The notes under the pieces were generated by a model. That model ran no database searches, was not told the DNA's origin, and was given only the letters and a program-made list of their open reading frames with translations. The position numbers and the translations under genes were made by a program. From contig CAWFOJ010000138.1 of the NCBI GenBank assembly GCA_963816585.1, positions 3,676 through 67,675 of the forward strand: DNA of 64,000 bases, given 5' to 3'. The DNA comes from an uncultured Holophagaceae bacterium. GTDB taxonomy: Bacteria > Acidobacteriota > Holophagae > Holophagales > Holophagaceae. Within the stretch, counting starts at the first letter, position 1, and every line of letters begins with the position of its first letter. Below are positions 1 through 64,000 of this stretch, one piece after another.

Positions 1-813
1 GCCATCCAGGAAGGGGAGGCGGAACTGCGCCGGCTGCTGGTGCCCAGGGACCCCAAGGACGCCAAGAACGTCATCCTGGAGGTGCGGGCGGGCACCGGGG
101 GCGAGGAGGCGGCCCTGTTCGCCGCGGAGATCTTCCGCATGTACGTGCGCTTCGCCGAGCGCCGGGGCTTCAAGGTGAGCGTGCTGAGCGAGAGCGAGGC
201 CGAGCAGGGGGGCCTCAAGGAAGTGGTGGCCGAGATCGAAGGCGAGGGAGCCTACTCCCTGTTCCGCTTCGAGAGCGGCGTGCACCGGGTCCAGCGGGTG
301 CCCAAGACCGAGACCCAGGGGCGCATCCACACGTCCGCCTGCACCGTGGCGGTGATGCCCGAGGCGGAGGAAGTGGACGTGGTGATCAACGAGAAGGACC
401 TGCGCATCGACACCTTCTGCTCCGGCGGCAAGGGCGGGCAGAGCGTCAACACCACCTATTCGGCGGTGCGGCTCACCCACCTGCCCACCAACACCGTGGT
501 GAGCTGCCAGGACGAGCGCAGCCAGCTCAAGAACATGGCCAAGGCCATGACCGTGCTGCGCACCCGCCTGCTGGAGCGGGCCCAGGCGGAAAAAGACGCC
601 GCCGAGGCGGACCTGCGCAAGACCCAGGTGGGCTCCGGGGACCGCAGCGAGAAGATCCGCACCTACAACTTCCCCCAGGGCCGGGTCACCGACCACCGGG
701 TGAACGTGACCATCCACCAGCTGGATTCGTTCATGCAGGGCATGATCGAGCCCATCCTGGAGCCCCTGCGCGGGGCCCACGAGGCCGAACGGCTGCGGCG
801 GATCGAGGCTTGA
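1..813 (+). CDS. prfA: Peptide chain release factor 1 (5'-truncated by window edge)
   Basis: GGQ motif ([11 protein letters not shown]), RF1-specific PxT tripeptide (VPKTE), [11 protein letters not shown] and [15 protein letters not shown]; frame is open from base 1. Confidence 0.97.
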
Positions 814-940
814 CCCTGCGGTCCGGGAGCCCAGGAAAAGCCGGCAAGGCCATCGCGACCCTCAAGTTCTGCCCATTCCACTGCGCGGCTTTGGGATGAC
901 GCCTTCTGAGGGCAATATGTAGGGAGCCCTGGACTGCCCC

Positions 941-1894
941 ATGCCCGCCACCGCCTCCAAACCCTTCGACTCCCTCCTGCAGGAATGCCGCAAGGTGATC
1001 GTCGGCCAGCCGCACCTGCTCAACCGCCTGCTGGTGGCCCTGCTGGTGCCCGGGCACGTGCTCCTGGAGGGCCTGCCCGGCCTGGCCAAGACCCGCACGG
1101 TCAAGACCCTGGCCGCCGCCAGCCACCTGGCCTTCCGGCGGGTGCAGTTCACTCCGGACCTGCTCCCTTCGGACGTGATGGGCACCCTGGTGTTCGACCC
1201 CCGCGGCCTCACGTTCACCCCCAGGAAGGGGCCGGTGTTCACCAACCTGCTGCTGGCGGACGAGATCAACCGGGCCCCCAGCAAGGTGCAGTCGGCCCTG
1301 CTGGAGGCCATGGAGGAACGCCAGGTGACCCTGGGGGAGGACAGCTTCCCCCTGCCGGACCCGTTCCTGGTGCTGGCCACCCAGAACCCCCTGGAGCAGG
1401 AGGGCACCTTCCCCCTGCCCGAAGCCCAGATGGACCGGTTCCTGTTCAAGCTGAAGGTGGACTACCCCAGCGCCCAGGACGAGGGGGAGGTGCTGCGCCG
1501 GGCCGGTGGGGCGGAGGAGCCGGTGCTCCCGGTGATCGAAGGGCCCGAGATCCTGGAGGCGGGACGGCGGGCCCGGGAGGTGCGCCTGGACGACGCCATC
1601 CGCGCCTACATCGTGCGCCTGGTCCAGGCCACCCGCCCGGGCCCCGGGCGCTCCTGGAAGGGCCGGGAGATGCTGCGCTACGGAGCCTCGCCCCGGGCCT
1701 CCCTGGCCCTGCAGGCGGGGGCCAAGGCCCTGGCCTTCCTGCAGGGCCGGGACCACGTCCTGCCCGACGACGTCACCGCCCTGGCCCCGGACGTGCTGCG
1801 CCACCGCCTGCTGCTCACCTTCGAGAGCGAAGCGGACGGCGCCACCGCCGACGAACTCATCGCCGCCCTGCTGGCGGCCATTCCCAGGCCTTGA
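941..1894 (+). CDS. moxR: MoxR-family AAA+ ATPase
   Basis: HVLLEGLPGLAKT, RVQFTPDLLPSD, LLADEINRAPSKVQSALLEAMEE, ATQNPLEQEGTFPLPEAQMDRF, GASPRA. Confidence 0.95.
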   Translation: MPATASKPFDSLLQECRKVIVGQPHLLNRLLVALLVPGHVLLEGLPGLAKTRTVKTLAAASHLAFRRVQFTPDLLPSDVMGTLVFDPRGLTFTPRKGPVFTNLLLADEINRAPSKVQSALLEAMEERQVTLGEDSFPLPDPFLVLATQNPLEQEGTFPLPEAQMDRFLFKLKVDYPSAQDEGEVLRRAGGAEEPVLPVIEGPEILEAGRRAREVRLDDAIRAYIVRLVQATRPGPGRSWKGREMLRYGASPRASLALQAGAKALAFLQGRDHVLPDDVTALAPDVLRHRLLLTFESEADGATADELIAALLAAIPRP

Positions 1895-1898
1895 ACCC

Positions 1899-2895
1899 AT
1901 GGATCCCAGCACGGTCACCCTCATCCACACCGGCGGCACCCTGGGCATGGCTGCCGGCAGCCAGGGCGCGGCCCTGGCCCCGGGCCCGTCCCTGGACCGG
2001 ATCCTGGAGCAGGTGCCCGAACTGGCCCAGCTGGCGGACCTGCGCCTGACCATGGCGTTCAACCGTGACTCCAGCACCCTGGAGCCCGGACACATCCTGA
2101 CCCTGGCCCGGCTGGCCCGGGAGGCGGCGGCGGACAGCGACGGGGTGGTGCTGGTGCACGGCACCGACACCATGGCCTACACCGCCTCGGTGCTGGGCTT
2201 CCTGCTGGCGGACCTGGGCAAGCCGGTGGTGCTCACCGGCTCCCAGCGGCCCCTGGCCTACGTGCGCAGCGACGCCCGCAGCAACCTGGTGGACGCGGTC
2301 ACCCTGGCCACCCGCGGCGTGCCGGAAGTGGGCATCTGCTTCGGCGACCACTGGCTGCGGGGGGTGGCCGCCGACAAGGTGAGCGTGCACCAGTACCAGG
2401 CTTTCGTGACCCCCAACCTGCCGCCTCTGGCGGAGCTGGGCCTGCACATCCAGATGCACCCCCACGCCGGGGTGTTCCCCCGCCGGGTGCCGGCGGCGGT
2501 GGCCGGGGCCAAGGCCCTGGAACCGGCGCTGGAGGTGTACACGCCCTTCCCGGGCATGCCCTGGCGCCTGCCCGCCGAGGCCACCCGGGGAGTCCTGATC
2601 CAGGGCTTCGGGTCCGGCAACCTGCCCATGGAGCGGCCGGACCTGCGGGCCCTGCTGGGCCACTGCCGGGACCGGAACCTGCCGGTGGTGATCACCACCC
2701 AGTGCTCCTGGGGGGGCGTGGACCTGGACACCTACGAACTGGGCTGCATGGCCCGGGACCTGGGGGCCGTCTCCGGGGGCCTCCACACCCGCTGGGCGGC
2801 CCTGGCCAAGCTGGGCCTGATGCCTGGGGGCCGGCGGCGGCGCGGCGGACGTGCGGGAGGCCTTCGCCGGATCCTGGGCCGGGGAGCCTGTCTAG
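1899..2895 (+). CDS. ansA: L-asparaginase type I (one probable indel near 2823)
   Basis: HTGGTLGM, HGTDTMAY, VVLTGSQRP; shifted frame gives a plausible end (VREAFAGSWAGEPV, TAG at 2893-2895). Confidence 0.85.
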
Positions 2896-2943
2896 TTACT
2901 GGCCCGGGCGTTCCCGATTAAACTGGGTTTTTGCGGAGCCCTC

Positions 2944-4216
<1,273 letters not shown>

Positions 4217-4249
4217 GTTCTCGCCGGCCTTTTTAGCGGGCGCCGGAAC

Positions 4250-4345
4250 GACGAAACGAACAACAACAAAAAAATATCAATTCAATGATAAAAAAAATGA
4301 TTCATAGGATAATTTTAGTCATTTTTTGGTGCAAATTCCAACCAA
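4250..4345. promoter_or_regulatory. AT-rich promoter region of the cys operon with a 9-bp inverted repeat
   Basis: Sharp AT-rich island; AAAAAATGA (4292-4300) / TCATTTTTT (4319-4327) upstream of the cysteine synthase ATG at 4389. Confidence 0.55.
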
Positions 4346-4388
4346 TCCAGCGTTCAATGGGTCTAAACCGCACGTTGGAGATCCAACC

Positions 4389-5363
4389 ATGCGTCAAACG
4401 ACCCCGGCCCTTGAACCCGGGCGGACAGCCGCCTTCCACCCGGCCCTCCTGGACCACATCGGCGCCACGCCCCTCCTGCGTCTGGACCGCCTGGCCGCCC
4501 GGGAGCTTCCCCGGGGCGTGGAACTGCTGGCCAAGGCCGAGCACCTGAACCCCAGCGGCTCCCTGAAGGACCGCCCGGCCAAGGCCATGATCCTGGCGGC
4601 CTTGGCGGACGGGCGCCTGGCCCCCGGGCGGTCCATCCTGGACGCCACCAGCGGCAACGCCGGCATCGCCTACGCCATGATCGGCTCCGCCCTGGGCTAC
4701 CCGGTGACCCTGTGCCTGCCCGCCGACGCCACCCCCGAGCGCAAGAGGATCCTGCGCATCTACGGTGCCCGGGTGGTGGAGACGGATCCGGCCCAGGGCT
4801 CCGACGGAGCCCAGCGCCGGGCCCGGGAACTGTTCCGGGCCGACCCGGACCGCTTCTTCTACGCGGACCAGTACAACAACGACGACAACTGGCTGGCCCA
4901 CTACCGGAGCACCGCGGAGGAGATCTGGGCCCAGACCCGGGGCCGGATCACCCACTTCGTGGCCGGGGTGGGGACCTCCGGGCTGTTCACCGGAACGGTG
5001 CGCCGCCTGAAGGAGCGGCACCCCTCCCTGCAGGCGGTGGCGGTGCAGCCCGACGGCCCCGGGCACCGGCTGGCCGGGCTCAAGCACATGGCCACGGCCA
5101 TGGTCCCGGGCATCTACGACCCGGGGTTGGCGAATGCGCAGGCGGCGGTATCCAGCGTTGCGGGCCTGGCCATGACCCGGCGCCTGGCCCGGGACGAGGG
5201 GCTGCTCGCGGGCCCCAGCACCGGGGCCAACCTGGTGGCCGCCCTCCAGCTGGCCGCGGGCCTGCCGCCGGGATCGGTGGTGGTGACGGTGCTGTTCGAT
5301 TCTGGCGCCCGCTACCTGGGCGAATCGTTCTGGGAGGAGGATTCCTCCCGGGCCGACCCTTGA
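4389..5363 (+). CDS. cysM: PLP-dependent cysteine synthase (CysM-like)
   Basis: IGATPL, KAEHLNPSGSLKDR (PLP lysine), DATSGNAGIA, GVGTSG, EGLLAGPSTGAN; ATG at 4389 follows GGAG. Confidence 0.85.
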   Translation: MRQTTPALEPGRTAAFHPALLDHIGATPLLRLDRLAARELPRGVELLAKAEHLNPSGSLKDRPAKAMILAALADGRLAPGRSILDATSGNAGIAYAMIGSALGYPVTLCLPADATPERKRILRIYGARVVETDPAQGSDGAQRRARELFRADPDRFFYADQYNNDDNWLAHYRSTAEEIWAQTRGRITHFVAGVGTSGLFTGTVRRLKERHPSLQAVAVQPDGPGHRLAGLKHMATAMVPGIYDPGLANAQAAVSSVAGLAMTRRLARDEGLLAGPSTGANLVAALQLAAGLPPGSVVVTVLFDSGARYLGESFWEEDSSRADP

Positions 5364-5380
5364 CTTGCGGAGCCCGCGCC

Positions 5381-6118
5381 ATGCCCGCCGACGCCACCTT
5401 CCCCCCGCAGCCCGGCCCCGCCTGGGTGGAGGCCTGGAACCTGCGCCACCAGGACGCGGACGCCGAGGCCATCCTGGACGCCGCCCTGGAGGCTTTCCAT
5501 CCGCGCCTGGCCTTCGCCTGCAGCCTGGGCCTGGAGGACGTGGCGCTCCTGGACCTCGTCTGGCGGCGCGCGCTCCGGCCGCGGATCTTCTTCCTGGACA
5601 CCGGCCGGCTGCCCCAGGAGACCTACGACACCCTGGCGGCGGTGCGGGACCGCTACGGCCTGCCCATCGAGGCGTACTGCCCCCGCACCGAGGCGGTGCA
5701 GGCCCTGGTGGCGGCCAAGGGGCCCAATTCCTTCTATGGGAGCCTGGAGAACCGCCTGGAGTGCTGCCACCTGCGCAAGGTGGAGCCCCTGGCCCGGGCC
5801 CTGGCGGGGGCGGCGGCCTGGCTCACGGGCATCCGCCGGGAGCAGGGGGAGACCCGGGAGGAAGCCCGGCCCTTCCAATGGGACCCGGCCAACGGCGGGC
5901 TGGTGAAGGTGAACCCCCTGGTCCATTGGCGCCTGGACGACGTGTGGGCCTATGTGCGCCGCCACCAGGTGCCGTACAACCCCCTCCACGACCGGGGCTA
6001 TCCGAGCATCGGCTGCGCCCCCTGCACCCGCGCCGTGCGCCCGGGGGAGGACTCCCGGTCCGGCCGGTGGTGGTGGGAAGCGCCTGGAACCAAAGAATGC
6101 GGCCTGCATCGAAAGTAG
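5381..6118 (+). CDS. cysH: Adenylylsulfate (APS) reductase, thioredoxin-dependent, CysH family
   Basis: FLDTG, ECCHLRKVEPL, YPSIGCAPCT, GRWWWE, ECGLH; CC plus CxxC indicates the 4Fe-4S APS-reductase type. Confidence 0.93.
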   Translation: MPADATFPPQPGPAWVEAWNLRHQDADAEAILDAALEAFHPRLAFACSLGLEDVALLDLVWRRALRPRIFFLDTGRLPQETYDTLAAVRDRYGLPIEAYCPRTEAVQALVAAKGPNSFYGSLENRLECCHLRKVEPLARALAGAAAWLTGIRREQGETREEARPFQWDPANGGLVKVNPLVHWRLDDVWAYVRRHQVPYNPLHDRGYPSIGCAPCTRAVRPGEDSRSGRWWWEAPGTKECGLHRK

Positions 6119-6123
6119 AAGCC

Positions 6124-7035
6124 ATGAACTCTCCGTCCCTCCCCCTCACCCACCTCCACACGCTGGAAGCGGAGGCCATCCACATCCTCCGGGAAGTGGC
6201 CGGCCAATGCCGCAACCCGGTCCTGCTGTTCTCGGGGGGCAAGGATTCCGCCTGCCTGCTGCGCCTGGCCGAGAAGGCCTTCCGCCCCGGTGCCTTTCCC
6301 TTCCCGCTCCTGCACATCGACACGGGGCACAACTTCCCGGAGGTGATCGCGTTCCGGGACCGGCGGGCGCGGGAGCTGGGGGAACGCCTCATCGTGCGCA
6401 CGGTGGGGGAGTCCATCCGCCGGGGGCGGGTGGTGCTGCGGGATCCTGGGCAGTCCCGCAATGCGTTCCAGAGCGTCACCCTCCTGGACGGCATCCGGGA
6501 GTTCGGGTTCGACGCCTGCATCGGCGGCGCCCGGCGGGACGAGGAGAAGGCCCGGGCCAAGGAGCGGGTGTTCTCGCTCCGGGACGGGTCCGGGCAGTGG
6601 GATCCCCAGCGGCAGCGGCCGGAACTCTGGCACCTGTACAACGCCCGGTGCCGGCCCGGCGAGAACATGCGCGTGTTCCCCCTCTCCAACTGGACCGAAC
6701 TGGACGTGTGGCAGTACATCGACCGGGAAGCCCTGGAGCTGCCCAGCATCTACCTTGCCCACATCCGGGCGGTGGTGCGCCGGGGCTCGGCCCTGGTGCC
6801 GGTCACGCCCCTCACGCCGCCCCGGGAGGGTGAACAGCTGGAAAACCTGCGGGTGCGGTTCCGCACGGTGGGGGACATTCCCTGCACGGCTCCGGTGGAA
6901 TCCCAGGCTGCCGGCCTGGCGGACATCATCCTGGAGACCGCCACCGCCGAACTGAGCGAGCGGGGCGCCACCCGCCTGGATGACCAGACCTCGGAAGCAT
7001 CCATGGAATTGCGCAAGCGGGAGGGCTATTTCTGA
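6124..7035 (+). CDS. cysD: Sulfate adenylyltransferase subunit 2
   Basis: LEAEAIHILREV, LFSGGKDS, GGARRDEEKARAKER, RVFPLSNWTELDVW, SMELRKREGYF. Confidence 0.96.
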   Translation: MNSPSLPLTHLHTLEAEAIHILREVAGQCRNPVLLFSGGKDSACLLRLAEKAFRPGAFPFPLLHIDTGHNFPEVIAFRDRRARELGERLIVRTVGESIRRGRVVLRDPGQSRNAFQSVTLLDGIREFGFDACIGGARRDEEKARAKERVFSLRDGSGQWDPQRQRPELWHLYNARCRPGENMRVFPLSNWTELDVWQYIDREALELPSIYLAHIRAVVRRGSALVPVTPLTPPREGEQLENLRVRFRTVGDIPCTAPVESQAAGLADIILETATAELSERGATRLDDQTSEASMELRKREGYF

Positions 7036-8360
7036 TGATCGACGCGTGCGCTTCTCCCGCCGTCTCCGAACCGGGCCTCCTGCGCTTCATCACCTGCGGC
7101 AGCGTGGATGACGGCAAGAGCACCCTCATCGGGAGGCTGCTCTACGACAGCAAGGCCATCCTGGCCGACGCCCTGGATTCCCTGCACCGGGTGTCCAGCC
7201 GGCGCGGCGCCCGGCGCCTGGACCTGAGCCTGTTGACGGACGGACTGCAGGCGGAGCGGGAACAGGGCATCACCATCGACGTGGCCTACCGCTTCTTCGC
7301 CACGGCCAGGCGCAGGTTCATCCTGGGGGACACGCCCGGGCACGAGGCGTTCACCCGCTACATGGTCACCGCCGCCAGCACCGCGGACCTGGCGGTGATC
7401 CTGGTGGACGCCCGCCAGGGCGTGCGAACCCAGACCCGCCGGCACGCGGCCCTGGCCCATCTCCTGGGCCTCGGGCACCTGGTCCTGGCGGTCAACAAGA
7501 TGGACCTGGCGGGCTGGTCCCGGGCGGCCTTCGAAGCCATCCGGGAGGAGGGCCTGGCCCTGGCCCGGGAACTCGGCATTCCCCACCTGGAGTGCATCCC
7601 GTTGTGCGCCCTGGAAGGGGACATGGTGGTCACGCGGGGGCGGCGCCTGCCCTGGCACCAGGGGCCGACCCTCCTGGAGCACCTGGAATCCGTGCCCCTG
7701 GCCCCGGACCAGCCGGAGCGGCCGTTCCGGTTCCCGGTGCAGTGGGTGTGCCGCCCGGACCCGGACCGGGCCCCGGACTTCCGGGGCTACGCCGGGCGGG
7801 TGGAGTCGGGAACGGTGCAGGCGGGCGGCCGGGTGCTGGTGCTGCCGGGGCGCCAGGGCACCCGGGTGCGGGCCATCCATTTGGGGGACCGGCGCCTGGA
7901 GGCGGCCCGGGCCGGCCAGAGCGTCCTGCTGGAACTGGAGGACGCCCTGGCCGTGGGCCGGGGCGACCTGCTGGCGGACCCGGACGACCCGCCGGCCCTG
8001 GGCCGGGACCTGGAAGCGACCGTGTGCTGGTTCGCCCAGGCGCCGGTGCGGGCCGGGGCGCGCCTGCTGCTGCGCGCAGGCACCCGGGAGACCCGGGCCG
8101 GCCTGGTCCGGATCCGCTCCCGGCTGGACCTGGCCACCCTCAAGCCCCAGGCGGCGGACCAGCTGGTCATGAACGACATTGCCGAAGTGTCCCTGCGCCT
8201 GGAGCACCCGGTCCCGGCCGATCCCTATGTCGCCAACCGGCCCACCGGCGCCTTCATCCTGGTGGACGAGGACAGCAACGACACGGTGGCGGGGGGGCTG
8301 GTGAAGGGGTTCACCACAGGGACGGATGGGACGCCTCGACCTTGGGGTGCGCCTGCCTGA
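7035..8360 (+). CDS. cysN: Sulfate adenylyltransferase subunit 1 (GTPase; no CysC domain)
   Basis: LRFITCGSVDDGKSTLIGRLL, AEREQGITIDVAY, DTPGH, VNKMD, TGAFILVD. Confidence 0.95.
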   Translation: MIDACASPAVSEPGLLRFITCGSVDDGKSTLIGRLLYDSKAILADALDSLHRVSSRRGARRLDLSLLTDGLQAEREQGITIDVAYRFFATARRRFILGDTPGHEAFTRYMVTAASTADLAVILVDARQGVRTQTRRHAALAHLLGLGHLVLAVNKMDLAGWSRAAFEAIREEGLALARELGIPHLECIPLCALEGDMVVTRGRRLPWHQGPTLLEHLESVPLAPDQPERPFRFPVQWVCRPDPDRAPDFRGYAGRVESGTVQAGGRVLVLPGRQGTRVRAIHLGDRRLEAARAGQSVLLELEDALAVGRGDLLADPDDPPALGRDLEATVCWFAQAPVRAGARLLLRAGTRETRAGLVRIRSRLDLATLKPQAADQLVMNDIAEVSLRLEHPVPADPYVANRPTGAFILVDEDSNDTVAGGLVKGFTTGTDGTPRPWGAPA

Positions 8361-9718
8361 ACTCGTGCACGTAGGCGGGGTCCTTGAAGGCGGAGAGCTT
8401 GGCCCGCCAGTCCCGTCCCTTCTCGAAGACCTTGGTGTAGAGGGATTTACGGCTCAGCTCGAGGACGATCCGGTGGAAGGCGACCGGATCCGCCGGTTGC
8501 AGCCCGGCGCGCACGTGCAGGGGCCCGGTGAATTCCGGGGGCGCCGGGTGGTCCGCCGTGCCCGGGTTGATCACGTAGGCCCGCCAGGCCACCACCCGGC
8601 TCCACGGCACCATGCCCGGCACCGCCACTTCCTGCTCGTGCTGCCACATCCCGCGCAGTTGGGACGCATCCAGGCCTCCCGCCGCCAAGGCCACGTAGAC
8701 GTCCCCCCGCCGCTCCGGCTTGCCGACCGACGCGGACCTCGAGGCGTAATACCGCGCCACGTTCACGGAGCGGGTCAAGGACACGAAGCCGCCGTGGATG
8801 GTGCCGATCAGGTTCGAGGCCAGGTTGAAGGCCCGGCTCAGATCTCTGACGTAAGTCTGGGATTTGGGTGCGTCCATGATGGCTGCGAACGTGGGCCGGG
8901 CCGGGTTGTGCGGGTCCGGCCGCATGAGCTGGCACCAGAATCCACCGGTCTTGGCCAGCTGGCTGGGCTCGGCCGGGCTGCCGGTGAACAGGTAGGCGGT
9001 GACCCGGCGGGTCTTGGCTGGATCCCAATCATTGCCCTTGGCACTCAACAATTTTTCATAAACTGGCACCATGAGGTCCGCAGACCAGGCGGCCGAATGG
9101 ATCACCGGGCGTTCGATACCATCGATGTATTCGAACTCCTGACCCCTGGACTGGAAGCTGAAGTACCCTTCGGCGTACCCCGCCGAGCCATCCGGCGGCA
9201 CCTCCTCGAAATCCCCGAACCGAGAGGTGTCGGTCTTCAGGGCCTGAAGCTGGTCCTGGTAGGCACGGATGATGGGGCAATAACGGGTCATGGGCATGGC
9301 GGTCCACGAAGTCCTGGGGCAGCGGAGCCAGAGCGTCCTGCGGGGACGGGGGGGTGGCGGGCCCGGAGGGCGGCGTCTGGGACGGGGGGGTGGCGGGCCC
9401 GGAGGGCGGTGTCTGGGACGGGGGGGTGGTGGGCCCGGAAGGCGGTGTCTGGGACGGGGGGGTAACGGGCCCGGAAGGTGGCGTCTGGGGCGGGGGGGTG
9501 GCGGGCCCGGAGGGCGGTGTCTGGGACGGGGGGGTGGTGGGCCCGGAAGGCGGTGTCTGGGACGGGGGGGTAACGGGCCCGGAAGGTGGCGTCTGGTACG
9601 GGGGGGTGGCGGGCCCGGAGGGCTGGGCGCCGGTGGCCTGGGTTACCCCGCCGCCGCCTCCCGGACAGGCCAGGATGAGCCCCAGCAGCAGAGTCAACGG
9701 AAAGCCCGGCAAGCGCAT
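8311..9718 (-). CDS. Lipoprotein with Pro/Thr/Ser repeat stalk and C-terminal ADP-ribosyltransferase (enterotoxin A-like) domain; probable +1 indel near 9302
   Basis: Signal peptide with lipobox LILAC; 12-aa repeats; removing one C joins DFVD to AMPMTRY; C-terminal motifs YLFTG..P...KTGGF, GFVSLTRS, HEQEVAVPGMVPWSRVVAW. Confidence 0.7.
9343..9623. repeat. 36-bp coding tandem repeat, about 7.8 copies
   Basis: Unit GGGACGGGGGGGTGGCGGGCCCGGAGGGCGGCGTCT and variants start at 9343, 9379, 9415, 9451, 9487, 9523, 9559 and 9595; encodes PSGP[A/V/T]TPP[S/P/Y]QTP on the minus strand. Confidence 0.95.
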
Positions 9719-9840
9719 GGTCTGGTCCCAAGATTGTGGATAAAATATGTATTAATTATTTTTTGTCAAGAGAGGAAGGCAAGTTCCGGAACCCCTGGGC
9801 CTAGCCATGGATTCGTTCAGTCCTCACGGTTTTGATTTTT

Positions 9841-9892
9841 TTCGATCACAAACCGATTCGCGCTTGATCGAATCAAGCACGTTTGATTGAAT
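9841..9892. promoter_or_regulatory. Overlapping palindromes / putative operator upstream of the Fic-family gene
   Basis: GCTTGAT-CGA-ATCAAGC palindrome (9862-9878), TTCGATCA/TGATCGAA, and direct TTGATYGAAT at 9864 and 9883 in an AT-rich divergent intergenic region. Confidence 0.5.
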
Positions 9893-9919
9893 GAAAGGCA
9901 CCAACCCGGTCATCCGCCC

Positions 9920-11278
9920 ATGCCGCCATCCGGTCCCGCCGCCACCCGTGCCCGCCAGCTCATGGAAGCCTTGCGCCAGCGTCCGGAGGGCCTCACCCGT
10001 CAGGAACTGCAGGGCGCAGCCGGCCTGGGATCCCTGGACCCCCAGACGGTGCGCCGCCTGCTGGTGTTGCTGGTGCAGAGCGGTCAGGCCCGGCTGGAAG
10101 GGCAGACCAAGGCCCGGCGATATTTCCTGGGTCCAGCGGCGCCCACGGCCCCCGGCCGGGACCGGGCGGGGGGGGTGGGCCCAGGGTTGCCCCTGCCACC
10201 GCACCCGAATCCTCGCGTCCGCCGTGCCCAGGGTGGGGGGATCGCCACCGCGGCGTACCGCCCGGAGTTCCTGGCCGGGTACCCGCCGGACGGGGCCGGC
10301 TACCTGGGCCCGGAGCTCCTTTCCCGGCTGCCCCAGGGCGCCCATGGCGGGGGCGGCCTGCGGGCCCTGGCCGGACGCCGCCGCCTGCGGGTGGAACTGG
10401 CCTGGGGCTGCGGGCGCCTGGAGGGGCCCCGGTGGTCCCGCCAGGACCTGGAGCAGGCGGCCCAAAGGCCCGAACCGCCCCCGGGGCTCCCGTACGACGC
10501 CGCCCAGAGCCTGCTCAACATCCTGGCGGCGGCGGACTTCCTGTTGGATCCCGGGCGCGGGACCGGGATCGACGCCCCGACCCTGTGCAACCTGTCGGCC
10601 CTCCTGGCCGAAAACCTGCTCCCGGACCCGGCGGACGAAGGCCGCTTGCGCCGGAACCCCCTGGCCATCCCCGGAACCACCTACGGCCCGCCCGCCGACG
10701 CCGCCTTCGTCGCCGCCCAGTTCCAGGTCCTCCTGGACACCGCCCGGGGCATCCGGGATCCCTACGAGCAGGGCTTCTTCCTGCTGGTCCACCTGGCCTA
10801 CCTGCAACCCTTTCCCATCGGCAACGGGGCCGCCGCCCTGCTGGCCGCCAACCTCCCCCTGCTGGACCGGGGCCTGCCTCCGGTGACCTTGGAGGACGCC
10901 GCACCCGGAGCCCTGGCGGCAGCCCTGGCCGCCCTGTGGGAGGAGACCCGGATGGAGCCCCTGCGGGACCTGTTCGCGGCCTCCTGCGCCGGGGCGGCCC
11001 AGCGGTGGCGCGCCCCCTTGGCGCCCGCCCCCGACCCGTTCCGGTTGCGCTACCGGGAAGAGGTCCGGCTCCTGGTCCGGGAGGCGGTCCTGGAGGGCAT
11101 GGCCGAGGCGGCCGCCGGCCAGCGCATCCTGGCCTTCGCCCAGACCCGGCTGCCCAGGGAGGACCGGGCCGGGTTCCAGGCGGCGGCGCTGGCCGAACTG
11201 GCGGCCCTGCACGACGGCAACTTCGCCCGCTACGGCCTGCTGCCCTCCCAGTTCGCCGCCTGGAAGGCCAGGCGGTGA
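9920..11278 (+). CDS. wHTH-Fic family protein with degenerate catalytic motif
   Basis: N-terminal wHTH-like segment ending in GQTKARRYF; DPYEQGFFLLVHLAYLQPFPIGNG..LAANLPL, PDPFRLRYRE, LHDGNFARYGL typical of the long Fic subfamily. Confidence 0.8.
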   Translation: MPPSGPAATRARQLMEALRQRPEGLTRQELQGAAGLGSLDPQTVRRLLVLLVQSGQARLEGQTKARRYFLGPAAPTAPGRDRAGGVGPGLPLPPHPNPRVRRAQGGGIATAAYRPEFLAGYPPDGAGYLGPELLSRLPQGAHGGGGLRALAGRRRLRVELAWGCGRLEGPRWSRQDLEQAAQRPEPPPGLPYDAAQSLLNILAAADFLLDPGRGTGIDAPTLCNLSALLAENLLPDPADEGRLRRNPLAIPGTTYGPPADAAFVAAQFQVLLDTARGIRDPYEQGFFLLVHLAYLQPFPIGNGAAALLAANLPLLDRGLPPVTLEDAAPGALAAALAALWEETRMEPLRDLFAASCAGAAQRWRAPLAPAPDPFRLRYREEVRLLVREAVLEGMAEAAAGQRILAFAQTRLPREDRAGFQAAALAELAALHDGNFARYGLLPSQFAAWKARR

Positions 11279-11279
11279 T

Positions 11280-12137
11280 TCAGAGAAGCCGGGTGGGGGT
11301 GCGCTCCAGCACCGCTGCGGGCAGGAAATAGTCGCCCGCCAGGGGCGCCCGGGGGTCCACCGCATAGGAGGTGAAGTCCTCCACCCCCTCGGCGCGCAGC
11401 ACCTCCTCGTCGATGAAGAAGTTCCCGGTGCAGTCCCGGGCCGGGCGGGAGAGGATGGCGTGGGCCGCGTCGGCCATCATTTCCGGACGCCGGCTGGCCT
11501 GGCGCAGGGCTTCCCCGCCGGGCAGGTTGCGCACCGCGGCGGTGTCGACGAGGGTGAGCGGCCAGAGGGAGTTCACGGCCACCCCCTCGGCCCGGAATTC
11601 CGCGGCCAGGCCCAGGGTGCATAGGCTCATGCCCATTTTCGCCAGGCTGTAGGCCAGGTGGGGCGCGAACCACTTGGGCCGCAGGTCCAGGGGCGGGGAC
11701 AGGGTGAGGATGTGGGGGTTCGGGGCGGCCTTCAGGTGCGGCAGGCAGGCCCTGGAGCACAGGAAGGTGCCCCGCACGTTCACCTGGTGCATGAGGTCGA
11801 AGCGCTTGAGTTCCGTCTGCAGGGTGCCGGTGAGGGCGATGGCGCTCGCGTTGTTCACCAGGATGTCCAGCCCGCCGAAGGCGCTGACGGTGCGGGCCAC
11901 CGCTTCCTGCACCTGCTCTTCCGAGCGCACGTCGGCCACCAGGGGCAGGGCCCGCCCTCCGGCCGCCTCCACCTCCGCGGCGGCGGTGAACACGGTTCCG
12001 GGGAGCTTGGGATGAGGCTCCCGGGTCTTGCCCAGGAGGGCCAGGTTGGCCCCATCCCGGGCCGCCCGCAGGGCGATGGCCAGGCCGATGCCCCGGGTGG
12101 CTCCGGTGATGAGGAGGGTCTTGCCTTGCAGGGTCAT
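11280..12137 (-). CDS. Short-chain dehydrogenase/reductase (HSDL2-like)
   Basis: ITGATRGIG, PHPKLPGT, DILVNNASAI, YSLAK, GNFFIDEEVL. Confidence 0.92.
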   Translation of the reverse strand: MTLQGKTLLITGATRGIGLAIALRAARDGANLALLGKTREPHPKLPGTVFTAAAEVEAAGGRALPLVADVRSEEQVQEAVARTVSAFGGLDILVNNASAIALTGTLQTELKRFDLMHQVNVRGTFLCSRACLPHLKAAPNPHILTLSPPLDLRPKWFAPHLAYSLAKMGMSLCTLGLAAEFRAEGVAVNSLWPLTLVDTAAVRNLPGGEALRQASRRPEMMADAAHAILSRPARDCTGNFFIDEEVLRAEGVEDFTSYAVDPRAPLAGDYFLPAAVLERTPTRLL

Positions 12138-12253
12138 GGCCGGGCTCCTGTAATGGAGGTGGATGGAGGGGCTGCCGGGATGAAGGAAAAAACCGGCCAA
12201 CCCTGACCCTCAAGACTACGGTTGAACGTGGCCTGCAGCCAGGTAACCGTTCA

Positions 12254-14180
12254 TCAGTCCTCCGGCCCGCCCATGTCGGCCAGGTACTCGGGCACGGCGG
12301 CCAGGGCCTGATTGTTGCGCCAGATGCCGTTCATCCGCCCGTACAGAGAACTGAAGCCCGGGGTGCTGGTCCCCGTCCTGCTCCAGGTTCTGGATCTCGG
12401 CGTAGACGAGCTTCTGGGCCATTTCCGACTGCACCTGCTCGACGAGGGCCTTGCGGGTGGCGAAGGTGAGCGCCGGAGCCGGGGTCCGGGCCTTGATGCG
12501 GGCCGCCCAGGCCTTGCCGTCGGGAGTCCACAGGACCGGGGTCAGCTGGCCCACGGGGGTCTCCAGGAGGGCCTTGCGGATGGCCGGATGCCGGCCCAGT
12601 TCCCCCAGCCCGGCGATGGTGACGCCGTCCTGTTCGGCGGGAGCGCCCATGGCCTTCAGGTCGCCGGCCTTGACCGCCGCCTGGGCCTTGGCCAGGGCGG
12701 CCTTGCGGGCCTCCTCCAGTTTCCAGGCCTCCAGCACCTTGTCCTTGATTTCGCCCAGGGGCGGCACGGCGATGGGGAGCTCCTCCCGCACCCGGAACAC
12801 CACGTAGCTGTCCTGGACTTCGCGGATCCTGGAAACCTGGCCCACCTCCAGCCGGAAAGCCTCGCCGGTGAGGACGCTGCTGCCGGGCAGCCCGTCGATG
12901 GCGCCGTCCCGGGCGAAGGGCTGGCTGGCCTTGCTGGCCAGGCCCAGGTTGCGGGCGGCGGCGGCCAGGTCGCCCCGGTCCCCGGTGCGCTTGCGCAGCT
13001 GTTCCAGCTTGTCCTTGGCCTTGGTGGCGAAGCGCTCCCGGGTGAGCTGGTCCTTCAACTGGTCCTTCACCTGGTCGAAGCTCTTCTCCCGGCGCCCTTC
13101 CAGGCGGATCAGGTGGATTCCGAAGCGGCTGCGCACCGGCTGGCTGATCTCGCCCTCCTTCAGGTTCAGGGCCGCCTGCTCGAAAGCCTTGTCCATCTGG
13201 CCCAGCTGGAACCAGCCCAGCTCGCCCTTGTTGGCCTTGGCGGTGGGGTCCTCGCTCAGGGTCTCGGCGGCCTTGGCGAAGTCCATGCCGGCCACCAGCT
13301 TGGCCCGCAGTTCCGCGGCCTTCTTCATGGCCTCGGGCACCTCCGCGTCCGATTCGGCCTTGAACAGGATGTGGCTGGCCTTGAGTTCCACGAACTGGGC
13401 GTGGCGGGCCTCGTACACGGATTTCACCGCCGCGTCGTCGGCGACGGGGATGCCCAGGGACGCGGGGGTCAGCGCCACGTAGTCCACCACCCGCCGGGGC
13501 CCGGTCTGGAAGCGCGCGCCGGAATCCTTCAGGAAGGCTTCCAGCTTGGGCATTCCCGGGTCCGGAACCGGTGCCGGGTCCGGGGCCAGGGTGGCCGCCT
13601 CGAAACTGATCTTCTCGTTGCGCACCCGGTTCTCCACGTCCAGCCACGCGGCGTCCACGGGCACCCGGGCGGCGGCCTGGTCCAGGAGCTTCTGGGCCGC
13701 CAGGTCGCTGACGGTGTCGTTCTCCATCTCCTTGAGGCTCATGCCGTGTTCCCGCAGCATCTCGTTGATCTCGGCCGTGGGCCGCAGCTGGCCGTTCTCG
13801 TCCACGAACCCGATCTGGCGCAACCTTGCTTCCAGGGCCGCCTTGATCTCACCGTCGGTCACCACCACCCCGTGGCGCTCCGCCAGCTCCTGCACCAGCT
13901 TGCCCTGCACCAGGCGGGACAGGGCCTGGGACTGGATGATGGGCCCCAGGGCCTCCAGGTTCACCTTGCGGCCCAGGCTGCGCACCATGAGCGCCATCTG
14001 CCGGTCCAGGTCCCGCTTCATGATGTCCCGGCCGTAGACCCGCGCCACCACGTTGTCCGGGGCGTCGGGATTGCCGTGGCTGGGCGCCAGGTACGCCACC
14101 ATGCCGATGAGGACGACCATCATGACGACCGTCATGGGCATCTGGTTGCCTTTGAACACTTGGCGGAAGTTGCGAAGCAT
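12254..14180 (-). CDS. ppiD: PpiD-like membrane-anchored parvulin PPIase (indel near 12360)
   Basis: N-terminal TM, SurA-N-like region, ASHILF...GELGWF...SRFGIHLIRL; shifted frame ends MGGPED-TGA at 12254. Confidence 0.85.
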
Positions 14181-14278
14181 GGTTTCTCCAGGGGTCCGCG
14201 GGGCCGGGCGGTGGGCCGGAATCTACTAGGTTATCAAAGCTGGGGGGTTTGGCATAAACTGATTCATTCGAGGCACCG

Positions 14279-14785
14279 ATGGCAGTACGAAAAGTGATCA
14301 CCTGGGGCGATCCCCGACTCAAAGTCAACAGCACCGACGTGGGGGACTGGGCTCCGGAACTGGAGGAATTGGTGGCGGACCTGTTCGAGACCGCCATCGC
14401 CGAGGAGGGGGTCGGCATCGCCGCGCCCCAAGTTGGAGTCAATCTCAACATCGCGGTGATCGACGTTTCCGCCGGCACCGACCCGGCGGCGAGGATCGTC
14501 CTGGTCAACCCGGAGATCGTCCGCCAGGAAGGGTCCCAGGTGGGGTCCGAGGGCTGCCTCTCCATCCCCGGCATCCACGAGGTGCTGGAGCGTCCCAGGC
14601 AGGTCTGGGTGAAGAACCGCAAGCCCGACGGCGCCTGGGAGGAGATCCAGGGGGAGGACCTGCTGGCCCGGGCCTTCTGCCATGAGATCGACCACCTGCG
14701 GGGGAAGCTGTTCGTGGAGTACTTCGGCCCGGTGAAGCGCCAAGTGCTCCAGCGCCGCTACCGCAAGCAGCAGGCCCAGGACTAG
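14279..14785 (+). CDS. def: Peptide deformylase
   Basis: GVGIAAPQVG, EGCLSIP, HEIDHL. Confidence 0.97.
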   Translation: MAVRKVITWGDPRLKVNSTDVGDWAPELEELVADLFETAIAEEGVGIAAPQVGVNLNIAVIDVSAGTDPAARIVLVNPEIVRQEGSQVGSEGCLSIPGIHEVLERPRQVWVKNRKPDGAWEEIQGEDLLARAFCHEIDHLRGKLFVEYFGPVKRQVLQRRYRKQQAQD

Positions 14786-14795
14786 GAGGCCGACC

Positions 14796-15719
14796 ATGCG
14801 GGTAGCCTTCCTGGGCACCCCGGCCGCCGCCGTCCCGGCCTTGCGGGCCCTGGGCGGCGCCGTCCCCGTGGCGGCGGTGTTCTGCAACCCGGACCGGCCC
14901 CAGGGGCGGGGCCGGCGTCTGGAATCCCCGCCGGTGAAGCGGGCGGCCCTGGAGCTGGGGCTGCCGGCCCACCAGCCGGAGCGCTGGAAGGCGCCGGAAA
15001 CCCGGGCCCTGTGGGAATCCCTGGGCATCGACCTGGGGGTGGTGGTGGCCTATGGGCACCTGCTCCCCTCCTGGATGCTGGACAGCTGCCCCCTGGGCGT
15101 GTGGAACCTGCATTTCTCCCTGCTGCCCCGCTGGCGGGGCGCCGCGCCGGTGAACCACGCCATCCTGGCGGGGGACCCGGAGACCGGCGTGAGCCTGATG
15201 CGCCTCACCCCCGGACTGGACGAAGGCCCGGTCCTGGCCCAGACCCGCCGGCCCATCGCCCGGCAGGACACCGCCGAAGGCCTCCTGGAGTGCCTGGCCC
15301 AGGACGCGGCGGGCCTGCTGGCGGCCCAGTTGCCCATCCTGGCGGCGGGACACGCCGACCCTCGTGCCCAGGACCCGGCCCTGGCCACCCTGGCGCCCAA
15401 GCTGGACAAGGCCATGGCCCGGCTGGACCCGGCCCGCCCCGGAGCGGACCTGCACCGCCAGGTGCGCGCCCTGCAGCCCTGGCCGGGCACCGAGCTGGAA
15501 CTGGACGGCACCATGCTGAAGGTCTGCGCCGTGGGCGCCCTGCGTCCAGACGCCGCCAGGCCCGGCACCCTGGCCTGGAACCGCCAGGGCGCCTGGTTGA
15601 CCGCCGGAGACGCCACCGCCCTGGAACTGACCCTCCTCCAGCGCCCCGCCAAGCCCATCCAGCCAGCCCCCCAGGCGCTGCAGCCGTGGGGAGGGAGCGG
15701 GAGCCTCCTGGTCAGGTGA
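14796..15719 (+). CDS. fmt: Methionyl-tRNA formyltransferase
   Basis: FLGTP, PDRPQGRG, VVAYG, NLHFSLLPRWRGAAP, LDEGP; follows def. Confidence 0.95.
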   Translation: MRVAFLGTPAAAVPALRALGGAVPVAAVFCNPDRPQGRGRRLESPPVKRAALELGLPAHQPERWKAPETRALWESLGIDLGVVVAYGHLLPSWMLDSCPLGVWNLHFSLLPRWRGAAPVNHAILAGDPETGVSLMRLTPGLDEGPVLAQTRRPIARQDTAEGLLECLAQDAAGLLAAQLPILAAGHADPRAQDPALATLAPKLDKAMARLDPARPGADLHRQVRALQPWPGTELELDGTMLKVCAVGALRPDAARPGTLAWNRQGAWLTAGDATALELTLLQRPAKPIQPAPQALQPWGGSGSLLVR

Positions 15720-15721
15720 GC

Positions 15722-16106
15722 GTCCGGGTCCCGGTGTGCGGCAGGCCCTTCGGGCGGGTTCCCTCAGGTCGCGCCGACCCACCGTTGCTCGGCTTCGTAA
15801 GCCCGTGCTCGCTTTGCTGCGCGCGGTCTGACGAAGCGCTCGCTTGCTCGTCGAGGCCGACCGGAGGACGTGGGGCACCGGCACCTTCGGGGCGGACTGC
15901 GGGAATCGCCTCCGCAGACTTTACAGCTCCTTTCACGGTCGCAAGATCAAGCTGACTCGCCAGGTCCTGGAGTTCGCATTGTCGCTCTCTGGCCCCCTCG
16001 TGAATCACCGAACCCAAAGTCCGGTGCGGCTCGACGGCTGGTGGCCGTGAATCGGCGCGAGACCCGGAACCTGTACGACGGCCCTGCCGCCGGGCGGAAC
16101 CCGTAC
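15722..16106. repeat. Structured palindromic interspersed element, copy 1 (about 385 bp)
   Basis: Collinear similarity to 31601-31974; imperfect terminal inverted repeats and nested internal stems; lies between convergent fmt and phhB. Confidence 0.85.
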
Positions 16107-16114
16107 CCTCTCCG

Positions 16115-16360
16115 CTACACCCCGAACGGCTTGATGGCTTCGTCGATCTTGGCGGCCAGGGCGTGGTCCTTGCCGGTGACGCCGCCGGCCTCGTGGGTGG
16201 TGAGGGTGATGTTCACGTAACCCCAGCCGAAGCTGATGTCAGGGTGGTGGTTCATGGCCTCCGCCGGCCCCACGATGCGGCTCACGATGTTGAAGGCGGT
16301 GAGGAAGTCCGGGGTCTTGATGGCGCGGTGCAGGGCCTTGTCTTGTTCCGTCCAGCTCAT
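16115..16360 (-). CDS. phhB: Pterin-4-alpha-carbinolamine dehydratase
   Basis: AEAMNHHPDI, LTTHEAGGVTGKD; directly downstream of phhA. Confidence 0.93.
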   Translation of the reverse strand: MSWTEQDKALHRAIKTPDFLTAFNIVSRIVGPAEAMNHHPDISFGWGYVNITLTTHEAGGVTGKDHALAAKIDEAIKPFGV

Positions 16361-16409
16361 GATCTTGCTCCAGGTGGGGCTTGGGCCCGTGGATCGGGCA
16401 CTCTTTAGT

Positions 16410-17987
16410 CTATGTGGCGGACGTGTCCAGGAGTTCCCCCACCTCCTGGCGCAACAGCCAGTCCTGGGGGAACTGGCCCAGTTCCTCCCGGATGGCCAGC
16501 AGCCGGGCGAGGTCCGCAGGCCCTTCCTGGCGCATGCGGGCCACCTCCCGGTACAGGGCCCCCAGGCGGGGGGGAAGGGCTTCGGCCTTGCGGCGCCGGG
16601 CCAGGGATTCGGCCTCTCCTTCGGCGAAGGCATCCTTGGCGCCGAACCAGAGGTCCCAGGCCTCCGGATCCCCCGGACCCCCGGCCACGCCGGGCAGGGC
16701 GCCGCCCAGGCACAGGAGCGCCGAGGCCGGCAGGTCCAGGGTCCGGCCCTGGAGTCGGCCTTCCAGGCTCTCCACCCGGAAGGCGTCCACCCGGGTACCT
16801 TGGATTTCCAGCCCCCCGGGCAGGCTCAGGCGGAACGGGCCGGGCCCCTCCCCCTGAGGCCGGGCTCCGAAGGCCACCAGGGCGCTTCCGGGCCAGGGCT
16901 CCGCCAGCAGGGCGCGCCCCTCCCGGGAGACCAGCGCCGGCCCTTCCAGGACCGCCAGCACGGTATCCAGGCCCTGGCCGCGGGGCGGACCGGGGATGAG
17001 CCGCGCCACCTGGCCGGTGACCTCGCGCCCGTCGTCCAGGATCAGGTGGTTCACCGTGCGGGCGCGCAGGGCCTCCTCCAGGCCGAAGTCGCCGCCCCGC
17101 TTCCAGGCCAGGGTGGCCTCGAACGCCTCGAGCACTTCGAACAGGTGGTCGAAGTCCCGGGCCACGAACAGCTTGGGCTGCATGTGGGTGATGTCGAAAT
17201 CCTGGTTCACGCAGTCCAGGGTCAGGGGAACGCGCTCCACCTGGTCGGTGCAGCAGTGGCGGGCCTCGCCGATGGAACTGAGCAGGCCGGCGCCGTAGAT
17301 GAGCGGCCGTTCGAGGGTGCCCACCAGGCCGTACTCGGCGGTCCACCAGTACAGGCGGCTGGCCTTGGTGCTCTCGCTCACGTAGGTCCGGCCGGCCAGG
17401 GCCGCCTCCAGGCGAGCCTGGGCCCGCTCCTGGTCAGCCGGGGAGGAGGACGGGTCCTCCTTCACCACGCTCAGGTTGCGGATGGCCTCGAACACCGACC
17501 GGTCCTCCCGGGAGGCGATCGCCTTGAAACCCACCACCCCGGCACGCTTGAGGTAGGCCGCGTAGCGGGCGTCCTTGAGGATGGGCGCGTGGCCTGCGCT
17601 CTCGTGGACGATGTCCGGCGCGGGGGTGTACTCGATGTGCTCGTGGGTGCGGATGTCCGAGGCGATGGCCAGGATGCCCCGGGCCTGCAGTTCGGTGAAC
17701 ACCGCCGGGGGGATGAAGCCCCGCACCGCCGCCGCGCCCCAGCCCAGGCGCGCCAGCCGGGCGTTCATCTCCTCCAGGCTGGGGATGCGCTCGACGCCGA
17801 TGCCGGTGGCGGCGAGCCCCTCCAGGTAGCTGGGGTGGGCCTTGTCCTTGAGGTGGGCGGTGAGCCGGCGCAGGATGTGCCGCCAGACCGCGTGGTCGCG
17901 TGGGGTATAGGCCTGGTAGTCCTGGTCCACCACGTACCGCGCCAGGTGGGGCGGGAGGGAGGCGGAGGGAAAGCCATCGGCGATCAT
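16410..17987 (-). CDS. phhA: Aromatic amino acid (phenylalanine) hydroxylase, long form
   Basis: YTPAPDIVHESAGHAP, YWWTAEYGL, IYGAGLLSSIGE, QPKLFV. Confidence 0.9.
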   Translation of the reverse strand: MIADGFPSASLPPHLARYVVDQDYQAYTPRDHAVWRHILRRLTAHLKDKAHPSYLEGLAATGIGVERIPSLEEMNARLARLGWGAAAVRGFIPPAVFTELQARGILAIASDIRTHEHIEYTPAPDIVHESAGHAPILKDARYAAYLKRAGVVGFKAIASREDRSVFEAIRNLSVVKEDPSSSPADQERAQARLEAALAGRTYVSESTKASRLYWWTAEYGLVGTLERPLIYGAGLLSSIGEARHCCTDQVERVPLTLDCVNQDFDITHMQPKLFVARDFDHLFEVLEAFEATLAWKRGGDFGLEEALRARTVNHLILDDGREVTGQVARLIPGPPRGQGLDTVLAVLEGPALVSREGRALLAEPWPGSALVAFGARPQGEGPGPFRLSLPGGLEIQGTRVDAFRVESLEGRLQGRTLDLPASALLCLGGALPGVAGGPGDPEAWDLWFGAKDAFAEGEAESLARRRKAEALPPRLGALYREVARMRQEGPADLARLLAIREELGQFPQDWLLRQEVGELLDTSAT

Positions 17988-18034
17988 GGGAACTCCGGCG
18001 TCCCATCAATATAGAGTCGCAGGATCCGGGGTGG

Positions 18035-20593
18035 CTACACCCGTTTCGCCACTTTCCGGTACTCCGGATCCAGCTCGTGCACCAGCCGGAACTGCACCTG
18101 GGCCTCTTCGTCCCGGTTCAGGGCCTGGAGCAGGTTGCCCAGGTCATTGCGCAGGCCCACCGCATCCTCCGGCGGGAACCCGGGCGCCTCGATGCCCTTG
18201 CACAGCCACTGGACGGCGGCCTCCAGGTCGCCCCGGGTCTGTTCGCAGATGGCCAGCATGGAGCAGCACTCCAGGGTCCGCTCAGGGTCCTGCATGGCGA
18301 TCTTGAACTCCTCCATGGCCGGTTCCAGGAGCATCATCTCCTTGTAGGCGATCCCCAGGTTGTAGTGGGTGTCGAAATCGTCGCCCTTGACCTGCTGCTC
18401 CACGCCGGCCCGGAAAGCATTGAACAATTCATCAACACTCTGGATCTTCTCCACCAGGTGGGTGGCGTCGTGCATCTCCTCCCCTTCCCCGGTTTCCAGC
18501 AGGGCGTCCCCCAGCACGTCGGTGAGGTCGAAGAAGGTGGGTGCGGTCGCGGGGGCTTCCGCCCGCGCCCCGCGGCCCATGCGGCGCAGGGCTTCCTCCG
18601 CCAGGGCCCGGCGCTTGAGCAGTTCCGGATGGCCAGGGAACTGGTTGGAAGCGTTCCCGATCTCGATCAGGGCTTCTTCGGGGCTGCCGTAGTCCATCTG
18701 GAAGTCGATGTCCGAGAGGATGGAGGCCAGGTCTTCGCTCACCTCCGACACGGTCAGCTGGGCCGCCGGGATGGTGGGCGGCACCTCGTCCAGGGGCGGC
18801 AGGACGGCGGGCGCCTGGTCCGGAAGCAGGCCGGCCGCTCCGCCCCAGTGGAACCCGGTCAACGGCTGCAGATCCGGCAGCTCCGCCAGCTCCGGCAATT
18901 CCGCCAACGGCGCGAGGGATTCCCCGAGGGGCACGGCCGCAGGAGCCGGGATCTCCGGCCAGCCCTGGGCCTCCAGTTCCAGGGGGAGGAGCGGCAACTC
19001 CTCCAGGGGTGCGCCGGGAAGGGGCGCGGACGGCATCAGGGGCAGGGGCACCGGCGCAGCCATGAGGCCCAGGGTCCGGCGGTAGATGCGCGTGGAACCC
19101 GGGAACAAGGCTTCGGCCCGGTCCAGCATCTCCATGGCCAGGGCACGGTAGCCCATGGGGGCCAGCTTCTCGGCGGTCTTGACGTAGTGCAGCTGGACCC
19201 GGGTGAGCACGCCGCTGGCCCGGTGGATGTCGGCGATGGCGGTGATGGCCTCCAGGTTGGAGGGGTCCAGCTCCAGGATCTTGTTGTAGGTGTCCATGGC
19301 GCTGTCCATGTAGCGGTTCTGCAGGTGCTTGGCCGCGTCCCGCTGGAGCTTCTGGATCTGCATGCGCAGGACCGCCTCCTGTTCGGCCTCCATGGAGGCG
19401 ATGGGGGACGGTTCCGGCTCCTGGTACCCGGCCTCGGAGGGCGCCGCCGGGGTGAAAGGCGCACAGACCTCCTCCCTGCCCACGCCCATGCCCTCGAGCT
19501 TCTGGGCGGTGGCGTCGGCCAGGGCCTGGTCGCCGGCCGCGGCCGCTTCGGCCACCGCGTGGCGCAGGCATTCCACCTCCTCGTCGCGGCCGCCGCCCTG
19601 GTGGGCGATCTCCGCCAGCTGCAGCCAGGCCCCGGCTGGGAGGACCCCCTGGAGGGCCACGCGCAAGGCCCGGCCGGCGGCCTCGCCCAGCCCGCGCCGG
19701 GCGAATTCCCTGCCGATGGGCTTGAACAGCTCCAGGCCCTGCTCCACCTGGCCGGCCCGGGCCAGTTCCCGCAGGGCCCGCTCGCAGAGTTGCAGGGACT
19801 TCTCGGGCAGCTGGGGCACCTGGGCCAGGGCTTCCAGGGCCCGCTCCGGGCTGTGGGCCTGGAGTTCCACCTCCGCCAGGGCGTCCAGCAGCTCGGGGTT
19901 GCGCTGGTTCGCGGCCAGGCCGTCCCGCAGGTGCCTGGCGGCCCCCGCCAGGTCTTTCTGGATCACGCACAGCCGGGACGAGGTCAGGAACACCTGGGGC
20001 GTGCTGACCATGCTCCGGGCGCGTTCCAGGATCTGCCCGGCCTCGGCGTGCATCTGCTCCAGGGCCAAGGCCTCGGCCACTTCCAGGTAGATGGCGGCGG
20101 CCCGCTCCTGCATGCCTTCCTTGTTGTACAGGTCCGCGAGCTTCACCTTGTTCTTGAGGTTCTTGGGGTCCATCTCCACGACCTTGGCGAACTCCTCCAG
20201 GGCGCGCTTGATGAGCCCCTTGCGGGTGCAGATGTCCGCCACCTCGATGTGGACCTGGATGGCTTCCTTGACCATGTTGGTCTGGCGGTACAGTTCCGCC
20301 AGGCGCACGGCCACTTCCATGTCCTCCGGGGCGACCCGGTGAGCCTTCTTCAGCACGGCGGTGGCCTTGGCGTTGAACCCGCCGCGCTCGAACCCGGCCC
20401 CGGCCTTCCTGAACATATCCACGGCCTCGGACACCTTGCCGCCCTGGAGGTAGGCGTCGCCCACCCGGTTCAGCAGGTTGTCGTCCGGACGGTCTTCCAG
20501 CAGCTTGAGGAATTCCTCGATGGCCCGGTCCACCCGGCCGGAGGCCATGTGGGTTTCAGCCGATTTGGAGATCTTGTTGCGGTCAATGGCCAT
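18035..20593 (-). CDS. Large cytoplasmic TPR protein (SgmX/FimV-C-like C-terminus)
   Basis: N-terminal TPR array, Pro/Glu-rich linker, C-terminal DFDTHYNLGIAYKEMMLL..AMEEF repeats; no signal peptide. Confidence 0.85.
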   Translation of the reverse strand: MAIDRNKISKSAETHMASGRVDRAIEEFLKLLEDRPDDNLLNRVGDAYLQGGKVSEAVDMFRKAGAGFERGGFNAKATAVLKKAHRVAPEDMEVAVRLAELYRQTNMVKEAIQVHIEVADICTRKGLIKRALEEFAKVVEMDPKNLKNKVKLADLYNKEGMQERAAAIYLEVAEALALEQMHAEAGQILERARSMVSTPQVFLTSSRLCVIQKDLAGAARHLRDGLAANQRNPELLDALAEVELQAHSPERALEALAQVPQLPEKSLQLCERALRELARAGQVEQGLELFKPIGREFARRGLGEAAGRALRVALQGVLPAGAWLQLAEIAHQGGGRDEEVECLRHAVAEAAAAGDQALADATAQKLEGMGVGREEVCAPFTPAAPSEAGYQEPEPSPIASMEAEQEAVLRMQIQKLQRDAAKHLQNRYMDSAMDTYNKILELDPSNLEAITAIADIHRASGVLTRVQLHYVKTAEKLAPMGYRALAMEMLDRAEALFPGSTRIYRRTLGLMAAPVPLPLMPSAPLPGAPLEELPLLPLELEAQGWPEIPAPAAVPLGESLAPLAELPELAELPDLQPLTGFHWGGAAGLLPDQAPAVLPPLDEVPPTIPAAQLTVSEVSEDLASILSDIDFQMDYGSPEEALIEIGNASNQFPGHPELLKRRALAEEALRRMGRGARAEAPATAPTFFDLTDVLGDALLETGEGEEMHDATHLVEKIQSVDELFNAFRAGVEQQVKGDDFDTHYNLGIAYKEMMLLEPAMEEFKIAMQDPERTLECCSMLAICEQTRGDLEAAVQWLCKGIEAPGFPPEDAVGLRNDLGNLLQALNRDEEAQVQFRLVHELDPEYRKVAKRV

Positions 20594-20612
20594 CAATCGC
20601 CTCAGGTACCGT

Positions 20613-21035
20613 TCAGGGAGTCAGGTTGCGGCCGGTGAAGGCCTGGGGCAGCAGCTCCCGGAGGCCGCACAGGGACCGGTGCTGACGGTTGGCCAGCAGA
20701 ATGGGCAGATCCTCGGCGAATTCCGCCAGCACTTGCCGGCAGGCGCCGCAGGGAGGGGACAGTTCGGCCGCCTCGGTCACCACGACCAGGGCCCTCAGGT
20801 CCCCCACCCCCATCCCCCGGCTCACCGCCGCGCCGACCGCGGTGCGCTCAGCGCATTGGCACACCGGGTAGGAGGCATTCTCCACGTTGCATCCGGGCAC
20901 GATGGTGCCGTCCGCACCCGCCAGGGCGGCCCCCACCCGGAAGCCCGAATAGGGGGCGTAAGCCCGTTCCCACGCCTGCCATGCCGCCTTCAGCAGGGGC
21001 TCCCAGGCAGGGGAGTAGGGGTCGGAAAAAGACAT
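20613..21035 (-). CDS. cdd: Cytidine deaminase
   Basis: AYAPYSGFRVGAAL, GCNVENASY, CAERTA, PPCGACRQ. Confidence 0.96.
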   Translation of the reverse strand: MSFSDPYSPAWEPLLKAAWQAWERAYAPYSGFRVGAALAGADGTIVPGCNVENASYPVCQCAERTAVGAAVSRGMGVGDLRALVVVTEAAELSPPCGACRQVLAEFAEDLPILLANRQHRSLCGLRELLPQAFTGRNLTP

Positions 21036-21062
21036 GAACGCCTCAGTCAAAAGGAATTGGGT

Positions 21063-21995
21063 TCATGGTAATGCCCTTCGGGGGCCAAGGAAAGCATCCG
21101 GCTGGGCCAGGGCCAGGGCTCGCCAGCAAGGCGTGCAGCCCTGGTAGGCCCGGCCGCCGCTTCCCGCCTCCACCCACAGGGTGACCTCCCGGCGCTGCAG
21201 GCGGGCCCGCAGCACTCCCCCCGAAAGCAGTTCCAGCTCCTTTTCGAATTCGGGCCCCGGGGTCCAGGCCCGCAGGTCCAGGTGCAGGCGCATGCCCGCG
21301 GGCAGCTCGTCCTCGAACGTGCGCACCCAGGGGGCGCCTCGCTGGGCGGTGCGCTTCCAGTGCACCCGGTTCAGGGGATCCCCCTCCTTGAAGGGCCGGG
21401 TTCCGTCGGGACTGGTGTTGCCGGCCCGCAGCCGGGCCGCGGCCGCGTCCCCCGACGGCCCCGGGCGCGGCACGAAGGGGCGCGGGTGGGGCAGCACCAG
21501 CAGTTCCGTATCCAGCTGGAAACTCCACGCTTTCTCCAGGAATCCGAAGGGAAAGGCCGTGCGCAGCTCCAGCCGGCCGGCGCGGCAGCGGCCCCGGCGC
21601 CCCGGCAGCGCCTGGAGCACCAGCAGGCGGTCCTCGCCGCCGGGCCGGCCACCGGGGTAGAAGCCCGGCTCCACGCTGCCGCCGTCCAGGTCCAGGCGCA
21701 CCGCCAGGCACCGGACCCGGTAGGGCGCCCGGTCCCGCAGGCGGATCTTCACCCCGCCCTGGACCCGGGCGAACAGGTTGCCTTCCTCGACCCCCGCCAG
21801 GTCCAGGTCCCGGATGGCCCTCCGGCTGATCCAGCCGGACACCAGGAACAGCCCCAGCATCAGGGAGAAGACCAGGTACAGCAGGTTGTTGCCCGTGTTC
21901 ACCGCGAACAGGCCCATGAGCAGCATGGCCGCCAGGTACTCCAGCCCCAGCCGGGTGATGGACAGGGTGAGGTGGCGGTCCTTCCAGATCTTCAT
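21063..21995 (-). CDS. DUF58 domain membrane protein
   Basis: AVNTGNNLLYL, FPFGFL, GDPLNRVHWKRTA, VRTFE. Confidence 0.88.
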   Translation of the reverse strand: MKIWKDRHLTLSITRLGLEYLAAMLLMGLFAVNTGNNLLYLVFSLMLGLFLVSGWISRRAIRDLDLAGVEEGNLFARVQGGVKIRLRDRAPYRVRCLAVRLDLDGGSVEPGFYPGGRPGGEDRLLVLQALPGRRGRCRAGRLELRTAFPFGFLEKAWSFQLDTELLVLPHPRPFVPRPGPSGDAAAARLRAGNTSPDGTRPFKEGDPLNRVHWKRTAQRGAPWVRTFEDELPAGMRLHLDLRAWTPGPEFEKELELLSGGVLRARLQRREVTLWVEAGSGGRAYQGCTPCWRALALAQPDAFLGPRRALP

Positions 21996-22053
21996 GGGGC
22001 GTGTTCCGGGACCAACATACCGCCGACCGGGAGCTGTGGTAGTGACTTGATCC

Positions 22054-22686
22054 ATGTTCACCGGCCTGATCCGGCACCTGGGCACCCTGGAAGCCCGCCA
22101 GTCCCGCCCCTCCGGGGCCAGGCTGCGCATCGCCGCGCCGCCGGAGGTGCTGGAGCGGGCCGAGGCCGGGGCCAGCATCTGCGTGAACGGCGCCTGCCTG
22201 ACCACCGCGGCCCGGGATTCCCGCGCCTGGGAGGCGGACCTGTCCCTGGAGACCCTCGAGCGCACCACCCTGGGCCAGCTCCAGCCCGGCGCCCTGCTGC
22301 ACCTGGAGCCCAGCCTGCGGGTGGGGGATCCCCTGGACGGGCATCTGGTGGCGGGGCACGTGGACGGGGTCGGGCAGCTGCTGGAGCGCACCCGGGACGA
22401 GGGCATCTGGCGCTTCGGCATGCCCCTGGACCTGGCGCCGATGATGGCCCCCAAGGGTTCCGTGACCGTGGACGGCATCTCCCTCACGGTGGTGGAGTGC
22501 GGGCCCGACTGGTTCACGGTGGCCCTCATCCCCGAAACGGTCCGGCGCACCCGCCTGGAGGCCATGGCCTGCGGGGAGCCGGTGAACCTGGAAGGGGATC
22601 CGGTGGGCCGGTTCGTGGCCCGGGCCATGGCGCTGCGCGCCTCCGACGAGAAACTCCGCCGCTTCGCCAGGGAGGGGTGGGCCTGA
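22054..22686 (+). CDS. ribE: Riboflavin synthase (alpha chain)
   Basis: MFTGLI, SICVNGACLT, GHLVAGHVDG, KGSVTVDGISLT, VNLEGD. Confidence 0.96.
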   Translation: MFTGLIRHLGTLEARQSRPSGARLRIAAPPEVLERAEAGASICVNGACLTTAARDSRAWEADLSLETLERTTLGQLQPGALLHLEPSLRVGDPLDGHLVAGHVDGVGQLLERTRDEGIWRFGMPLDLAPMMAPKGSVTVDGISLTVVECGPDWFTVALIPETVRRTRLEAMACGEPVNLEGDPVGRFVARAMALRASDEKLRRFAREGWA

Positions 22687-22701
22687 ACCAGGCCCTGGGG
22701 C

Positions 22702-22776
22702 GTCCGTGTCCCGATGCGGCGGCAAGTCCGTCCCCCGGGTTCCGGGGCGTTCGCGCCGCCCCACCGGGACCCGGAC
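22702..22776. repeat. Internally deleted mini-copy of the ~380-bp palindromic element
   Basis: Left ~62 bp match the element's left end (CCGGGTTCCGG.GCGTTCGCGCCGCCCCACC) and are joined directly to its right end (ACCGGGACCCGG). Confidence 0.75.
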
Positions 22777-22798
22777 CTTTACTTGGTCACACTCCTAG

Positions 22799-23068
22799 GA
22801 GCCTGACCATGTATTATTCGGCCCCGCGCTGGTGGCACCGGGCCTAGCCAGACAAGGAAGGTTCCGAAGGGGGTATAGGTTATACCTCCGAGGAACCTGA
22901 CGCCGGATGGCTGGGCCCGCTGCCACCAGCCCGGAGGGTCGGCGCCCAGACCCGCGCCTCTCGTGTGCAAGTCCCTTGAAGGTAGCACCACTACCTCCTG
23001 CGGGCCTTGCGCTCGATAGGCACGGGTCTGGACGCCGACGCGGGGCCGAATAATACATGGTCAGGCTC
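22799..23068. mobile_element. MITE (270 bp) with 30-bp perfect terminal inverted repeats flanked by CTAG
   Basis: GAGCCTGACCATGTATTATTCGGCCCCGCG (22799-22828) and its exact reverse complement (23039-23068); CTAG on both sides; no transposase ORF. Confidence 0.85.
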
Positions 23069-23839
23069 CTAGTTCAGGGACCGGCACTGGTAGGCGTGGG
23101 TGTGGTAGGGGAAGGCGACGGTCTCCCGGCCCCGCAGGTCCGGATGGCCGGCGATCAGGGCGCGCAGGGCCGCCTCCACCTGGTCCTTCTGGCCGGGCGG
23201 CAGCTTGGCGATGAAGCTCACGGACAGACAGCGGTCGATGATCACCTCCTGGGGCGGCCCCGCGTGCTGGTGGGAAAAGCAGGTCTCATCCAGCGCCGTG
23301 AACCGGCTGCCGCCGAAGGGCAGGCGCCACCGGCCGGTGTGGAACCGGGGCGTGTCCCCTTCGAAGGGTTCCAGGATCCTGGTGATGGCGGCCACCCAGT
23401 CCACCGATTCGTCCCGGACGTTCCACACCAGGCCCAGACATCCTCCGGGACGCAGCACCCGGTGGATCTCCCCCAGGGCTTCGGGCCCGGCGAACCAATG
23501 GAAGGACTGGGCGCAGACGACCGCATCCTGGCTGCCGGATGCCAGGGGCATGGCCTGGGCGGTGCCGTCCAGGGCCCGCGCTCCGGGCACTGCCGCCGCC
23601 AGTTCCCGGCGCATGGCCGGGACCGGTTCCACCGCCGTCACCTGGGCCCCGGTGCGCACCAGGAGCCGCGTGAACTTGCCGGTGCCGGCGCCCAGGTCCA
23701 GGCAGGTCCGCCCTTGGCCCAGCCCCAGGTCCCCGGCGAGCCAGCCCAGCAGGGCCTCCGGATAGTCCGGACGGCCGCGGGCATAGGCGCCAGCGCCGGC
23801 GGTGAAGCCCTGGGCCGCGGAGGGATGCAGGTCGGACAT
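23069..23839 (-). CDS. Class I SAM-dependent methyltransferase
   Basis: YARGRPDYP, LDLGAGTGKFT, AQSFHWF, RVLRPGG. Confidence 0.92.
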   Translation of the reverse strand: MSDLHPSAAQGFTAGAGAYARGRPDYPEALLGWLAGDLGLGQGRTCLDLGAGTGKFTRLLVRTGAQVTAVEPVPAMRRELAAAVPGARALDGTAQAMPLASGSQDAVVCAQSFHWFAGPEALGEIHRVLRPGGCLGLVWNVRDESVDWVAAITRILEPFEGDTPRFHTGRWRLPFGGSRFTALDETCFSHQHAGPPQEVIIDRCLSVSFIAKLPPGQKDQVEAALRALIAGHPDLRGRETVAFPYHTHAYQCRSLN

Positions 23840-23882
23840 GCTCAAAGTCTATCCAGGGCGGCTGTGCCAATATACTTTTCCC

Positions 23883-24327
23883 ATGGTCAAGACCCGCACC
23901 CCGCCCCCGCTCGCCCCGGACCTGCTGGAGCGGGTGCGGGAACGCTTCCGGGCCTTCCCCTTGACTCGCGACTGGCGCCTGGGCATCGATGCCCTGGAGC
24001 CGGGCGGGGCGGTCCTGAGCTTGGTGCCCACCGCGCAGACGGTCAACGGCACCGGCGGGGATCGTCAACGGGGGGGTGCTGGCCACCTTGGCTGACATCA
24101 GCTGCGCGGTGGCCCTTTGCAGCTATTTCGACGGCCGGATGCCGTTCGCCACGTCGGACCTGCATATCCGCTATCTGGACCCCGCGGATGCCAAGGTGAC
24201 CGCCCAGGCAACGGTGCTGAGGGCCTCCCTGCGCAGCGCCATCCTGGAATGCCGCCTGACCTGTGCCGATCGGTTGGTCGGTTTATGCACTGCTCATTTT
24301 GTTATCAAAGGGAATCCAATACCTTAG
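23883..24327 (+). CDS. PaaI-family thioesterase (indel near 24060)
   Basis: Hotdog-fold motif N..GIVNGGVLATLAD split across two frames; FATSDLHIRYL. Confidence 0.8.
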
Positions 24328-24376
24328 GAGCTGTCTCCGCCGCGTCGGGAACTTCTTATAAATAGGAAGTATCCTG

Positions 24377-26380
24377 GTGGCATGGAGTCCCCACGTTCCC
24401 CGGCTCATCCTGGACCTGGCCACGGTGCTGGGGGTGGCCGCGGTCATGACCCTGGTGTTCCGCCGCCTGCACCAGCCGGCGGTGCTGGGCTACATGCTGG
24501 CGGGGATGATCGTCGGTCCCCACGTGCCCATCCCCCTGGTGGCGGACGTGGAGAACGTGCAGACCCTGGCGGAGCTGGGGGTGGTCCTGCTCATGTTCTC
24601 GGTGGGGCTCGAGTTCGACGTGCGCAAGGTGCTGGAGAAGGGACCCGCGGCCATTCTGCTGGGAGCGGTCCAGCTGGGCTGCAGCACCTGGCTCGGCTTC
24701 ATGGCCGGGCGCGCCCTGGGATGGACCTTCCTGCAATGCGCGTTCATGGGGGCGGCCCTGGCCATCTCCAGCACCATGATCATCGCCAAGCTGTTCGAGG
24801 AGCACCGGGCCCGGGGGCACCTGCGGGACCGGGTGCTTTCGGTCCTGGTGGTCCAGGACCTGTTCGCGGTCCTGCTCCTGGCCGGGCTGGTGGCCACCCC
24901 CGCCGCCGGGACGTTCGGGACCCAGGGGCTGGGCCGCACCCTGGCCCGGGTGGCCCTGCTGCTGGCCGGCCTGCTGGGGGTGGGCGGCCTGGTGGTGCCC
25001 CGCCTGCTGCGCTGGGCCGCGGACCGGGGCCGGGACGAGACTCTCCTGGTGGCGGCGGTGGGCGTCTGCTTCACCTCGGCGGTGCTGGCGGCCAAGGCCG
25101 GCTGTTCCCTGGCCCTGGGCGCCTTCCTGGCGGGGATGCTGGCCGCCGCCAGCGGGCGCGTGCCCAAGATCGAGCACCTGGTGCTGCCCCTGCGGGACAT
25201 CTTCGGAGCCATCTTCTTCGTGGCGGTGGGCATGCTCCTGGAACCCCGGTCCCTGGCCGCCCAGGCGGTGCCCATCCTGGCCTTCACCGGGGTGGTCCTG
25301 GCCGGGGACACCCTGGGCGCCGCCCTGGGCGGAGCCCTGGCGGGCCTGCCGCTGCGGGCCGGCTTCCGCACCGGGCTGGCCCTGGCCCAGCCCGGGGAAT
25401 TTTCTTTCGTGCTGGTGGGCGCCGGGGTCAGCGCCGGGTTCCTGGGCCGGGATTTCCTGGCGGTGCCGGTGGGCGTGTGCCTGGTCACCGCCCTGCTGGG
25501 CCCCACCCTGTTCCGGCGGGGGGACGCCTGGTCGGCCGCGTTGGAACGCCGCCTGCCCCAGCGCCTCAACTGGTACCTGAAGACCTACCAGTCCTGGGCC
25601 GCCAGGCTGGGCCGCTCGTCCCTGGGCCGGGGACCGGCCCCTATGCGCCGGCCCTTCCTCTACCTGGTCCTGGACGCGGCGCTCATCAACGCGGTGGTCA
25701 TCGGCGCCGGACTGCTCAAGCAGCACCAGGCCTGGTTCCGGACCCCCCGGGTGGACCTGGGGCTGGCGGTGGTCCAGGGGGGCCTGCTGGTGTTCCTGGC
25801 CTGGGCCCTGTGCGGGAGGGCCTTCCACCTGGCCGAGCGGATCCTGGCCCCTCCGGGACGAGCGGCCCCGCCCCAGGGTGGGCTCCGCCTCCTGCGGGCG
25901 GCCCTGAGCCTGACCCTGATGCTCCTGGTGGGCGCCCCGTCCCTGGCCCTGCTGCAGCCGTTCCTGCCCCAGGTGCCCATGTTCCTGGTGTTCCTGGGCG
26001 GCGCCGCCGGGTCCCTGGGCCTGCTGTGGGCCCATTCCCGGCGATTCCCGCCGGGCCGGGCGGTGGGCTCCGAATGGCTGTTGAACCGGGTCCAGGCCCC
26101 CTGGTCCCAGGCGGACCAGCCGCCGGCCTCGGTCGTTCCCGCCCAGATGGCGTCCCTGCGCCTGGGGCGGCAGTGTCCCTACCTGGGCCGCCCGCTGGGC
26201 GGGCTGGCCCTGGAACAGATCACCGGCGCCACGGTGCTGGGCCTCATGCGCCAGGGGCGCCCGGTCACCCTGACCCCGGACCTGGAGCTCCAGGCGGACG
26301 ACCTGCTGGCCCTGGGCGGCCCTCCCGCCGCCCTGGAGGCCGCCGCCCGCCTGCTCGGAGCGGAGGAGCCGTCCATTTAG
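24377..26380 (+). CDS. CPA2 cation:proton antiporter with C-terminal TrkA-C (RCK_C) domain
   Basis: LHQPAVLGYMLAG, LAELGVVLLMFSVGLEF, ISSTMII, LGAFLAG, LRDIFGAIFFVAVG, AQPGEFSF; true start may be ATG 24382 with an indel. Confidence 0.9.
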   Translation: MAWSPHVPRLILDLATVLGVAAVMTLVFRRLHQPAVLGYMLAGMIVGPHVPIPLVADVENVQTLAELGVVLLMFSVGLEFDVRKVLEKGPAAILLGAVQLGCSTWLGFMAGRALGWTFLQCAFMGAALAISSTMIIAKLFEEHRARGHLRDRVLSVLVVQDLFAVLLLAGLVATPAAGTFGTQGLGRTLARVALLLAGLLGVGGLVVPRLLRWAADRGRDETLLVAAVGVCFTSAVLAAKAGCSLALGAFLAGMLAAASGRVPKIEHLVLPLRDIFGAIFFVAVGMLLEPRSLAAQAVPILAFTGVVLAGDTLGAALGGALAGLPLRAGFRTGLALAQPGEFSFVLVGAGVSAGFLGRDFLAVPVGVCLVTALLGPTLFRRGDAWSAALERRLPQRLNWYLKTYQSWAARLGRSSLGRGPAPMRRPFLYLVLDAALINAVVIGAGLLKQHQAWFRTPRVDLGLAVVQGGLLVFLAWALCGRAFHLAERILAPPGRAAPPQGGLRLLRAALSLTLMLLVGAPSLALLQPFLPQVPMFLVFLGGAAGSLGLLWAHSRRFPPGRAVGSEWLLNRVQAPWSQADQPPASVVPAQMASLRLGRQCPYLGRPLGGLALEQITGATVLGLMRQGRPVTLTPDLELQADDLLALGGPPAALEAAARLLGAEEPSI

Positions 26381-26456
26381 AGCCTACAAGACGCTCCTGG
26401 AGTATTTCGACGTGAACCTGGAGCACTACAAGGCCGGAGGCAAGTAGCCATCCCTC

Positions 26457-27386
26457 CTAGGCGCCGCGCTCCTGGAGCATGGCCTCCATCTGGCGCAGGG
26501 CGCGCTGGGTGTTCCAGAAGCCCCACGCGGCGCCCAGGGCGCCGGTGACCATGCCCACCCCGGCCAGGGCGGCCATGTTCCTGACGGAGAAGAAGCCCAT
26601 CCGGGCCAGCTCCACCAGGAGCGGGGAAAGGTTGCCCACGCCCCGGTCCAGGGGCAGCCAGAAGGCCAGCAGCGCCAGGATGGCCAGCACGCTGGCCGCC
26701 AGGCCCAGGGCCGCCCCTTCCGCCAGCAGCGGGGTGCGGATGAAGCTCTCCGAAGCCCCCACCAGGCGCATGATGGTGATTTCCTCTTCCCGGGCCAGGA
26801 CGCTCATGCGGATGACGTTGCCGGTGGAGAACCCGGCCGCCACCATGAGCAGGGCGCCCAGGAAGGCCAGGGCCGAACGGAGCATGCGGCCCGAGCGCTG
26901 GAGCCCCTCCAGGCGTTCCTGGTCCACCACCACATCCCCCACCCCCGGGAGGGCCCTGAGGCTCTCCCCCACCTCCAGGGCCCGGTGGGCGGCCAGCAGG
27001 TCCGGGCGCAGGCTGAGCTCCAGGGTCTCGGGCAGGGGCTCCCCCAGGCTCTTGAGCACCAGGCCCGCCTCCCGGGAAGTTTCCAGGAAGCGCCGGGTGG
27101 CGTCCTCGGGGGAGATGCGCTTCACCTGGGTGAAGCGCGGATCCCGCCGCAGCCCCGCCTCGGCCTGGTCCAGGCTGGCGCCTTCCCCTGCGAACACGGT
27201 GATCTTGGCCAGGTTCTCCATGCGCGACACCCAGCGGTTCAGCCCCTGCACCAGCAGCAGCCCGCCCCCGGCCAGGAACAGCCCCAGGGCCAGGGTGAGC
27301 ACCGCCAGCAGGTGCTGGCCCCGGTTGCGCACCAGGTCCTTGGCCACGTCCCGGCACAAAAGCCCCAGGAGCCGCAGGAACACCAT
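26457..27386 (-). CDS. ftsX: Cell division permease FtsX
   Basis: Four TM segments, NVIRMSVLAREEEITIMRLVGASESFIRTPLLAEG. Confidence 0.9.
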   Translation of the reverse strand: MVFLRLLGLLCRDVAKDLVRNRGQHLLAVLTLALGLFLAGGGLLLVQGLNRWVSRMENLAKITVFAGEGASLDQAEAGLRRDPRFTQVKRISPEDATRRFLETSREAGLVLKSLGEPLPETLELSLRPDLLAAHRALEVGESLRALPGVGDVVVDQERLEGLQRSGRMLRSALAFLGALLMVAAGFSTGNVIRMSVLAREEEITIMRLVGASESFIRTPLLAEGAALGLAASVLAILALLAFWLPLDRGVGNLSPLLVELARMGFFSVRNMAALAGVGMVTGALGAAWGFWNTQRALRQMEAMLQERGA

Positions 27387-27387
27387 G

Positions 27388-28585
27388 CTAGGAAGTGCCG
27401 CCCAGGGCCATGCCCCGGATCGACGTGATGCCGGGGATGGTCACGGCCACCGAGGATACGGCGCCGGTGCTGGGGGTTTTCCAGATGAGCAGGGTCGGGC
27501 CGCCGTCGCCGGTGCCGGTGGTGGTGGCGGCGGTGACGATGTTGGCCCCCAGCAGCCAGTCGGAATTGGTCGGATGGGAAAGGAGCCGCACGTTCTGCAC
27601 GTTCGCGGCCGGATCGCCCAGGGAGCGGCTGGGGCTCTGGTTGAGGTTGCCGCTGAGGGTGAACTGGCTCTGGCGGAACACCAGCACCGCCGCCGTGGCG
27701 GAGGACGAACCCGAATCGACCACGTACAGGTCGGTGGCCTGGGGATCAAAGGCGATGGAGGCGGGAGTGGGCGCCGTGCCGGTGGCCATGGTGGCCAGCA
27801 AGGTGCTGGGGCCGATCAGGACGTTGGAGCTGGTGTTGGTGATGGGGTTCGCGTTCACGAACCCGGAGCTGTAGCCCTTGCGGAGCCGGGCGCCGGTGTA
27901 GCCGTTGCCCAGGGAGTCGTAGAGGGTCGATTGACCGTTGGCGAACAGGCCGAACACGCCGCCCCCGGGAATGGCGGCCAGGCCCACGCCCCACTGGTCG
28001 GAACCGATGCCGATGGGAACTGTACGCGGAGGGATTGATGTTGGCGCCGTTGGCGACGGAACTGACGGAAGGCACCACCCAGATCTGGGTGGTCCCGCCG
28101 TCGTAGGTGGTCTCCTGCGCGTAGAGGGTGTTGGTGGTGGAGTCCACCGCGACCTGGCCGAAGGCGGAGTTGCTCAGCTGCTGGGACGAGTACCCCAGGG
28201 TGAAGCTGTAGATGTCGGTGACGTTGGAGATGGACCCGCTCTGGGAGCTGGCCTGGGTGATGACGAAGACGGTGCCGCTTTCGGTCACCAGGTAGATGAG
28301 GTTATGGGCGCTGTCCACCGCCAGGCCGCCCCATGCCAGGGTGATGCCGCTCAGCTGGGCGCTCTGGATGGTCCGGTCCGGGCCGGGCGCGGTCCCGCCA
28401 GCGCCCACGCCGTAGACCGAGTTGATGTCGTTCCACACCATCACCGTGCCGGTGCTGGAATCGAAGAGATACAGGGTCCTGCCGCCGCCGTTGTTGTCCA
28501 CGCAGCCGAGGGCGGTGAGCAGGCCCGCCAGCGCCACGCCGAAGAGCAGGCGGAAGGAAGATAGAAAAGCGAATGGGCGGAACAC
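27388..28585 (-). CDS. Ser/Thr/Asn-rich lipoprotein, possible beta-propeller (indel near 28010)
   Basis: Lipobox LTALGC; repeated WGGLAVD / FGQVAVD / SIAFDP / RGMALG blade-like motifs across two overlapping ORFs. Confidence 0.7.
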
Positions 28586-28600
28586 GGGTACTCCTGGAGG

Positions 28601-29560
28601 CTACTTGGAGAATAACGCTTTCAGGTGGGCGTTGAGGGTTTTCACCATTTCATTGTCGCAACCCGCCTCCACGGCGCCCCGGGATACGGCCAGGGCGAGG
28701 TTCTTCACCGCCTCGGGGCCTTCCCCCTGAACCAGCTGGAGGTTGGCCCGGGCCAGGAGCTTGTTGAGCATTTCATGATGTTCTGGGGGCAGCACCGCCC
28801 TGGCGGTCTGGATGATCCGGTGGGCGAAATGGGTGAGTTTGGCCAGCTTCACCGGATCCGTGACGGGCGCCGGGGCCCTGGGGGGCGCCGCGTGGGGCTC
28901 CTCCCGGAACGGGGTGGGGACCGTGGCGGTGGAGGCCGGGGCCTGGGGCGCCGGCCCGCCCTGCCCCGCGCCGCCGGCGGGCCCGGGCTTGGGCAGGTCG
29001 GGGCGCTTGCCGCTGCGCACCCCCTTCAGGGCCACGTGCCCGGCCATGATCAGGCCGTACAGGTCCTTGGCCAGGCTGAGCACCGGACGCCCCAGCAGGC
29101 CCGCCAGCTCCTCCACCGTGTAGTAGCCGGTGAGCAGCGCCAGCAGCTTGGCCTCCCGGGGGTTGGTCCCGGAGGGCACCTCGCCGGCCAGCAGGTTGGA
29201 AAGGGGATAGAGGTCCAGGGAGCCGATCTTCTGGCTGAGCACCCGCCATTCGTCCATGCGTCGGTGCATCTCCATGAGGATGGACGGGTTGGGTTTGTTG
29301 ATGGTGGCCGGCACCGGGTCGTCCCCCTCCTCGAAGATGTAGGTGCCGTCCAGCCACAGGGCCACCTGGTACAGCGCCTCGAGTCCCTCGCTGTCATTGG
29401 TGGCCGCATGGATGATGCGCCCCCCCTGGAGGTAGATCATGGCCCGCCGGGACTCATCCGCCACGCGAAAGCAGCCGGTCTTCCCCCCCTGGCTCACCAG
29501 CTGGATGATATCCGGCAGCGGCGCTTCCCGCATGGAACCTTGGATGAGACCCTGGGACAT
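28601..29560 (-). CDS. DUF4388 (PatA-N-like) domain protein
   Basis: QGSMREAPLPDIIQLV...KTG...IYLQGGRIIHA...W.DGTYIFE...ILME...DEW. Confidence 0.85.
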   Translation of the reverse strand: MSQGLIQGSMREAPLPDIIQLVSQGGKTGCFRVADESRRAMIYLQGGRIIHAATNDSEGLEALYQVALWLDGTYIFEEGDDPVPATINKPNPSILMEMHRRMDEWRVLSQKIGSLDLYPLSNLLAGEVPSGTNPREAKLLALLTGYYTVEELAGLLGRPVLSLAKDLYGLIMAGHVALKGVRSGKRPDLPKPGPAGGAGQGGPAPQAPASTATVPTPFREEPHAAPPRAPAPVTDPVKLAKLTHFAHRIIQTARAVLPPEHHEMLNKLLARANLQLVQGEGPEAVKNLALAVSRGAVEAGCDNEMVKTLNAHLKALFSK

Positions 29561-29650
29561 GGACATCCCCTCGTGCATGAGCGATGGCTGGCCGGGAAAT
29601 CCTATCATGGCTCCAGCCCGCTCCCCCCCGGGTGTCGGTCCAGTGGCAAT

Positions 29651-29669
29651 ATGAAATAGAATCATTATT
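29651..29669. promoter_or_regulatory. Fur-box-like AT-rich site upstream of ribBX
   Basis: ATGAAATAGAATCATTATT matches 12/19 of GATAATGATAATCATTATC, including an intact AATCATTAT half-site. Confidence 0.35.
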
Positions 29670-29682
29670 TCGAGGTACCGTC

Positions 29683-30751
29683 GTGAGCGCACCCTTCTCT
29701 TCCATCGAAACGGCCATCGAGGCCATCCGCCAGGGGCGCATGATCGTCGTGGTGGATGACGAGAACCGGGAGAACGAGGGGGACCTCACCATCGCCGCCC
29801 AGTACGTCACGCCGGAGGCCATCTCCTTCATGGCCACCCACGGGCGGGGCCTCATCTGCACCGCCCTGGAGGGAGCGCTTCTTGATCGCCTGAACATTCC
29901 CCAGATGGTCCACGACAACACCAGCCCGTTCGAGACCGCCTTCTGCGTGAGCGTGGAGGCCCGGGAAGGAACGTCCACGGGCATTTCGGCCCACGACCGG
30001 GCCCGCACCATCAAGGCCCTGGTGGCCCCGGACGCCAAGCCCTCGGATTTCGTCAAGCCGGGCCATGTGTTCCCCTTGCGGGCCAGGGCCGGCGGCGTCC
30101 TGGCCCGCACCGGCCAGACCGAGGCGTCCGTGGACCTGGCCCGCCTGGCGGACCTGCACCCTTCCGGGGTCATCTGCGAAATCATGAAGGACGACGGGAC
30201 CATGGCCCGGGTGCCCGACCTGGCGGCCTTCTGCGAGCGCCACCGACTGCCCCTGGTGACCGTGGAGGCCCTGGTGGCCTACCGCCTGCGCAGGGACCCG
30301 ATCATCCGCCTCCTGGCCAGCGCGACCCGGGACACCGGCTGGGGCCGCCTGGAGGTGCACCGGTTCGAGAGCCTCCTGGACGGCAGCTCCCACTTCGCCT
30401 TCGTCCTGGGCGACCCTGCCGGCCCGGCCCCCCTGGTGCGGGTGCACCAGGAGACCCTGCCCGAGGACCTGGACGGGTTCGGCCAAGTGACCCCCACCCT
30501 GTTCCACCGGGCCATGGACGCCATTTCCCGGGAGGGGCGGGGGGATCCTGGTCTACCTGCGGCGTCCCCGCACCGGGGAGGAGCCCCCACCCCGGGCGCT
30601 CAGCGACCGGGATGTGGGTGTTGGAGCCCATATATTGAAATCATTAGGGGTAAAAGAAATGCGGCTCCTCAGCCGGCAAGAAAAGAAGTACATTGGACTC
30701 GGCGGCTTCGGCCTGGATATTGTTGGACAGGTCCATCTGGATACACTTTGA
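29683..30751 (+). CDS. ribB: DHBP synthase RibB fused to a degenerate GTP cyclohydrolase II domain (RibBX); extra G near 30541
   Basis: VVDDENRENEGD, TGISAHDRA, PGHVFPL, GQTEASVDL, VICEIM; corrected frame gives EGRGILVYL...RDVGVGAHILKSLGVKEMRLL...GFGLDIV, stop at 30749-30751. Confidence 0.88.
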
Positions 30752-31239
30752 TAAACAATTCATCAATATTAATCTGCCCCCTGTTCAGAGACCTGGACCC
30801 GGCGCAGCTTGCCCGGATTTTGGCCATCGGGGAAACCAAGGGCTACCGGGCGGAGCAGGTGATCTTCCGGGAAGGGGACCCTGGTGACGGTTTATTCATC
30901 GTCGTCTCTGGAACCGTGCGCATATCCAGGCGCACCACCACCGGGGAAGAAGCCCTGGCCATCCTCGAACCCAACGCGTTCTTCGGGGAGATGGCCTTGA
31001 TCGACTGCCATCCCCGGGCCGCGGATGCGGTGGCCAACGAGGATTCGGAGATCTTCTTCATTCCCCTGGCCGGACTGCGCACCCAGTTGGAGGCAAGCCC
31101 CGGCCTCGCCAACAAAGTGCTCTACGCCCTTTGCGAAGTGCTCACCCAGCGCCTGCGGGAAAGCAACGACCGTTTCATGAACGTTTTCACCCTGGCCCAG
31201 TGGAGCACCGGCAGTAACGACCTGATCCCCCTGCCGTAG
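30748..31239 (+). CDS. Stand-alone cyclic-nucleotide-binding domain protein
   Basis: PLFRDL, IFREGDPGDGLFIVVSGTV, FFGEMALID..PRAADA; no HTH; probable TTG start overlapping the ribBX stop. Confidence 0.85.
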   Translation: MINNSSILICPLFRDLDPAQLARILAIGETKGYRAEQVIFREGDPGDGLFIVVSGTVRISRRTTTGEEALAILEPNAFFGEMALIDCHPRAADAVANEDSEIFFIPLAGLRTQLEASPGLANKVLYALCEVLTQRLRESNDRFMNVFTLAQWSTGSNDLIPLP

Positions 31240-31260
31240 GGGGCTTTTTCGAGGAAACCC

Positions 31261-31581
31261 ATGTCCGATCTCGTTAAGCACATCACCGATGCCGAATTCC
31301 AAAAGACCGTGGCCGAAGGCGTCACGCTGGTGGATTTCTGGGCCCCGTGGTGCGGCCCTTGCCGGATGATCGCCCCGATCCTGGACGAGCTGGCCGGAGA
31401 ACTGAAGGAAAAGGCCAGGATCGTGAAGATCAACGTGGACGAGAACCCGGTGGTGGCCGGGCAGTTCGGGATCATGTCCATTCCCACCCTGCTGCTGTTC
31501 AAGAACGGCCAGAAGGTCGACCAGAAGGTGGGGGGTCAGGCCAAGCCCCAGCTCAAGGCCTTCATCGAACAGGCCATCTGA
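31261..31581 (+). CDS. trxA: Thioredoxin
   Basis: VDFWAPWCGPCRMIAP, IMSIPTL. Confidence 0.97.
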   Translation: MSDLVKHITDAEFQKTVAEGVTLVDFWAPWCGPCRMIAPILDELAGELKEKARIVKINVDENPVVAGQFGIMSIPTLLLFKNGQKVDQKVGGQAKPQLKAFIEQAI

Positions 31582-31600
31582 TCGGGTCCTGGTGCGAGGG

Positions 31601-31974
31601 CCGGGTCCCGGTCGGCGGCAGGCCCGCCGTCCGGGTTCCGGTGCGTTCGCGCCGCCCCACCGTTGCTCGGCTTCGTCAGCCCGCGCGGCGCGCGGCCTGA
31701 CGAAGCGCTCGCTTGCTCGTCGGGGCCGACCAAAGAACTCAGGTATCGGTGGCTTCGGGGCGAATTGGGGGAATCTCCTCTCCAGACCGTACGGGTCCTT
31801 TCATGCCTGCCGAACCAGGGGGACCCGCCAAGTCCTGTCAGCCGGCAAGGACGCTTTCTGACCCACTCGTGAACCACCGAACCCAACGTCCGATGCGGCT
31901 CGACGGCCACCAACCGTATGGCGGCGCGAAGCCAGGAACTCGGAATGACCAAGTTGCCGCTGACCGGGACCCGG
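31601..31974. repeat. Structured palindromic interspersed element, copy 2 (about 374 bp)
   Basis: 20-bp terminal IR CCGGGTCCCGGTCGGCGGCA / TGCCGCTGACCGGGACCCGG (one mismatch); collinear with 15722-16106; between convergent genes. Confidence 0.85.
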
Positions 31975-31983
31975 GGGGCTGGA

Positions 31984-32268
31984 TCAGGGGCCCGGCAGGC
32001 GGCCGCGGTCCAGGAATCCGCCGACCGAGGCCAGGAGGTCCGTCAGGGGGCGCAGTTCGGAAAGGTCCAAGGTCAGGCCGCCGTCCTCCAAGGCCTGGAA
32101 GCGCTCCACGTCCTCCCGCCAGCGCCACCACTTCAAGGTGAGGCGGCCGTCCGGAGCGCCGCAGACCCACAACTCGAAATCGTCACGGCACAGTTTGCCG
32201 AGGATGATCGGACCATCGTCGCCGGGGGCCGGCTTGCGCTGGAAGGGAAGGATGTTTCCAGGACCCAT
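31984..32268 (-). CDS. Small hypothetical protein, possibly PC4/YdbC-like fold
   Basis: GC3-biased ORF; LTLKWWRW...GGLTLDLSEL resembles the PC4 pattern (DIR.W...KG(I/L)TL...E). Confidence 0.5.
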   Translation of the reverse strand: MGPGNILPFQRKPAPGDDGPIILGKLCRDDFELWVCGAPDGRLTLKWWRWREDVERFQALEDGGLTLDLSELRPLTDLLASVGGFLDRGRLPGP

Positions 32269-32316
32269 CATCCACCTACCGGGCCACGCATCCAGGTTCC
32301 TGGCAAGATCTAGTCG

Positions 32317-33234
32317 TCACTTGGCGTCCTTGCGGTTCAGCACCAGGCGGATCTGGTTGCCCTTGTCGTTGTGGTGGACCTCGTCCATGACCAGCTGGAT
32401 CATGGCCAGGCCGCGGCCGCACTGTTCACTGAGGTCGGCTTTGGTGTACCGGGAGACCATGGAGACGTCGAACCCGGGCCCGCCGTCGGTGATGACCACC
32501 TCCAGCCGCTCGGGCGTCACGTGCATGGCCACGTCGATCCAGCGCTGGGCGTAGCGGGGATCGGCCAGGCGCTGCGCCATGGTGGCCGCGAAGGCGTCCT
32601 GCTCCTCGAACAGGTCGCCCTTGAGGCTGGAGTCCATCTCCAGGCAGCCGTGCTCCAGGGCGTTCACCAGGGCTTCGTGGAAAGCCATGCCGACCACGTC
32701 CACGTTGGTGGGCTTGGCCAGGCCCAGGGGCACCAGCCGGTCGGTGAGATGCCCGACCATGCTGGGGATGTCCAGTTCCGTGGCCTGGAACAGGAAATGC
32801 CGGTGCTCCTCCACCAGGCCCCGCAGCCCCACCGCCGCCCTGCGCATCTCCCGGTGCAGGTCCACCAGGTGGAACGCGCTGTTCACCAGGTCGCGGAGGC
32901 TGATGGGCTTCTGGAACAGGTTGGATGCGCCCATGCGCACCGCCCGGATGGCAAAGTCCAGGGACGCCTGGCCGGTCATCAGGACCACCGGCAGCCCGGG
33001 CTTCAGGGACTTGACCTGGGTGATCACGTCGAAACCGTCCAGGCCGTCCATGGTGATGTCGGTGATCACCAGGTCGAACTGGGGTGATTCCTGGTCCTCC
33101 AGGGCGCGCAGCGCCCGGCGGGCGTCCCCGAAGGAGTGCACTTTCATGCCGAAATGGGTCAGGGCCTCGCCCACCAGGCCCAGGACGTCCGGGTCGTCGT
33201 CGATCAGGATGATGTGGGGTGGGATGGTCGTCAT
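32317..33234 (-). CDS. Response regulator fused to HATPase_c anti-sigma-kinase domain
   Basis: IILIDDD, LVITDITM, VLMTG, FQKP receiver; HEALVNALEHG, ITDGGPGF, GRGLAMI, NDKGN. Confidence 0.88.
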   Translation of the reverse strand: MTTIPPHIILIDDDPDVLGLVGEALTHFGMKVHSFGDARRALRALEDQESPQFDLVITDITMDGLDGFDVITQVKSLKPGLPVVLMTGQASLDFAIRAVRMGASNLFQKPISLRDLVNSAFHLVDLHREMRRAAVGLRGLVEEHRHFLFQATELDIPSMVGHLTDRLVPLGLAKPTNVDVVGMAFHEALVNALEHGCLEMDSSLKGDLFEEQDAFAATMAQRLADPRYAQRWIDVAMHVTPERLEVVITDGGPGFDVSMVSRYTKADLSEQCGRGLAMIQLVMDEVHHNDKGNQIRLVLNRKDAK

Positions 33235-33253
33235 AGGTTCGTTCTATTCAACT

Positions 33254-34513
33254 CTAGCCGGGAGCGGGCAGGATGTTTGCAAGGAGTTGCCAAGTTTTTT
33301 CCAACGCCCCGGACAGGGCTTCGGGAAGCCGCCCCGAGCGGCCCTGGGCGCCGGGGCGGAGGGCACCCTGGTCCAGGGCCCCGGCGACCGCTTCGGCCAC
33401 CTGCCCAGCCGGAACCACCCGCACCGAGCCCGCCTCCAGCAGGGGCTCCACCAGGTCCTGGAAATTGGCGTATCCGGGCCCCAGCAGGGTCGGCAGCCCC
33501 CACACCACCGGCTCCAGGGGGTTGTGCCCGCCGTGCCAGGCCCAGCCGCCGCCCACCAGGGCCAGGGTGCCCTCCCCGTAGGCGGCGGCCAGTTCCCCCA
33601 GGGTGTCCAGGAGCAGGATGGGGGTGCCGGCCCAGGGCCCCGGGCCGGACGGCCAGGGCGCGGACGCCCGCAGGAAGCCCAGGGACCGGGCCTCCAGCAG
33701 CCGGGCCACGGCCTGGAAGCGCCGGGGCTGGCGGGGCGCCAGCACCAGGCGCAGCCCCGGACGGTTCTCCCGGACCCGGGCCCAGGCCTCCAGGACCAGT
33801 TCCTCTTCCGTCTCCACCGTGTTGCCGGCCACCAGGACCGGATCGCCCCTCCAGGCTTCCCGCAAGGGCGCCCAGCCTTCATGCAGAGGCCGGGGCGGCG
33901 GCAGGTCGGCCTTGAGGTTGCCGCCCAGGGCCGCCCGGGGCGCGCCCAGGTGCCGGAAGGCCCGCAGGGAGGCCTCGTCCCGGGCCGCCACCAGGCCCAG
34001 GCGCGAGACCGCCCGGGCCATCCAGGCCCGGCCCCGGCGGGTGCTGCGCTCGGTCAGGCGGCCGTTGACGATGGCCGCGGGGATGGCCCGGGCCTGGAGC
34101 TCGCGCAGCAGGTTGGGCCAGATCTCCGTCTCCAGGCTGATGAAGGCGCCCGGGGGGCGGCGCAGGAAGGGGCGCAGGCCCCGGGGGTCGTCCAGGGGAA
34201 AGGGGCCGCCGGTGACGCGCCCGGTGCCCTGGTCCCACCCGGGCAGGCGCCGGCCCAGCAGGTCCAATCCCGCCCGGGTGCCCGTGGTCACGTGGACCGC
34301 GTACCCCGCGTCCCGCAGCCGGCCGAGGATCCCGTCCGCCAGCAGCAGTTCCCCCACGCTCACCGCCTGCACCCAGATCCAGCCCGGGGCCCGTTCGGGC
34401 ATCTGCGCCTCCAGGCGCAGGCGCCAGTCCGGCGGCAGCCCCCGGACCAGGGCCCGGGCCAGGCAGCCGGCGCCGGCGACGGCCGCCAGGTAGCTCCCAT
34501 CCAGCATGTCCAT
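33254..34513 (-). CDS. waaA: 3-deoxy-D-manno-octulosonic acid (Kdo) transferase
   Basis: IWVQAVSVGE, FPLD, ETEIWPNL, VNGRLTERS, GNLKAD, LDTLGELA, GGHNPLEP. Confidence 0.93.
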   Translation of the reverse strand: MDMLDGSYLAAVAGAGCLARALVRGLPPDWRLRLEAQMPERAPGWIWVQAVSVGELLLADGILGRLRDAGYAVHVTTGTRAGLDLLGRRLPGWDQGTGRVTGGPFPLDDPRGLRPFLRRPPGAFISLETEIWPNLLRELQARAIPAAIVNGRLTERSTRRGRAWMARAVSRLGLVAARDEASLRAFRHLGAPRAALGGNLKADLPPPRPLHEGWAPLREAWRGDPVLVAGNTVETEEELVLEAWARVRENRPGLRLVLAPRQPRRFQAVARLLEARSLGFLRASAPWPSGPGPWAGTPILLLDTLGELAAAYGEGTLALVGGGWAWHGGHNPLEPVVWGLPTLLGPGYANFQDLVEPLLEAGSVRVVPAGQVAEAVAGALDQGALRPGAQGRSGRLPEALSGALEKTWQLLANILPAPG

Positions 34514-34574
34514 GCATCTAGGCTCCCATGAACGGGCCGGGAAGGCATCATGGAAGAGGAGGGGGAGGACCGCC

Positions 34575-35570
34575 ATGCTCGAGGTGCTCCTGGTCACCGG
34601 CCCGCTGGGCTCCGGCAAGACCACCGTGGTGAACCGCCTGCTCAAGGCTGAACTGGGCCGGGGCACCCGGGTGGCGGTGCTCATCAACGAGTTCGGCGCC
34701 GTGAGCGTGGACGGCGCCCTGGTGGACTCCCACCGGCCGGAGCTGGCGGACATCGCCAACCTGGTGGACGGCTGCGCCTGCTGCAGCCTGCGGGGCGACG
34801 TGGTGGCGACCCTGGCCCGGTGGTGCGATCTGCCCCCGGCCTCCCGGCCCCGGCGGGTGGTGCTGGAGACCACCGGGCTGGCGGACCCCACCGACCTGGT
34901 GGATCTGGACCAGGAGCCGTCCCTGGAGGGGCGCCTGCGCCTGGCGGGGTGCCTCACGGTGGTCTCGGCCCTCGCCCCCCTGGACCACCTGGCCAAGCGG
35001 CCGCTGCTGCGCCGCCAGACCGCCCTGGCGAGCCTGGTCCTGGTGAGCAAGGCGGACCTGGACCCGAGCCTGGCCATGGCCTGGGAAAGCCAGATCCGGG
35101 CCGCGTTCCCCGGCCACCTGATCCGGGCCGCGCGGATGGGCGTGGCCGCGGACCCGGTGGATCCCTGGAGCGGTTCCCTGCCCGCGGTCCCGGCGGAGCC
35201 GGCCCAAGAGCCCGCCAGCGGGTTCAGCGCCGCCCGGGCCCTGACCCTGCGCTGGAACCACCCGGTGGACCCGGAGGGCCTGGAGGCCCTGTTCCAGCGC
35301 CTTCCGGCCCAGGGGGAACTGCTGCGCGCCAAGGGCATCTGCGCCTTCGCAGGCTGGCCCTCCCGCCACGACGGCAGCGACCGCTGGGCCTTCCAGTGGG
35401 CCGACGGCCGCCTGGAAGTGAGTCCCCTGCCCGCCCCGTCCGGCGGGGTGCCGCCGCCCCTGGCGGCGGTGGTCATCGGCCTGGACCTGGACTGGCGCGC
35501 CTGGCGCGCCGCCTTGCGGGGCCTGGAGCGGGCGCCGGCGGGCGCCCGGCGCAAAGTCGTCCTGCGCTGA
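34575..35570 (+). CDS. CobW/COG0523-family metallochaperone GTPase
   Basis: VTGPLGSGKTT, INEFG, GCACCS, LETTGLADP, SKAD, LLRAKG. Confidence 0.92.
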   Translation: MLEVLLVTGPLGSGKTTVVNRLLKAELGRGTRVAVLINEFGAVSVDGALVDSHRPELADIANLVDGCACCSLRGDVVATLARWCDLPPASRPRRVVLETTGLADPTDLVDLDQEPSLEGRLRLAGCLTVVSALAPLDHLAKRPLLRRQTALASLVLVSKADLDPSLAMAWESQIRAAFPGHLIRAARMGVAADPVDPWSGSLPAVPAEPAQEPASGFSAARALTLRWNHPVDPEGLEALFQRLPAQGELLRAKGICAFAGWPSRHDGSDRWAFQWADGRLEVSPLPAPSGGVPPPLAAVVIGLDLDWRAWRAALRGLERAPAGARRKVVLR

Positions 35571-35599
35571 ACCCTGCAGTTTGCTAAGCTGGCGGCACC

Positions 35600-36316
35600 A
35601 TGGCCAAGCCGGTGTCAGATCCGTTCCGTGCCCTGATCCTGCTGGGCGCGGCGGTGGTGTGCGCCGGACTGGGCAACAGCCTGGCCCGCCCCGACCGCCG
35701 GCTCGCCTGGGCCGCCGGGGCGCCGCCCCCCGCCGCCACCCCGGGCCCGGCCCTGTCCCCGGCGGTCGCGCCGCCTGTGCCGGCGCCCGCTCCAGCGCCC
35801 CAAGCCGCACCCGCGCCCAAGGCCGCTCCCGTGCCCCGGGCCGTCACGCCGCGCCCGGCCCCGGCGACCCAGGCTCGCGCTCCGGAGCCGTCCACCTCCG
35901 CCGCGCCGGCCCCGGCGCCGGCGGATGCCCCGGCCCCGGCACGCTTCGACCCGGCACCCGACGCGGTGATCCGGGACCTGTCCCCCCAGGAGGCCTGGGC
36001 GGCCTTCCAGCAGCACATCCCCTTCCTGGACGCCCGGCGCAGCGCGGACTACCTGGCCGGCCACGTGGCCGGCGCCTGGAGCGTGCCCATCTGGGAAGCG
36101 GACGCCGACGCCCGCATCACCGATTTCGAAGCCCGGGCCAAGCCCGCCGCCAAGTCCCCCCTGGTGCTGTACTGCGCCGGCGGCGACTGCCAGGACTCCC
36201 GGGTGCTGGCCGACAAGCTGGTGGGCCTGGGCTACCGCAACCTGTTCATCTACCGGGACGGCTTCCCGGACTGGGCGCGGCGCAACCGGCCCCGGCAGCA
36301 AGGTCCCCACCCATGA
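35600..36316 (+). CDS. Exported rhodanese-like protein with Pro/Ala-rich linker
   Basis: N-terminal TM, FLDARR...GHVAGA, VLYCAGGDC, GFPDW. Confidence 0.88.
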   Translation: MAKPVSDPFRALILLGAAVVCAGLGNSLARPDRRLAWAAGAPPPAATPGPALSPAVAPPVPAPAPAPQAAPAPKAAPVPRAVTPRPAPATQARAPEPSTSAAPAPAPADAPAPARFDPAPDAVIRDLSPQEAWAAFQQHIPFLDARRSADYLAGHVAGAWSVPIWEADADARITDFEARAKPAAKSPLVLYCAGGDCQDSRVLADKLVGLGYRNLFIYRDGFPDWARRNRPRQQGPHP

Positions 36317-36774
36317 CCCCTTCCAGGCTGCTCCATCCCTGGCTCACCGTGCGCGCCCAGATCGCCCTGGGGGCGGTTTTCGTGGCCGCGGCCTGGCCCA
36401 AGCTCGCGGACCCGCCCGGGTTCGCCGAGGCCATCTGGAACTACCGGCTGGCCCCCTCCTGGCTGGTCCATCCGGCGGCGCTGGTGCTGCCCTGGCTGGA
36501 ACTCCTGTGCGGCGTGGCGCTGATCCTGGGCCTGTGGGTCCGGGCCGCCGCCGCCTGGGCCGGGACGCTGCTGCTGGTGTTCGTGGCCGCCCTGTCCATC
36601 GACCTGGCCCGCGGCCACCCTGTGGACTGCGGCTGTTTCCAAACCCAGGCCGCGCCCCGGGCCGCCCCGGAGCGCCTGGCGGACATGCGCTGGGATATCG
36701 CCCGGGACCTGGGGCTGCTGCTCCTGGCCGCCCAGATCCTGGCAGCCGCCGCCAGGCGCCGGCAGGAACCCTGA
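36313..36774 (+). CDS. MauE/DoxX-family membrane protein
   Basis: FVAAAWPKLADP, NYRL, LPWLELLCG, VDCGCF, IARD. Confidence 0.88.
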   Translation: MTPSRLLHPWLTVRAQIALGAVFVAAAWPKLADPPGFAEAIWNYRLAPSWLVHPAALVLPWLELLCGVALILGLWVRAAAAWAGTLLLVFVAALSIDLARGHPVDCGCFQTQAAPRAAPERLADMRWDIARDLGLLLLAAQILAAAARRRQEP

Positions 36775-36824
36775 GCCTCGACCTTTCCCAGGGTCCCGTT
36801 ACAATTCAGGGTTCGGAGGCCCGG

Positions 36825-38435
36825 ATGCTGGCGGTGCAGAACCTTACGATGCGCTTCGGCGCCAGGATCCTGTTCGAGGACGTGACCACCTCGTTCACGC
36901 CCGGGCGGAGGTACGGCCTCACGGGCCCCAACGGCAGCGGCAAGTCCACCTTCATGAACCTGGTCACCGGGGAGCAGGAGCCCACCACGGGCACCCTCCA
37001 GCGCCCGCGCAAGATGGGGGTGCTGAGCCAGGACCAGTTCGCCTTCGACCCGTACCGGGTGCTGGACACGGTGGTCATGGGCAACAAGCCCCTGTGGGCG
37101 GCCCTGCAGGAACGGGACCGGATCTATGAAAAGGACGAGCTCACCGACCAGGACGGCATGCGCCTGGGTGAGCTGGAAGGAGTCGTGGCCGACGAGGACG
37201 GCTACACCGCCGAGAGCGACGCGGCCATCCTGCTGGACGGGCTGGGCGTCCCCGAGGACCTGCACCAGCGCGCCATGGGCGAGCTGCAGGGCGGGCAGAA
37301 GGTCCGGGTGCTGCTGGCCCAGGCCCTGTTCGGCAACCCCGACGCCCTGCTCCTGGACGAGCCCACCAACCACCTGGACCTGGACTCCATCCACTGGCTG
37401 GAGAATTTCCTGATCCGCTACAAGGGCACCCTGATCGTCATCTCCCACGACCGCCACTTCCTCAACGCGGTGTGCACCCACATCGCCGACATCGACTACC
37501 AGACGATCATCCAGTACACCGGCGGCTACGACGACATGCTCATGCAGAAGACCCAGATCCGCTCCCGCCTGGAATCCGAGAACGCCCAGCGGGAGAAGAA
37601 GATCGCCCAGCTGAACGAATTCATCCAGCGCTTCGCCGCCGGCACCCGCTCCAGCCAGGTGGCCTCCCGGCGCAAGGAAGTGGAGCGCCTGACCCCCAAC
37701 GACCTGGCCCGCAGCAACATCCAGCGCCCGTACATCAAGTTCGACCAGGCCAAGCCCGGAGGCCGGCACGCCCTGGAATTCGAAGGAGTGTGCAAGGGCT
37801 ACGACCTGGCCGGCGGGCGGCTGGAGGTGGTCCGCAACTTCACCGCCAACGTGGCCCGGGGCGAGAAGATCGCGGTGATGGGCCGCAACGGCGTGGGCAA
37901 GTCCACCCTGGTCAAGGCCCTGCTGGCCAACGCGCCTGGAGTGACCGAGGCGGACCGGGGCCTGGACGCGGGCGAGGTGAAGTGGGGCCACGAGGTGAAC
38001 GTGGGCTATTTCGCCCAGGATTTCCGGGACTCCATCCCGGACGGCTGGACCCTGGTGGACTGGCTGCGCCAGTTCGACCCGGACGCCCTGGTGGAGACCC
38101 TCCGCGGCGTCCTGGGCCAGATGCTGTTCCGGGGCGACGAGGGGATGAAGCGCACCGAGGTGCTCTCCGGGGGCGAGGCCTGCCGCCTGATGTTCTGCAA
38201 GCTCATGCTGCAGAAGCCCAATTTCCTGGTGCTGGACGAACCCACCAACCACCTGGACCTGGAGGCGGTGATCGCCCTCGACACGGCCCTGCAGCGCTAC
38301 GAGGGCACGGTCATCCTGGTGACCCACGACGAGGACCTGATCGACGAGGTGGCCACCCGCATCTGGTCGGTCACCGACGCGGGGGTGGAGGACTTCCAGG
38401 GCCCCTTGGCGGAGTTCACCGCCCACCGGGCCTGA
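36825..38435 (+). CDS. ABC-F family ATPase (YbiT-like)
   Basis: Two ABC domains (GPNGSGKST, LLLDEPTNHLD; GRNGVGKST, LSGGE, LVLDEPTNHLD), no TM. Confidence 0.93.
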   Translation: MLAVQNLTMRFGARILFEDVTTSFTPGRRYGLTGPNGSGKSTFMNLVTGEQEPTTGTLQRPRKMGVLSQDQFAFDPYRVLDTVVMGNKPLWAALQERDRIYEKDELTDQDGMRLGELEGVVADEDGYTAESDAAILLDGLGVPEDLHQRAMGELQGGQKVRVLLAQALFGNPDALLLDEPTNHLDLDSIHWLENFLIRYKGTLIVISHDRHFLNAVCTHIADIDYQTIIQYTGGYDDMLMQKTQIRSRLESENAQREKKIAQLNEFIQRFAAGTRSSQVASRRKEVERLTPNDLARSNIQRPYIKFDQAKPGGRHALEFEGVCKGYDLAGGRLEVVRNFTANVARGEKIAVMGRNGVGKSTLVKALLANAPGVTEADRGLDAGEVKWGHEVNVGYFAQDFRDSIPDGWTLVDWLRQFDPDALVETLRGVLGQMLFRGDEGMKRTEVLSGGEACRLMFCKLMLQKPNFLVLDEPTNHLDLEAVIALDTALQRYEGTVILVTHDEDLIDEVATRIWSVTDAGVEDFQGPLAEFTAHRA

Positions 38436-38488
38436 CCGGGGCTCCAGATGCCTGCCCCGCCCCGGCGGGGAGGCGCCGGGCGGCCCGC

Positions 38489-39091
38489 CTACGGCATCTG
38501 CGCCGGCCGGTAGTCCGGATCGAACACCACCGGGTAGCGCTGGTTCAGCTGGGCCAGCAGGGCGTCCCGGGCGATCTGGGTCTGTTTGCGCTTCCACAGG
38601 GACGGCAGCTGGCCCTTCACCTGCTCGAAGGGCGGGAGGCCCTGGGCCTGGTTGGCGGCCTTGGCCTGGGCCGCATACTCGTCATAGACGGCCTTGAGCT
38701 GGTCGTCCGTGGGTTCGGCCTTGCTCACCAGGCGCTCCACCAGGACCTGGAAATAGGCGTTGGCCAGGGCGGAAGTGACCTCGATCTGCACCTTGGGATC
38801 CTTGTCCAGCCCCTCGGCCTTGGCCCAGGCCAGGAGCGCCTTCTGGTTCACCAGGGTGCCCAGGATCTGGTTGCGCTGCTCACGCATGGCCGTGTTGGTG
38901 AGCAGGTCCTTGGCCTTGGCCTCGTCCCCCAGGAACGCCCGCACGGTGGTGTCGAAGGCCTGCTCGGTGATCTTCTCCCCGGCCACGGTGGCCAGCACCT
39001 TGCCGTGGTCGTCGGAAACCTTGCCGCAGCCCAGCAGGCCCAGCACCGCCAGGCCGCCCAAACCCAACCTTCGCGCCGCGCGCATTTCCAT
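38489..39091 (-). CDS. Lipoprotein with SurA/PrsA N-terminal-like chaperone domain
   Basis: Lipobox LLGC, VLATVAGEKIT, AKAEGLDKDP. Confidence 0.75.
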   Translation of the reverse strand: MEMRAARRLGLGGLAVLGLLGCGKVSDDHGKVLATVAGEKITEQAFDTTVRAFLGDEAKAKDLLTNTAMREQRNQILGTLVNQKALLAWAKAEGLDKDPKVQIEVTSALANAYFQVLVERLVSKAEPTDDQLKAVYDEYAAQAKAANQAQGLPPFEQVKGQLPSLWKRKQTQIARDALLAQLNQRYPVVFDPDYRPAQMP

Positions 39092-39160
39092 GCTTCACTC
39101 CTGCAGTCCAAGGTTCCAGAATGACAGCGAGCGGCCACCTTTCCTAGCGGAGATCCCCGA

Positions 39161-39457
39161 ATGACCGTCCCTGATCAACTCAATTCCTTGGATTTGCAAG
39201 TCTTCAGCGCCACCTGGTGCCCGGACTGCCGGCGCCTGGAGCGGTGGCTGGCCGAGCACAAGGTGCCCCACACCCTGGTGGACATCGAGGCGGTGCCGGG
39301 CGCCGCCGAGCGCCTGGAAGCGGAGACCGGCAAGCGGGCCATCCCCTTCATCCTGGTCAACGGCAAGGCCTGGGTGCGGGGCTACCACCGGGACCTGCCC
39401 CAGCGCCTGGACCCGGCTATCCTGGTCCAGGAACTTCTGGCCGCCGCGGGCGCGTGA
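39161..39457 (+). CDS. Glutaredoxin/NrdH-like protein
   Basis: WCPDC active site, GKRAIP cis-Pro motif. Confidence 0.85.
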   Translation: MTVPDQLNSLDLQVFSATWCPDCRRLERWLAEHKVPHTLVDIEAVPGAAERLEAETGKRAIPFILVNGKAWVRGYHRDLPQRLDPAILVQELLAAAGA

Positions 39458-39555
39458 TCGCCCCCGACCGCGGCCGGAACCGGCGTGGCTGGCGCCGCCA
39501 GTCTGTCCTCCAGGGCAAATCCATGGCAGGCTAAGAGGTTCCCGCGGAGTGTCCT

Positions 39556-40599
39556 GTGCCCCACCCGTTTTCGAGCCAATTCTGGTCCAATCTGTTCACC
39601 TCCGACCTGGCCATCGACCTGGGAACCGCCTCGGTGCTGATCTACACCCGCCAGGCCGGGCGGATCATCGTGTATGAGCCTTCCATCGTAGCCCTGAACA
39701 CCCGGACCACCGAAGTGGAGGCGGTCGGGGACGAGGCCAAGCAGCTGCTGGGGCGGACCCCCCAGGGGGTGCAGACCATCCGGCCCATGAAGGACGGAAT
39801 GATCTACGAAGTGGATGCCGCCGAGAAGATGCTCGCCGCCTTCATCCGCAAGGCCCGGCCCAACCGGGGCTTCGCCCGCACCCGCATCGTGGTGAGCGTG
39901 CCCCCCCGGGCCCACCAGGTGGCCCGGCGGGCGGTGAAGCAGGTGTGCTACGACGCCAAGGCGGGCGAGGTGTTCCTGGTGGACCAGACCATGGTGGCCG
40001 CCATCGGCGCCGGGCTGGCCATCAACGAGAAGCGCGGCTGCATGATCGTGGACGTGGGCGGCGGCACCACCGACGTGGCCGTCATCTCTTACAACGGCAA
40101 AGTGTTCGCCGATTCCATCCTGATCGCCGGGGACGAGATGGACGAGGCGATCACCAAGTACATCCGGGAGAAGTACAACGTCCTCATCTCCGAGGCGGCG
40201 GCGGAGGAAGTGAAGTGGAGCCTGGGCTCCGCCTATTCCTCCGACAAGACCCGGACCATGAGCATTTCCGGCCGCGACCAGTTCGAGGGCCTGCCCAAGA
40301 CCCTCACCCTCAACGACATGGAGATCCGGGAGGCCCTGGCCGAGCCCATCAGCGCCATCATCGACCTGGTGCGCAAGGCCCTCAACGACACTCCGCCCCA
40401 GCTGGCCGCCGACCTCATCGACCGGGGCATCTGCCTCACCGGCGGCGGCTCCAAGATCCAGGGGCTGGACATCCGCCTGAGCAAGGAGACCCACCTGCCC
40501 TGCTACCGGGCCGAGAACCCCGAAACCGCCGTGGTGCGGGGCACGGCCATGCTGCTGGAGGACATCCCCTTCCTGCGGCGGATCCAGATCCTGGACTGA
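39556..40599 (+). CDS. mreB: Rod shape-determining protein MreB
   Basis: DLAIDLGT, IRPMKDG, VDVGGGTTDVA, AGDEMD, TPPQLAADL, LTGGG; heads the mre operon. Confidence 0.95.
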   Translation: MPHPFSSQFWSNLFTSDLAIDLGTASVLIYTRQAGRIIVYEPSIVALNTRTTEVEAVGDEAKQLLGRTPQGVQTIRPMKDGMIYEVDAAEKMLAAFIRKARPNRGFARTRIVVSVPPRAHQVARRAVKQVCYDAKAGEVFLVDQTMVAAIGAGLAINEKRGCMIVDVGGGTTDVAVISYNGKVFADSILIAGDEMDEAITKYIREKYNVLISEAAAEEVKWSLGSAYSSDKTRTMSISGRDQFEGLPKTLTLNDMEIREALAEPISAIIDLVRKALNDTPPQLAADLIDRGICLTGGGSKIQGLDIRLSKETHLPCYRAENPETAVVRGTAMLLEDIPFLRRIQILD

Positions 40600-40642
40600 G
40601 GAGCCTGCCTATGTATCGTTCGGCCCCACGACGACGACGCCC

Positions 40643-41536
40643 ATGAGGGAACGCCCCTGGGGCCTGGGCCCCACGGGCCGGCGCCGCTGGGCCATCGTCG
40701 TCCTGCTCCTGGGCCACCTGCTCTGGATGCTTCTGGGGCGCGGCTCCTCCGGGCGCTGGAACCATCTGCTGGACATCCTGGCCGCCCCGTCCCGGGCCGT
40801 TTCCACCCGGTGGGAGGAGTGGAAGGCCTACCGGCGCGGGCGGGTGGGCAACCTGCGCCAGGCCCAGAGCGAGATCCTTGACCTGCGGGCCCAGGTGACC
40901 GCCCTGCTCACCGCCCGGGCGGCGGAGGCGCCGCGCCTGGCGGAAGCCGATGAGGCGGTCCGCCTGCTGGGCCTCAAGAAACTTCTGCCCTTGGACTTCC
41001 GGGCCGCGCGGGTGATCGCCAACGTGCGCCGGGCCCCCTTCGGCGGCATGATCCTGGACCAGGGGCGGGACGCAGGGCTGGTGCCGGACCAGGGCGTCAT
41101 CTGCCCCGAGGGTGTGGTGGGCCGCCTGTGGGACGTGGGCCGGACCCAATCCAGCCTGCTGCCCCTGGACGCCTACAACGCTTCCACGGGGGTGATGCTG
41201 GCCCGCAGCCGGGCTACCGGGGTGCTCCAGGGCCTGGGCCCGGGCAAGGCCGCCATCCGCTACATCGGCAACCAGGAAGTGGTGCAGGTGGGCGAGCCGG
41301 TGTTCACCTCGGGCCTGGACCGGAACTTCCCCCGGGGCCTCCTGGTGGGCTACGTGGGCGACGTGCATCCCCAGGACGTGGAACTGCACGTGGAGGTGGT
41401 CCTGGCCGCGCCCCTGGACCGGCTCGGGCTGGTGCTGATCCTGCCGGCCCATCCCGCAGATGGAGATCCAGCCGCCCGACCAGCCTCCCGCCCAGTCGTC
41501 CCAGGGGTCGGATCCGGAAAGGAGGCCCCCCGGTGA
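40643..41536 (+). CDS. mreC: Rod shape-determining protein MreC
   Basis: TM plus coiled coil, ARVIA, GVVGR, VFTSGLD..FPRGLLVG. Confidence 0.9.
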   Translation: MRERPWGLGPTGRRRWAIVVLLLGHLLWMLLGRGSSGRWNHLLDILAAPSRAVSTRWEEWKAYRRGRVGNLRQAQSEILDLRAQVTALLTARAAEAPRLAEADEAVRLLGLKKLLPLDFRAARVIANVRRAPFGGMILDQGRDAGLVPDQGVICPEGVVGRLWDVGRTQSSLLPLDAYNASTGVMLARSRATGVLQGLGPGKAAIRYIGNQEVVQVGEPVFTSGLDRNFPRGLLVGYVGDVHPQDVELHVEVVLAAPLDRLGLVLILPAHPADGDPAARPASRPVVPGVGSGKEAPR

Positions 41537-42015
41537 GCGCCCCTTCCGCCGTGCCCCAAGTGCGCCGGTTCTTCCTGGCCGTCCTGTGCCTGGGGGGGAT
41601 CCACCTGGCGGCCCCCTGGCCGGGTCCCCAGGCGGTCCTGAACACCTTCCTGGTCCTGGGGCTGGCCCCGGGGTTCGCCTCCCCCCTGGCGGGGCTGGCC
41701 TGGGCCGCGGCGGGCGGCTGGGTGCTGGAAGGGGCCCTGCGCCTCTATCCCCACCTGGGCGGCACCGCCTTCGGCAACATGCTGGCCTGCCTCCTGGCCT
41801 ACGCCCTGGCCCTGCGCTGGCCCCCCCACACCCTCAAGCCCTACTGGGCCCGCCAGGCCGCCCTGACGCTCATCCACACCCTGCTGGTGCACGTCTCGGT
41901 GACCTTCGCCGCCGGATTCCACGCCTGGGGGACCGGCTGGCTCTGGTCCCTGCTGCTCACCCCCGTCTGGGCCACCGTGGCCCTGCGCCTCCACCCACCC
42001 TTGCACCGGAAGTAG
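41533..42015 (+). CDS. mreD: Rod shape-determining protein MreD (divergent)
   Basis: Hydrophobic ~160-aa ORF between mreC and mrdA; GTGA overlap. Confidence 0.7.
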   Translation: MSAPSAVPQVRRFFLAVLCLGGIHLAAPWPGPQAVLNTFLVLGLAPGFASPLAGLAWAAAGGWVLEGALRLYPHLGGTAFGNMLACLLAYALALRWPPHTLKPYWARQAALTLIHTLLVHVSVTFAAGFHAWGTGWLWSLLLTPVWATVALRLHPPLHRK

Positions 42016-42019
42016 AACC

Positions 42020-43894
42020 GTGCCGCTCCCCTCCCGCACCCTGATCCAAAAACGCATCGGCATCATGAAGACCCTGGCCTGGTTCATGATCCTGTGGCTG
42101 GCGCTGGCCTACGCCCGGGTGCAGCTCTGGAAAGGGCGGGAGATGCAGAAGCTGGCCATCGCCCAGGCGGTGAAGACCCGCACCACCCCGGCGCCCCGGG
42201 GCATCATCTTCGACCGCAACGGCAACAAGCTGGTGGACAACCGCCGGGCCCTGCACCTGGTGATCCAGAACGAGGACCTGCCCAGGGACCCGAGCCAGAT
42301 CGACGGCCTGGCCCAGGCCTTCCAGATGGAGACCGACCAGCTCAAGCGGCGCATCGCGGCCACCCGCCAGGCGGCGGGCAACCGCATGCTGGTGCTCCAG
42401 GACAACCTGGACGACAGCGCCGTGGCCCGGGCCGAGGTGCTGCGGGCCCGGTACCCCTTCCTGAGCATCGAGGTGGCGCCCCGGCGGGTGTACCTGGGGG
42501 AGGGCCTGGCGGGCCACGCCCTGGGCTACGTGGGAGAGGTCACCCCCGAGGAGCTGCAGCGGGAGCCCGACCGCTACCAGCTGGGGGAGATCATCGGCCG
42601 CACCGGGTTCGAGGCGGCGCACAACGACGAGCTCAAGGGGGTGGACGGCCAGCGGCGGATCCTGGTGGACTACCTGGGACGGGAGGTGGCCACCTACGGC
42701 ATGCAGGAGGCCATTCCCGGGCACAACGTGTACCTCACCCTGGACGCCGGGCTGCAGACGGTGCTCAAGGACGCCTTCGGGACGACCCAGGGCGCGGGCG
42801 TGGTGCTGGACCTGCGGGACGGCGGCGTCCTGGCCATGTACTCCAGCCCGTCCTACGATCCCAACGTGTTCCTCAACCGCCTCACCCAGGACCAGGTGAA
42901 GGAGTACTGGGACAACCCGGACCGCCCCATGCTCAACCGGGTCACCCAGGGCCGCTACCCGCCCGGGTCCACCTTCAAGCTGCTGATGGCCCTGGCCGCC
43001 CTGGAGAAGGGCATCATCACCCCCGCCACCACCTTCACCTGCAACGGCCACAAGAACTTCTACGGCCGGGAGTTCCGCTGCGACAAGGTGCACGGGACCC
43101 TGAACCTGGTGGAGGCCATCGCCAAGAGTTGCGACATCTATTTCTACGAGCTGGGCGCGCGCCTGGACATCGATGACATCTTCAACGCCGCCAAGAAGTA
43201 CGGCCTAGTGGAAAGCACCGGCGTCGACCTGCCCCACGAGGCGGTCTCCCGGGTTCCCAGCCGGGAGTGGAAGCGGCGGGTGAAGCACGAGAAGTGGTAC
43301 GCCGGCGAGACCATCAGCGTCGCCATCGGCCAGGGGGCCAACGCCATCACGCCCATCTCCCTGGCCCGGTTCTACGCCATGATCGCCACCCGGGGCAAGC
43401 TCCTGACTCCCCACCTGCTCTACGGGGTGCGGGGAGACAGCGGGGGCATCTCCTTCTACCAGCCGCCCCCGCCCAAGGACACCGGCCTGGACCCCAAGAT
43501 CTGGGCGGTGCTGGACGAAGGCTGCTACGAGGTGGTGCACTCGGGCACCGCCCACGGTTCCGACCTGCCCGGAGTCACCATCGCCGGCAAGACCGGCACC
43601 AGCCAGGTGGTCGGCTTCGTGGACCGGGCCCACTACGCCGCCCTGGCCAAGAACCTGAGGGACAACGCCCTGTTCGCCGGCTACGCGCCCCGGGAGAACC
43701 CCCAGGTCGCCTTCGCGGTGGTGGCCGCCAACGCCGGCTTCGGCGCCGATGCCGCCGCTCCCATCGTCAAGAAGCTCTGCCAGTACTGGTTCATCGACCG
43801 GATGACCAAGCCCATGCCGCCCCCCAGCGCCAAGCTGCCCGACGCCTTCCGCCCGGACACGGAGCCGGGCGCCGATGAGGAACCCGCGCGATGA
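42020..43894 (+). CDS. mrdA: Penicillin-binding protein 2
   Basis: APRGIIFDRNG, PPGSTFK, SCDIYFY, IGQG, AGKTGT. Confidence 0.95.
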   Translation: MPLPSRTLIQKRIGIMKTLAWFMILWLALAYARVQLWKGREMQKLAIAQAVKTRTTPAPRGIIFDRNGNKLVDNRRALHLVIQNEDLPRDPSQIDGLAQAFQMETDQLKRRIAATRQAAGNRMLVLQDNLDDSAVARAEVLRARYPFLSIEVAPRRVYLGEGLAGHALGYVGEVTPEELQREPDRYQLGEIIGRTGFEAAHNDELKGVDGQRRILVDYLGREVATYGMQEAIPGHNVYLTLDAGLQTVLKDAFGTTQGAGVVLDLRDGGVLAMYSSPSYDPNVFLNRLTQDQVKEYWDNPDRPMLNRVTQGRYPPGSTFKLLMALAALEKGIITPATTFTCNGHKNFYGREFRCDKVHGTLNLVEAIAKSCDIYFYELGARLDIDDIFNAAKKYGLVESTGVDLPHEAVSRVPSREWKRRVKHEKWYAGETISVAIGQGANAITPISLARFYAMIATRGKLLTPHLLYGVRGDSGGISFYQPPPPKDTGLDPKIWAVLDEGCYEVVHSGTAHGSDLPGVTIAGKTGTSQVVGFVDRAHYAALAKNLRDNALFAGYAPRENPQVAFAVVAANAGFGADAAAPIVKKLCQYWFIDRMTKPMPPPSAKLPDAFRPDTEPGADEEPAR

Positions 43895-44976
43895 GGGAGC
43901 GCATGCGGTTCCTGGATACCCAGCTGCTGCTGCCCATGGTGGTCCTGGTCATCATGGGCACCCTCACCGTGTACTCCGCCGGCCGCGGCACCAGCCAGTC
44001 CACCCTGTGGCTCAAGCAGACCGTCTGGAACCTCCTGGGCTTCCTGGCGCTGGGCCTGGTGGCGGCGGTCAACCCCCTGCGCACCTTCCGCAGCGCCCTG
44101 CTCCTGTACGTCCTGGGCATCCTCAGCCTGGTGGCGGTGCTGGTGGCGGGCCATCGCATCGGCGGCGCCCAGCGCTGGCTGATCATCGGGCGCATGACTT
44201 GGCAGCCGTCGGAACTGATGAAGTGGCTGACCCTGCTGTTCGTGACCTACCGCCTGGGCACCCGGCCCCTGCAGGACATCACCGCCCTGGACCTGGCCGG
44301 AACCTCCGCCCTGGTGTTCTTCCCCATGCTGCTGGTGCTCAAGCAGCCGGACCTGGGCATGGCCATCAGCTTCCTGCCCATCCTGGTGCTGATCCCGCTG
44401 CTGAAGGGGCTCAAGGCCAAATGGGTCGCGCTGGGCCTCGTGGGCGTGTCCCTGGCGGGTGCGGTCGCCTGGCGGGAAGTGCTCAAGCCCTACCAGAAGC
44501 AGCGGGTCCTGACTTTCCTGGACCCGTCCGCGGACCTGCAGGGCAAGGGCTACCAGATCAACCAGAGCCGGATCGCCATCGGCTCCGGCGGGCTGTTCGG
44601 GCAGGGCTTCACCAGCGGCAGCCAGACCCAGCTCAACTTCCTGCCGGTGAAGACCACCGATTTCGTGTTCTCCGTGTGGGCCGAGGAGCGCGGGTTCCTG
44701 GGCGTGCTCCTGGCCCTGGGCCTGTTCGGCGCCGTGATCGCCCGCATACTGGACACCGCCCGGATGGCCAAGTCCTCCGCCGAGACCTACTTCTGCGTGG
44801 GCGCGGCGGGCATCCTGGGGCTGCACCTGTTCGTGAACGTGGGCATGGTGATCGGGCTGCTGCCCAACAAGGGCATCGTGCTGCCGTTCTTCAGCGCCGG
44901 GGGCAGCAGCACCCTGAGCTATTTCCTGGGCATCGGGGCGGTGATGGCGATCAGCTACCGGGCCAAGATGAAGTGA
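43891..44976 (+). CDS. rodA: Rod shape-determining protein RodA (SEDS)
   Basis: GAQRW, QPSELMK, QPDLG, GYQINQSRIAIGSGG, TDFVFS..EE.GF, LPFFSAGGSS. Confidence 0.94.
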   Translation: MRERMRFLDTQLLLPMVVLVIMGTLTVYSAGRGTSQSTLWLKQTVWNLLGFLALGLVAAVNPLRTFRSALLLYVLGILSLVAVLVAGHRIGGAQRWLIIGRMTWQPSELMKWLTLLFVTYRLGTRPLQDITALDLAGTSALVFFPMLLVLKQPDLGMAISFLPILVLIPLLKGLKAKWVALGLVGVSLAGAVAWREVLKPYQKQRVLTFLDPSADLQGKGYQINQSRIAIGSGGLFGQGFTSGSQTQLNFLPVKTTDFVFSVWAEERGFLGVLLALGLFGAVIARILDTARMAKSSAETYFCVGAAGILGLHLFVNVGMVIGLLPNKGIVLPFFSAGGSSTLSYFLGIGAVMAISYRAKMK

Positions 44977-45060
44977 GCTTGACAAGGTGGACCAGGCGCC
45001 GTTGGCCACCGGCCGCCGCCCCTGAAGGACCGGCGCGCCGGGAAGGTGTAGGCTGGGAAC

Positions 45061-48319
<3,259 letters not shown>

Positions 48320-48388
48320 CGCAGGCCCACCCAGGCAGGTTACGGTATCGTTGTCCTGCCCCATGCCCCTTTCCCCGGACCGCCCGCC

Positions 48389-49882
48389 ATGACCCATCGC
48401 ATCGACCGCATCGGCAAGTTCGAGATCACCGAGCCCTTGGGCCAGGGCAGTCTGGGCGAGGCCTTCCTGGCGCGGGACACCATCATCGGCCGGGAAGTGG
48501 TCCTGAAAATCATCCGCCGGGCCGCGCTGCCGCCGCCGGACCCGGAAGCCCGGTTCCTGCGGGAATGCCAGGCCGCCAGCCGTCTCAACCATCCCAACCT
48601 GATGACCATCCACGAGTTCGGCGAGAAAGGGGGCACCCTCTACCTGGTGCAGGACTACCTGCCCGGCAGCGACCTGGAAACCATGCTGCGGGAAGGCGCC
48701 CTCACCCCCAAGGAGGTCCTGGAACTCCTGGCCCAGGTATGCGACGGCCTGGCCTACCTGCACCAGCGGGCCATCCTGCACCGCAATCTCAAGCCCGTGA
48801 ACATCCGCATGAGCCGGGTGGCCGGGCGCCCCACCCCCAAGCTGATGGACGGCGGCTTTACCACGGCCATCACCGATCCGGCCGGAGCGGCCGCCCACCT
48901 GGCCACCCTGCGCTACACCGCGCCCGAAACCCTGCATGCGGGCAAGCCCGATGGGCGGGCGGACCTGTTTCCGGTGGGCGTGATCCTGTACGAAGCGCTG
49001 ACCGGGGTGCGGCCGTTCGACGGGCCCGCGCCGGCGGCGGTGACCAAGCGGCTGCGGGAAGAAGAACCGCCCGACCTGGACCCGGCCCTGTTCCCGGACC
49101 TGAGCCCCGCCCTGGCGGGAGTGGCCCGCCAGGCCCTGGCCAAGGATCCGGCCCGGCGCTACCCGACCGCCGAGGCCCTGGGGGAAGCCCTGCGGGCCGT
49201 GCGCAACCCGTCCTGGACGCCCCAGGGGGACGCCCCGTGGAATCTGCGGCAGTCCGGCAAGGTCCTGCCGGTCCCGCCCCGGAAGCGGGCCGACCGCCCT
49301 CGCCGCTCCCGGGCCTGGATGGCCTGGGTGGCCGGCCTGCTGGTGGCAGCCCTGGGCGCCGGCGGCGGATTCTGGTTCTGGTCCCGGCACCACCTGCGAA
49401 CCCCCGCCCCGCCGCCGCTGCCGTTGATGGTCCCGTCGCCGCTCCAGCCGGTCCCTGCGGCATCGGCGCCGGCACCGGCACCAGCGCCTGATTCCCAGCC
49501 GGGCGCGGCCGCCGCTCAGCCCGCGCCAGCCGCCGCGGCGGCCCCGGCCCCCGGCCCGGCCAAGCCCAAGTACGCCACCCTGGACGAGGCGGTGGCGGCG
49601 GTGGCCACGGACCCGGAAGGTTCCCTGGCCTTCATGGACCAGGCCCTGGCCACCCAGCCGGACGACGAGCGCATCCTGGCCAACCGCATCGTGGCCCTGT
49701 ACAACCTCAAGCGCTACCCGGACGCCGGCAAGGCCATCCGCGAAGCCCGGGAAGCGGGGCATCAACTCTGGGCCATGGCCCAGCGCCAGCCGGCCCTGCG
49801 CCGGATGCTCGAGCAGGACAGCAAGGACCCGCACCTGCCACGCCGCAAGGCCCCCGCACCCGAGCCCGCAGCCGCGCCCTAG
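48389..49882 (+). CDS. Membrane-anchored Hanks-type Ser/Thr kinase-like protein (likely pseudokinase) with extracytoplasmic TPR-like domain
   Basis: GQGSLG, VVLK, FLRE, LNHPN, HRNLKP.N, DGG, YTAPE; TM segment then Pro/Ala linker. Confidence 0.88.
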   Translation: MTHRIDRIGKFEITEPLGQGSLGEAFLARDTIIGREVVLKIIRRAALPPPDPEARFLRECQAASRLNHPNLMTIHEFGEKGGTLYLVQDYLPGSDLETMLREGALTPKEVLELLAQVCDGLAYLHQRAILHRNLKPVNIRMSRVAGRPTPKLMDGGFTTAITDPAGAAAHLATLRYTAPETLHAGKPDGRADLFPVGVILYEALTGVRPFDGPAPAAVTKRLREEEPPDLDPALFPDLSPALAGVARQALAKDPARRYPTAEALGEALRAVRNPSWTPQGDAPWNLRQSGKVLPVPPRKRADRPRRSRAWMAWVAGLLVAALGAGGGFWFWSRHHLRTPAPPPLPLMVPSPLQPVPAASAPAPAPAPDSQPGAAAAQPAPAAAAAPAPGPAKPKYATLDEAVAAVATDPEGSLAFMDQALATQPDDERILANRIVALYNLKRYPDAGKAIREAREAGHQLWAMAQRQPALRRMLEQDSKDPHLPRRKAPAPEPAAAP

Positions 49883-49915
49883 GAGCCCGGGTACCGGAGG
49901 TTGCGTAGCCAAGCG

Positions 49916-50185
49916 CTACAACTCCTTCGCCTTCGACCGGGCCTCCTCGGCCACTTCCTGGCCGGCCTCGCCCGCCTTGCCGCGCACCCGCTCCCAGCCT
50001 TCCTGGGCGTCCCCGGCCAGGTCTTGCGCCCCCTTCTTCGCCCTCCGCCCCAGCAGCCGGAGGTCGTCCCGCAACTCCGGGCCGGTCTTGGGGGTGTTGA
50101 GCGCGACCAGCAGGCCGCCGATGGCGGCGCCGGCCAGGAACAGTGTCAGGGATCCGCCCATGGATCCGCCGTTGGACTCTTGCAT
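49916..50185 (-). CDS. YtxH-like protein
   Basis: FLAGAAIGG...TPKTGPELRDDL followed by a charged helical tail. Confidence 0.8.
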   Translation of the reverse strand: MQESNGGSMGGSLTLFLAGAAIGGLLVALNTPKTGPELRDDLRLLGRRAKKGAQDLAGDAQEGWERVRGKAGEAGQEVAEEARSKAKEL

Positions 50186-50267
50186 GATCTCGCCTCCCTG
50201 GGAATGCCCTTGGGCGGCCACGAGGACGCCGGGCTCAAGACCAGGGTGCAGCAAGCGCGATCTTGGT

Positions 50268-50771
50268 TCAGAAATTGGCGGCGCCGTCCCGCTCGCACCG
50301 GTGGAGGAAGCGGACGACCTCTTCCCGGTCGGCGTCCGCCGGGCGGGCCTGCCAGGGGCTGGTGCGCCGCCACAGGCCCAGCATGTCCTCGGGGCAGCCC
50401 ACCCGGTCGTAGATGGCTTCCACCGCCACGGCCAGGGCTTCAGGCGTGAGGGGCGCGTCCAGGGCCTCCTGGAGCAGGGCCGCGCGCCAGCGGTCCTGGG
50501 CCCGGGCCCAGCGCCGCCCTCCCGGCCGGGGCACCTGGCCAGTGCCCTCCGCGCAGGCGGCCCAGAGGACCGCTTCGAAGCCTGCCATCCGCTCCCCGTC
50601 CAGGGCCCCCAGCTCGAGGCAGCGCGGCCCCGGGCGCGGCTGGCCCAGCGCCCAGCCCTGGATCTCCCGGGGCTCCAGCAGGCCGAAATCGTAGCCGACC
50701 ACCATCTCGTCCCAGCCGATGGGGGGCCGGTCGTGGGATTGCCGGGCCAGGATGCTCAATGCTTGAGCCAT
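50268..50771 (-). CDS. DUF2247-family protein
   Basis: W.EM..G, RW...L, VEAIYDRVGCPEDM pattern. Confidence 0.65.
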   Translation of the reverse strand: MAQALSILARQSHDRPPIGWDEMVVGYDFGLLEPREIQGWALGQPRPGPRCLELGALDGERMAGFEAVLWAACAEGTGQVPRPGGRRWARAQDRWRAALLQEALDAPLTPEALAVAVEAIYDRVGCPEDMLGLWRRTSPWQARPADADREEVVRFLHRCERDGAANF

Positions 50772-50801
50772 GAGTTCCTCCGGAGAAACGTCCCGCTGGT
50801 C

Positions 50802-51740
50802 TCAGGCGAACAGCTGGAGGGCGAGGTGGGCGGCGGTGCGCGCCGAGGTCTGGGAACCGTCCAAGGCGGGCGCCAGTTCCATGATATCGGCGCCGACCCA
50901 GGGGCTGGTCCATCGGTGCACCCGGCGCAGGAGCGCGCACGCCTCCAGGACCGTCAACCCTCCGGGCACCGGCTCGGCCACCGCCGGGCAGAAGGCCGGA
51001 TCCAGCACATCCAGGTCCACGGTGACGTAGGCGGCTTTCTGCCCCACCCGGGCGATGTCCCCCTGGAGCTGGGCGTCCATGCGGGGATCCTGGAGGTCCC
51101 AAGGGGTCCACAGGCGGGCCCCGGCGTCCAGCAGGAACACCAGTTCCTCGCTGTCCATGCGCGGCGCGCGCAGGCCCATCAACACGGTGCGCCTGGGGTC
51201 CAGCAGGCCCTCCTGGATGGCCTGGCGCAGCCAGGTGCCGTGGTGCTGCTTGGTGCCCCAGAACTCTCCCTGGCCCGCGTCCGGGTGGGCATCCAGGTGC
51301 AGGAGCCCCAGGGGTCCCCGTTGCCGGGCATGGGCCCGCAGGGCCCCCAGGGTCATGAGGTGGTCTCCGCCCAGCATCAGGGTGCGCGCACCCTGCCGGA
51401 TCCAGCCCGCCGCTGTCTGATCCACGGCGTCCAGAGCGGCCTCCATGCTGAACGGAAGGGTGGGGATGTTGCCGCCGTCCACCCAGTCCACCGCGGCCGG
51501 GCCGCGCCCGCCTTCGTCCTGCCCCTGCAGGCGCGCCGGCATGGGCAGCCTGCCCAGGCCCAGGGTGGCGTTGCGGATGGCCCAGGGGCCGAACCGGGCG
51601 CCGGGGCGATTGAGCACCCCGCCATCGTAGGGGGCGCCCAGGACCACCCCGGGCACCGGCCCGGGCTCCGCCTGCATGGGCAGCCCCAGGAACGGGGTCA
51701 ACCCGGTGCGCAGGGACTCCAGCAACATCTCCGGTCGCAA
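50802..51740 (-). CDS. speB: Agmatinase / ureohydrolase family protein
   Basis: RPGARFGP, LGGDH, HLDAHPD, HHGT, VDLDVLDP..P...PGG, DIMELAP; GGAGG upstream of TTG. Confidence 0.85.
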   Translation of the reverse strand: MRPEMLLESLRTGLTPFLGLPMQAEPGPVPGVVLGAPYDGGVLNRPGARFGPWAIRNATLGLGRLPMPARLQGQDEGGRGPAAVDWVDGGNIPTLPFSMEAALDAVDQTAAGWIRQGARTLMLGGDHLMTLGALRAHARQRGPLGLLHLDAHPDAGQGEFWGTKQHHGTWLRQAIQEGLLDPRRTVLMGLRAPRMDSEELVFLLDAGARLWTPWDLQDPRMDAQLQGDIARVGQKAAYVTVDLDVLDPAFCPAVAEPVPGGLTVLEACALLRRVHRWTSPWVGADIMELAPALDGSQTSARTAAHLALQLFA

Positions 51741-51761
51741 CAGCCACCTCCCAGGGTTCGG

Positions 51762-52295
51762 TCAGGACACCAGCTTCAGGCGGGTGTAGCGGGCGCGGAT
51801 GCGTTCCAGGTCGCCCTGGTCGATCACCGACCACAGGCGCCGGTCACCCGGCAGGTAATGATCCTCCACCTGGGCCACCACCCGGGCGCCCAGGGCCTCG
51901 TGCACGTTGCGGGCGTCCCAGTTGCCGGGCTCCACCAGGAACCGGCACTCTTCCATGTCCTCCTCCAGGAGCTTTTTCACCATGGCCCGGATCAGCAGGT
52001 AGTTGACCCGGGTCTTGTGGTAGTCCGGATGGACCGCCAGGGTGGCGCAGTAGTTCACCTTGCCCCTGGGGAAGTTCAGGACGTAGCCCACCGGCCGGTC
52101 CCCGTCCAGGGCGAGGAAGCACCACTCGGAGTAGAAGTCGGTGCACAGGCGCAGGTAGTGCGGGCAGAGCATGCCGGCGCCGTCGCCGCTCCAGATCTCC
52201 TGTTCCAGGCGCTTCAGGTGGGCGAAATCGCCGGGCCCCAGCGAACGGACCTCGTAGCGGGGCTGGGCGGGGGTCTGGACCTCGATGGGAGCCAT
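51762..52295 (-). CDS. GNAT-family N-acetyltransferase
   Basis: VGYVL, TLAVHPDYH, V...N..A...HE.LG. Confidence 0.82.
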   Translation of the reverse strand: MAPIEVQTPAQPRYEVRSLGPGDFAHLKRLEQEIWSGDGAGMLCPHYLRLCTDFYSEWCFLALDGDRPVGYVLNFPRGKVNYCATLAVHPDYHKTRVNYLLIRAMVKKLLEEDMEECRFLVEPGNWDARNVHEALGARVVAQVEDHYLPGDRRLWSVIDQGDLERIRARYTRLKLVS

Positions 52296-52390
52296 GGATC
52301 ACCTCCTGGCCATCACCTTCCCGCGGCGCCGTGACCGGGCCGTGCCCGTATCCAGCGAACCGGCTACCGGGCTGAAAATAAATCGTAAAT

Positions 52391-52915
52391 TCAGTCCTGG
52401 TCCCGGCCCGAGTACAGCGCCGCGTAGCTGCGCGGCTCCACCTGGGCGGCGTCCAGGCCCAGCTGGGTCATGGCCTGGCCGATGGCCTCCCGGGAGCCTT
52501 CCAGTTCCAGGAAGCAGCCGTAGGGGGTCTGGTCCAGGCAGGCCTCCAGCTGGTCCCGCTGCCAGATGGCGCGGGTCTTGACGATCTCCAGCACCGGAGC
52601 GAAGCCCAGGGCGGCCAGGATCGCCTCCATGGCCGCGGGGTCGGCCACCTCGGTCTCCACCTCCGCCCGGATCTTCAGCCGGGGATCGGCCACCCGGGGC
52701 CCCTTCCAGGTGAGCACCGCCCGGCCGCCGTACCGGCGCAGGCGCAGGGCGCTGCCCTGGGCCAGCAGCTCGCCGGACCGGTCCCATAGCCGGTTCGCCT
52801 CCAGCGCCGCCGGGTGCACCGGGTGGAACCCGGCCTGGACCAGCAGCGGCTCCAGCGCCTGGGCGGAGGGGACGCGCACCTTCACCTCAATTTCCAAAGG
52901 TCCGGCATGTTTCAT
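52391..52915 (-). CDS. CYTH domain protein (class IV adenylate cyclase-like)
   Basis: EIEVK, ALRLR, LTWKGP, EVET, FLELEG, SY. Confidence 0.9.
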   Translation of the reverse strand: MKHAGPLEIEVKVRVPSAQALEPLLVQAGFHPVHPAALEANRLWDRSGELLAQGSALRLRRYGGRAVLTWKGPRVADPRLKIRAEVETEVADPAAMEAILAALGFAPVLEIVKTRAIWQRDQLEACLDQTPYGCFLELEGSREAIGQAMTQLGLDAAQVEPRSYAALYSGRDQD

Positions 52916-52967
52916 GGGTTGCCCTCACCAAATGATTGCATCATGTCCTGGGAGGTTCGAGCCAGCA

Positions 52968-54275
52968 GTGATTCCCAAACGCTACCTGTTCGCCAGCATG
53001 TTCATCGCGGCGATGCTACTGTTGTTGGCGTTGGTGCAGGCTCCCCGGTCCATCCGGGAGGGCGGGGCGGCGGCTCCGGATGCCGAGATGGACCTGTCCA
53101 TGGAGAGCTTCGAGACCCTGGCCGAGTACCGCCTGCTGGATGGCTGGGCCCCGCGCTTCCAGGGCGCCCAGGATCCGGACCAGGAGAAGCCCTGGCCCTT
53201 CGGCGGGGGTTTCGAGACCCCCTGGGAGCCGGCTTCCGCCTACCTGGGAAACCAGGGACTGGCCCTGAACGGCCCCAGGGAGCACAGCGAAGTGGTCATC
53301 TGGCGCAACCTGGAATGGCGCCATTACCGGTTCGATGCGCCGATCGCCTCGGCCCGCCTGAACCCGGTCAAGGGCAACCTCCTCCTGGTGACCCTCATGC
53401 TGGCTCCCCGGCGGTTCGAGACCCGGCTGCTGGAAATTCCCGAAGGGCGGGTGCTCTGGGCCTCGGACAGCGGCCCGTGGAGCCGGTTCAGCTGGGACGG
53501 CAAGGCGGCGCTCCTGGGCCTGCGCGCCCCGGGGCGGGAGAGCGGCCTGCTGCTCACCGCCCTGCCGGTGGAAGGGGACCTGCCCCCCCCCACCCTGGCC
53601 GCCTGGGACGAGAAGGGCCTGCCGCCGCCCCCGAGGGGCTGGATCACCCGGCCCGAGAACCTGTGGGACGACGGCAAGGATCTCCCGGGCCCACGGGTCC
53701 TGGTGCCCTGGCAGTCCGGAGGCCGGATGTGGTTCCCGCGCAAGGACCGGCTCTGGGTGGGGAGCGGCAACACCTGGAACCTCTGGGCGCTCGCCGACGG
53801 CCGGTGGCGCCGGGAAGCGGCCGGGACCGGCACCCTGCACGCCCAGCCGCCGCTGCGCATGGGCCTGGAGGGGTTCGACCGCAAGGATCCCGGGGCGCGC
53901 AGGACCAGCCCCCTGGACCGGGCCCAGTGGGAGCCGGTGCCGGCGGACACCCCGCCCTGGCCCCCCTGCGACCCGGCCTGGACCTGGTACGCCCCCGACC
54001 TGGCCGTCACCGCCTGGGACCAGCGCTGGGGCAAGGACGCCTCCCTGCCCAAGGAGCGCCAGCGGGAGGCCCTGCTCCGGGGCAACCGGCCCGAATGGCT
54101 CACGGCCACCAAGCTGCGGGCCTCGGTGCGGGGCTGGCTCCCGGACGGGCCGGAGGTGGCCTTGCGGGAGTACGCTGGAGTGGCCTGGGTCTGGGTGGGG
54201 GACCGGGCCATCCTGGAACGGCTCCTGCCCACTCGCAGGCTGCTGGCGGTACGAAACTCCTTGAAACTCCCTTAG
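52968..54275 (+). CDS. Trp/Pro-rich membrane-anchored hypothetical protein
   Basis: N-terminal TM (YLFASMFIAAMLLLLALV), long GC3-biased ORF; GTG start inferred. Confidence 0.75.
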   Translation: MIPKRYLFASMFIAAMLLLLALVQAPRSIREGGAAAPDAEMDLSMESFETLAEYRLLDGWAPRFQGAQDPDQEKPWPFGGGFETPWEPASAYLGNQGLALNGPREHSEVVIWRNLEWRHYRFDAPIASARLNPVKGNLLLVTLMLAPRRFETRLLEIPEGRVLWASDSGPWSRFSWDGKAALLGLRAPGRESGLLLTALPVEGDLPPPTLAAWDEKGLPPPPRGWITRPENLWDDGKDLPGPRVLVPWQSGGRMWFPRKDRLWVGSGNTWNLWALADGRWRREAAGTGTLHAQPPLRMGLEGFDRKDPGARRTSPLDRAQWEPVPADTPPWPPCDPAWTWYAPDLAVTAWDQRWGKDASLPKERQREALLRGNRPEWLTATKLRASVRGWLPDGPEVALREYAGVAWVWVGDRAILERLLPTRRLLAVRNSLKLP

Positions 54276-54335
54276 CCGGTTTCTGTTAGCGTTAGCGCAG
54301 ACCATCGTCCCCACACCGGCCTCCCGAGGTTTACC

Positions 54336-55556
54336 ATGCCCCGTCTCCTCCTCGTGGACGACAACCCCAGCATCCACAAAATCGCCGAGACGCTCCTCGC
54401 CTCCAGCGACGTCGAACTGGTCTCCTGCGGCTCGGGCGCCCAGGCCATGGCCCTGGTCGACCGGGGCGACCGGTTCGACGTGGCGCTCCTGGACACCTCC
54501 ATGCTGGAAATGGACGGCTGGACACTGCTCCAGCGCCTGCGGGATACCGATGCCACCCGGCGCATGCCCGTGGCCATGATGGCCGGCGTGCTGGACGTGG
54601 TGGACCCGGAGCGGGTGCGCCGGGCACCGATCCAGGGCTTCCTCAAGAAGCCCATCGAACTGCGGGACCTGGCCGACCGGGTCCGGCGGCTGCTGGAGAG
54701 CCCCGTCATCCTGCCGGAGCCCCCGGCGCCTCCGCCGGCGGCGGAAGCCCAGGCCGACCTGCTGCTCCTGGAGCCCCGGGACCTGCAGGAGGAGCCCCCG
54801 GCGGCCCGGGAGCTGCCCGGGGACCTGGGGGAGATCCTGGAGCTGGAGGAGCTGGACCTGGAAAGCCTGCGCAGCCTGCCCATGGCCGCCCCCCCGGCGG
54901 AGCCGGAAGCCGCCGTGGCGGCCCTGGATGACGCGACCGTGGACCTGATCCCCATGACGGTCCCGGAATTCCTCCTGTCCGACGCCCTGCCCGACCTGCC
55001 CGCGCTGGCGGGGGCGGAAAGCCCGGTGACCTCCGGCGACCTGCCGGACCTGGCCGCGGAGCCGGACCAGCTGCTGCGGCCCGGGCCCGCCCTGGTGGAT
55101 GCGGACGCGGGACGCGGCGCCGCCCAGCCCATGGACTGGTCCGACGAGAGCGACACCCTGGTGTCCCTGGCCGCCGGCGTCCCGGCGGCGCCCGGACCCA
55201 TGGCGGCGACGCCGCCGGCCCCGTTCCCGGACGGCATCACGCTCACGGACCTGCTGGATTCCGGGCCGCCGCCCCTGGCGGGCGCCGGTGCCGAGGCGGC
55301 GCACGCCATCCGGACCGGCTCCTGGCAGCCTGGCGACGAGCTGTGGACGGCGGCCGGACCGGCCGCGCCCAGCGCTCCCGCCCAGCCGGAAAAGCCGGCC
55401 CCGGCGCCCCTCGCCGCCCTGCTGGAGGACCCGGCGCTCATGGACCGCCTGGCCCGGGCCGTGGTGGCGCGGCTGGGGGACCAGGCGCTGCGGGAGATCG
55501 CCTGGGAGATCATGCCCGACCTGGCGGAACGGCTGCGCCGGAAGGACACCCCGTGA
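54336..55556 (+). CDS. RomR-like response regulator (REC - acidic Pro-rich linker - conserved C-terminal helix)
   Basis: LLLVDD, LLDTSM, FLKKP; C-terminus LARAVVARL...LREIAWEIMPDLAERL. Confidence 0.8.
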   Translation: MPRLLLVDDNPSIHKIAETLLASSDVELVSCGSGAQAMALVDRGDRFDVALLDTSMLEMDGWTLLQRLRDTDATRRMPVAMMAGVLDVVDPERVRRAPIQGFLKKPIELRDLADRVRRLLESPVILPEPPAPPPAAEAQADLLLLEPRDLQEEPPAARELPGDLGEILELEELDLESLRSLPMAAPPAEPEAAVAALDDATVDLIPMTVPEFLLSDALPDLPALAGAESPVTSGDLPDLAAEPDQLLRPGPALVDADAGRGAAQPMDWSDESDTLVSLAAGVPAAPGPMAATPPAPFPDGITLTDLLDSGPPPLAGAGAEAAHAIRTGSWQPGDELWTAAGPAAPSAPAQPEKPAPAPLAALLEDPALMDRLARAVVARLGDQALREIAWEIMPDLAERLRRKDTP

Positions 55557-56203
55557 TCACCGGCTACAACAGCGACGTGCGCCACGGCAGCCGGGTCTTC
55601 CACGTGCAGACCGAGGACAAGGGCTTGGCCAACCCCAAGTTCGAGACCTTGATCTACCTTGGGGGCGAGATATTGGACAGCTGCCGGGGCAGCTACGAGG
55701 ACCTGCTCGCCGATGGGCCGGTGCCGGACCAGGTGATCCAGGCGCGCATGGACGAGCAGCACCGGGCCGTCATCCGGGACATCAAGAACGGCAAGTACGA
55801 CACCACCCAGGGCGACCCGCACCTGGCCGAGCAGCAGGTGTTCAACGACCGGCCCCTGGACCAGGCCATCCTGGAATACCTGGCCCACGAAGGGGATGTG
55901 GACACCCTGGAGCTGGTCCTGGACCGTCCCATCCGGCCGGTGTTCGGCCGCGCCTTCACCTTCGGCGTGCGGGCCCGGCTCTGCGTCAGCCAGAGCCCGG
56001 TGGCCGGAGCCGAAGTGGCGGTGCGGCTCATCTCCAGCTTCAAGAAGGCCGGCACCCTGGCCACCGGCAAGACCGACGTGGACGGCAGCTTCGCGGCCCA
56101 GGTGGACCTGCCGCCAAGCCAGCCGGGGCACTGCGCGGTGGTGATCGCCTGCAGTTCTGAATTCGGCAATGACGAACTCCGGGCCCTCATCACCGAAGCC
56201 TAG
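55553..56203 (+). CDS. RomY-like protein with extra C-terminal Ig/transthyretin-like segment
   Basis: ITGYNSDV...FHVQTEDKG..NP..ETLIY.GG.I...MDEQH...I.NGKYD and LDQAILEYL; GTGA overlap with the upstream regulator. Confidence 0.65.
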   Translation: MITGYNSDVRHGSRVFHVQTEDKGLANPKFETLIYLGGEILDSCRGSYEDLLADGPVPDQVIQARMDEQHRAVIRDIKNGKYDTTQGDPHLAEQQVFNDRPLDQAILEYLAHEGDVDTLELVLDRPIRPVFGRAFTFGVRARLCVSQSPVAGAEVAVRLISSFKKAGTLATGKTDVDGSFAAQVDLPPSQPGHCAVVIACSSEFGNDELRALITEA

Positions 56204-56395
56204 CAATCGCGGAACCCATCCGGCCCACTCCAGGCACCTGGCTGGGCCGAGACGGTCCAGCCCATGCGCCCGCCCCCCACTGGAAACCAGAAGGCCCCTG
56301 GGTTTAATTAATTAGGATTCCAGCCGGATTCTGGCCGGGGCAACCCCCCGCCGCATCCGATACACTGGGAAGACCAAGTTGATCCTGGAGGTTCC

Positions 56396-56941
56396 ATGCC
56401 CGAAACACCGTCACCATGCCTGCTCGACGCCAGGCAGGTGGAAGCCCATCTCCAGCGCATGAGCCGGGAGATCGTGGCCGCCTTCGGCAACGATGACTCC
56501 CTGGCGGTGGTGGGCATCCGCACCCGCGGCCTGCACCTGGCCGAGCGCCTGGTGCCCATGCTCAGGGAGCTCATGCAGAAGGACATCCCCTTGGGGATCC
56601 TGGACATCACCCTGTACCGGGACGACCTGTCGGAACTGGCGGGCAGCCCCATCGTCCGGCCCACGGAGATCCCCTTCACGTTGCGGGGGCGCTCCGTGGT
56701 GCTGGTGGACGACGTGGTCTTCACCGGGCGCACCATCCGGGCCGCCATGGACGCGCTGCTGGACCACGGACGTCCCAACCGCATCTGGCTGGCCGCCCTG
56801 GCGGACCGGGGCGGGCGCCAGCTGCCCATCCAGCCGGACTTCGTCGGCCTGAGGATGGACGTGCCCCTGGACCAGCGAATCTCCGTGAAAGTCAAGGAGG
56901 TGGACGGCCTGGACGGGGTCTACCTGGAGAAGCGGGCCTGA
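56396..56941 (+). CDS. pyrR: Pyrimidine regulatory protein / uracil phosphoribosyltransferase PyrR
   Basis: [49 protein letters not shown]. Confidence 0.96.
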
Positions 56942-56942
56942 C

Positions 56943-57902
<960 letters not shown>

Positions 57903-57911
57903 GAGCCAGCC

Positions 57912-59436
57912 ATGATCCAAGGCCCCATCACCCTCCTCATCCTTGACGGCTTCGGGGAAGGCGCCCGCAACGCCTTCGACGCCACCTTCGTTGCCGGCAT
58001 GCCCCATCTCAACGACCTGCGCCGGCGCTATGCGGCCACCCAGCTGGAAGCGGGCGGGGAGGGCGTGGGCCTGCCCGCGGGCCAGTTCGGCAATTCGGAA
58101 GTGGGCCACATGAACCTGGGCGCCGGCCGGGTGGTTTGGCAGGAACTCACCCGCATCGACGCGGCGATCCGCAAGGGCACCTTCCGGGAGAACCGGCCCA
58201 TCGGCGAACTGCTGGAGGGGCTCAAGGCCTCGGGCCGGCGCCTGCATCTCCTGGGCCTGGTCTCGGACGGCGGCGTGCACAGCCACCAGAACCACCTGGT
58301 GGCCCTGGCCCAGTGGGCCCAGGCCGAGGGCGTGCCGGCCACCGTGCATGCCTTCCTGGACGGGCGCGACACGGCCCAGAAGAGCGCCGACGGCTACCTG
58401 CAGTGGCTGGAGTTCCAGCTGCGCAGCACCCCCCTGGTGACCGTGGGCTCACTCTGCGGCCGCTACTATGCCATGGACCGGGACAAGCGCTGGGACCGGC
58501 TGGAGCGGGCCTGGAAGATGATGGTGGACGGGGCCCCCGAGTTCAAGGCGGAGGACGCCCAGGCGGGTATCCGGGCCGCCTATGACCGGGGCGAGACCGA
58601 CGAGTTCGTGCGCCCCACCCAGTTGGGGGCCTTCCAGCCGATCCAGGACGGGGACGGGGTGCTCTTCTTCAACTTCCGCGCCGACCGGGCCCGGGAGTTG
58701 TGCCACGCCCTGGTGGACCCGGCCTTCGACGGCTTCCGGCGCGACCGCATGCCCAAGGTGCGCATGGTCACCTTCACCGCCTACGAGCGGGACCTGGACC
58801 CCTACGTCACGGTCGCCTACCCGCCCCAGAACCTCACCAACCTCCTGGGCGAGGTGGTGGCCCGCCGGGGCTGGAAGCAGCTGCGCACCGCCGAGACGGA
58901 GAAAGTACGCCCACGTCACCTACTTCTTCAATGGCGGGAGGGAGGAGCCGTTCGCGGGGGAGGACCGCAGGCTGGTGCCCTCGCCCAAGGTGGCCACCTA
59001 CGAACTGCAGCCGGAGATGAGCGCCCACGAAGTGGTGCGCGGGCTCCTGCAGGCCATCGACGGCGGGGACTACCGCTTCATGGTGTGCAACCTGGCCAAC
59101 CCCGACATGGTGGGCCATACCGGGGACCTGAACGCCGCCGCCGCCGCCTGCGCGGTGGTGGACGACGCCATCCGCCAGGTGGCCTGGCGCACCCTGGCCA
59201 GGGGCGGGGCACTGCTGGTCACCGCCGACCACGGCAACTGCGAGTGCATGCGCGACGAGAAAGGCGACCCGCATACCGCCCACACCACCAATCCGGTGCC
59301 CGCGGTGCTGGTGGCGCGGGGCTTCGAGACCTTCCAGCTGCACGCCGGCGGCGCCCTGGCCGACGTGGCGCCGACCCTGCTCAAGCTCATGGGCCTGGAC
59401 CAGCCGGTGGAAATGGACGGCACCGCCCTGTTCTGA
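57912..59436 (+). CDS. gpmI: 2,3-bisphosphoglycerate-independent phosphoglycerate mutase (indel near 58903)
   Basis: ILDGFG, GNSEVGHMN, SDGGVHSH, GRYYAMDRD, AETEK/YAHVTYFFNGG, NPDMVGHTG, TADHGN. Confidence 0.96.
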
Positions 59437-59484
59437 TCCCCGCCAAGCAGGTTCCCCGCAGGTCCGGAGCCATGGAGCGCCAAC

Positions 59485-62046
59485 GTGTCCAATGCCCCAC
59501 GCCCCCAGCCGACCGGCGCCCCGGCGCCCGAGCCGGAGCCCGTCCTGGGGGCGGACCGGCTCCGGCCCGTGCGGCGGATCGTCCTGGGCTATGCCTTGTT
59601 CGCCGGGCTGTGGATCCTTCTTTCCGACCGGGCGATTGGGTGGTTGTTCCAGGATCCCCAGAAGCTGGTGCTGGCCAGCTCCCTGAAGGGCCTGGTGTTC
59701 GTGCTGGTCACCTCGGTCATGCTGTTCGCGGCCCTGGCCCGCGACCGGCGCGCCCTGGCCGAACGGGAGGCCAGGAACCGCCGCCAGGAGCAGGAAAAGC
59801 TCCGCGCCTTGCACCTGCTGGGCGTGTTGAGCGAAGCGTCCCCGGACGCCATCTACGTGAAGGACCTCCAGGGGCGCTACCTGCTGTTCAACCGCGCCGC
59901 CGGGCAGATGGTGGGCAAGGACCCGGAGGAGGTGCTGGGCCAGGATGACCGGGCGATTTTCCCCCCGGGCGAGGCCGAGGCCATCATGGCCCAGGACCAG
60001 CGGGTCATGGACCAGGGGGACGTGGCCACCTACGAGGCGCGGCTGACCACCACCGCGGGCGTCACCGATTTCCTGGTCACCCAGGGCCCGATCCGGGACG
60101 CGGCGATGCAGCCCTACGCCCTGTTCGGCGTGGCCCGGGACATCACCCAGAGCAAGCGGGTGGACGAGGCCCTGCGGGCCTCGGAACAGAAATTCTCCAA
60201 CATCTTCCGGATGAGCCCCGACCCCATCGACGTGACCAGGCTGGAGACCGGCGTGATGCTGGACTGCAACCCCAGCTACACCCGGGTGTTCGGCTACACC
60301 CGGGAGGAGGTCATCGGGCGCTCCAGCCTCCCCGGGGACCTGGGCGTGTGGGTGGACGCCCGGGAGCGGGACCGGCACCTGGCGGAACTCAAGGCCAACG
60401 GCATCGCCGTGGGCTTCGAGACGGTCCTGCGGCGCAAGGACGGCAGCACCTTCATCGCCGAGATCTCCTCGGCCGTCCTGGAAGTCCGGGGCGAGCCGTG
60501 CAACCTGTCCCTGGCCCGGGACATCACCGCCCAGAAACGGACGGAGGAGGCCCTGAGGGAAAGCAACCGGCGCCTGGAACTGGCCGTCCAGGCCGGCCAG
60601 CTGGGCATCTGGGACCGCAACCTGGAGGACGGCACCTACCTGTGGAGCGAACGGATGTGCGAGCTCTACGGCCTGGAACCCCACGAGAACCCGCCCAGTT
60701 TCGATACCTGGTACCGGACCTACCTGCACCCGGAGGACCGGGAGGCGTTCCAGGCGGGAGTGCAGGCCGCCCTCGACGGCAAGCAGTACTACCGCCTGGA
60801 GTTCCGGGTCATCCGCCGGGACGGCCGGGTCCTGCACCTGCGGTCCGAAGCCCAGGTGCTTCGGGATGCCCAGGGGCGGGCGGTGAGGATCATCGGCATC
60901 GCCATGGACCGCACCCGGCAAGTGGAGGCCCAAGCCGAGCAGCGGCGCCTGCAGGCGGAACTGCAGCACGCCGAGAAGCTGGAGAGCATCGGCAGCCTGG
61001 CTGGAGGCGTGGCCCACGACATGAACAACGTCCTGGCGGCCATCCTGGGCCTCACGTCGGCCCTGCGCAGCACCCTGGGCGACGAGGATGCCCAGGCCAA
61101 GCCCCTGGACACCATCATCCGCGCCTGCAACCGGGGCCGGGACGTGGTGAAGAGCCTGCTCTACTTCGCCCGCCGGGACCTGGAGACCGTGGGCCCGGTG
61201 AGCCTCAACATCATCGTCGAGGAGGTGGTGCACCTGCTCACCTACACCACCCTGAAGCGGGTCCGGACGGTGACCGACCTGCAGGAGCCCCTGCCCTGCA
61301 TCGAAGGGGACGGCGGCGCCCTCAGCCATGCCCTCATCAGCCTGTGCGTCAACGCCGTGGACGCCATGCCCGAAGGCGGCACCTTGAGCCTCGCCACCCG
61401 AATGGAAGGGGAGACCGTGGTGCTGCAGGTCCAGGACACCGGCCAGGGCATGACCCCCGAGGTGGTGCGCAGGTCCGTCGAGCCCTTCTTCACCACCAAG
61501 CCCGTGGGCAAGGGCACCGGGCTGGGCCTGGCCATGGTCTACGGTACCGTGAAGGCCCACAAGGGCACCTTCGAGATCCGCAGCGAGCCCGGGCAGGGCA
61601 CAGCGGTGATCCTGGGCTTCCCGGCCGTGGCCGGTTTCGTGGCCGCCAGCGCGCCGGCGCCCGCCGGCGCGGGGGTTCCGGCCCCCCGTTCGATCCGCAT
61701 CCTGCTGGTGGACGACGACGAACTCATCCGCACCTCGGTGGGCCCCATGCTCACGGCCCTCGGCCATGAAGTGCACCTGGCCGAGAGCGGCCAGGAAGCC
61801 CTGGACCGCCTGGGCTCGGGGCTGGAGGTGGACCTGGTGATCCTGGACCAGAACATGCCCGGGCTGAACGGCGCCCAGACTCTGGCCCGCCTGCTGGAAC
61901 TCCGCCCGGACCAGAAGGTGCTCATGGCCACCGGCTACAGTGACGATTCCCTGGGGCCCTTGCTGGCCGGCCGCCCCCGCGTGTCCAGCCTGCAGAAGCC
62001 TTTCAGCCTCCAGGAGATCCGGGCCAAGCTGGAAGCGATCAGCTGA
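59485..62046 (+). CDS. Hybrid sensor histidine kinase (2 TM, 3 PAS, HisKA, HATPase, REC)
   Basis: AGGVAHDMNN, VNAVDAM, DTGQG, EPFFTTK, GTGLGL, ILLVDDD...ILDQNMP. Confidence 0.95.
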   Translation: MSNAPRPQPTGAPAPEPEPVLGADRLRPVRRIVLGYALFAGLWILLSDRAIGWLFQDPQKLVLASSLKGLVFVLVTSVMLFAALARDRRALAEREARNRRQEQEKLRALHLLGVLSEASPDAIYVKDLQGRYLLFNRAAGQMVGKDPEEVLGQDDRAIFPPGEAEAIMAQDQRVMDQGDVATYEARLTTTAGVTDFLVTQGPIRDAAMQPYALFGVARDITQSKRVDEALRASEQKFSNIFRMSPDPIDVTRLETGVMLDCNPSYTRVFGYTREEVIGRSSLPGDLGVWVDARERDRHLAELKANGIAVGFETVLRRKDGSTFIAEISSAVLEVRGEPCNLSLARDITAQKRTEEALRESNRRLELAVQAGQLGIWDRNLEDGTYLWSERMCELYGLEPHENPPSFDTWYRTYLHPEDREAFQAGVQAALDGKQYYRLEFRVIRRDGRVLHLRSEAQVLRDAQGRAVRIIGIAMDRTRQVEAQAEQRRLQAELQHAEKLESIGSLAGGVAHDMNNVLAAILGLTSALRSTLGDEDAQAKPLDTIIRACNRGRDVVKSLLYFARRDLETVGPVSLNIIVEEVVHLLTYTTLKRVRTVTDLQEPLPCIEGDGGALSHALISLCVNAVDAMPEGGTLSLATRMEGETVVLQVQDTGQGMTPEVVRRSVEPFFTTKPVGKGTGLGLAMVYGTVKAHKGTFEIRSEPGQGTAVILGFPAVAGFVAASAPAPAGAGVPAPRSIRILLVDDDELIRTSVGPMLTALGHEVHLAESGQEALDRLGSGLEVDLVILDQNMPGLNGAQTLARLLELRPDQKVLMATGYSDDSLGPLLAGRPRVSSLQKPFSLQEIRAKLEAIS

Positions 62047-62069
62047 CCGCCGTCTCCCAGGAGGCTCCC

Positions 62070-62610
62070 ATGAGATTCAATCGGATTGCCTCGATCCTGT
62101 TCGGCGTGGTGATCGGCATTCCGTTCGTCTACGGGGCCCTGATCCTGTGGGTCAACTGGCCCATCCGGGACTTCACCATGGGCCGCAGCGGACTGTTCGG
62201 CGAAAGCTTCGGCTTCATCAACACCATCTTCTCGGGCCTGGCCTTCGCCGGCCTGATCCTGACCATCTACCTGCAGCGGCATGAACTGGCCGAATCCCAG
62301 GAGACCTTCCGCAAGGAGCGGTTCGAGGATTTACATCTGCCTGGTGGCGCCCGCGAACGACAATCTGCGCAACCTGATCCACCGTTCGGAACTCTCCCGG
62401 CACCGCATCCTGGAAAGCACCATCAACCACCACCACCTGGCTTTCTACCAGCAGCTGCACGGAGTCACCCTGGAGCACAACCAGCCCATCCTGCTGATGC
62501 CCTGCGACAAGAACGACCTGCGCCGGATCCGCAAGCGCCTCACTATGGACGGCGCGCGGGGGCGCAACCGGGAGATGGAGGTGGAGGAGCCGGAGACGGA
62601 GGACACCTAG
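62070..62610 (+). pseudogene. Disrupted putative phage abortive-infection (putAbiC-like) membrane protein
   Basis: GLFGESFGFINTIFSGLAFAGLILTIYLQ..EL......ERFE, then an out-of-frame junction near 62328 to a C-terminal-like part (IYICL...NLRNLI). Confidence 0.5.
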
Positions 62611-62846
62611 GATAGGCCCAGCGAACGGGTGGAACCATCGTGACCTGCCCGGGCGCTTGCGGGTCAGGTACCGGTCGTGCCCATGATGCTTCGGTAACTG
62701 CGGCCAAACGACTGAATCGCGGAGGACACCCATCCAATCCAGCTCGGTTATTTATTTGTTATAAACAAAAAACTTATAAAATTTTATCAAAGCCTTTCTC
62801 CGGGGAACTTGCTTATCCTTGTCCCTCTCAAACCCTGGAGCCCACC

Positions 62847-64000
62847 ATGCGATCCTGGATCCGTCCCGCCTTCCCAGGCTCCATCCTCCTGGCCCTTGTC
62901 GCCTGCAGCAGCACCGGCGGCGGGACCGCGCCCAAGTATTCCCCCGAACCCGAGGCGTCTCTGCAGAACGCCTGGGAGGACGCCTCCCGCACCGCCCACA
63001 CCCTCGTCCTGGACGGGTCGGCCATCCCCTACACCGCCACCGCCGGGCACCTCACCGCCATCGCCATGGACGGCAAGACGCCCGAAGCGGCCTTCTTCTA
63101 TGTGGCCTACACCGCCGACGGCCAGGACCCGGCCCAGCGCCCGGTGACCTTCTTCTACAACGGCGGCCCCGGCTCGTCTTCCGTATGGCTGCACCTGGGC
63201 TCCTTCGGGCCCCGCCGCCTGGTCACCGGCGATCCGGCCACCACCGAGCCCACCCCCTTCCCGCTGGTGGACAACTCCGACTGCCTGCTGGACACCACCG
63301 ACCTGGTGTACGTGGACGCGGTGGGCACCGGCCTGTCCGAGGCGGTGGCGCCCTACACCAACCGGGATTTCTGGGGCGTGGACCCGGACGCGGCGGTGTT
63401 CCGGGACTTCATCCGCACCTACCTGGCCGCCAACCGGCGCCAGGCCTCGCCGCTGTACCTGTTCGGGGAATCGTACGGCACGCCCCGCACCGCCGTGCTG
63501 GCCAACCTCCTCTGCGCCTCCGGCCAGCCTCCCGCCGGGGTGGTGCTGCAGTCTTCCATCCTGGACTACAACACCAACGGCGGCATGGGCAACGGCATCA
63601 GCTGCGCCGGGTTCGTGCCCGCCTACGCGGCCGTGGGCGCCTATTACCGCCTGGACATCCCCGAACCCGGGGACCTCACCGCCTTCCTGGGCCAGGTGCG
63701 CACCTTCACCACCTCCTCCTACACGCCCGCGGTGAACGGCTGGCTCACCGCCCAGACGCCTCCGGACCCCGCCCTGGTGAGCCAGCTGCAAGCGGACACC
63801 GGCATCGCCCCGAACCTGTGGACCCAGGACTTGAACCTGCAGCCCGGGGAGGTCCGGACCAGCCTGGTGCCCGGCGCCCTGATCGGGCGCTACGACGCAA
63901 GGGTCAGCGCCCCGACGGACAGTACCCTGGCCAGCGACGGAGACCCCTCGAGCACCTTCATCGCCCCCTCCTTCAGGACCGTCATCAGTCGGTACCTGCA
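62847..64000 (+). CDS. Peptidase S10 serine carboxypeptidase lipoprotein (3'-truncated by window edge; absent from ORF track)
   Basis: Manual translation: lipobox LALVAC, RPVTFFYNGGPGSSSVWLHLG, DLVYVDAVGTG, YLFGESYG. Confidence 0.92.
   Translation, partial: MRSWIRPAFPGSILLALVACSSTGGGTAPKYSPEPEASLQNAWEDASRTAHTLVLDGSAIPYTATAGHLTAIAMDGKTPEAAFFYVAYTADGQDPAQRPVTFFYNGGPGSSSVWLHLGSFGPRRLVTGDPATTEPTPFPLVDNSDCLLDTTDLVYVDAVGTGLSEAVAPYTNRDFWGVDPDAAVFRDFIRTYLAANRRQASPLYLFGESYGTPRTAVLANLLCASGQPPAGVVLQSSILDYNTNGGMGNGISCAGFVPAYAAVGAYYRLDIPEPGDLTAFLGQVRTFTTSSYTPAVNGWLTAQTPPDPALVSQLQADTGIAPNLWTQDLNLQPGEVRTSLVPGALIGRYDARVSAPTDSTLASDGDPSSTFIAPSFRTVISRYL

What the first reader, a model, noticed from the sequence alone, without database searches (positions are those of the whole stretch)
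8311..9718. Lipid-anchored, stalked cholera-toxin-fold ADP-ribosyltransferase
Seen: lipobox (LILAC), Gly linker, eight 12-aa Pro/Thr/Ser repeats, then (after one probable indel near 9302) a ~330-aa domain containing YLFTGSPAEPSQLAKTGGF, GFVSLTRSVNVARYYA, GDVYVA and HEQEVAVPGMVPWSRVVAW. Established: R-S-E class ARTs such as cholera/heat-labile toxin A have LYRADSRPP...GG, GYVSTS and EQEVSALGGIPYSQIYGW in this order. The ExE is intact, but the NAD-binding Arg is replaced by Thr. Inference: a surface- or vesicle-displayed ART/NADase on a flexible stalk, with no B subunit, secretion system or obvious immunity gene nearby. This architecture is unusual in an environmental bacterium, and the less GC3-biased codons suggest horizontal acquisition.
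Basis: partly seen in the sequence, partly recalled or inferred. Interest (0 to 1): 0.78.

Follow-up and report, generated by a model that had tools for sequence, protein, structure and literature searches.

The report
Membrane-tethered, disarmed cholera-fold protein family
This peat-bacterium gene encodes a predicted lipid-anchored protein on a variable-length stalk whose head has the cholera-toxin enzyme fold but, like almost all of its small family, lacks the arginine that grips NAD, so it is likely not a classical toxin, and this strain's copy is broken by a frameshift.

Summary
Window 8311-9718 (minus strand) encodes a lipobox, Gly linker, 7.8 36-bp repeats and a domain whose model (pLDDT 86) matches TreX, Scabin, pierisin and heat-labile/cholera toxin A. 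Near-identical relatives are one ORF, so the fused architecture is real; stalk repeat number varies (2, 4, 5, 8). The break lies near 9280, not 9302. It seems real in this strain: a run that corrects four other window indels reproduces it. The missing Arg is a clade trait. In a 62-protein tree, 20 exported proteins (Holophagaceae-like contigs, one Bdellovibrio MAG) group together, and 19 lack the beta-1 Arg. Among 16 non-redundant members the rest of the RxDxR motif is also gone while Ser and ExE are invariant; 40 non-exported relatives keep both Arg residues. No B subunit, carrier or immunity gene is conserved nearby. The gene sits at a site that is empty in a congener, which supports mobility; codon bias does not. 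Best reading: a membrane-tethered ART-fold ribosyl-bond hydrolase with weak or shifted substrate use, closely rivalled by a non-catalytic binder. An active toxin is unlikely. No activity was tested.

The parts
9742..9769 (-). sigma-70-like promoter candidate (TTGACA-16-TATTTT), 24 bp before the start codon
   Evidence: 2 sites found in 8000-10200, shuffles 0.1 +/- 0.4; consensus match only
9665..9718 (-). predicted lipoprotein signal peptide with lipobox ending at Cys18
   Evidence: recalled PROSITE-like rule matched by 16 (strict) or 18 (relaxed) of 21 exported-type proteins and 0 of 41 others; SignalP not available
9624..9664 (-). Gly-rich linker after the Cys
   Evidence: a C-G-G-G leader is a host idiom: 7 of 97 lipoprotein-like ORFs in this genome have 3 or more Gly there
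9343..9623 (-). Pro/Thr/Ser stalk: 7.8 copies of a 36-bp (12-aa) repeat, copy number variable between strains
   Evidence: relatives of 399, 423 and 435 aa differ by whole units
9275..9290 (-). frameshift that splits the gene in this strain
   Evidence: N-terminal frame matches the intact relative down to 9281; run X1 contig 8518-9365 crosses it without a gap; runs X2-X5 are in frame
9007..9276 (-). clade-specific N-terminal subdomain (helix, FG..F motif, conserved Arg and Trp)
   Evidence: fold not tested on its own
8500..9006 (-). ART-fold core: RxDxR motif degenerate, Ser and ExE kept
   Evidence: model range 99-266 aligns to TreX at Z 10.8, rmsd 2.3 over 123 residues
8311..8499 (-). C-terminal helical extension and stop; the last 50 bp overlap the end of cysN on the other strand
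8304..9900 (.). whole insert between cysN and the Fic/HTH gene, absent from congener G132
   Evidence: in G132 the cysN and Fic matches are 115 bp apart

Best explanation
The intact gene encodes a predicted lipoprotein with a variable Pro/Thr/Ser stalk and a cholera/Scabin-type ART-fold head that likely works outside the cytoplasm as a slow or substrate-shifted ribosyl-bond hydrolase rather than as a protein-modifying toxin; this strain's copy is split by a frameshift and is likely non-functional. Step 1, Sec export and lipidation at Cys18: inferred from the conserved lipobox. Step 2, the stalk holds the head off the membrane, with reach set by repeat number: the repeat variation is shown, its role is inferred. 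Step 3, the head keeps the Ser and ExE that activate the nicotinamide-ribose bond but has lost the RxDxR residues that hold the rest of NAD: shown by alignment. Step 4, it would therefore cleave NAD only weakly, or prefer smaller ribosides or NAD fragments in the periplasm or at the surface: inferred, untested. Export and the weakened site would explain why no immunity gene is needed. The gene moves between genomes as a lone cassette.
For: Fold: models at pLDDT 76.7 and 86.2; top wide-search rows TreX Z 10.8 (rmsd 2.3, 123 aligned), Scabin 10.4 (3.1, 149), pierisin 9.0 (3.6, 167), MTX 8.5 (4.2, 166), LT-A 8.5 (3.8, 137); Foldseek E about 1e-5. Clade: 20 rows at support 96/89, 19 of them at 99/96; beta-1 Arg absent in 19 of 20 but present in 40 of the 41 other rows that align there. 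Among 16 non-redundant clade members Ser, both Glu and the Asp of the [DN]xN motif are 16 of 16, although mean column identity is only 34% in the 18-row alignment. A pure relic would not be expected to keep these. dN/dS between the window and G134 is 0.34, like cysN at 0.39 (13 synonymous and 13 non-synonymous changes). A Lys in the beta-1 loop in 14 of 20 members could partly stand in, and Tne5 is an ART-fold NADase with a non-canonical Lys site (passages of PMC13285283). One Arg-less relative, P0092, is fused to a sulfatase/phosphodiesterase-fold domain behind a lipoprotein-like leader.
Against: No activity data. Arg-to-Lys alone inactivates LT and NarE (passages of PMC4379533, PMC4440719), so losing the Arg outright may leave no chemistry at all. 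The window's species also lacks the stand-in Lys. ExE normally marks arginine-acceptor transferases (passage of PMC11606950), which a simple hydrolase would not need. Neighbourhoods are not conserved and show no salvage operon. The P0092 fusion is one long-branch case outside the clade. Arg loss and export are one or two evolutionary events, not 20 independent ones. I could not inspect model coordinates to see whether another Arg reaches the cleft.
Confidence: 0.4

Rival explanations
1. The head is a catalytically dead ART-fold binding module (pseudoenzyme). The lipoprotein uses the cleft and ExE loop to bind a surface or periplasmic ligand, for example an arginine-bearing protein, in the way the lipid-anchored but apparently inactive mammalian ART4 persists without activity.
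For: Coordinated loss of Arg, Asp and the second Arg in the clade; Arg-to-Lys is inactivating in LT and NarE (passages of PMC4379533, PMC4440719); no immunity gene; ART4 precedent (abstract of PMC2576468); variable stalks are typical of surface binders (recalled).
Against: Both glutamates and the Ser are invariant in 16 of 16 divergent members; pseudoenzymes usually lose the catalytic Glu early (recalled).
Confidence: 0.33
2. It is an active arginine-specific ADP-ribosyltransferase or strong NADase displayed on the surface or on vesicles against competitors or protist grazers, with other basic residues replacing the lost Arg.
For: ExE intact; clade-conserved Arg residues elsewhere (14 of 16 in the N-terminal subdomain) and the loop Lys; patchy distribution and strain-level loss fit conflict genes; one member is from a Bdellovibrio MAG; lipobox-anchored effectors are described in Amoebophilus (section 37 of PMC3482391, no ART domain listed there).
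Against: The RxDxR motif, whose two Arg are each 40 of 40 in the sister group, is gone; there is no delivery domain, B subunit or immunity gene; a tethered head has no evident route to cytoplasmic NAD.
Confidence: 0.15
3. The family is a decaying remnant of a toxin with no current function, and the frameshift here is part of that decay.
For: This copy is broken; a real match occurs in only 2 of 157 genomes of the class; one 153-aa relative may also be truncated (L023).
Against: Intact ORFs persist across members about 30-50% identical, with invariant residues; dN/dS is 0.34 to the closest intact genome copy, although 0.80 on only 10 changes to L016.
Confidence: 0.07

Closest known systems
Cholera toxin / heat-labile enterotoxin A1 (R-S-E clade, Pfam PF01375)
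   Same: Fold; colinear beta-1, Ser and ExE motifs over residues 5-130; ExE type
   Different: No beta-1 Arg or RxDxR; 14-20% identity; structural match ends near residue 153; no B-subunit gene; lipobox and stalk instead; extra N- and C-terminal subdomains
TreX of Xenorhabdus bovienii (T6SS Rhs ART of FtsZ; PMC11606950)
   Same: Best structural match (Z 10.8, rmsd 2.3, 123 aligned) and best profile hit (E 2e-6); ExE
   Different: TreX has the full R-S-ExE triad, an Rhs carrier and an adjacent immunity gene; none of these is present here
Scabin / pierisin / MTX (Pfam PF22596 Scabin-like)
   Same: Fold (Z 8.5-10.4); Scabin-like is the nearest Pfam family (9 of 11 members hit at E up to 1, best 3.5e-8)
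   Different: Scabin has R-S-QxE with a Trp for guanine (table in PMC8120803); here ExE and no Arg; the window protein scores 16.4 bits against a cut-off of 27
Mammalian GPI-anchored ART4 (PMC2576468, abstract)
   Same: Concept: a lipid-anchored extracellular ART-fold protein with an eroded R-S-EXE motif
   Different: Eukaryotic, different anchor; no close relationship tested; here ExE is intact and the Arg side is lost
Tne5 ART-fold NADase (PMC13285283, passages)
   Same: ART fold with a non-canonical site and hydrolase output
   Different: T6SS-delivered, has an immunity protein, relies on a Lys and hardly on its Glu; no homology tested

Membership tests
R-S-E (cholera-toxin-like) ADP-ribosyltransferases | ART split beta-sheet fold | tested here: met
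R-S-E (cholera-toxin-like) ADP-ribosyltransferases | beta-1 Arg / RxDxR motif (Tox-ART-RSE, PMC3482391) | tested here: not met
   absent in the window protein and in 19 of 20 clade rows; present in 40 of 41 other aligned rows
R-S-E (cholera-toxin-like) ADP-ribosyltransferases | beta-2 Ser (STS-type motif) | tested here: met
   Ser in 16 of 16, followed by x-Thr/Ser
R-S-E (cholera-toxin-like) ADP-ribosyltransferases | catalytic Glu / ExE | tested here: met
   both Glu in 16 of 16
R-S-E (cholera-toxin-like) ADP-ribosyltransferases | [DN]xN motif after beta-3 | tested here: inconclusive
   Asp in 16 of 16, but the Asn position is variable
R-S-E (cholera-toxin-like) ADP-ribosyltransferases | NAD-dependent transfer or hydrolysis | not testable with these tools
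   needs an enzyme assay
AB5 toxins (cholera, heat-labile, pertussis-like) | adjacent B-subunit gene(s) | tested here: not met
   flanked by cysN and a Fic/HTH gene here and in L015/L016; other loci have unrelated, non-recurring neighbours
Polymorphic / T6SS ART toxins (TreX, Tre1) | Rhs/PAAR/VgrG carrier domain | tested here: not met
   full-length members are 312-435 aa with a signal peptide
Polymorphic / T6SS ART toxins (TreX, Tre1) | adjacent immunity gene | tested here: not met
   the window gene ends inside cysN's 3' end; no small downstream gene recurs in loci L015-L023
Pfam Scabin-like PF22596 | score above the 27-bit cut-off | tested here: inconclusive
   window 16.4 bits; P0039 31.6 and P0040 34.5 pass, five other clade members scanned do not reach it or miss
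Bacterial lipoproteins (signal peptidase II) | hydrophobic signal ending in a lipobox Cys | tested here: met
   pattern rule recalled from PROSITE; Cys column conserved
Bacterial lipoproteins (signal peptidase II) | lipidation and membrane location | not testable with these tools
   needs labelling or proteomics

The most novel reading that the evidence does not exclude
An ART toxin fold was domesticated into a lipid-anchored ecto-enzyme that changed substrate: by dropping the residues that hold NAD's ADP half while keeping the Ser and ExE chemistry, it became a glycosidase for ADP-less ribosides (nicotinamide riboside, NMN or nucleosides), a surface salvage or signal-quenching activity not yet described for this fold, shared by peat Holophagaceae and predatory Bdellovibrionota.
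Probability: 0.15. Interest if true: 0.82.

Novelty: new variant of a known kind. Interest (0 to 1): 0.52.

Why it matters
R-S-E ARTs are known as delivered toxins that need the Arg. This natural clade became lipid-anchored and lost the Arg side of the site at about the same point in the tree, while holding Ser and ExE fixed. Next to it is a sister group of about 40 uncharacterised R-S-E proteins with the motif intact. The pair offers a test of what the ART fold can do without its NAD-gripping Arg: a new substrate, residual NADase or pure binding. It also warns annotators that cholera-toxin-fold hits in peat metagenomes need not be toxins. The window's own copy is broken, so the value lies in the family.

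Tried and rejected
Single-sequence search of PDB found nothing relevant (1 hit at E 1.7). The ESM Atlas gave no result, so language-model look-alikes are untested. No match in plasmids or viral contigs (0 of 8 candidates), PADLOC (0 of 18) or NCBIfam (1 unrelated weak hit). A search for longer fused forms (729-2080 aa) found none among 7993 scored candidates, which is weak evidence. No RNA holder was listed, so expression is unknown. The Scabin-like family search of the own genome rang nowhere, controls included, and is uninformative. Codon bias as evidence of transfer was rejected. The Fic/HTH neighbour as partner or antitoxin was rejected: it occurs at or near this locus without the gene in G132, G133 and G135. 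The invariant Asp as a newly gained compensating residue was rejected, because TreX and L027 have Asp there and it matches the published [DN]xN motif. Deep dN/dS values (0.55-0.87) were set aside because synonymous sites in these GC-rich genes are saturated. Three weak class-wide hits (G092, G020, G127) cover only the signal/Pro region and were dropped. Four fragments (P0041, P0043, P0047, P0049) and two probable spurious hits (P0062, P0088) were left out of the tree, and P0004 as redundant. No complex prediction was run, as no binding partner is claimed. Earlier scan findings: none returned. Literature searches listed no paper describing this family, judged from titles and abstract starts; the library lacks most subscription papers, and the supplements of PMC3482391 were not read and could list members.

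Full report
Setting. The window is G000:C138:3676-67675 of a 74%-complete assembly. Its closest relative with the gene, G134 = L015, is titled an uncultured Holophagaceae MAG. Runs that hold the stretch and were laid on it are bog and peat metagenomes. The gene lies on the minus strand between cysN (7035-8360) and a Fic/HTH gene (9887-11278).

Observation. The N-terminal ORF (9056-9718) starts with a hydrophobic leader ending LILAC, a Gly run and 7.8 copies of a 36-bp repeat. The C-terminal ORF (8311-9297, P0001) holds the quoted motifs. A homologue search gave 10 proteins at 42-97% identity among 1660 candidates. Nine of the ten are single ORFs with leader, Cys, Gly/Pro linker and domain; one (P0008) lacks the N-terminus. 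Near-identical relatives of 399, 423 and 435 aa differ by whole 12-aa units, so the stalk is a variable tandem repeat. G134 and L016 carry the intact gene in the same synteny.

The break. tblastn with the intact G134 protein shows the N-terminal frame matching down to 9281 and the C-terminal frame taking over there. The window assembly has errors: run X1, 99+% alike in its long pieces, differs from it by indels at 2819, 3127, 3150 and 12360, inside housekeeping genes. Yet X1's contig 8518-9365 (depth about 7) crosses the break with no gap, while peat runs X2-X5 are in frame. The break is therefore probably real in this population. X1 may be the source sample and only contigs were available, so I put this at about 75%. 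The products would be a lipoprotein stalk with a junk tail and, at most, an unexported head from ATG 9297.

Fold. P0001 alone gave a weak Scabin-like hit (E 0.009). Of 11 aligned members, 9 hit Scabin-like and 5 hit Enterotoxin_a at E up to 1 (best 3.5e-8 and 2.7e-5). A 14-row profile, which included two distant Arg-bearing relatives, aligned with TreX (2e-6) and colinearly with LT-A/CT-A residues 5-130 (3e-6 to 9e-5). Models reached pLDDT 76.7 and 86.2 (pTM 0.90). Against 48,161 chains the first 11 rows were all R-S-E ARTs, led by TreX Z 10.8 (rmsd 2.3, 123 aligned), Scabin 10.4 (3.1, 149), pierisin 9.0 (3.6, 167), MTX 8.5 and LT-A 8.5. Foldseek agreed. The flanking subdomains were not searched on their own.

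Family. The exhaustive search returned 59 clusters at E up to 0.001. I built a tree from the ART core (P0001 residues 95-285) of 62 proteins, leaving out four fragments, two probable spurious hits and one redundant sequence. Twenty rows, including the window, form a group (96/89; 19 of them 99/96). All 18 with an N-terminus have a signal-like leader, and nearly all have a lipobox. A recalled PROSITE-like rule matched 16-18 of 21 exported-type proteins and 0 of 41 others (that group was partly defined by the leader, so the tree is the independent test). At the beta-1 Arg position the 20 rows have T10, A3, G3, I, V, H and one R; that one, P0080, has DxHE and an otherwise eroded motif. Of the other 42 rows, 40 have Arg and one is a gap; the last, P0092, lacks Arg and also has a lipoprotein-like leader. 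Column counts for 16 non-redundant clade members against 40 others: first Arg lost versus 40 of 40; Asp/Glu at +2 lost versus 38 of 40; second Arg lost versus 40 of 40; a loop Arg mostly lost versus 38 of 40; Ser, both Glu and the [DN]xN Asp 16 of 16. The Arg column was among the 183 tree columns, and kin share traits, so this is one or two events and not a statistical correlation. One deeper member is named from a Bdellovibrio MAG; the others are unnamed.

What the literature says. The review PMC8120803 (passages) states that the Arg positions NAD, the STS motif stabilises the pocket and the Glu promotes hydrolysis. LT R7K and NarE R7K are inactive (passages of PMC4379533, PMC4440719). ExE typifies arginine-modifying ARTs (passage of PMC11606950). 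PMC3482391 (passages, sections 32 and 37) defines Tox-ART-RSE as RxDxR, S, [DN]xN, E, and describes lipobox-anchored effectors in Amoebophilus without listing an ART among them. Tne5 shows an ART fold hydrolysing NAD with a non-canonical site (passages of PMC13285283). Mammalian ART4 is a lipid-anchored, apparently inactive ART (abstract of PMC2576468). That the Arg contacts NAD's phosphates is recalled knowledge, not from a call.

Context and mobility. Real matches occur in 2 of 157 genomes of the class, and in none of 400 others sampled across the phylum. In G132 cysN is followed by the Fic gene 115 bp later, with no room for this gene. In the window cysN has lost the stop seen in G132 and runs 50 bp into the gene's 3' end. 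In G125, G126, G127, G128, G130 and G131 serS lies within about 300 bp of the SDR gene, so the whole interval is a hot spot. Other members sit beside cobalamin genes and rdgB, an Fe-hydrogenase and MoaE, a sugar-binding protein, or an NHL protein, with nothing recurring between unrelated loci. GC3 is unremarkable. dN/dS to G134 is 0.34, against 0.39 for cysN, on small counts; to L016 it is 0.80 on 10 changes.

Mechanism. Shown: fold, fused architecture in relatives, variable stalk, clade-wide motif erosion with Ser and ExE fixed, and lone-cassette mobility. Inferred: lipidation, location and any activity. Invariant glutamates across a divergent clade argue for retained chemistry at a ribose C1'. 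Loss of RxDxR argues against normal NAD binding. I therefore favour a tethered, slow or substrate-shifted ribosyl hydrolase (0.40) over a dead binder (0.33), an active toxin (0.15) and a relic (0.07). It works like an ART in fold and half of its site, but it fails the Arg test, so it should not be filed as a cholera-type toxin.

Verdict. Observation confirmed, interpretation partly supported, new variant of a known kind, interest 0.52. The score reflects an apparently undescribed family with a clean evolutionary contrast, discounted because it is rare, untested and broken in this strain.

Noticed in passing
window 8304-8360: cysN lacks the stop seen in congener G132 and gains a 16-residue tail read off the antisense end of the inserted gene.
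   Followed up: yes
window 2819, 3127, 3150, 12360: Indels in asparaginase, serS and the SurA/PpiD-like gene where run X1 reads differently: assembly errors, so other split genes in this window are suspect.
   Followed up: yes
window 4220-11280: The serS-SDR interval is an insertion hot spot: empty in six congeners, and holding cys genes, Fic and other cargo in G132.
   Followed up: partly
window 9887-11278: The HTH-Fic protein has an eroded Fic motif (Gln for the catalytic His, final Arg residues missing, against the recalled consensus); related genes occur in 6 of 11 congeners.
   Followed up: partly
P0092 (1015 aa): Lipoprotein-like leader plus sulfatase/phosphodiesterase-fold domain plus Arg-less ART-fold domain in one chain.
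   Followed up: partly
P0014, P0015, P0050-P0091; L025:3096-4742; L026:4493-6594: About 40 uncharacterised R-S-E proteins with intact RxDxR and ExE, long N-terminal regions and no lipobox; L025 lies before a giant DUF6603 gene and L026 carries Ig-like domains.
   Followed up: partly
L017:4947-5429 and L018:5104-5628: A divergent small gene for another predicted Pro-linker lipoprotein without a Pfam match sits head to head with the family gene in one sub-lineage.
   Followed up: no
window 16410-17987: A 525-aa minus-strand ORF that by recalled motifs resembles an aromatic amino-acid hydroxylase with a long C-terminal extension.
   Followed up: no

What the first reader, a model, noticed from the sequence alone, without database searches (positions are those of the whole stretch)
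15722..16106. Unnamed ~380-bp multi-stem interspersed element present as two diverged full copies (second at 31601-31974)
Seen: 15722-16106 and 31601-31974 are collinear end to end, with conserved blocks such as CCCACCGTTGCTCGGCTTCGT, CTGACGAAGCGCTCGCTTGCTCGTCG.GGCCGACC and CTCGTGAA.CACCGAACCCAA.GTCCG.TGCGGCTCGACGGC, separated by diverged stretches. The ends pair (20-bp IR in copy 2). Nested stems show compensatory change: TCGCGCCGA/TCGGCGCGA (15769/16052) versus TTCGCGCCGCC/GGCGGCGCGAA (31646/31920). The GCTTCGT...ACGAAGC hairpin keeps its stem while its interior differs by 9 nt. Both copies sit between convergent gene ends, in the same orientation, with no transposase or evident target duplication. 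Inference: selection on folding rather than coding. It could be a large structured ncRNA or a non-autonomous ssDNA/RNA-mobilised element (REPIN/RPE-like). I do not recognise it as tmRNA, RNase P, SRP, 6S, a group II intron or HEARO.
Basis: partly seen in the sequence, partly recalled or inferred. Interest (0 to 1): 0.82.

Follow-up and report, generated by a model that had tools for sequence, protein, structure and literature searches.

The report
IS701-linked miniature transposon with swapped cores
The two repeats are old, worn copies of a 446-base non-coding element found in dozens of copies in this bacterium and one close relative; it was likely spread by an IS701-family transposase and likely has its middle overwritten by sister copies, so it is probably a new member of an ordinary kind of miniature transposon, not a new RNA.

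Summary
This genome (G000) has 24 loci longer than 140 bp, and I fetched 40 from a same-genus genome (G011). No long match was found in 59 other relatives.

Young copies are 446 bp: a 12-bp tip plus ~70-bp arm at each end, two perfect hairpins and a 198-bp non-coding core. They are flanked by CTAG-type tetranucleotides, and an orthologous empty site holds a single CTAG.

The same tips bound internally deleted IS701-family transposase genes in four genomes of the genus. Intact IS701s there also end at CTAG. No RAYT and no Rfam match was found.

RNA-type selection is not supported. G·T and A·C mismatches in the arms are equal (84/84), and the core has no significant consensus fold.

Two features are less ordinary. 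At 9 of 12 sites shared by the two genomes the core differs by 21-28% (synonymous sites 6%), while the ends usually track the site; this points to gene conversion between copies. And 45 of 59 copies lie between convergent genes.

Verdict: a new IS701-linked MITE family of modest interest.

The parts
15722..16106 (+). Copy 1 body: left arm, hairpin H1 (long-loop form), 198-bp core, left half of hairpin H2 fused to a shortened right arm. The left 12-bp tip is not recognisable.
   Evidence: orthologue in G011 is L028
15792..15837 (+). Hairpin H1 of copy 1, long form (9 nt longer, as in L021 and C80)
15849..16036 (+). Core of copy 1, closed by the short inner stem 15849-15859 with 16027-16036
16040..16060 (+). 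Deletion junction: left half of H2 joined to the right arm.
   Evidence: (row win1)
16107..16118 (+). Shortened right tip, then CTAC at 16115-16118, which holds the TAG stop of the minus-strand Pterin_4a gene. Likely the decayed target-site copy.
   Evidence: reading as target-site copy is inference
31583..31598 (+). Decayed target slot (CGGG here, CGAG in G011) and eroded 12-bp left tip of copy 2, just after the thioredoxin stop
31599..31974 (+). Copy 2 body: left arm, H1 at 31670-31706, core with inner stem 31718-31728/31896-31905, right arm. H2 is cleanly deleted between ACGGCC direct repeats, as in L030, C332 and C80.
   Evidence: orthologue in G011 is L022
22696..22766 (+). Third, truncated copy in the window (left arm only). 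It is fused to a right-end piece of the C103 IS701-remnant family and followed by an unrelated CTAG-flanked element.
14796..15719 (+). Flanking host gene fmt (formyltransferase), ends 2 bp before copy 1
31261..31581 (+). Flanking host gene, thioredoxin

Best explanation
The two stretches are eroded copies of a 446-bp non-coding inverted-repeat element (MITE) that was likely inserted at CTAG-type sites by an IS701-family DDE transposase acting in trans, and whose core has likely since been overwritten by gene conversion from other copies. Shown: many copies, terminal inverted repeats, CTAG-type flanks, an empty orthologous site with one CTAG, the same tips on IS701 transposase remnants, and no coding signal. 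Inferred: (1) The transposase binds the ~12-27-bp tips, cuts at a YTAR tetranucleotide and duplicates it. Where the TAG is a stop codon, the gene survives. (2) Insertions inside operons or promoters are purged, leaving mostly convergent spacers. (3) Once the tips decay the copy is stranded, but the long conserved arms anchor recombination with other copies (core swapping) and with each other (inversion). (4) The two perfect hairpins are kept symmetric by palindrome correction and are sometimes lost by slippage.
For: Copy number: 24 loci >140 bp in G000 and 40 fetched from G011; mean pairwise identity 77%, with a young subfamily at 92-95%. Target: 29 of 69 intact tips are preceded by YTAR (22 CTAG) versus 0 of 52 eroded ends; genome background is 0.09% YTAR and 0.03% CTAG. 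Of 22 copies with both tips, 7 have identical 4-mers on both sides, including non-palindromic ATAA and CTAA. Empty sites: 9 of 25 mappable G011 loci are empty in G000; L032/C67 (this family) and L078/C302 (sister family) show a single CTAG. Partner: L061 has this family's tip at both ends around an IS701 remnant (NF033540, E 2e-8, under cut-off). L125, L168, L165 and this genome's C103 carry the same or similar tips on IS701 remnants. The distinct intact 1,489-bp IS701 insertions listed for G001 and G008 all have CTAG on both sides and share CTACTG(T/G)G(T/G)C with the tip. An intact 445-aa IS701 (L220, DDE_5 E 1e-75) has tip TTCTACTGTGG. 18 full-length proteins at 63-74% identity to the L125 remnant form a distinct top group. 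Core swapping: 9 of 12 shared sites differ by 21-28% in the core versus 4-11% at the other 3 and 6.0% (488/8119) at four-fold sites. The orthologue shares most rare alleles at the outer ends in 9 of 12 pairs but in the core in 3 of 12. The core tree groups by genome more than shuffled labels do (9 changes vs mean 13.2, 2 of 500). 2 of 12 shared sites are inverted.
Against: No intact IS701 was found in G000 (74% complete) or G011 (85%). None with the exact tip was found in 133 family genomes or the 19 of 71 metagenome loci screened by tip pattern. Only the tips, not the core, resemble IS701 DNA, and those matches are weak (nhmmer E 0.007-0.35). 15 of 22 double-tipped copies lack an identical 4-mer pair, and several intact IS701s match at only 2-3 of 4 flank bases, so duplication length is unsettled. 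Four-fold sites are GC-constrained and may understate neutral divergence. The 'outer end' class includes flank bases. Re-insertion at the same rare CTAG could explain pairs with intact tips (C169/L029, C332/L021). Core length is very constant (169-170 nt in 40 of 43) and some core blocks are almost invariant, which pure decay does not obviously predict.
Confidence: 0.82

Rival explanations
1. Same IS701-MITE origin, but the copies have been domesticated. The arm-H1-inner stem-H2 four-way fold would act in RNA as a bidirectional 3'-end stabiliser or insulator between convergent genes, and conversion would keep it functional.
For: 45 of 59 classed copies lie between convergent genes, versus 150 of 1264 spacers and 161 of 670 non-disruptive CTAG sites. 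All 12 shared old sites are convergent. H1, H2 and the arms deviate less from consensus (7-13%) than the core (15%). A G003 sister family has the same layout with an unrelated core. The whole structure beats 500 of 500 shuffles.
Against: Patchy: no long match in 59 of 61 genomes, including complete same-genus ones. H1 or H2 is deleted in many copies, and H2 is wholly or half deleted in the two window copies. No strand bias of wobble pairs in the arms. No U-tail terminator found. Purging of harmful insertions explains the same bias. The shuffle control ignores relatedness, and the structure was drawn from the consensus.
Confidence: 0.15
2. A discrete ~380-450-nt structured non-coding RNA encoded in many copies.
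For: Folding z-scores of -2.4 and -5.0. 39 of 51 copies fold better on the minus strand, and mean core z is -1.4 on minus versus -0.7 on plus in 14 sampled copies. Constant core length.
Against: No Rfam match. RNAalifold covariation term is only -0.37. Core consensus-fold z is -0.5 (+) and -1.1 (-). Inner stem has 4 double changes versus 2.2 expected. Target repeats and empty sites exist. No promoter-like site found.
Confidence: 0.04
3. A REPIN/TIRtron-like element moved as single-stranded DNA by an HUH (RAYT/TIRYT/IS200) tyrosine transposase that reads the hairpins.
For: Perfect subterminal hairpins, variable end lengths and short hairpin-only derivatives. TIRYT genes occur in Acidobacteria (PMC3733652, passages seen).
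Against: PF01797 found in 0 of 5 genomes, including G011 and G003 with many copies, while 6 of 14 controls ring. Flanking 4-bp repeats and single-CTAG empty sites indicate a staggered DDE-type cut. The tips sit on IS701 remnants.
Confidence: 0.04

Closest known systems
Bacterial MITEs (NEMIS, RUP, ERIC, QMITE; PMC3733652 and PMC10969869, passages seen)
   Same: TIR-bounded, non-coding, multicopy, next to gene ends, stable predicted fold, and direct repeats that fade with age.
   Different: 446 bp against the 70-300 bp and 15-30-bp TIRs given in PMC3733652. GC-rich, with ~80-bp arms and two internal perfect hairpins. The linked family is IS701; no IS701 MITE turned up in my searches (PMC10969869 has 0 occurrences of IS701).
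IS701-family insertion sequences (NF033540, DDE_5)
   Same: Tip motif, CTAG-type flanks and ~4-bp direct repeat. PMC8024623, citing Siguier 2015, gives 4 or 5 bp for the family. The YTAR preference is recalled, not found in the papers searched.
   Different: No transposase or recognisable remnant in the core. Arms are far longer than the ~15-20-bp TIRs of the intact G001/G008 elements.
IS gene conversion and TIR-TIR inversion in Wolbachia (PMC3004938, abstract and passages seen; Cordaux 2009 seen only as a title in its reference list)
   Same: Inversion of the interior between TIRs at shared loci, and conversion acting on dead elements.
   Different: Here it concerns a non-coding MITE in a free-living bacterium and affects most shared loci (9 of 12 cores).
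REP/REPIN and TIRtron elements (PMC3733652)
   Same: Extragenic GC-rich palindromes, often between convergent genes.
   Different: About ten times longer than a REP, target duplication present, no tyrosine transposase found.

Membership tests
MITE | Terminal inverted repeats | tested here: met
   ~80-bp imperfect arms, 82-94% of cells paired
MITE | Target-site duplication and empty orthologous sites | tested here: met
   Met at family level. Decayed in the two window copies; length 2-4 bp unsettled.
MITE | No coding capacity | tested here: met
   No period-3 signal (p 0.74); the best frame is open in 23 of 51 copies
MITE | Multicopy, dispersed, lineage-patchy | tested here: met
MITE | Ends shared with an autonomous transposon | tested here: inconclusive
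   Same tips on deleted IS701 derivatives. Intact IS701s share only a core tip motif; none with the exact tip was seen.
MITE | Mobilisation in trans demonstrated | not testable with these tools
   needs an experiment
IS701 family (autonomous member) | Encodes a DDE_5/NF033540 transposase | tested here: not met
   Core has no conserved ORF and no similarity to IS701 coding DNA. It is a dependent, not a member.
IS701 family (dependent element) | ~4-bp direct repeat at CTAG-type target | tested here: met
   family value from PMC8024623
REPIN/RAYT or TIRYT system | Y1_Tnp (HUH) transposase gene in carrier genomes | tested here: not met
   0 of 5 genomes; G000, G011 and G003 are incomplete
RPE (Rickettsia-type) | In-frame insertion inside protein-coding genes | tested here: not met
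   Copies lie between genes by my codon-score gene calls
Structured ncRNA | Match to a known family | tested here: not met
Structured ncRNA | Strand-specific covariation of a conserved fold | tested here: not met
   weak minus-strand preference
Structured ncRNA | Discrete transcript | tested here: inconclusive
   Only assembled contigs of two low-share RNA runs were available
IS110/bridge-RNA or reverse-transcriptase-mobilised element | Cognate recombinase or RT gene beside a copy | not tested
   No family search was run; TIRs with target repeats already point elsewhere

The most novel reading that the evidence does not exclude
A clan of IS701-derived MITEs in Holophagaceae has repeatedly built the same four-way-junction fold (long arm, hairpin, inner stem, hairpin) around unrelated cores. 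After losing mobility, its copies are kept at convergent gene ends as bidirectional RNA-end insulators and are continually refreshed by exchanging whole cores between loci: a dispersed, concertedly evolving regulatory repeat born from a DDE transposon.
Probability: 0.15. Interest if true: 0.65.

Novelty: new member of a known kind. Interest (0 to 1): 0.3.

Why it matters
As a MITE it is ordinary. It adds what my limited searches did not find in print: MITEs tied to the IS701 family, with a series running from intact IS through deleted derivatives with lengthened, hairpin-bearing ends to coding-free elements. It also shows that the covariation a reader sees in such repeats can come from deletion junctions, palindrome correction and conversion rather than RNA selection. 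The high rate of core exchange at fixed sites makes these loci a natural assay for ectopic gene conversion in a free-living acidobacterium. If the convergent bias is positive selection, it would be a case of transposon domestication.

Tried and rejected
Rfam at gathering score on the whole window and by E-value on two full copies: no match. RAYT/Y1 search: none in 5 genomes. Plasmid collection: 7 records with short (27-54 nt) matches only, treated as chance. Coding test: rejected; a period-12 variability peak (p 0.009, one of 10 periods tried) was not followed. Promoter and terminator scans: nothing. RNA runs X15 and X16: identical contigs upstream, one 75-nt piece with 8 differences inside the element; uninformative. 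Laying four DNA runs on L125 to find an undeleted parent: none seen. One search's loose tip pattern gave many chance pairs in G000; these were ignored and the count redone. C151/L025 was first counted as a shared site and dropped when its flanks proved unrelated. The second C202 copy repeats the flanks of the first and may be an assembly duplicate. A 2-bp TA duplication model was considered: it fits some intact IS701s but not the ATAA and CTAA copies. Earlier scan findings: three look-ups returned nothing. No supplements were read. An intended IS review was not available in the library, so the YTAR preference of IS701 rests on recall.

Full report
Observation. They are 77% identical over 317 nt and fold better than 100 of 100 shuffles. 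Each lies between convergent gene ends: fmt and a Pterin_4a gene; thioredoxin and an ORF with no Pfam match. Contigs from two public DNA runs match the two junctions of copy 2 with no differences. Rfam has no match in the window or in two full-length copies.

A family, not a pair. BLAST of the host genome G000 (3.5 Mb, 74% complete) gave 30 loci, 24 of them longer than 140 bp. Of 61 genomes searched, 4 matched. Only G000 and the same-genus G011 have long matches; G003 and G009 match short arm pieces. I fetched 40 G011 loci. Across 51 long copies, identity averages 77% (range 65-95%), with a young G011 subfamily at 92-95%. In a scan of the genome collection for the tip, the records holding several matches are titled Holophagaceae or Holophaga; the other records hold one match each.

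Anatomy. Young copies are 446 bp: a 12-bp tip plus ~70-bp arm, perfect hairpin H1, a 198-bp core closed by a short inner stem, perfect hairpin H2, then arm and tip. Both window copies are worn. Copy 2 keeps an eroded left tip at 31587-31598 and has lost H2 exactly between ACGGCC repeats, as have three other copies. Copy 1 has lost half of H2 and part of the right arm. The core has no codon periodicity and no conserved open frame.

Insertion signature. Of 121 ends examined, 69 keep the tip. Of these, 29 are preceded by YTAR (22 by CTAG), against 0 of 52 eroded ends and a genome background of 0.09%. Of 22 copies with both tips, 7 have the same four bases on both sides, two of them non-palindromic, and 11 differ by at most one base. 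Of 45 G011 loci whose flanks were sought in G000, 25 mapped on both sides: 12 hold this family, 9 are empty, and 4 hold 70-290 bp of other sequence. Two empty sites show one clean CTAG where G011 has two. Some intact IS701s match at only 2-3 of the 4 bases, so the duplication length is left at 2-4 bp, with 4 favoured.

The partner. A tip search found an 851-bp element in G009 with perfect tips whose interior holds the start and end of an IS701 transposase. IS701 remnants with the same or similar tips occur in G007, G008, a metagenome contig, and this genome's C103. Intact 1,489-bp IS701s in G001 and G008 have CTAG on both sides and share part of the tip. An intact 445-aa element, L220, shares 11 tip bases with the remnants. 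Eighteen full-length proteins form a top group at 63-74% identity to the G007 remnant; I could not see their ends. Against this: no intact IS701 in G000 or G011, none with the exact tip among 133 family genomes or the 19 of 71 metagenome loci screened, and only weak tip-limited similarity between the family profile and IS DNA. No Y1/RAYT gene was found in 5 genomes. The IS701 link is therefore an inference from shared ends and target, not a shown reaction.

Is folding selected? On 42 aligned copies, my 120-pair structure beats 500 of 500 shuffles, but that control ignores relatedness and the structure came from the consensus. By part, double changes observed versus expected were: arms 27 vs 20.3, with G·T and A·C mismatches 84 and 84; inner stem 4 vs 2.2; H1 4 vs 0.2; H2 27 vs 6.8. 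Twelve of the H2 cases are one site, and several others are runs in two copies. The RNAalifold covariation term is -0.37. The core consensus fold is not significant on either strand (z -0.5 and -1.1). In favour of some strand effect, 39 of 51 copies fold better on the minus strand. Co-change confined to short-loop perfect palindromes fits palindrome correction in DNA (established mechanism, recalled) better than RNA selection. RNA data were uninformative.

Core swapping. Four-fold sites differ by 6.0% between G000 and G011. Of 12 shared sites (a thirteenth was dropped), 3 differ by 4-11% in the core and 9, including both window copies, by 21-28%. The orthologue shares the most rare alleles at the outer ends in 9 of 12 pairs but in the core in only 3 (the outer class includes flank bases). 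For example, L049 keeps the ends of its orthologue C130, yet its core is 5% from L032 and groups with it at 100/97 support. Two sites are inverted. I read this as ectopic gene conversion plus arm-arm recombination, processes reported for Wolbachia ISs (PMC3004938). Re-insertion at the same rare CTAG remains possible where tips are intact.

Position. By my own codon-score gene calls, 45 of 59 classed copies (62 examined) are between convergent genes, and 84 of 95 facing stops are within 30 bp of the element. Many sit exactly 12 bp from the arm, meaning the TAG of the target is the stop codon. Only 161 of 670 non-disruptive CTAG sites are convergent, so target supply does not explain the bias. 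Purging of harmful insertions is the simpler cause; use as an RNA-end element is not excluded. Shared loci are counted once in each genome; G011 alone gives 27 of 37.

Comparison. It works like a bacterial MITE and meets the TIR, target-repeat, non-coding and multicopy tests. It is larger than the 70-300 bp given in PMC3733652 (passages seen). It is not an IS701 member, since it encodes nothing, but it likely depends on one. Searches for IS701 with MITE, YTAR or CTAG terms listed no paper describing such a family. I saw listings for most hits and passages of PMC10969869, PMC8024623, PMC3733652, PMC3004938 and bioRxiv 2024.01.18.576219. Subscription journals and ISfinder were not searchable. 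A sister family in G003 has the same arm-hairpin-stem-hairpin layout around an unrelated core, which is the main support for the novel case.

Verdict. A real element and a new member of a known kind. Interest 0.3.

Noticed in passing
window 22796-23073: A second, unrelated 278-bp inverted-repeat element flanked by CTAG on both sides. It has 99-100% identical copies on C47, C202, C91, C46 and C240, so it was likely active recently. Its transposase was not sought. G011 has a different hairpin element in this spacer.
   Followed up: partly
L127:1197-2030 (G000 C103): An internally deleted IS701 with long arms and subterminal hairpins. Its end sequence recurs at more than ten other loci of G000, forming a further MITE-like family.
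   Followed up: partly
L108:2504-2935 and other G003 loci: A 432-bp sister family whose predicted fold is a nearly gap-free four-way junction. The interior is inverted relative to the tips in some copies. About 40 tip matches in G003.
   Followed up: partly
L078:939-1098, 5290-5449; L062; L066; L069: Further sister families of 160-530 bp with the same tip type and different interiors in G011, G009 and G003.
   Followed up: no
L034, L041, C202, window 22766-22799: Different families stack at each other's CTAG repeats, forming element piles.
   Followed up: no
window 15808-15828; L021; L022; G003 family: The long forms of the hairpin loops are similar between families with unrelated cores and contain GCGCAGC or GCGAAGC on one strand. 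I recall these as very stable DNA mini-hairpins; not tested.
   Followed up: no
L220:1-2251: An intact IS701 with unusually long non-coding ends (about 290 and 350 bp), and another copy of its tip about 100 bp upstream in the opposite orientation.
   Followed up: no
window 29584-31239: ORF with DHBP synthase, partial GTP cyclohydrolase II and cNMP-binding domains in one frame.
   Followed up: no
G000 C202:6633-7329 and 8328-9015; C336:4396 and 18558: Inverted near-duplicates of the same locus within a contig, one with many indels; possibly assembly artefacts.
   Followed up: no
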